Assembly (NCBI GenBank): GCA_964035575.1 | Contig: OZ037842.1 | Location: forward strand, 1,794,173 to 1,814,172 | DNA length: 20,000 bases | DNA from: Rhynchopus sp. YZ270_cl-10 | Lineage: Eukaryota | Reading direction: 5' to 3' | Shown: piece by piece, positions 1-20,000 of the stretch | Layout: every line of letters starts with the position of its first letter | How positions within the stretch are numbered: position 1 is the first letter of the stretch | Notes under the pieces: model-generated | What the model was told of the DNA's origin: nothing | Databases searched by the model: none | The model's input: the letters and a program-made list of their open reading frames with translations, nothing else | Program-made: the position numbers and the translations under genes

Positions 1-1118
1 TTTTGCAGAGGCAAGTTCTCGTTCTTCCACGTGCAGGCCCCTGCAGTGCTTGAGGGTGTCGGCTTCTACGGAAGCACCAGCGCCATTGGCATGTACCGCC
101 CCTGGGGAGGCAAGCACTTCAAGAAGATGTACGCCGGCGCGATCTACAAGCAGGCCCTCATTGACTTCGTGCAGGACAACTGCCTCCCCGTTGTGGGCTA
201 CGTCCCTGAGGACAAGATGGAGTACCTGGCGGCGAAGAACAAGCCGATCCTGAAGGTCTTCGTCGCAAACGAGAAGGTTGCGGACCTGGAGAAGGCCATT
301 GTGAAAGAGCTGGCCCCCATTGAGAAGAAGCACGGCAAGAAGCTTTTGTTCGCCATTCTCGACTGTATGTACCCCACGCCCCACGCACACACAACCACCA
401 CCACATCTCACAGCTGGCGCGGGCCAGTTCGGCTTCGAGGACGCAGACCTGCAGGACGGTCGGGCAATTGTGATTGATGACAAGAAGGACTACGTGTACG
501 ACGCGTCCCAGGGCACCGTCGCAGAGTGGGTTGAGAAGTACTTCAAGAAGCAGGCCGCACCGTGGGTGAAGTCTGAGGCGGCCGCACCCAAGGCAGAGGC
601 AGGCGAGGTGCAGGTTGTCGTGGGGAAGACCTTCGACGAGATTGTCATGGACAAGACAAAGGACGTCTTCATCGAGTTCTACGCACCCTGGTGTGGCCAC
701 TGCAAGAGCCTCGAGCCCAAGTACAAGGAGCTGGCGGAGGAGCTCAAGGGATTCAAGAACGTATGTAGCTCTGAGATTTTGTCAAACATCATCTTACCTT
801 TGTCGCTCACTTACCTTTGTCGCTCAAAGACACTTTAAACAAACCACCAAATAGATTGTCATCGCTAAGATGGACGCCACCGCGAACGACGTGTCTAACA
901 ACAAGTACAAGGCGTCTGGTTTCCCCACGATGATGTACGCAACCACGAACGCGAAGGAGAACCCGATCTCGTACGACGGTGGGAGAGAGGTCGAGGACAT
1001 GGCGAAGTTCATCAAGGAGAAGGCGACTGTGTCGCTCGAGGTTTGTGCTCCCCCCCCTTGCTCCCCCCGTCCTCCCCACCTTTTGAAAGCAATCTCACAA
1101 CAACAGGAGGAGCTGTGA
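1..1118 (+). CDS. PDI: Protein disulfide isomerase family protein, 3' part (5'-partial). Exons <=9..364, 414..760, 855..1040, 1107..1118
   Basis: Thioredoxin motif KDVFIEFYAPWCGHCKSLEP followed after splicing by IVIAKMDATANDV...GFPT. GT-AG introns at 365-413 (GTATGT..CACAG), 761-854 (GTATGT..ATAG) and 1041-1106 (GTTTGT..ACAG) join the frames. The spliced product ends VSLE-EEL-TGA, a KDEL-like ER retention signal. Confidence 0.93.
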
Positions 1119-1711
1119 ACTTGAAGTAGAAGCATTGCGATGATTTTGTACTCTTTTAATTGTTTGGCGTTTATTTTTTGGAGGGGTGCCTTTTTTTGTC
1201 TTTTCTAGAGCCTCGTCTTGCGCTATTTATGTGAACTGTTGTTGCTTCTTTTAGGGGGTTCCCCCTGCTTTTCTCTCAGGCTGCTGTCAGCATAAAAAAA
1301 AGACAAAAAAAAAAGACAAAAATACACCAACGAATGTGAAGAGTTGCAGGAACGAATTTTTTTGTTACTAGTAACGAACGGGGGTTTTTTTTTGCTTTGG
1401 CTGTGCTGCTTTGGGGAAAAACATCCTTGAACAGCATGAAAAAAAAAGGGTTAAATAGTTGGGAAGATACAATACACCTTTGACCACTGCTCTCAATATA
1501 CCAACAACTGCAAAAGGAGCGGGTATCGTAAAGCGAAACGCAACATTGCTAACACCAGAAATGGAAAATTTCCGGAACACAAACAGTTATTTTGTTTGGT
1601 TGCTCCGTCAGAGATGCCCGCAAAAGTTTCTTTTAACAACTTTTCAGGGCAATTGTGTGATGAAAGCAGCTCCTGGGAAGAGCACCATTTCTCTTTTGGC
1701 AACGTGAACCT

Positions 1712-1788
1712 CCCCGCACCCCATTTTCCCAATTCTCTTCCTCACCCCCCCTTTCTCCCTCCGCCAACAACTCTCTCTATCTCTCCAG
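1712..1788 (+). promoter_or_regulatory. Polypyrimidine tract ending in CAG: splice acceptor (cis, or spliced-leader trans) upstream of the kinase
   Basis: Long C/T-rich tract ending ...ctctctctatctctccAG at 1787-1788, about 80 nt upstream of the kinase ATG. Confidence 0.45.
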
Positions 1789-1869
1789 GAAATTTTTTTA
1801 TCCCAAAAAAAAATTCAATGAAGACGAAACCGATAGACGTTTGATGTTGATAGTTTGTCGCAAGCTATC

Positions 1870-3777
1870 ATGATGCGTTTTTTTAGCAAGGACAAGGAGA
1901 CGAAAGACGCAGTGGATAATGCAAATGTCGTGGACCCTTATTACAGAGACGCAAAGGTTGTGGGGGAGTATATGTGTCTGCACAATGCGCGTGCTATCAT
2001 ACGACGGGACAAGTACGACAAAATCACCCGCATCAACAACTACTGTGTAAAGAAGCTGCTAGGCGAAGGACGCTACGGCGAAGTCTACCTCTGCAAGTCT
2101 ATGCGGGTGCACACCTTCTTTTGCTGCACATCTGAGACAAAGGACACAGACGACGAATTTGCCATCAAACTCGTCCGCAGATGCGACGTGAGGAAGGAAG
2201 AGTACAAGATCCTGAAGAGCGTGCAGCACGACCACATCGTGAGTCTTGTTGAGTACATTGACGACGCGACGCACCCTTGGGTCTTTCTTGTCTTCGAAAG
2301 CCTGGGGGGTGGACCCATTGCGGTGTGTTCTGACGACGGCTGCCTGATCCGCCCCGAGAAGCCATGGACAGAGGAGAAGGCAGAACCGCTCTTCGCTCAG
2401 ATGATCCTTGCACTGGAGTACCTGCACGGCAGAGGTGTCTTCCACCGCGACATCAAACCCGAGAACGTTGTCTTCACATCTCCAGAGGAAACGGACGTCA
2501 AGCTCATCGACTTCGGTGAGTCGCGAATGCTCAAAGCTAAGGTGAAAGGTCTTGCCGACGACTCCTCACGAGTGACGAAGGGCACACCGCTGTTCATGGC
2601 CTGTGAGATGTTGAGCGGCATGCGATTCTCTGACAGCCAAGCGGACGTGTGGGCCCTCGGTGTCCTGTTCTACCTGTTGTGTACAGGGTACGTCCCCTTT
2701 GGAAGGGGTAAGAAGACGACCTTTGAGCTGCACACCCAGATCCAGTTCGAAGTGCTAACGTTCCCAGACACAATGAGCCTTCACCTGCAGGAGATGCTCA
2801 CAAAGATGCTTGACAGAGATGTTGCAAAGCGAGCGTCCCTCCCGTACCTCAAACGTCACGAGTGGTTCTCAGGTGTCGCTTCAAAGGAAGGCGATTCTCT
2901 CGAAAAGTCTTCCGGCAGTTTCCGTGGGAACCCTCTCCGGAAGCGAAGCCCTGGTCTGAACACGCTTCCTTTGTTGGATGCAGATCTTGTGCGATCGAAG
3001 TCACCTTTCACCCTTGAGGAGTGCGTAAGCACACCAGTGCAGGGGGCAAAGGAAAAGGATTCGGAGTCGGCTCTCGGGTTTATTTTGGACGACTCAATCT
3101 TGGTCAAGAATATGCTTATTGTGGAAGACAGTGGGAAGATGCGTTCGCAGTTGCGATGGTTGCTCGAACATTCGAAACTGAGCAGGGTTAATCTGGAGCT
3201 CTCTGAAATGCAATACGTAGAAGACGCACTCGAAAAAATGCTCAATATGTCGAAGCAAGGTACACCCTTCGACCTCGTCATTATGGATATTTACCCTAGA
3301 AACAACGGAACGACTCAGACGGGGGTCGACGCCATCATCGCGCTAAGGGAGTTTGAGCACATGGAAAATCTTGACCCAACACCTGTGTGGTTCAGTTACT
3401 CCGAGTCGGAACCGTTTCCCTTTTTGGATGACACAATGACGAGGCTAAAAACGGGCATCATCGAGAAGCCGTTCACCACCCACCAGGCACGCTCTATATT
3501 GTGCCATCTTGGTGTGCGGTGCTGTGGCATCCAGGAAGAGGAGTTCCAGGAGATGGTCGAGCAAAGCAACCACTTCGCGGACGCGCAGTTCATTGCGTCG
3601 CAGTGTTCTCTGAGGAAAGGCTCTCTCCCGACAGGGTACCTTGACCGCACGAACATTATCAGTGTTCCAGATGATTACACAAGCAAAGATGATGAGTTCA
3701 GCGAGGACAAACTTGAAATATCCCTCGGTTCCGGCGGGTTCGTGCGAGAGACAAGCGAGAGGTCTTTGGGTCAATAG
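1870..3777 (+). CDS. CAMKK/GRIK-like Ser/Thr protein kinase with C-terminal response-regulator receiver (REC) domain
   Basis: Kinase motifs LGEGRYGEV, AIK, HRDIKPEN, DFG, GTPLFMACE, DVWALG (about 2041-2868). INNY..., LVEYIDD..., GGPI resemble CaMKK/GRIK kinases. REC motifs LIVED, FDLVIMDI, TPV, EKPF (about 3109-3510). First in-frame ATG is 1870; the ORF track start at 1855 is TTG. Confidence 0.88.
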   Translation: MMRFFSKDKETKDAVDNANVVDPYYRDAKVVGEYMCLHNARAIIRRDKYDKITRINNYCVKKLLGEGRYGEVYLCKSMRVHTFFCCTSETKDTDDEFAIKLVRRCDVRKEEYKILKSVQHDHIVSLVEYIDDATHPWVFLVFESLGGGPIAVCSDDGCLIRPEKPWTEEKAEPLFAQMILALEYLHGRGVFHRDIKPENVVFTSPEETDVKLIDFGESRMLKAKVKGLADDSSRVTKGTPLFMACEMLSGMRFSDSQADVWALGVLFYLLCTGYVPFGRGKKTTFELHTQIQFEVLTFPDTMSLHLQEMLTKMLDRDVAKRASLPYLKRHEWFSGVASKEGDSLEKSSGSFRGNPLRKRSPGLNTLPLLDADLVRSKSPFTLEECVSTPVQGAKEKDSESALGFILDDSILVKNMLIVEDSGKMRSQLRWLLEHSKLSRVNLELSEMQYVEDALEKMLNMSKQGTPFDLVIMDIYPRNNGTTQTGVDAIIALREFEHMENLDPTPVWFSYSESEPFPFLDDTMTRLKTGIIEKPFTTHQARSILCHLGVRCCGIQEEEFQEMVEQSNHFADAQFIASQCSLRKGSLPTGYLDRTNIISVPDDYTSKDDEFSEDKLEISLGSGGFVRETSERSLGQ

Positions 3778-4317
3778 AGTTCAAAGCCCTCAAACTTTCT
3801 TCAAACAATCAGCTATGACAAAACGCCTGTCGTATTATTATTCTTTTGGTAGCGACTTTGCTGAGGTTCATGTTCAAACCTTGGGGGGTGGGACTTCCTC
3901 GACAAGAGTCGAGGAGTCGAGTTTTTTTTTTTTTTGGGTTTGCGAGATTCTTTTCCAAACACACCTTTCGTTTCGGAACGACTCACTTCGAGGACGAGGT
4001 CCCGAAGCAGAGTCTTTTGTTTTACAAGATTTTACCACAGCCCAGGAAACATAGGGTGGCATATCCAAATCTAAAAAACCTTGTGTTTTTTAGTCTTACT
4101 AAGAGATGCGCCAACCACGCCCGCCCACGTAAAGTGGTAGTGGAGGGTACATGACGGAGTGCAAAAAATTATCACTGATGCATTTTTTTTTTTTTTTTTT
4201 GAAAACTTGGTTGTATTAGTGTAGACACCCGAGGATGAACTCCACTATTTTTTTTTGCATCGTAGCTCTCCGTCGTACTGAATAGAAATTTCCAAGGAAC
4301 TAATTAAACACTCCAGT

Positions 4318-4439
4318 GAAAAATTGAAGCTTTTTCCCCCGATGGGGGGTGCAACTCCCAACGTTTTGGATTTCTCGAGCCGAAGGCGAATCCGAATCCG
4401 ATGGAGTTGGCACCCCCCAAGGGGCGTCTTCAAATTTTC
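4318..4439. repeat. Imperfect inverted repeat / long hairpin (~120 nt)
   Basis: gaaaaattgaag..cccc..ggggggtgc-aactcc..ttggatt / aatccga..ggagtt-g-gcacccccc..gggg..cttcaaattttc pair in nested order. Confidence 0.6.
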
Positions 4440-5166
4440 CCAGAAGTTTGTAAGTTATTGCCTCCACACAGTGTCGAAAGCCAACAATTTAGGGGGTTTG
4501 ACCCACTGTGCGTCTCCATCTGTTGGTGGGTGCTTGAGAATTAGGAAATGAAGCCGAAAACTAGGAGAGGCAGGGTCATCACATCAGGCGTGTGAGAGTC
4601 TATCATAGACTTTGTCATAGTCTCTCATTTTCCCTTTTTCCCCTTGTTCGTGGTTTATGTACACGGGAAGCAACCTCAGATGGTGTTTTCGACTTCAATT
4701 TCCGTTTGTACACCTTGATCGCGGTTTGATGAAAAGTGGGCTTGTCGAAAATTTCAGAAATCCTTACCACAATTCTTGCACTAGCAGCGACCGCTACGGC
4801 GGAAGCTCGGGTCACCAAATCACCCCCTTTTTGGCCAAAAGTCGTGATGGGTGATTTTTGGCTTGACATTCGGAGGCAATAAAAGCAACCAGCATTTGTC
4901 ATCACCTTCCAGTAAGACAGGTTGATGGTCAATAGCACAAAACAAAGAAAAAAAAGAAATGAAGTGCCCTTGCGGTTTCTGCCCTTCACAGGTGCATCAC
5001 ATTCCCTTTCTGCATTATTTGTTTATCCCACAAAATTTGTGGAGTCAACTGCTCTTTTTGTACACTTAAACGGTTCTGTTTTTCGACAGTGCGTTAGCTC
5101 AAAATGCGTCAAAAACACATAAAAACACATAAAAAAAAGTTCACCTTTTTTGCCTTAGCTCCTTAG

Positions 5167-5316
5167 CTCCTGCGCAAGCAGAACCCCGCCTGGGGCTACC
5201 GTGACGTCGCAGAAGTGCAGGAGGAGGCACTCAAGCACAGCCTCCTGCTGCTCAATCGGTACGACATGCCGGCGAACAACTTTCTTCTCAGGTTTTCAAG
5301 AGAAGAGAAAGCGTGA
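5167..5316 (+). pseudogene. Possible orphan terminal exon or gene fragment (LLRKQNPAWGYRDVAEVQEEALKHSLLLLNRYDMPANNFLLRFSREEKA*)
   Basis: GC-rich, coding-like codon usage in an AT-rich background. Preceded by a T-tract and ccttAG, ends in TGA. No recognisable homology and no upstream exon identified. Confidence 0.25.
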
Positions 5317-5671
5317 CGGGTGTGTGAAATAAATGGTCAAATTCCTGCAGAATTTTGCCCATTGGGGGGGTTTTAGGGGTACCCACAAAAAGACCGGGAA
5401 AGACCGTGGGTGTGTGTTGAAATGTTCTAACTTACTTCAATCCACAAATAACGTTGTCTGAGTGGACTAGTTTTGCTAGGTTGCGTAAAATCTGTGTCTG
5501 ACACCCGCCTGAGTCTCTGTGGGTAAAAAATTGCCCAAAAAATAATATTAATAATTATACAAAATTCTGGGCCGAAATGTAATTATTTTTTGAATTGTTG
5601 TTCAGTTGGTTGCTTTTCCTTTGCCGTTCACATCCGCACCCATAACAGGATTATTTTACAACCAGGGAACG

Positions 5672-7392
5672 ATGAGGTCTCTGTGTGTGATGCTATTGGG
5701 CGCCCTCTCACTCCGCAGAGGTGCCACTGCGCAGTGTGCCTCGCAGCAGCCGTGGTGCAGTGCCTTCACGCCCGCTCCAGCACCACAAGTCATGTCAACG
5801 TGCCCGGATCCTGGATCCGTCATTGGCCAGCCTATTGACCCACATTGCAAGAATCGGTTGCGCACCTGGCAGGTGGCACGTGTGCTTGAGCAGCACAACC
5901 TGTACAGGGAACAGCACGGTGCATGCCCGATGACGTACAGCACTGCCCTGGAAGACCATGTTATCGCGAGCTCAACCTTCCAGACCACTTGCGACATAGA
6001 CATCCCCTCGTTCTCCAAGATTAAATTATATGGTGAGAACATTGCCTCGGTGAGTGGTGTGCCTGGCGGAGACTTCTCGAGATGGGATGTGGCTGAGGGT
6101 GTGAAGGACTGGTACTGCATGCAGTAGGGCTGTTACAACTACGATAGCCAGCTTGGCAATTCCCCCATCTGGATCTTCGCACAGGTGGTATGGAAGGAGA
6201 CACTCGAGGTCGGGTGTGGTGTGTGCTCTTCCGCCTCTGGTCGCGTGCACCTCATGTGCTATTATCATGAGCGCAGCAGGTTACTGGTTGGTTCGCAGTT
6301 CACAAGTATCGGAGCACCTGGCACGACAGCGTCAGGGTGTGCGTCTGCAGTGACAACAGCTCCAACTTCTGTTCCCACAGCACAGCCTACTGCAGTGCCG
6401 ACACCTGTTCCGACAGCAATGCCAACAGCAGCGCCAACAGCACAGCCGACGTCAGCACCAACAAGCGCCCCTTCGTGCACAGAGAAGGACACGATGTCAA
6501 TGATGTGCTCACGGAGCCTGCCTGACACATGCCGCTTCAAGGTGCAGCACCATGAGAGGGTGCTCTCTGTTGCGTTCTCGAGCGACGGCACGCACTTTGC
6601 CACTGGCAGCGATGACGGAGTACGTGTGTTTGAGAGTGCAACAGGCACACAGACGCTGAAGCTTGCGTGTGCAGACTTTGCCGTGCACGACGTTGTGTTC
6701 TCGCCGGACGCACTGTCGGTTGCTGTTGCAGGTGGGTGGACGTGCTGTGGTGTGCAATGTGGCGACGGGAGCACTGCGGTACGTCCTGCACGACCTGGGG
6801 AGCAGAAGCACGCCGATGCGTAAGGTCGAGTACTCGCGTGTGGGTGGCCTGCTCGCGGGTGGGAACGCGCCAAGCACACGTGTTGTGCATGCAGACGACG
6901 GTGCCTTGGACCTTGTCATCCACACGCATGCGCGCAACGTCGCGTTTTCTCCTGACGGAAGTCTGCTGGCAACTGTGGTGGGGAGCGAGGTGGACGAGAT
7001 TGTGCAGATATGGGACGTTGTGACGGGGGGCGAAGGTGGGCACTGTTGCTTCTGAGGGTGCGCGCGTGGTGTCTGTGGCGTTCCTGTCTGGCCGTGAGCT
7101 GCTGCTGGGATGGATAGTGGTGCCGTCCTTGTGACTCGCTGGGCAAGCGGGACTGTCGGTGTGGGTGTCGCGACAGTGGCAGCAGCAGTGTCGATGCCCT
7201 CTCACGTGCTGCACCATGCCACGCCCTCTGCAGACGGGCAGCTCTTTGCTGCTGCAGGCCCTGCAGAGGTCGTCGTGTGGACGGCAACAGGCACTGTGCA
7301 CACCCGTCTCACCGGCCTCGACGCTGTTGTGGCTCAGGCATCCTTCTCCCCTGAAGGAGGCTTTCTTGCCACTGCCGGGCACGACGGGTCGC
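5672..7392 (+). pseudogene. Disrupted gene: signal peptide + CAP/SCP (PR-1-like) domain + Pro/Thr/Ala linker + WD40 repeats, truncated by the tandem array
   Basis: MRSLCVMLLGALSL signal-like start. CAP motifs HNLYREQHG, YGENIA, WY, QVVWKETLEVGCG, with an in-frame TAG at 6125-6127. PTAQPTAVPT repeats at about 6352-6475. WD40-like units (VLSVAFSSDGTHFATGSDD, VAFSPDGSLLAT..VQIWD, ASFSPEGGFLATAGHDGS). Frameshifts near 6735, 7025-7030 and 7107. Confidence 0.75.
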
Positions 7393-8367
7393 TCCTTGCA
7401 CAGCATCCTTGCACAGCATCCTTGCACAGCATCCTTGCACAGCATCCTTGCACAGCATCCTTGCACAGCATCCTTGCACAGCATCCTTGCACAGCATCCT
7501 TGCACAGCATCCTTGCACAGCATCCTTGCACAGCATCCTTGCACAGCATCCTTGCACAGCATCCTTGCACAGCATCCTTGCACAGCATCCTTGCACAGCA
7601 TCCTTGCACAGCATCCTTGCACAGCATCCTTGCACAGCATCCTTGCACAGCATCCTTGCACAGCATCCTTGCACAGCATCCTTGCACAGCATCCTTGCAC
7701 AGCATCCTTGCACAGCATCCTTGCACAGCATCCTTGCACAGCATCCTTGCACAGCATCCTTGCACAGCATCCTTGCACAGCATCCTTGCACAGCATCCTT
7801 GCACAGCATCCTTGCACAGCATCCTTGCACAGCATCCTTGCACAGCATCCTTGCACAGCATCCTTGCACAGCATCCTTGCACAGCATCCTTGCACAGCAT
7901 CCTTGCACAGCATCCTTGCACAGCATCCTTGCACAGCATCCTTGCACAGCATCCTTGCACAGCATCCTTGCACAGCATCCTTGCACAGCATCCTTGCACA
8001 GCATCCTTGCACAGCATCCTTGCACAGCATCCTTGCACAGCATCCTTGCACAGCATCCTTGCACAGCATCCTTGCACAGCATCCTTGCACAGCATCCTTG
8101 CACAGCATCCTTGCACAGCATCCTTGCACAGCATCCTTGCACAGCATCCTTGCACAGCATCCTTGCACAGCATCCTTGCACAGCATCCTTGCACAGCATC
8201 CTTGCACAGCATCCTTGCACAGCATCCTTGCACAGCATCCTTGCACAGCATCCTTGCACAGCATCCTTGCACAGCATCCTTGCACAGCATCCTTGCACAG
8301 CATCCTTGCACAGCATCCTTGCACAGCATCCTTGCACAGCATCCTTGCACAGCATCCTTGCACAGCA
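7393..8367 (+). repeat. Perfect tandem array (TCCTTGCACAGCA) x75
   Basis: 975 bp = 75 x 13. No variant unit seen on reading. Confidence 0.97.
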
Positions 8368-8435
8368 GGGGACCATTTTTTACAGGGGACCATTTTTTAC
8401 AGGGGACCATTTTTTACAGGGGACCATTTTTTACA
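8368..8435 (+). repeat. Tandem repeat (GGGGACCATTTTTTACA) x4, the reiterated 5' end of the retroelement
   Basis: Four exact 17-bp units starting at 8368, 8385, 8402 and 8419. Confidence 0.95.
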
Positions 8436-8570
8436 CATTACAACACACTTGTCCTTTCTTTTTACCCTCCCTCCCTCCCCCTTTCCTTTGTTTTATTGTG
8501 AGCCTTGTACGCCTCCACGGGGCGGTCCCTGGGCAACGGTAGAGGAGTGCAGGCCGGCGAAGCGCAAGGC
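8419..8570 (+). ncRNA. HDV-like self-cleaving ribozyme at the retroelement 5' end
   Basis: P1 GGGGACC (8419-8425, or any upstream unit) / GGTCCCT (8524-8530) with G1.U wobble. P2 GCCTTGTAC (8502-8510) / GCGCAAGGC (8562-8570). P3 GCC (8511-13) / GGC (8521-23). L3 TCCACGG. P1.1 CC (8515-16) / GG (8531-32). GCAA, then P4 CGGT/GCCG. J4/2 GCGAA with putative catalytic C8558. Confidence 0.85.
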
Positions 8571-8624
8571 GTAGTGTGTCTTGTCCTTCTTTGTTTTCGT
8601 TTTTTGGTTTTTGCTTTTTTAAAA

Positions 8625-9124
8625 ATGAGGAGGAAGGCCCTTTTGGGGGCGTTGTGGGTGGTGCTGCATGTCTGCATCAGCAGCAGCAGCAGGAGCTACA
8701 CCAGCAGCAACAACAAGAGCAGCAACAGCAGCAACAGCAGCAACAGCAGCAACAGCAGCAACAGCAGCAACAGCAGCAACAGCAGCAACAGCAGCAACAG
8801 CAGCAACAGCAGCATATACTACACCAGCTGCAACTGCAGCAGCAGCAACAACGGCAGCAACAGCAGCAACAGCAGCAACAGCAGCAACAGCAGCATATAC
8901 TACACCAGCTGCAACTGCAGCAGCAGCAACAACGGCAGCAACAGCAGCAACAGCAGCAACAGCAGCAACAGCAGCATATGCTACACCAGCTGCAACTGCA
9001 GCAGCAGCAACAGCAGCAACAAAAGCAGCAACAGCAGCAGCAGCAGCAACAGCAGCAACAACATATGCTACACCAGCTGCAACTGCAGCAGCAGCAACAG
9101 CAGCAACAAGAGCAGCAGCAACAA

Positions 9125-9165
<41 letters not shown>

Positions 9166-12100
9166 ACAGGAGCAACAACATAAGCTGCATCAACAGCAGT
9201 AGCAGGAGCACCAACAGCAGGAGCGGCAGCTACAACAGCTTCCTCATCAGTGGCAGGAGCCCCCTTCCCCCCCTTTTTTACCCCAAAAAGAGGCCTCTTG
9301 AGCCCAACAACCCAAGCAGCTGCAGCTTTGATAGCAGCAACAAAAACGTGTGTGGAGGCAACAAAGCAAAGAACTGTTGTCATAACAACCCACACCCCCC
9401 TTCCCCCCATGATATCCCCAAAAAGAGGCAATGTATGCCCAACCACATCAGTGGCTGCAACTGTGATAGCAGCAAAAACGAAATCTTCGGAGTCCTGGGT
9501 GGGGTCCCAGTATCACCCCTGGTGTGCAGCAGCAGCAGTTCCAAAGGCCTTTACAGCAGCAGTTCCAACAGCAGGCTCTACAGCTTTTTCACCAGCAGTT
9601 CCAAAGGCTTCTGCAGCAGCGGTTCCAACAGCAGGTCCAACAGCAGTTCCAACAGCAGGCACAACAGCAGTTTAAACAGCAGTTCCAACGGCTTCTGCAG
9701 CAGCAGTTCCACGAGCGTTTCCAAAAGCAGTTCCAGCAGCAGTTCCAGCAGCAGTTCCAACAGCAGGCACAACAGCAGTTTCAACTGCAGTTCCAAAGAC
9801 TTCTGCAGCAGCAGCTCCAACGGCAGGTCCATCAGCAGTTCCAACAGCAGGCTCAACAACAGCAGTTTCAACAGCAAGGACTTCTGCGGCAGCAGCTCTA
9901 ACGGCAGGTCCAACAGCAGTTCCAACAGTAGGCTTAACAGCAGTTTCAACAGCAGTTCCACAGACTTCTGCAGCAGCGGTTCCAACAGCAGGTCCAACAG
10001 CAGGTCCAGCAGCAGTTCCAACAGCAGGCACAACAGCAGTTTCAACTGTAGTTCCAAAGACTTCTGCAGCAGCAGCTCCAACGGCAGGTCCATCAGCAGT
10101 TCCAACAGCAGGCTCAACAACAGCAGTTTCAACAGCAGTTCCAATGGCTTCTGCAGCAGCAGTTCCAACAGCGTTTCCAAAAGCAGTTCCAGCAACAGGC
10201 ACAACAGCAGGCACAACAGCAGTTTCATCAGCAAGGACTTCTGCGGCAGCAGCTCTAACGGCAGGTCCAACAGCAGTTCCAACAGTAGGCTTAACAGCAG
10301 TTTCAACAGCAGTTCCACAGACTTCTGCAGCAGCGGTTCCAACAGCGTCTCCAAAAGCAGTTCCAGCAGCAGTTCCAACAGCAGGCACAACAGCAGTTTC
10401 AACTGCAGTTCCAAAGACTTCTGCAGCAGCAGTTCCAACAGCAGGTCCAACAGCAGCACCAACATCAACAGCAGACGCAGCAACAACATCAGCGACAACA
10501 ACCTAGGGGGTGGTGAGCGAGGTATGCTGGTGTTCGGGGTCAGCCTTGCGGGGCGAGAAGGACAGAGTGGCTGTGTGATGATGCGGGTGTGGCAAAAGGG
10601 GTGTGTACAGATAGAGTTTTGGTTCGACTGGTGGTGCAACCTCTGGGAGGTCTTCACCTCCTTGCGTCAGCCTGACCCCTGCTGGGTAGCCGAGGCACCT
10701 GAGTGGGGAGTGTTTGTGTCGTTCGCGGTCCTGGATCTGTGGAAGGACAGACGCGCCCCTACCCTCAGTCATCTCATTTTGTGGCTGGTGGGCAGGAGGA
10801 CCAGGAGGACGCGACGAGGACACCGGTCCTTGAACTGGACCAAGTCACAGGCGGGCAGGCTCCGTCGGCGCAAGGCGCCCTGCAATCGTCCGCCCTCCCC
10901 GGCAGCGCACCCAGTTTTCCGCAGGATCAGGGTCGCCGATGCGTTGAGAGGTGCTTTGCAGTGTGTGGCCATCTGGGTTCTGGTTTTTGTGGGGTCTGAG
11001 CTTGGGAGGTCAGCGCCACATGCTTTGGGTTGTGCGCTGTTTCGGGACGCGGAGGTGCTGGGGGTGGGTCTGCTGCGGGGACTGTTCCGCGCACGCAGGG
11101 GGTGGCGGTGGCTGGAAGGGGCGAGCGAGCGAGTGCACCGATGGACCGGAGGGATCCGAGTGGCTGCCAGCTTGGTGAGAGCCAGTGTGATGGGGGTGGG
11201 TCAGTTGTCGGTGCGTGCAGCCGAGTGGGTGTGGGTTGCATGGTCCGCAGGTGGTTGTTTGGCGGGTTTTGTGGCACTGGTCGGCGTCGCGCGCCCACTT
11301 GGCTGGGTTCTTCTCTTGGAGGTGCGCCGTGTGGCAGCACGCAGGTGGACTCGTAGGATCGGGATGGCATTTGGCATGCTGGCGGTGTCCCTACTGGTCT
11401 TGCTGTCGTTGTTGTGGCGAGCGGTGACGCCCTGGGACCTGCGCCCTGCCCCTGCTGATCCGGAGCACCCGGTAAGCTTGTCCCCGTTTGCGTTGACCGG
11501 TGGGTGCGCAAACGTGAACGCTCCTGCGTATACAGAGCAGGCGGTGTCTGTGGACGCGACTCTGGCGAAGTTTGGAGCTAAACGCATCCCCAACGTGTCT
11601 ACTAATGATTGTGGTTATGTGGCACTACACCTCTGGGACCACGACACGCAGCCGGACGTGAGGGCAATGCGCAAGCAGCTGTATGACACAGCAGTGGAGG
11701 TGTCGAACCGCCTGGTGCAGGTGCTGGGGTCGCAGGAGGCCATGACGGAGTTTGCCAATGGTGTGACCGGCGAGGCCCACCTCAACCACTTGGGGCTTCA
11801 GCTCACCGCGACAGCATCCCGCATCAACATCGTGGTGGTGCAGGCATCGGAAGAGAACCCCCTCGTGCGCATCACCCCTGGTAGCAAAAGAGTCGCCAAG
11901 TCGTACGCGGAGAGCTTCCAAGCGAAACTTCCCACGGTCGTCATCGCTCTCTGTGACTCTCACTTTGAGGCAGTGGAGCTTGTCCCGGAGGTGGGGAAGA
12001 CCAAGGAGGGGATGGCAGAGAAGATGAGGAAGGAGGCTCGGCAGGCAGTGCTGGACACAGCGCATTTGGATGGCATCATCCCCACCAACACCACCACCAC

Positions 12101-13509
12101 CGCCCCCCTGGCTACCAAGCTGGGACACATCAATGCGGATCGGGTGTTCTGCCCCTTTGATGGATGCAGAGCGGGAATTTTGTCTTCGAGTGATGCGGTC
12201 GGGGGCCTGTCTCGTAAGGGCTTGCTGCAGCACATGCGTCGCCACCAGGCCGATGGGGCGTACATCCCCGACGAGCTGTTGGGCCACTTGGGCATGTCGC
12301 GCTGTGCGAACGATCAGTGCGACATGCTATTGCCGCAGAGCAAGGAGGTCTGCAACACCTGTACGGTGCACTTTGGCGAAGAAGGCTTCACCGCTCCGTC
12401 TCCCTCCAGTCGAGGAATGCTGACAGATCAGGATGACCTCCCCTCCTTTGAAGTCATGGGGACCACCAGGATCCAGCTGAAGGGCGGGTGCCCAGACAAA
12501 CACCTACAGCTGTACAGCGAGCTCTTCCTGAGGGTCCTCATGGACATCCTGGAGTACCAGGACGAGGTGGCCTGGAAGCGCCTTGCACTGTTCTTCACAG
12601 TGTTGCACCGGACACGGACAGAACGAGGGGGCAAGGACCAGGAGCGACGTTTGACGAGCACCTGGGGGAAGGACTTGGAGGCTTGGAAGGCTGGCCAGTA
12701 TGTCGCCCTGTGGGAGCAAACGGTAGAGGAGCGGAAGCCAAGGCCCTCTGGGTGGCCGGATGAAGACACTGACGAAGGGAGACGGAAGCGCACCATCGCC
12801 AAAGCGAGAGCAGGACTCCCGAGCCAGGCCATGTCTTGCGCTACCAGCGACGGCCTCGCCCCACAGACACCGGCGACGCTGGAAAAGCTTCAGACGAAGC
12901 ACCCAGCCGCTGCCGACTCCAAGGCCCTGGAGCAGGCGGATTGGCCCCAGCCTCAGGAGGTCCCACCGGTGACAGTGGTGGAGGTGATGAAGGCCCTGCG
13001 GAGCATGCCGAAGTCATCGGCGGCGGGTCCCTCGAACGTGACGGGCGCGCACCTTCGTACACTTTGCCTACAGAGGCGGGCTAAGGGCACTTTGGCAGCG
13101 CTGGCCGCAGTGTTGACGTCTTTGGCACGAGGAAATGCTCCAGTGGAGGTGGCTGAGTTCTTCGCCGGCGCTAACTTGGTGGCTCTCCGGAAGCCTGCAA
13201 AGGGGCCGGGCCTGGAGGAGGACGTGCGACCGATTGCGGTTGGGGACACTCTCCGCAGACTGGTGGGAAAGATTCTGTCGGCGCGAGTGCGGGTGCCTGC
13301 TAGGACGCTTCTTCTTCGAGGGAACCAGGTGGGGGTGGCAACGGCAAGGGGGGCGGCAGTGGCGACGGATGTTATCTCGCAGTACGCCGTGCGCAACCGC
13401 GGAAAAGGTAAAGTCATTTTGAAAATTGACTACCGTAACGCGTTCAACTGCGTAGACCGCCTGTCGATGCTAAGAGCGGTCGACGCGAACCTCCCCGAGC
13501 TGGCCCCAT
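8625..13509 (+). CDS. Retrotransposon polyprotein, N-terminal part: signal-like peptide, Ser/Asn-rich region, hydrophobic segments, OTU-like domain, zinc fingers, RT subdomains 0-3
   Basis: ATG 8625 (MRRKALLGALWVVLHVCI). OTU-like NDCGYVAL (Cys 11610) ... SHFEAV (His 11961). C2H2 CPFDGC...LLQHMRRH (12150-12245). RT motifs SAAGPS, RPIAVGDTLRRLVGK, LKIDYRNAFNCVDR. The frame is broken by the 52-bp duplication. Confidence 0.82.
8677..10500 (+). repeat. Low-complexity AGC/AAC trinucleotide region with higher-order repeats, inside the element ORF
   Basis: (AGCAGCAAC)n runs, four copies of ...CTACACCAGCTGCAACTGCAGC at ~81-87-bp spacing (8814-9090), and repeated CAGCAGTTCCAA units (9530-10450). Confidence 0.9.
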
Positions 13510-13561
13510 CGCCTGTCGATGCTAAGAGCGGTCGACGCGAACCTCCCCGAGCTGGCCCCAT
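13458..13561 (+). repeat. Exact 52-bp tandem duplication that frameshifts the RT
   Basis: CGCCTGTCGATGCTAAGAGCGGTCGACGCGAACCTCCCCGAGCTGGCCCCAT at 13458-13509 and 13510-13561. Confidence 0.97.
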
Positions 13562-16500
13562 GGGTGCGATGGTGTTACCTGGAGCCCTCCAGCCTGTTTT
13601 ATGGTGGAGATACCATAAGGTCACAGCGCGGAGCTCAACAAGGAGATCCCTTGGGCCCGCTTCTCTTCTCCCTGACCATCCACCAGATGGCGCTAGAGCT
13701 GAAGGGGCACCCAGGCCTGGATGGGACTTTGTGGTACCTCGATGACGGCTCTCTGCGGGGGTCCCCTAAGGCGGTTTTTGAGGCGTACCAGGTTCTGCGC
13801 ACTCGTAGCTCCGAACTGGGGTTGGAGGTGAACGCGAACAAGTGTGAGCTCATCTCCACTGGTGGCGTCTCCACGGAGGAGCTCAAGGCGGTGGGGTTCA
13901 CGTTGACCGAGGGTGGACAGGACGCCATGGGTGAAGGCGGGTTCCGGCTGTTGGATGTGGATGGGTTCGATTTCTTGGGCATCCCCATTGGGTCTGCGGC
14001 ATTCTGCGAGGAGTACATGGCCCGGAAGGTGGACGATTCCCGCCGCAACCTGGAAGCCCTTGTGGACCTCGGGGACTCCCAGGCAGCCTTCTACGTACTG
14101 AGATACTGCGAAGGCTACTGCCGCATGGTGTTCTACATGCGGGGGATCCCACAGTGCGCGGAGTACCTGACGGCCTTTGACGACCTGATCGACAGGTGCC
14201 TGGCTGCGCTTCTGCATGACCCGGATGGGGCGCTGCCGGAGTTGGCAAGGGCGCAGGCGGCGCTTCCTGTGGCGCTTGGGGGGCTGGGTATCCGTCGCAC
14301 AGTGGACCATCGGACGGCTGCGTCCCTCGCCTCTCAGTCAGGGAACCTGCAACTGTCGCAGGCCTTGGACCCTGCCTTCACCTGGGATGAGGAGAGATGG
14401 AACAGCGCAGCTGAGGAGTACAACTCCAGGGTACCGGTGGCGTTTCACGTGGACAGGGCCCAGCCGAAGAAGATCCTGGAGCAGCAGAGTCTGTCATCTG
14501 CGGTGATTGACGCCCAGGCAGACAAGTTGATGCAACAGCTCTGCATGCGAGACCGAGCACGGATGAAGTCCCTTCTCCTGCCGCTTTCTGGGACGTACCT
14601 CACGGCGACACCATCAGCAAGGAACCAGATGTCTTCAGCGGATTTTGCGGTTGTGACCCGTTTCCGACTAGGGGTGGCCATCCATGCGGAGGGAACGACT
14701 TGCTCGGCATGTCAGGGGGGGCAGAAAAGGGTTGTCATGGACTCCTTTGGCGACCACACCTTTGGCTGCCCCTACTCCAAACACCGCGTCGCCCGCCACA
14801 ACGCCTTGCGGGATTCGGTGTACAGAGCGGCTCAAGGGGCGGGCTTGGACCCTGCTTTGGAGGAGACCGTGCGAGTGGAGTTGGAGTCTAAGAAGCGGCC
14901 AGGCGATGTCTACCTCCCAGTAGGAGTGGCGGAAAATGGACCTCGTTGTTTGGACATCACCCACGTGTGCCCCACCTTGCCTTCCTACAGAACAGGGGCC
15001 TCGAAGTTTGTGGGCTGGTCGGCGAAGAACCAGGGCCAGGTCAAACGGGAGAAGCACGAGCGGGATTTGAACAAGATCAACACCAAGTTCTCCCCTATTG
15101 TGTTTGAAGCCTTCGGGGGTGCAGGCGACGAGGCGAACCTCTTGATTGCGCAGCTTGGAGGCCTGACGACGGGACAGACGTCGCACCTAACAGGGTCGGC
15201 AGAGTTGCGCATCCGGGAGAGCATTGCGGTGGCGTACCAGAAAAAGGTCGCATCTTCCTTTCTGGAGCGGGGTGCTATGTGTGTAGGGATTGCCACCCTG
15301 AAGCGGGAGCCGTGTGTGGAGGTAGATGTGGCACCGTCTGCAGAGGACATGGACCGGTTTGGACGCCGCAGTGCAGGGGCTGTGGAACCTCTCTGTGATG
15401 ATGCGAACCCTGACGACGATATGAGTCGTCCTGCTCCAGACCGGTCGGAGGAGCAGCAGGGGAAGCGCAAGAGGGACGTGAAGCCGGACCACGTGGAGCC
15501 ACCGAGGAAGCGGACCGGGAGGTTTGATTCGGCTACCGTGATTCCGGAAGGGCCGGGTCTCGATGTGGTGCGTGAGTGGGAGTTTTTGCGTGAGTGCCCG
15601 GCAGCGCAGAGGCCTCGGGCGACGGAACAGGCGGCCAAGCTGGGAGCCTCGAAGGTGACTTGGTCGTTTGTGGCGGGGGACTGTGCTTTTGAGGCTTTGC
15701 TCTTCGCCACCGGGCGCACGGATTTGTCGGTGGAGGGTCTGCGCCAGGCGGCAGTGAAGAAGGTCCAGGGCCGCGCTGATCTGTCGAGTGCGGCTGTCCC
15801 TAATTTTGGGGTCTGGCAGCGGCTGATGACGAGTGGGGACAGAGGAGACCAGCGAACGTGGGCGGATGCCATTGCAGTGGCGGGGGCAGGGGAGGCTCTT
15901 GAGGTATCTGTGGTCATCCTCAACGAGTTCGCCCGCCCTTCTCTGATGGTGCCAAGAAAACGGCCTAAGGCAGTGGTCCTTCTCCTCCACTCGGGTGACC
16001 AGGATGCGGCAGATGGATCCGGCAGTATCCCGGGACACTACGAGCCCCTCACCATGGACCCGGCTCTGCAGCAGCACATCCTGTCTTTTGAGGCCACAGG
16101 TGGTAAGGGGGAGTGCCAGTCAGAGCGCCCCATGGCTTTTGTGGGAGCGAGGGAGGCGGAGGCGTCGAACACTTTCCTGCAGTGCGAACAATGCAGCAAG
16201 CTCTTCGATGCGTCGGACGCACACTTCTGCTGTCACACGTGTGGTGGCTTGGCATGTCTGCACTGCGCTCAGGGGTCCAAGCACTGCCCTCTGTCGCAAA
16301 TTGGCAGGGCGGAATACTTCAGTGCCCTGTCTTTTTTGCACTCGAATGTTCCGGCTCAGGCTGCCTCTGCGGAGGGGAGCGGAGACCCACCACCTAAACG
16401 GGCTCCTTCTCCAGCAGTGCCAGCTCCCGAGGGCGAGGACGTCGAGGAGGTAGACACGCCAATGGCGGGCGAAGAGGGGCAGCAGGCAGAACAGAAGCAG

Positions 16501-18291
16501 CAGAAGCACGAGAAGCAACGGAAACAGCAGAAGCAGCAACAACAAAAGGCGGACCAGGATAAGAAGGAAGCGTTGCAGCGTGCGTCGGACGCGTGGCAGC
16601 AAGCCCTGGAGGTACGGCGGGAGCATCGTCGGTCGTGGGGACCGGATTTGGCCGCGCTTCGGGGCACTTTTGGCGACCGCCAGCAGGAGTTGAGTCGTTT
16701 CCTGGAGGAACAGAATGTGCGTCTGGACCAGGCGAAGGCGGCGGACAGGCATCGTGTGGAGGAGCTGACCGCCAGGCACAAGCGGGAACTCGCAGAGGAC
16801 GCGAAGAGGATGCATGCGCAGTACTTGGAAGACTGCGATCGGCACCCCGAAGCAGGAGAGTCGCTCCGGGCGGAGTATGACAGGCAACGCTGCGAGAGGC
16901 ATTACGCCATCGCAGCTAAGCATGAGTCGGAGCAGAAGGCGACCACTCTGTTGTTGACGGCGGTGAACCTCTCCCGACAGCTGGAGGCGGAACGCATGGT
17001 GGCATACGGGCGGTGCTTTGGGGTGGTGTGCGAAGGGCGGCTATTCCTCCCCTGCCATGCGGTGCGGAGAGCGGTGGGCGACGACCCTGAAGGACTCGAA
17101 CCTGACTGTGTCGGCGACTGGATGGCTCTCTTTGGTCCTCAAGGTGCTTCTCCGTGCCCGGGCGAGTTCCTGTACTGCTGGGCGACACAGCAGCCGTGGA
17201 GTGGGAACGGGGAGGGGGACGGTGATTGCCCGGAGTCGGTGGTCGCCCGTCAGGCGGTTAGGAAGATAGCAGGGGAGGCCGGATACTGCGACACCTGGGG
17301 CAAGACCAGCGCGGTCATCGTCGTTCGGGAAGGCAGGGTCAGCTGGGGAACCCCTTCTCGGGATCAGCTGGAGGAGGAGGTGGGGCGACAGGCCGAGGCG
17401 GCAGACACCGAGGTGCGTGTGAAGGTGGAGGAGATGGATGATGATGAGCAGGAGCAGGAGGAGGACCTCGACACCGCGATGGAGGGGGCGGATCGCTCGC
17501 ATCCTCTGTCAGTGGAAGGCATCCCTGACCAGAAGAAGCAAGCGAGGGTGAGGGAATTGCTGAGGGCGCAGAGCGAGGCTTGGATGTGGACGGAGGAGGA
17601 GCGGACGGAGAGGGGGGGTCTTTTCCCGTGCCTCACCATGGGGTCGCCGGTGCCTTCTTCTGTGACGAAGTGGATCTCCCTGTTCCACTACCGTCAGGGA
17701 GAGAAACAGGATGGCAGACCCTTGTTGTCACTCCCCCTCTCTACCGCTACTTTCACTCAGTGGTATGAGGTGATGAAGGTGGTGGGTTTGCATGAGTGGT
17801 CGGTTCAGGAAAAGTGCAAGGCAAAGTCGACGTTGCATGCCCTGACGGACAACCGGAGCAGTAGGGGGCAGGCCTTTGCAGCGGAGAGTACAAGGAGGGA
17901 GAATGAGGCACGAGCGGCTCGAGAGGGAATAGGCCGACAACCTCAAGCCTCCTCTTCTTCTTCTTCTTCCTCCACCTCTGCAGGCCGTGGCACTACAACC
18001 TCCATCGCCCAACCTGCAGTCTCCACTTCTTCCTCCTCCTCATCGGCAGGCCGTGGCAATGCAACCTCCTCCGCCCAACCTGCTCCTTCCCCAGCTCCCA
18101 AAGGACCCCAGCGCCATGCAGCTCAGGGTAGGTCCAACACGTCGAACGTGTTCACCGACGCAGTGGCACAAGCGACGCAGCATGTGCTCTCGCCCCAGGA
18201 GGTGCAGAGAGGGCGCAATGGTCGCGGTGGTGGACAGAAGGGGAGACAGAGCGGAGGAAGGAAGGGGAAAAAGGGGAATAAAAAGAATTAG
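13510..18291 (+). CDS. Retrotransposon polyprotein, C-terminal part: RT core, CCHC + REL endonuclease, second OTU-like domain, Cys-rich finger, coiled coil, basic tail
   Basis: GAQQGDPLGPLLF, WYLDDG (13732-13749), FLGIPIG, GGLG. CSAC...GDHTFGC, RHNALRD, RPGD, LDITH, KREKH. OTU-like GDCAFEAL (Cys 15682) ... TWAD ... GHYEPL (His 16036). CEQC..CHTC..CLHC. Stop TAG at 18289-18291. Confidence 0.9.
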   Translation, partial: RLSMLRAVDANLPELAPWVRWCYLEPSSLFYGGDTIRSQRGAQQGDPLGPLLFSLTIHQMALELKGHPGLDGTLWYLDDGSLRGSPKAVFEAYQVLRTRSSELGLEVNANKCELISTGGVSTEELKAVGFTLTEGGQDAMGEGGFRLLDVDGFDFLGIPIGSAAFCEEYMARKVDDSRRNLEALVDLGDSQAAFYVLRYCEGYCRMVFYMRGIPQCAEYLTAFDDLIDRCLAALLHDPDGALPELARAQAALPVALGGLGIRRTVDHRTAASLASQSGNLQLSQALDPAFTWDEERWNSAAEEYNSRVPVAFHVDRAQPKKILEQQSLSSAVIDAQADKLMQQLCMRDRARMKSLLLPLSGTYLTATPSARNQMSSADFAVVTRFRLGVAIHAEGTTCSACQGGQKRVVMDSFGDHTFGCPYSKHRVARHNALRDSVYRAAQGAGLDPALEETVRVELESKKRPGDVYLPVGVAENGPRCLDITHVCPTLPSYRTGASKFVGWSAKNQGQVKREKHERDLNKINTKFSPIVFEAFGGAGDEANLLIAQLGGLTTGQTSHLTGSAELRIRESIAVAYQKKVASSFLERGAMCVGIATLKREPCVEVDVAPSAEDMDRFGRRSAGAVEPLCDDANPDDDMSRPAPDRSEEQQGKRKRDVKPDHVEPPRKRTGRFDSATVIPEGPGLDVVREWEFLRECPAAQRPRATEQAAKLGASKVTWSFVAGDCAFEALLFATGRTDLSVEGLRQAAVKKVQGRADLSSAAVPNFGVWQRLMTSGDRGDQRTWADAIAVAGAGEALEVSVVILNEFARPSLMVPRKRPKAVVLLLHSGDQDAADGSGSIPGHYEPLTMDPALQQHILSFEATGGKGECQSERPMAFVGAREAEASNTFLQCEQCSKLFDASDAHFCCHTCGGLACLHCAQGSKHCPLSQIGRAEYFSALSFLHSNVPAQAASAEGSGDPPPKRAPSPAVPAPEGEDVEEVDTPMAGEEGQQAEQKQQKHEKQRKQQKQQQQKADQDKKEALQRASDAWQQALEVRREHRRSWGPDLAALRGTFGDRQQELSRFLEEQNVRLDQAKAADRHRVEELTARHKRELAEDAKRMHAQYLEDCDRHPEAGESLRAEYDRQRCERHYAIAAKHESEQKATTLLLTAVNLSRQLEAERMVAYGRCFGVVCEGRLFLPCHAVRRAVGDDPEGLEPDCVGDWMALFGPQGASPCPGEFLYCWATQQPWSGNGEGDGDCPESVVARQAVRKIAGEAGYCDTWGKTSAVIVVREGRVSWGTPSRDQLEEEVGRQAEAADTEVRVKVEEMDDDEQEQEEDLDTAMEGADRSHPLSVEGIPDQKKQARVRELLRAQSEAWMWTEEERTERGGLFPCLTMGSPVPSSVTKWISLFHYRQGEKQDGRPLLSLPLSTATFTQWYEVMKVVGLHEWSVQEKCKAKSTLHALTDNRSSRGQAFAAESTRRENEARAAREGIGRQPQASSSSSSSSTSAGRGTTTSIAQPAVSTSSSSSSAGRGNATSSAQPAPSPAPKGPQRHAAQGRSNTSNVFTDAVAQATQHVLSPQEVQRGRNGRGGGQKGRQSGGRKGKKGNKKN

Positions 18292-19277
18292 AGAGCTAGA
18301 GAGTTAGAGGGTGAGAGTGTGTGTGTAGAAGCGTGTAGAGAATGACAGTTTGCCCCATGTTTATTTTTAACCCTTTTTATTTTGTGTTTTTTGTTCTTTT
18401 CATCCTTTGGGGTTTGCCCCCCCTTTCCCCCCTTTCCGCCCCCCTTCCTATTTGTTAATATTTTTGGTTGGCTGCTGGCTAGGACGGGTCTACCCCAGCG
18501 ACGGCCCGTACCCCTTGGACGAGGCTCTGAGGGTAGAGGGCAGTCTCGGAGTAAGACCTGTCTAAGAGCCAGGCCAGTGGCATCAGGAGCCATTGGGCCA
18601 CTTTTATAGATTGTGCAGTAGAGTAGAGTTTGTACAGAACTCTTGTCCTTTGAGTTCCTTTTTTCACTCCTTTAGTTTTTCATTTTTACCTTGTGAAGGT
18701 CAATTTCAATTTTTCATTTTTCAAAACCACCACAGGTAAGCACGAGACCCACCATTGTTGTTGTTGATTTTGTTGTGCGTTATTGTTGTTTTCCCCTTTG
18801 GGTGTCAGTCAGTCGGGTCAGGTCACACTTACTGAAGTTCTCAAAAATTTTCACCAAAAAGAAAACTACTAAAAAGATTATGGAACTTCCTTTTTATTTG
18901 TTTGTGTGTTACAGAGGAAACGGCTCACTCAATCCCCTCCTTCTCCTCCCCTCCCCTCCCCAAGACAAAGCAAAATAAAACTACACCGGTAGACAGAGCA
19001 ACCCTCCCGTCCCATCCCCTCCCCTTTTCCTTTTGGGAAAAATTGCACTCACATACGACCCTTTTGCTTATTTGCAGGGAAGTGTTGGTTGTAGTTGTCC
19101 CACATGCTTTCTATTTTAGTGCCACTAACTGTGTTTTCAGGCACTGTCTTGCCAGTACAATAGTAAAGTGCCCTTGTCTGGACATCTAGCTGTTTACATA
19201 CTCGCTTGACTAGTAAGTACCCCCTCTGTCACTGGATGTAGATAAAAAAAGCGAGCCTAGGGCTAAGTTGAACAACA

Positions 19278-19278
<1 letters not shown>

Positions 19279-19320
<42 letters not shown>
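19279..19320 (+). repeat. Poly(A) tail of the retroelement (42 A)
   Basis: Pure A run about 990 nt after the ORF stop. Confidence 0.85.
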
Positions 19321-19322
<2 letters not shown>

Positions 19323-19662
19323 TTTTAGTAGTTTTCTTTTTGGTGAAAATTTTTGAGAACTTCTGTAAGTGTGACCTGACCCGACTGACTGACACCCAAA
19401 GGGGAAAACAACAATAACGCACAACAAAATCAACAACAACAATGGTGGGTCTCGTGCTTACCTGTGGTGGTTTTGAAAAATGAAAAATTGAAATTGACCT
19501 TCACAAGGTAAAAATGAAAAACTAAAGGAGTGAAAAAGAAACTCAAAGGACAAGAGTTCTGTACAAACTCTACTCTACTGCACAATCTATAAAAGTGGCC
19601 CAATGGCTCCTGATGCCACTGGCCTGGCTCTTAGACAGGTCTTACTCCAAGACTGCCCTCTA

Positions 19663-19665
<3 letters not shown>
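19321..19665 (-). repeat. Inverted copy of element 3' UTR segment 18531-18876
   Basis: The reverse complement matches GGGTAGAGGG...ACTACTAAAAAG with only about 3 substitutions and 1 indel seen. Confidence 0.95.
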
Positions 19666-19700
<35 letters not shown>

Positions 19701-20000
19701 GGAAGCTGTGGAAGCTGTGGAAGCTGTGGAAGCTGTGGAAGCTGTGGAAGCTGTGGAAGCTGTGGAAGCTGTGGAAGCTGTGGAAGCTGTGGAAGCTGTG
19801 GAAGCTGTGGAAGCTGTGGAAGCTGTGGAAGCTGTGGAAGCTGTGGAAGCTGTGGAAGCTGTGGAAGCTGTGGAAGCTGTGGAAGCTGTGGAAGCTGTGG
19901 AAGCTGTGGAAGCTGTGGAAGCTGTGGAAGCTGTGGAAGCTGTGGAAGCTGTGGAAGCTGTGGAAGCTGTGGAAGCTGTGGAAGCTGTGGAAGCTGTGGA
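19666..20000 (-). repeat. Poly(T) x31 (19666-19696) followed by tandem array (TGTGGAAGC)n from 19698 to the window end
   Basis: More than 33 perfect 9-bp units. On the minus strand it reads (CACAGCTTC)n-CACAT-poly(A). Confidence 0.96.

Follow-up and report, generated by a model that had tools for sequence, protein, structure and literature searches.

Retrotransposons headed by a self-cleaving ribozyme are already known. HDV-like ribozymes free the RNA of R2, R4 and RTE elements from co-transcripts (PMC3774820), and ribozyme release from host read-through RNA has been demonstrated for L1Tc (PMC5814959); these two papers, as well as PMC12278014, PMC12857005, PMC10161547, PMC11371274 and PMC2887409, are cited throughout for the excerpts of them available to us. 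An earlier sequence-only reading of the DNA described here had cited such processing of R2 and L1Tc RNAs, and the first two papers agree with it. Within these excerpts, the ribozyme-bearing clades of PMC3774820 are R2, R4/Dong, baggins, L1Tc and RTE, with CRE absent, ribozyme activity in PMC12278014 is given for INGI only, and the word 'ribozyme' is absent from the main text of PMC12857005 and PMC10161547; SLACS and CZAR are not mentioned in PMC4035085. In the full-text literature searched, which excluded Ruminski 2011, Fell 2025 and Repbase, we found no report of a CRE-clade ribozyme, and the sequence-only reading knew of none either. Fell 2025 reportedly inventoried CRE elements. The novelty of a CRE-clade ribozyme is thus likely, not certain, and an additional clade alone would be a modest gain; the design is known, the clade is one for which we found no report, and what is new is a candidate acceptor ending J1/2 together with unusual arrays at the junctions.

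The L1Tc/ingi Pr77 ribozyme (L1TcRz) resembles the present case in that an HDV-like fold stands at +1 of a non-LTR element in a polycistronic euglenozoan, with the cut predicted at the element 5' boundary (PMC5814959). The endonuclease of L1Tc is of APE type and its ribozyme a compact 77 nt, whereas the element described here has a restriction-like endonuclease (RLE) and a 152-nt fold with a 76-nt J1/2; L1Tc transcripts lack a spliced leader and IRES-like translation was proposed for them, whereas J1/2 here ends in a candidate acceptor. R2 and R4/Dong are of RLE type, and long J1/2 loops and 5'-junction reiterations are known there as in our element (PMC3774820). R2 is, however, rDNA-specific, and its reiterations are mostly of the 28S target, at most about three copies in the junctions illustrated (PMC3774820), while our element repeats its own first 17-19 nt and its target-derived arrays reach 75 copies. 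With the genomic HDV and F. prausnitzii HDV-like ribozymes (RF00094 and RF02682) the fold shares the P3-L3-P1-GGGCAAC core and the J4/2 strand; it differs from both in having the P1 5' strand 76 nt upstream.

The window, by which we mean the whole 20,000-nt stretch that was analysed, contains the helices of a nested double pseudoknot (P1, P2, P3, P1.1 and P4) in the correct order at 8419-8570, as mapped on the sequence:

8419 to 8570, plus strand: HDV-like ribozyme fold, predicted to cut 5' of G8419, with predicted catalytic C8558
8419-8425 with 8524-8530: P1, 7 bp, the first being G8419.U8530, the other six Watson-Crick
8426-8501: J1/2, 76 nt, 79% pyrimidine
8502-8510 with 8562-8570: P2, nine positions including one U.G and one A.C mismatch
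8511-8513 with 8521-8523: P3, 3 bp
8514-8520: L3, 7 nt
8515-8516 with 8531-8532: P1.1, 2 bp
8533-8536: J1.1/4, the GCAA linker
8537-8556: P4, short, with only 3-4 firm pairs
8557-8561: J4/2, containing C8558

HDV-like ribozymes have a G at +1 within a G.U first pair of a 7-bp P1, as G8419.U8530 and its helix do here. They also have a catalytic C in J4/2 followed by N-R-A, with U and G at L3 positions 1 and 6; C8558, U8514 and G8519 fit this arrangement, and the same features appear in the Rfam consensus lines. The sequence-only reading had described an ordered double pseudoknot with a G.U pair in P1, a 3-bp P3, a 7-nt L3, P1.1, GCAA and a C-bearing J4/2, and all of these were located by the element-by-element mapping, as was its 76-nt pyrimidine-rich J1/2. 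The parallel drawn there with genomic HDV holds for P3-L3-P1-GGGCAAC and J4/2, which align to the RF00094 and RF02682 consensus lines, and the ORF ATG placed 55 nt downstream is the first ATG, at 8625, counted from 8570. Its P2 is present, but the A.C mismatch had gone unmentioned. Also missing there was the fourfold occurrence of the P1 5' strand (at 8368, 8385, 8402 and 8419), which arises because the first 17 nt of the element are tandemly repeated. We consider the HDV-type fold at 8419-8570 confirmed as a real feature of this sequence, its catalysis being predicted. Our main reading, to which we give a probability of about 0.8, is that the fold forms the first bases of a likely CRE-type element and cuts the element RNA from host read-through RNA just before G8419.

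The sequence-only reading had proposed descriptor or Infernal searches. The HDV descriptor, composed from general HDV rules after the sequence was seen, finds a single core on both strands of the window (40 kb in total) and had any match in one of 400 block-wise dinucleotide shuffles. Since it was written post hoc, the background of a slightly wider descriptor in related loci is the fairer measure; two matches per 1.57 Mb correspond to about 0.05 expected per window. The Rfam models remain below their gathering thresholds: RF02682 scores 24.6 bits against 44 (E-value 0.74 for the whole window, 0.0034 for 91 nt) and RF00094 13.6 bits against 50, so the fold is assigned to neither family. With the P1 5' strand 76 nt upstream, both models misplace P1 and score too low. 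A chance match in GC-rich sequence would sit well with the low Rfam scores and with a descriptor composed after the fact; nevertheless, we hold it to be very improbable given the 0.05 expected matches, and given that the first base of the match is the element boundary although the descriptor was free to place it anywhere in 250-300 nt.

Thermodynamic folding used ViennaRNA, a program unable to represent pseudoknots. P1 had a probability of ~0 in each of the four folds in which it was included, and its 5' strand paired with J1/2 instead; P2 reached 0.96-0.98 with the core folded alone and was absent in longer folds. As duplexes, P1 and P2 have energies of −12.0 and −10.5 kcal/mol. Copies of the fold in runs X1, X3, X7 and X10 are about 99% alike and offer zero covarying pairs to count. 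The list of differences for these runs, incomplete for X7, contains four within 8419-8570, located in J1/2 (8490) and distal P4/L4 (8541, 8544 and 8546), while the core and P1-P3 are unchanged; the change at 8541 strengthens P4 from −2.1 to −3.3 kcal/mol.

The element is flanked by repeats on both sides:

7110 to 7398, plus strand: fragment of a host WD40-repeat gene, split by the insertion (Pfam WD40 E-value 3.5e-4, below cut-off)
7393 to 8367, plus strand: perfect array of 75 copies of a 13-nt unit, adjoining the 5' junction; each unit includes the final 6 nt of the left flank
8368 to 8418, plus strand: the element's opening 17 nt, repeated head-to-tail three more times, each time from G1 (alternative P1 5' strands)
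19279 to 19320, plus strand: poly(A) tail, the 3' end of the family
19321 to 19696, minus strand: 3' UTR segment 18531-18876 copied in inverted orientation (98.8%), then a 31-nt T run
19698 to 20000, plus strand: perfect array of at least 33 copies of a 9-nt unit at the 3' junction, running off the window

The sequence-only reading had placed the ribozyme at the 5' end of a retrotransposon. Consistently, the target-derived array stops at 8367 and the element begins at a G1, and the predicted scissile position is the element's own first base (G1) in the window and in other samples. Starting at 8368, four copies of the element's opening 17 nt stand in tandem, and the fourth continues into J1/2. 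The boundary region (8335-8700) was compared in four of the 24 runs (X1, X3, X7 and X10, from four studies), on contigs, not RNA, none of which covers all of 8335-8700. G1-anchored tandem units were observed in all four runs, with T-runs of 5 to 8 and unit lengths of 17 to 19 or more nt. One X1 contig spans 8418-8700, with a branch at its left edge, and in X3 two further flanks are attached, at 8418 and at 8413. The 13-nt array was found only in X7, so X7 may be the source of the window, while X1, X3 and X10 are independent. The last four letters of one X3 flank are those of the window's left flank just before the break, a weak hint of target preference.

An identical 5' boundary would also result from a promoter at +1, which counts against reading the boundary as set by a ribozyme. 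An internal promoter could set the 5' end while the fold cuts weakly or never and serves mainly for 5' protection or for binding an element protein; in L1Tc the initial 77 nt serve as promoter and as ribozyme alike, and inactive copies occur among trypanosomatids (PMC5814959). The competing folds, the A.C mismatch in P2 and the weak P4 point the same way. Still, the catalytic-core positions are all intact and unchanged among the listed differences from other studies, and the L1Tc example shows that promoter and ribozyme are not mutually exclusive. We judge this explanation rather unlikely.

In the preferred reading, that of a ribozyme cutting before G8419, the host transcribes polycistronically, so an element landing in an ordinary gene would be co-transcribed. 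Cleavage catalysed by C8558 would leave a full-length RNA with a 5'-OH as the template for copying. The reverse transcriptase (RT) may then run off at G1 and re-copy the last 17-19 nt of the template, producing G1-anchored repeats; 17-19 nt is close to the hybrid length that an RT protects. The variation of the T-runs suggests that the units were copied one by one. Every repeat would supply a fresh P1 strand, and innermost cleavage would remove the extras and reset the element. Removal of extra copies by cleavage has been modelled for R2 duplications (PMC3774820). Re-copying of this kind could also have produced the 13-nt and 9-nt arrays, from short stretches of target DNA, and, from cDNA, the inverted 3' UTR copy together with the T run that follows it. 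R2 proteins jump templates and make snap-back inversions (PMC11371274); those inversions are described at 5' junctions, whereas the inverted copy in the window sits after the poly(A).

Both long arrays are 100% perfect and exactly adjoin the element junctions, and both are known from one locus. The 9-nt unit appears to correspond to the opening 9 nt of the right flank. The reverse complement of the 13-nt unit (7393-7405) matches the 9-nt array (19698-19715) at 9 of 10 positions, which hints that the arrays are linked. The inverted 3' UTR copy (345 nt, after the poly(A) and bounded by A/T runs) is likely specific to this copy; its joint was not present in the X1, X3 and X4 contigs, in a comparison that skipped the repeats there.

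A ribozyme could be active and the arrays and the inverted 3' piece nevertheless have another origin, namely host slippage after insertion, or else amplification or assembly of the source sample. We give this a substantial chance, though below even. Perfect duplications are present outside the junctions as well (17 nt at 793, 13 nt at 1294 and 52 nt at 13458), the 52-nt one is missing from three other runs, and the 13-nt array appears in one run of four, probably the source run. Against this, both perfect arrays abut the junctions exactly, the G1-anchored repeats recur in four studies, and one of the X3 flanks is itself a short imperfect repeat. The 13-nt array also has high word depth in the X7 contigs and is therefore more than a product of the final assembly. 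Finally, R2 junctions bear short reiterations of target sequence (PMC3774820). If the RT makes the arrays, it would directly generate minisatellites in the repeat-rich genomes of diplonemids, and the arrays would bear on the junction fidelity of RLE-based gene-insertion tools; RTE elements are known to seed microsatellites (PMC2887409).

The host is likely a diplonemid, judged by the sequence of one gene: the PDI at the start of the window is 78% identical to that of Rhynchopus euleeides and 65% to that of Flectonema neradi. In Diplonema papillatum, genes lie in unidirectional clusters and practically every mRNA carries a spliced leader (PMC10161547); its SLACS-like RT genes are expanded to 745. 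In a scripted reconstruction of the empty site, the frame of the WD40 gene continues and completes a WD repeat ending in Trp-Lys, the gene being on the same strand as the element; no plain target-site duplication is visible at the insertion. Elsewhere in the host DNA there are further perfect tandem duplications at 793-826 (17 nt), 1294-1322 (13 nt) and 5111-5135. A protein kinase gene (1855-3777) encodes a weak C-terminal response-regulator receiver domain (E-value 0.0016); a search with its C-terminal half returned no relative except itself.

In such a trans-splicing host J1/2 may have a second function:

8426 to 8502, plus strand: J1/2 and AG, comprising an A/C-rich stretch, a polypyrimidine tract and AG 8501-8502, a candidate spliced-leader (SL) acceptor

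Ranked by upstream pyrimidine content, AG 8501-8502 (90%) is first of the 1557 plus-strand AGs, and the AG upstream of the host kinase gene is fourth by the same measure. The candidate acceptor trinucleotide is GAG, and the sequence from this AG to 8625 is free of ATG. Our literature search turned up no diplonemid acceptor rules. On this sequence evidence we put the odds that AG 8501-8502 acts as an acceptor at about even. Trans-splicing at 8501-8502 would yield a capped mRNA devoid of P1, in which the first AUG (8625) opens the ORF, and unspliced RNA would retain the ribozyme for the next copy; J1/2 may be long because it carries the acceptor. The translation of uncapped, ribozyme-cut RNA is a puzzle in both R2 and L1Tc, and an acceptor within the ribozyme would be a concrete answer in a host that trans-splices. 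A wider proposal combines these parts: the 5' RNA module would be a switch between self-cleavage, yielding an uncapped full-length template, and SL acceptance in J1/2, yielding a capped ribozyme-less mRNA, and a telomerase-like RT, processively re-copying short templates, would write minisatellites with tens of perfect copies at the two junctions of one insertion. This combination is tentative, and we lean against it.

The body of the element encodes one long protein:

8625 to 18291, plus strand: one long ORF, frameshifted in this copy; 3205 codons once the duplication is removed
8674 to 10500, plus strand: low-complexity repeat region, CAG/CAA-rich
11580 to 12050, plus strand: first OTU-like protease domain, a lead (ESM Atlas 0.93; clusters with Pfam OTU on 19-78% of members)
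12150 to 12350 (end approximate), plus strand: C2H2-like and CxxC zinc-finger-like motifs, seen in the translation
13200 to 13910, plus strand: RT core, split by the duplication (RVT_1 E-values 2.3e-8 and 0.0067 for the two halves)
13458 to 13561, plus strand: perfect 52-nt tandem duplication, in this copy only
14701 to 14956, plus strand: CCHC knuckle and restriction-like endonuclease motif (H-x3-C, RHN, E, RPGD, D)
15550 to 16101, plus strand: second OTU-like protease domain, a lead (ESM Atlas 0.94; top cluster OTU 72%)
16168 to 16281, plus strand: FYVE-like zinc finger, weak (Pfam E-value 9e-4, below cut-off)

The whole is an 11-kb, poly(A)-ended retrotransposon with RT and restriction-like endonuclease. 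The 52-nt duplication at 13458-13561 causes the frameshift of the window copy; the X1, X3 and X4 contigs (three studies) skip it, so the copies there have an intact frame, and all three end at 19266, adjoining the A-run. Near-identical DNA was detected in 15 of the 24 listed runs (11 studies), with at least half of the words in nine.

CRE-clade elements have a single ORF with zinc fingers, RT and RLE, internal repeats and poly(A) (PMC12278014), and the SLACS/CRE/MoTeR endonuclease motif has an H-x3-C knuckle followed by RHN...E...RP.D (PMC12857005). Our element has the same plan (single ORF, zinc fingers, RT and a C-terminal restriction-like endonuclease) as well as the poly(A) 3' end and an internal repeat region. 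The endonuclease spacers are 2, 14, 3, 8, 20, 10 and 15; their order and the H-x3-C match SLACS/CRE/MoTeR, whereas the C-H spacer is longer, another spacer is shorter and RPGD deviates. Among 120 homologs, 78 have H-x3-C, 8 have H-x4-C and 34 do not match the motif. With a profile built from 50 relatives, R2 structures are hit at 1e-35 and L1 at 1e-14. In a quick, unfinished RT tree of 47 rows without labelled references the window element sits on a long unsupported branch, its best identity being 35%. On sequence grounds we consider the element a likely CRE-type non-LTR retrotransposon, as the sequence-only reading had proposed; the RT and endonuclease ORF with its SLACS/CRE/MoTeR-type motif makes it CRE-like by motif.

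With the described members of the clade (SLACS, CZAR, CRE1/2; MoTeR, FoTeR, Cnl1) the element has in common the ORF plan, the poly(A) and the H-x3-C knuckle. Unlike them, it lies in a protein-coding gene and not in an SL RNA gene or telomere, lacks a plain target-site duplication, has a C-H spacer of 14 instead of 6-8, and encodes, in an ORF of about 3200 codons, a FYVE-like finger as well as two OTU-like domains. It also has a predicted ribozyme head, which the excerpts of CRE-clade literature examined do not describe. It is not counted among the trypanosomatid SLACS/CZAR/CRE1-2 elements, which insert into SL RNA genes with a target-site duplication: it lies in a WD40 gene, and X3 shows other flanks.

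The two OTU-like domains and the FYVE-like finger lie around the RT-endonuclease core, which the OTU-like domains flank. The OTU-like calls are based on ESM Atlas features and visible Cys/His motifs; Pfam does not match OTU at either domain, the two domains do not align with one another, and 23 long relatives yielded none in a crude search for OTU motifs. The ORF starts with a signal-peptide-like hydrophobic stretch, and the repeat region (8576-9202 and 9524-10400) encodes Ser/Asn-rich sequence in its open frame; a second frame there, which is interrupted, reads as poly-Gln.

To see how general the ribozyme is, we used 123 related loci (80 from metagenomes and 43 from a genome collection), mostly 25-40% identical and mostly without a 5' end. 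In the 80 metagenome loci the strict descriptor found one upstream core, in L074, which we judged to be a chance occurrence, its P1 having 6 bp and its 113-nt P4 no clear closing helix. In the 43 genome-collection loci it found none on the plus strand and one on the minus strand, and the relaxed descriptor gave 9 upstream, 8 downstream and 17 minus-strand cores, that is, background. In 24 hand-picked loci with a stop-bounded long ORF (26.9 kb) the relaxed descriptor yielded three plus-strand versus six minus-strand cores. Rfam searches of 16 loci (12 and 4) returned no ribozymes, and two pattern matches in viral contigs were not in relatives. All relatives are distant and the descriptor may miss divergent ribozymes. 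Since no convincing HDV fold heads the 24 distant relatives, recruitment in this lineage is the simpler reading; from the sequences, the ribozyme was likely recruited in the lineage of the window element, and an ingi/Vingi donor is plausible. The fold's absence from distant relatives speaks for acquisition at the time a CRE-like element gave up SL genes as its target, and against an ancestral trait.

Some of the related loci have 5' structures of another kind. A conserved structured motif of ~45 nt within a long variable outer helix was observed at L081:6468-6555 and L089:6440-6528 (plus strand), L125:1490-1578 (minus strand), and L127:1478-1568 and L128:1478-1568 (plus strand). In L081 and L089 it lies in the 5' UTR of two distant CRE-like elements; in L127 it is about 300 nt before an unrelated long ORF, and L125 and L128 have no ORF nearby. 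RNAalifold gives 22 pairs over the five sequences, six of them changed on both sides. The motif is not HDV-like and, for L089, is unmatched in Rfam at E-value 10; it has some twister-like features. We regard it as a candidate 5' retrotransposon RNA of an undescribed type, perhaps a ribozyme. Although filed in bacterial bins, the contigs carrying it look eukaryotic.

A possible pseudoknotted 5' UTR, not HDV-like by the descriptor, directly follows a (GAA)n tract at L060:90-170. Several distant relatives (L054, L077 and L080) have in common a short AATGGCG motif in the 5' UTR upstream of the ORF, presumably a YY1-like promoter element, which suggests that these relatives have promoter-type heads.

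Follow-up and report, generated by a model that had tools for sequence, protein, structure and literature searches.

A young, high-copy CRE-like non-LTR retrotransposon lies in the 20,000-nucleotide stretch of Rhynchopus sp. YZ270_cl-10 DNA analysed here (the window), with the region from 8625 to 11430 in its 5′ third. We propose, at roughly even odds, that this element encodes a virus-like polyprotein in which a membrane-binding leader is cut off at an LTGG motif by an adjacent OTU-fold protease. The proposal draws on an open frame through the leader, coding constraint on a hydrophobic block within it, the OTU fold of a structural model and an xxGG motif held at a fixed spacing in relatives; it leaves unexplained a signal-like start that is rarer than expected by chance.

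All features described below are on the + strand. A frame scan of the window reveals a single + frame that runs from the ATG at 8625 to 13457 without a stop and into the reverse transcriptase (RT), most segments of the remaining two + frames over this interval being interrupted by stops. A perfect 52-bp tandem duplication (13458–13561) then shifts the frame in the window copy only: in a comparison of copies drawn from database proteins and Logan contigs, neither contig 20 of run X3 nor P0001, a database protein of 2570 aa, has it, and a family-wide frameshift was rejected on these grounds. With the duplication set aside, the open reading frame (ORF) comprises 3204 codons (1611 and 1593 codons flanking the duplication), confirming both the unbroken frame from 8625 into the RT and the repaired length given in an earlier note on this DNA.

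The enzymatic part has the order expected of a CRE element, with a finger ahead of the RT, a single ORF and a poly(A) tail. A C2H2-type zinc finger (12150–12245) precedes the RT (12402–13905; RPIAVG at 13227, QQGDPLGP at 13636 and YLDD at 13735), whose YLDD-bearing domain matches Pfam RVT_1 (E 2e-8) and, in the PDB, L1 ORF2 and R2. A CCHC knuckle and restriction-like endonuclease (RHN..E..RPGD; 14701–14960, with the motif from position 1376 of P0001) follow the CCHC plus RHD/N..E..R/KPD pattern in PMC12857005, with 14 residues separating the second Cys from the His as against 7–8 in the quoted consensus. Further downstream are a Cys-rich, weakly FYVE-like finger (16183–16272; E 0.05–0.07, under the curated cut-off) and a 3′ untranslated region (18292–19320) ending in a 42-nt poly(A) tail (19279–19320).

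On the target side, a 13-bp unit in 75 perfect copies (7393–8367) sits at the 5′ junction within a broken WD40 reading frame, and a 17-bp unit in four copies (8366–8435) straddles the 5′ end of the element. The last GGGGACC of the latter array, at 8419, is the likely element start; the C terminus of database protein P0063 reads through into identical element 5′ sequence from a different flank. The 5′ flank, a WD40-like frame with the 13-bp array, is not the spliced-leader RNA gene used as a target by trypanosomatid CRE; spliced-leader RNA had no Rfam match in the window, and a target-site duplication was not recognised.

On the basis of Rfam and pairings read from the letters, an HDV-like ribozyme, absent from the earlier note's account, is predicted at the element 5′ end (8419–8569). 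Predicted P1 joins 8419–8425 to 8524–8530, with a G·U at the cut site and a long J1/2, P2 joins 8503–8510 to 8562–8569, P3 joins 8511–8513 to 8521–8523 and the catalytic C would be 8558, together giving the HDV-like nested double pseudoknot (P1, P1.1, P2, P3 and P4) with the catalytic C in J4/2. The Rfam HDV-F-prausnitzii score is 24.6 bits (E 0.01), under the gathering score of 44; a P1 partner arose by chance in 1 of 5000 shuffles, and the sole listed variants within the ribozyme (8541 and 8546) both fall in the P4 loop. A plain MFE fold of the region, which cannot model pseudoknots, was no better than shuffles (z 0.47). The ribozyme-core pattern matched 43 IMG/VR stretches, with a GGC(G/T)AA-type J4/2 in 15 and a strict P1 in 4 of the 17 distinct matches, none resembling the element by blastn. 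Within the ribozyme, a pyrimidine tract followed by AG (8471–8502; 26 of 30 pyrimidines) is a candidate spliced-leader acceptor; a second candidate AG (8628–8629) stands directly after the start ATG, preceded by a U-rich tract with 20 pyrimidines in 30.

The first ATG 3′ of the element 5′ end, at 8625, begins with MRRKALLGALWVVLHVCISSSS, and frame scanning and start scoring recognise a signal-like start there (MRRK-ALLGALWVVL; 8625–8690), with zero variant or indel rows across 8620–8680 in four runs. Under a crude in-house rule it scores 2.59, close to the 2.44 of a host CAP-domain protein's start; the rule is passed by 5 of 351 ATGs in the window, 16 of 3661 ATGs from 80 fetched loci and 12 of 614 background starts. 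By this rule, the N terminus put forward in the earlier note scores as signal-like, but the called starts of a second family of related elements (family 2) and of the more distant protein P0081 fail the same rule, although their true starts may lie further upstream.

Behind this start, residues 19–626 contain 62 N-x-S/T sequons and 32 Cys. The underlying DNA consists of repeat tract 1 (8681–9239), a microsatellite of CAG/CAA type that the ORF frame reads as Ser/Asn; a unique Pro/Lys/Cys-rich spacer (9240–9530) with an in-frame Met at 9435, for which a weak search among 32 candidates returned no relatives; and repeat tract 2 (9533–10502), built of a 12-bp unit in a 357-bp higher-order repeat whose ORF-frame reading is Ser/Asn and whose +1 reading is Pro-Thr-Ala-Val. 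The ORF frame is the sole stop-free + frame across 8625–10502; dinucleotide shuffles of the three repeat and spacer segments were stop-free in 3, 15 and 13 of 300. Codons a single change away from a stop are scarce in the Ser/Asn frame, which therefore stays open easily. Each of the 35 internal duplication offsets is divisible by three, a pattern that triplet-based repeats favour. In a diagonal scan, silent internal changes in the ORF frame numbered 0 of 47 in tract 1 and 15 of 76 in tract 2 (17% expected); tract 1 behaves like a polyGln frame in +2, where 25 of the 47 changes, which are not independent events, are silent. Constraint on tract 2 in the +1 Pro-Thr frame was rejected (18 of 76 silent; 32% expected), and Rfam miRNA and isrG matches on the repeats were set aside as low-complexity noise.

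Composition alone accounts for most of the sequons, about 50 of 62, because shuffles of the same residues give 49.8 ± 4.7 (62 was reached in 12 of 2000). The Ser/Asn-rich stretch of about 600 aa described in the earlier note, with its sequons and cysteines, is therefore real in its counts but mostly compositional and microsatellite-derived, and the membrane glycoprotein inferred from it is not borne out: with no silent excess, the tract is a degenerate microsatellite rather than a folded, conserved ectodomain under amino-acid constraint.

The conserved Trp/Arg-rich hydrophobic block that follows (10503–11492), delimited by frame, variants and family 2, is coding and under constraint. It opens with LGGG at 10503, carries a Met at 10524 and an Arg-rich stretch at 10794–10874, and contains two weak hydrophobic segments (10932–10988 and 11235–11291) and one strong helix (11358–11417). 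Chance openness of 10501–11430 was rejected, as none of 300 dinucleotide shuffles was stop-free (mean 7.0 stops). Ten block variants are found among the 40 of 136 rows listed, of which seven are silent (26% expected; p = 0.004); six lie within 17 nt and may represent one event, and the other four are silent in three cases (p = 0.056). The lone indel listed in the block is in frame. Frequent stops or frameshifts among otherwise intact copies had been named beforehand as a sign against the glycoprotein-like leader; for 10503–11492, the part covered by this comparison, all 9 full-length proteins of the window's family (family 1) among the matches listed have the block intact. Variable columns per 100 aa number 3.7 in the block and 1.3 in the RT. 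The block has no Pfam match, its structure model contains low-confidence helices only (pLDDT 47.8; too poor for a fold search), and the ESM Atlas gave no usable match for it or for the P0081 leader.

The three hydrophobic segments singled out previously are indeed the sole Kyte–Doolittle 19-mers of at least 1.6 in the ORF (1.71, 1.86 and 2.49); only 2 of 500 shuffles produced three such peaks, and the other two frames contain none. Only the third is clearly membrane-like, because relatives P0002 and P0003 show peaks of 1.64–1.98 downstream of the RT. Its flanks carry a net charge of +5 before and 0 after, placing the Arg-rich flank on the N-side. Under a simple type I arrangement, the positive-inside rule would leave the RT on the luminal side; the positive flank C-terminal of the helix that type I calls for is not seen, and the family 2 helix has no Arg flank, so that charge is not decisive. 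Of the earlier reading, the in-frame N-terminal extension finds support, as do constraint on its hydrophobic block and the presence of that block in family 2; the low-confidence model and the absence of two of the three segments from family 2 speak against a glycoprotein or envelope ectodomain.

Between this leader and the RT lie two features overlooked earlier that would uncouple them. The LTGG motif (11493–11504), a predicted self-cleavage site, stands 36 residues ahead of the catalytic cysteine of a predicted OTU-fold cysteine protease domain (11535–11990; Cys 11610 and His 11961). The AlphaFold2 model of this domain (pLDDT 75; pTM 0.75) gave 13 Foldseek matches at E ≤ 0.001, each listed row an OTU domain, including OTUD3 (E 1e-4; target TM-score 0.78); the best matches are deubiquitinases. 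The fold search alone found it, a PDB sequence-profile search having missed it. The putative catalytic Cys and His are in register (NDCG...HFE, spacing 110–118) in the window, P0002, P0081 and P0083. Upstream of the first OTU Cys, at a distance of 32–37 residues, each of the four lineages whose sequence reaches that far (the window, P0002/P0066, P0081 and P0082) has an xxGG; P0083 begins too late to show it. These lineages are only about 35% identical around the motif. A second OTU-like pair, GDCAFEAL ... GHYEPL (15676–16050; Cys-His spacing 118), is recognised by motif only, and none of the four C-terminal OTU-like motifs checked has an xxGG at a matching distance.

Relatives preserve this arrangement to differing degrees. 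Family 2 is identical to family 1 at 104 of 130 residues in the Trp/Arg part and 36 of 42 across the last helix with its xTGG, compared with 95 of 157 (61%) in the RT core; a leader more alike (80–86%) than the RT points to a possible recent swap, and family 2 therefore does not count as independent support. P0081 (38% identity) has the same order as the window (hydrophobic, Arg-rich, hydrophobic, MQGG, OTU, finger, RT), its leader aligning loosely (29%), and P0082 has the Trp/Arg stretch without a hydrophobic peak. In an RT tree made by a quick method (43 of 47 rows), P0081 clusters with both families (SH-aLRT 99); the tree holds no named CRE, SLACS, R2, NeSL or HERO references and shows only that OTU-bearing elements cluster. 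Leaders of at least 100 aa occur in 2 of 28 closed CRE-like frames. Other CRE-like matches carry 2A-like NPGP in their leaders (for example, P0026, P0036, P0039 and P0040), a motif absent from the window's family, and the P0011 leader has a ubiquitin-like LRGG, indicating that splitting of leader from RT recurs. DNA scans of JGI metagenomes, IMG/VR and GTDB found neither the leader nor close relatives; a plasmid search with a host gene, uninformative on this point, was also empty.

In the mechanism that we favour, the HDV-like ribozyme would generate the RNA 5′ end and translation would begin at ATG 8625, perhaps following spliced-leader addition at 8502. The Ser/Asn tract would be a tolerated, repeat-derived disordered spacer with its sequons largely a by-product, and the leader would probably use one conserved helix to bind the membrane from its cytosolic face, keeping the translating RNA–protein complex there until the adjacent OTU-fold protease cuts at LTGG and frees the zinc finger–RT–endonuclease part.

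The signal peptide may instead work, the Ser/Asn tract being luminal and N-glycosylated and one or three helices bringing the OTU–RT part back into the cytosol, where it would stay tethered unless, or until, cleavage occurs. This we consider unlikely, despite the rarity of signal-like starts, an ATG at 8625 that is the first after the element 5′ end and has no variant row, the sequon excess over shuffles, the Ser/Asn tract that family 2 keeps in the same frame (15 sequons in 133 aa) and a count of hydrophobic segments that is odd in each family; against it, the tract shows no silent excess and its first part varies as a polyGln frame would, family 2 and P0081 have called starts that are not signal-like, the net charge around the best helix is +5 before and 0 after, and a long Arg-rich stretch would need to be luminal. 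Its fullest form, a diplonemid non-LTR lineage in which ribozyme-cut RNA yields a polyprotein taken into the ER by its signal, with a heavily glycosylated luminal repeat domain, membrane-anchored RNP assembly and an RT freed by OTU self-cleavage at LxGG, is rather improbable; a replicase that is anchored in the membrane and processes itself would, if this is true, be a first among non-LTR elements. An envelope-like protein packaging the RNP for intercellular spread, as the earlier note suggested, is very improbable: signal-like start, sequons and membrane helix do share one frame with the RT, but some 600 aa of degenerate microsatellite take the place of a folded ectodomain, the block matches no Pfam family, no capsid-like domain is seen in the ORF, and the ectodomains of known retrotransposon envelopes are highly structured (PMC13524379).

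It is also doubtful that residues 1–633 go untranslated in practice, with repeats that are 5′ UTR-like as in MoTeR and FoTeR, a signal-like start due to chance and initiation at Met 10524, the first ATG having been removed, for instance, by trans-splicing at AG 8628–8629. None of the 30 listed family-1 proteins begins upstream of 10524, which reflects the gene caller; the U-rich tract ahead of AG 8628 and the ease with which a Ser/Asn frame stays open are compatible with this account, and 5′ VNTR clusters lie upstream of CRE-clade ORFs (PMC12857005). Yet the ORF frame is the only open one across the repeats, the duplication offsets keep to triplets (with the caveat given above), family 2, too, has this frame open, with 5 of 15 members among the matches listed called from upstream of the tract, and seven other ATGs stand in the way of a ribosome scanning towards 10524. 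We give similarly little credence to OTU domains that never self-cleave and act as deubiquitinases, shielding the element protein from degradation or blunting a host response while the RT stays on the leader. The fold matches favour such a role, as do the further OTU-like motifs, without a suitably placed xxGG, that each family has after the endonuclease. It counts against the favoured reading that cellular OTUs cut after the GG of folded ubiquitin, not a bare linear motif. The xxGG spacing kept among such diverged lineages argues for cleavage. Self-cleavage and deubiquitinase activity could coexist.

R2 and other endonuclease-type non-LTR elements, which are under development as tools for gene insertion, are pictured as compact enzymes that bind nucleic acid. 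If the favoured self-cleaving reading is right, polyprotein processing and membrane staging would both occur in this class, in an active family that combines an OTU protease and a conserved cleavage motif with a membrane-type leader of 960 residues, and this would bear on how such element proteins mature and where the RNP forms. The search, with most subscription journals and Repbase Reports outside its reach, found no literature joining OTU or transmembrane features with CRE-like or other endonuclease-type non-LTR elements.

The combination of a papain- or OTU-type protease, LxGG-type self-cleavage, a low-complexity region and a membrane anchor is known from replicase polyproteins of positive-strand RNA viruses (arterivirus nsp2, coronavirus nsp3 and tymovirus PRO). 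The resemblance is one of working only: a sequence relationship was not found, and the window holds a retroelement, not a member of that group. Errantivirus and other LTR-element envelopes are alike in outline (signal peptide, ectodomain and TM layout; PMC13524379), whereas theirs are highly structured fusogen ectodomains and here a microsatellite tract sits in a non-LTR ORF. 2A-bearing non-LTR elements such as L1Tc split a leader from the enzymatic part inside one ORF (PMC4981915) and, in L1Tc, carry a 5′ HDV-like ribozyme (PMC4035085); in the window's family, separation would be proteolytic. The elements of PMC4640811 place a ubiquitin-like-modifier-type protease ahead of zinc finger and RT, but theirs is Ulp1 where ours has an OTU fold preceded by a hydrophobic/repeat leader with xxGG, and 'OTU' does not occur in that paper. 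Also among the closest known systems is the CRE clade (CRE1/CRE2, SLACS and CZAR; fungal MoTeR, FoTeR and Cnl1), with a single ORF, zinc finger, RT, CCHC and restriction-like endonuclease, poly(A) and internal or 5′ repeats (PMC12278014 and PMC12857005). Both 5′ repeats and predicted signal peptides have been described before in this clade, SignalP having predicted a signal peptide without a TM segment in FoTeR proteins of two strains (PMC12857005). Unlike trypanosomatid CRE, the window element was not seen in a spliced-leader array (its flank being a WD40 frame, that of P0063 another), and fungal members likewise lack that target. It differs from the clade in its 3204 codons (about 1170 in FoTeR), its 960-aa leader with a membrane-like helix, its OTU-fold domains and about 960 aa after the endonuclease.

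The frame opened by ATG 8625 is free of stops up to 13457, where a perfect 52-bp duplication (13458–13561) shifts it; with the duplication left out, the ORF comprises 1611 + 1593 = 3204 codons, the length that the earlier note had given for the repaired ORF. A 3930-nt contig of sequencing run X3 skips the duplication and the database protein P0001 (2570 aa, standing for 187 members) reads through its site; the duplication is therefore peculiar to the window copy or its assembly. In run X2, one contig joins 11351 to the start-codon sequence (8620), representing a rearranged copy or a chimera. A C2H2 finger precedes the reverse transcriptase (RT), a CCHC knuckle and RHN..E..RPGD follow it and the element ends in a poly(A) tail, a layout that matches the CRE clade as described in the accessible portions of PMC12278014 and PMC12857005, the assignment coming from domain order. 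The element is young and abundant, as 14 of the 24 listed runs contain all or some of the stretch (at least half of its words in 9) and full-length proteins of its family (family 1, that of P0001) are ~99% identical. The RT core of a second family (family 2; P0002, 30 members) is 61% identical to that of family 1; a Rhynchopus humris transcript contains a relative of the protease region, which suggests that the host is a diplonemid, and SLACS-like RTs have been noted in Diplonema, without detail in the accessible text (PMC10161547). The ~960 aa that follow the endonuclease (15400–18288) contain another OTU-like motif pair, a Cys-rich finger and a coiled stretch rich in Gln and Lys; in family 2, two OTU-like repeats occupy this region, one with Ser in place of Cys.

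The 5′ end carries a candidate HDV-like ribozyme. Its 7-bp P1 pairs GGGGACC (8419) with 8524–8530, the first pair being G·U (a chance partner arose in 1 of 5000 shuffles), followed by P2, P3, P1.1 and a GGCGAA junction; the Rfam HDV match is below threshold (24.6 bits versus 44, E = 0.01). Identical 5′ sequence is attached to a different flank in the entry for P0063. Listed differences among four runs across 8490–8720 are confined to the P4 loop, in a family too young for this to carry much weight. The first ATG after 8419 is the one at 8625, and candidate splice acceptors occur at 8501–8502 and 8628–8629. In IMG/VR, a ribozyme-core pattern also picks out 43 stretches with HDV-like motifs (L081–L123), some holding two or three copies.

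Perfect tandem arrays flank the element at each junction and also occur within the RT (7393–8435, 13458–13561 and 19698–20000), with units of 13 bp (×75), 17 bp (×4), 52 bp (×2) and 9 bp (at least ×33); CACAGC is common to both flanking units, on opposite strands, and P0068 and P0089 also show a short repeat at the element break-off point. These arrays could reflect reiterative RT copying or an assembly effect. After the poly(A), 19321–19696 is an inverted copy of the 3′ UTR (18530–18878) ending in 31 T, bracketed by A42 and T31. Host sequence includes a Ser/Thr kinase (1837–3777) whose C terminus weakly matches a response-regulator receiver, and a gene (5672–7390), interrupted by stops and by the insertion, with a signal-like start, a CAP domain, WD40 repeats and a PT repeat that resembles the second leader tract (tract 2, 9533–10502) in the +1 frame.

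Within the leader, the part of the ORF before the protease domain, the Trp/Arg-rich hydrophobic block (10503–11492) is coding. None of 300 shuffles of it was stop-free, 7 of its 10 variant rows among the 40 of 136 shown are silent (p = 0.004, with six of the ten within 17 nt), and all 9 listed full-length proteins carry it intact; it varies more than the RT does. Family 2 retains the Trp/Arg part (80%) and the last helix (86%), the other two named segments being absent; as block identity exceeds RT identity, a recent leader swap between the families is suggested. P0081, an OTU-bearing relative (38% identity) that groups with both families, has a loosely similar leader in the order hydrophobic, Arg-rich, hydrophobic. 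The last helix alone stands out (hydropathy 2.49; pLDDT up to 87 versus a model mean of 47.8). Its Arg-rich flank is on the N-terminal side, a poor fit to a type I protein bearing a C-terminal RT that must be cytosolic; a hairpin or surface anchor would suit it better. The anchor motif occurs in 41 of 80 CRE-like loci; among closed frames 2 of 28, and among open frames 4 of 13, have leaders of at least 100 aa, three with a hydrophobic peak. A different CRE-like group (loci L006:1–600, L023 and L028, and P0008) bears a hydrophobic leader of its own, homologous within the group, of another type and in frame with the RT; L006 and P0008 share it at 31% over 190 aa.

The ORF start had been read as membrane-glycoprotein-like, and its named features are all present: a signal-like start, 62 sequons, 32 Cys and three hydrophobic segments. 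Under a crude custom rule, the start at 8625 scores 2.59 (host CAP protein, 2.44). Such a start is uncommon by chance: of the 351 ATGs in the window, 5 reach 2.59, as do 16 of 3661 in the 80 metagenome loci and 12 of 614 starts with the block's composition. The starts called for family 2, for P0081 and for the further OTU-bearing relative P0082 do not pass the rule; gene callers often miss true starts, and none of the 30 listed family-1 proteins begins upstream of Met 10524. Translation from Met 10524 only is unlikely.

The Ser/Asn tract, comprising a CAG/CAA-type microsatellite (tract 1, 8681–9239; codons AGC 98, AAC 47, AGT 1), a unique spacer and tract 2 (a 12-bp repeat organised into a higher-order unit of 357 bp), shows no sign of amino-acid constraint. 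Between internal duplicates, in which events are not independent, reading tract 1 in the ORF frame makes 0 of 47 changes silent, against 25 of the same 47 in the polyGln frame, and in tract 2 the ORF frame makes 15 of 76 silent (17% expected); residue shuffling leaves 49.8 sequons (at least 62 in 12 of 2000 shuffles), and unrelated CRE-like leaders (L023, L028) contain Gln or Thr/Ala/Asn tracts. In family 2, the same frame carries a shorter tract of like composition. Tract 1 is overlapped by a 219-codon polyGln frame (8543–9202, no ATG upstream) and an Ala/Thr frame opening at ATG 8668 (8668–9183); the near-absence of C-to-T changes that give a stop in the Gln frame hints at capture from a polyGln gene. 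Were the Ser/Asn tract to enter the ER, it would be glycosylated; a working signal peptide with a glycosylated luminal tract, for which the uncommon start must be set beside this lack of constraint, is unlikely. The possible envelope-like module of the earlier note is disfavoured, and we regard a leader acting as an envelope as highly improbable: known envelopes, in the accessible part of PMC13524379, are structured, whereas the tract is without amino-acid constraint. These readings, the Met 10524 start and the deubiquitinase reading given below overlap in part.

Directly after the block lies an OTU-fold domain (OTU1, 11535–11990; Cys 11610, His 11961), modelled at pLDDT 75 with 13 fold matches at E ≤ 0.001, the best being OTUD3. 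The OTU Cys and His are retained at a spacing of 110–118, and an xxGG motif precedes the Cys by 36 residues in the window (LTGG), 37 in family 2 (LYGG/LCGG), 33 in P0081 (MQGG) and 32 in P0082 (MRGG); P0083, also OTU-bearing, begins too late to show the site. The four C-terminal OTU-like motifs have no xxGG at the matching distance. The earlier module reading, borne out as to an in-frame extension, missed this domain and its xxGG between leader and RT. OTU and papain-like proteases cleave after Gly-Gly. We propose, with a probability of about 0.5, that an HDV-like ribozyme frees the element RNA, that translation from 8625 would yield a polyprotein whose leader binds membrane through the conserved helix, and that OTU1 would cut at LTGG, releasing the enzyme. 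The open frame, the constrained block, the fold and the motif spacing are observed; the start site, membrane binding and cleavage are predicted. The fold would also suit a deubiquitinase without self-cleavage, a reading that we find improbable beside the xxGG spacing.

A signal-peptide prediction alone is not new, as SignalP flagged one in FoTeR proteins (CRE clade) from two strains (accessible part of PMC12857005). Within an incomplete literature coverage, publications joining non-LTR elements with OTU, transmembrane or envelope terms did not appear to describe the element's layout. Leaders of other CRE-like matches contain 2A-like motifs, which would separate those leaders; 2A in non-LTR elements is covered in the accessible text of PMC4981915. 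Before the RT, P0026, P0033, P0036, P0039 and P0040 have up to four 2A-like NPGP motifs, and P0011 a ubiquitin-like segment that ends in LRGG. NeSL/Utopia elements, as portrayed in the accessible part of PMC4640811, carry a Ulp1-like protease at the position occupied here by the OTU domain.
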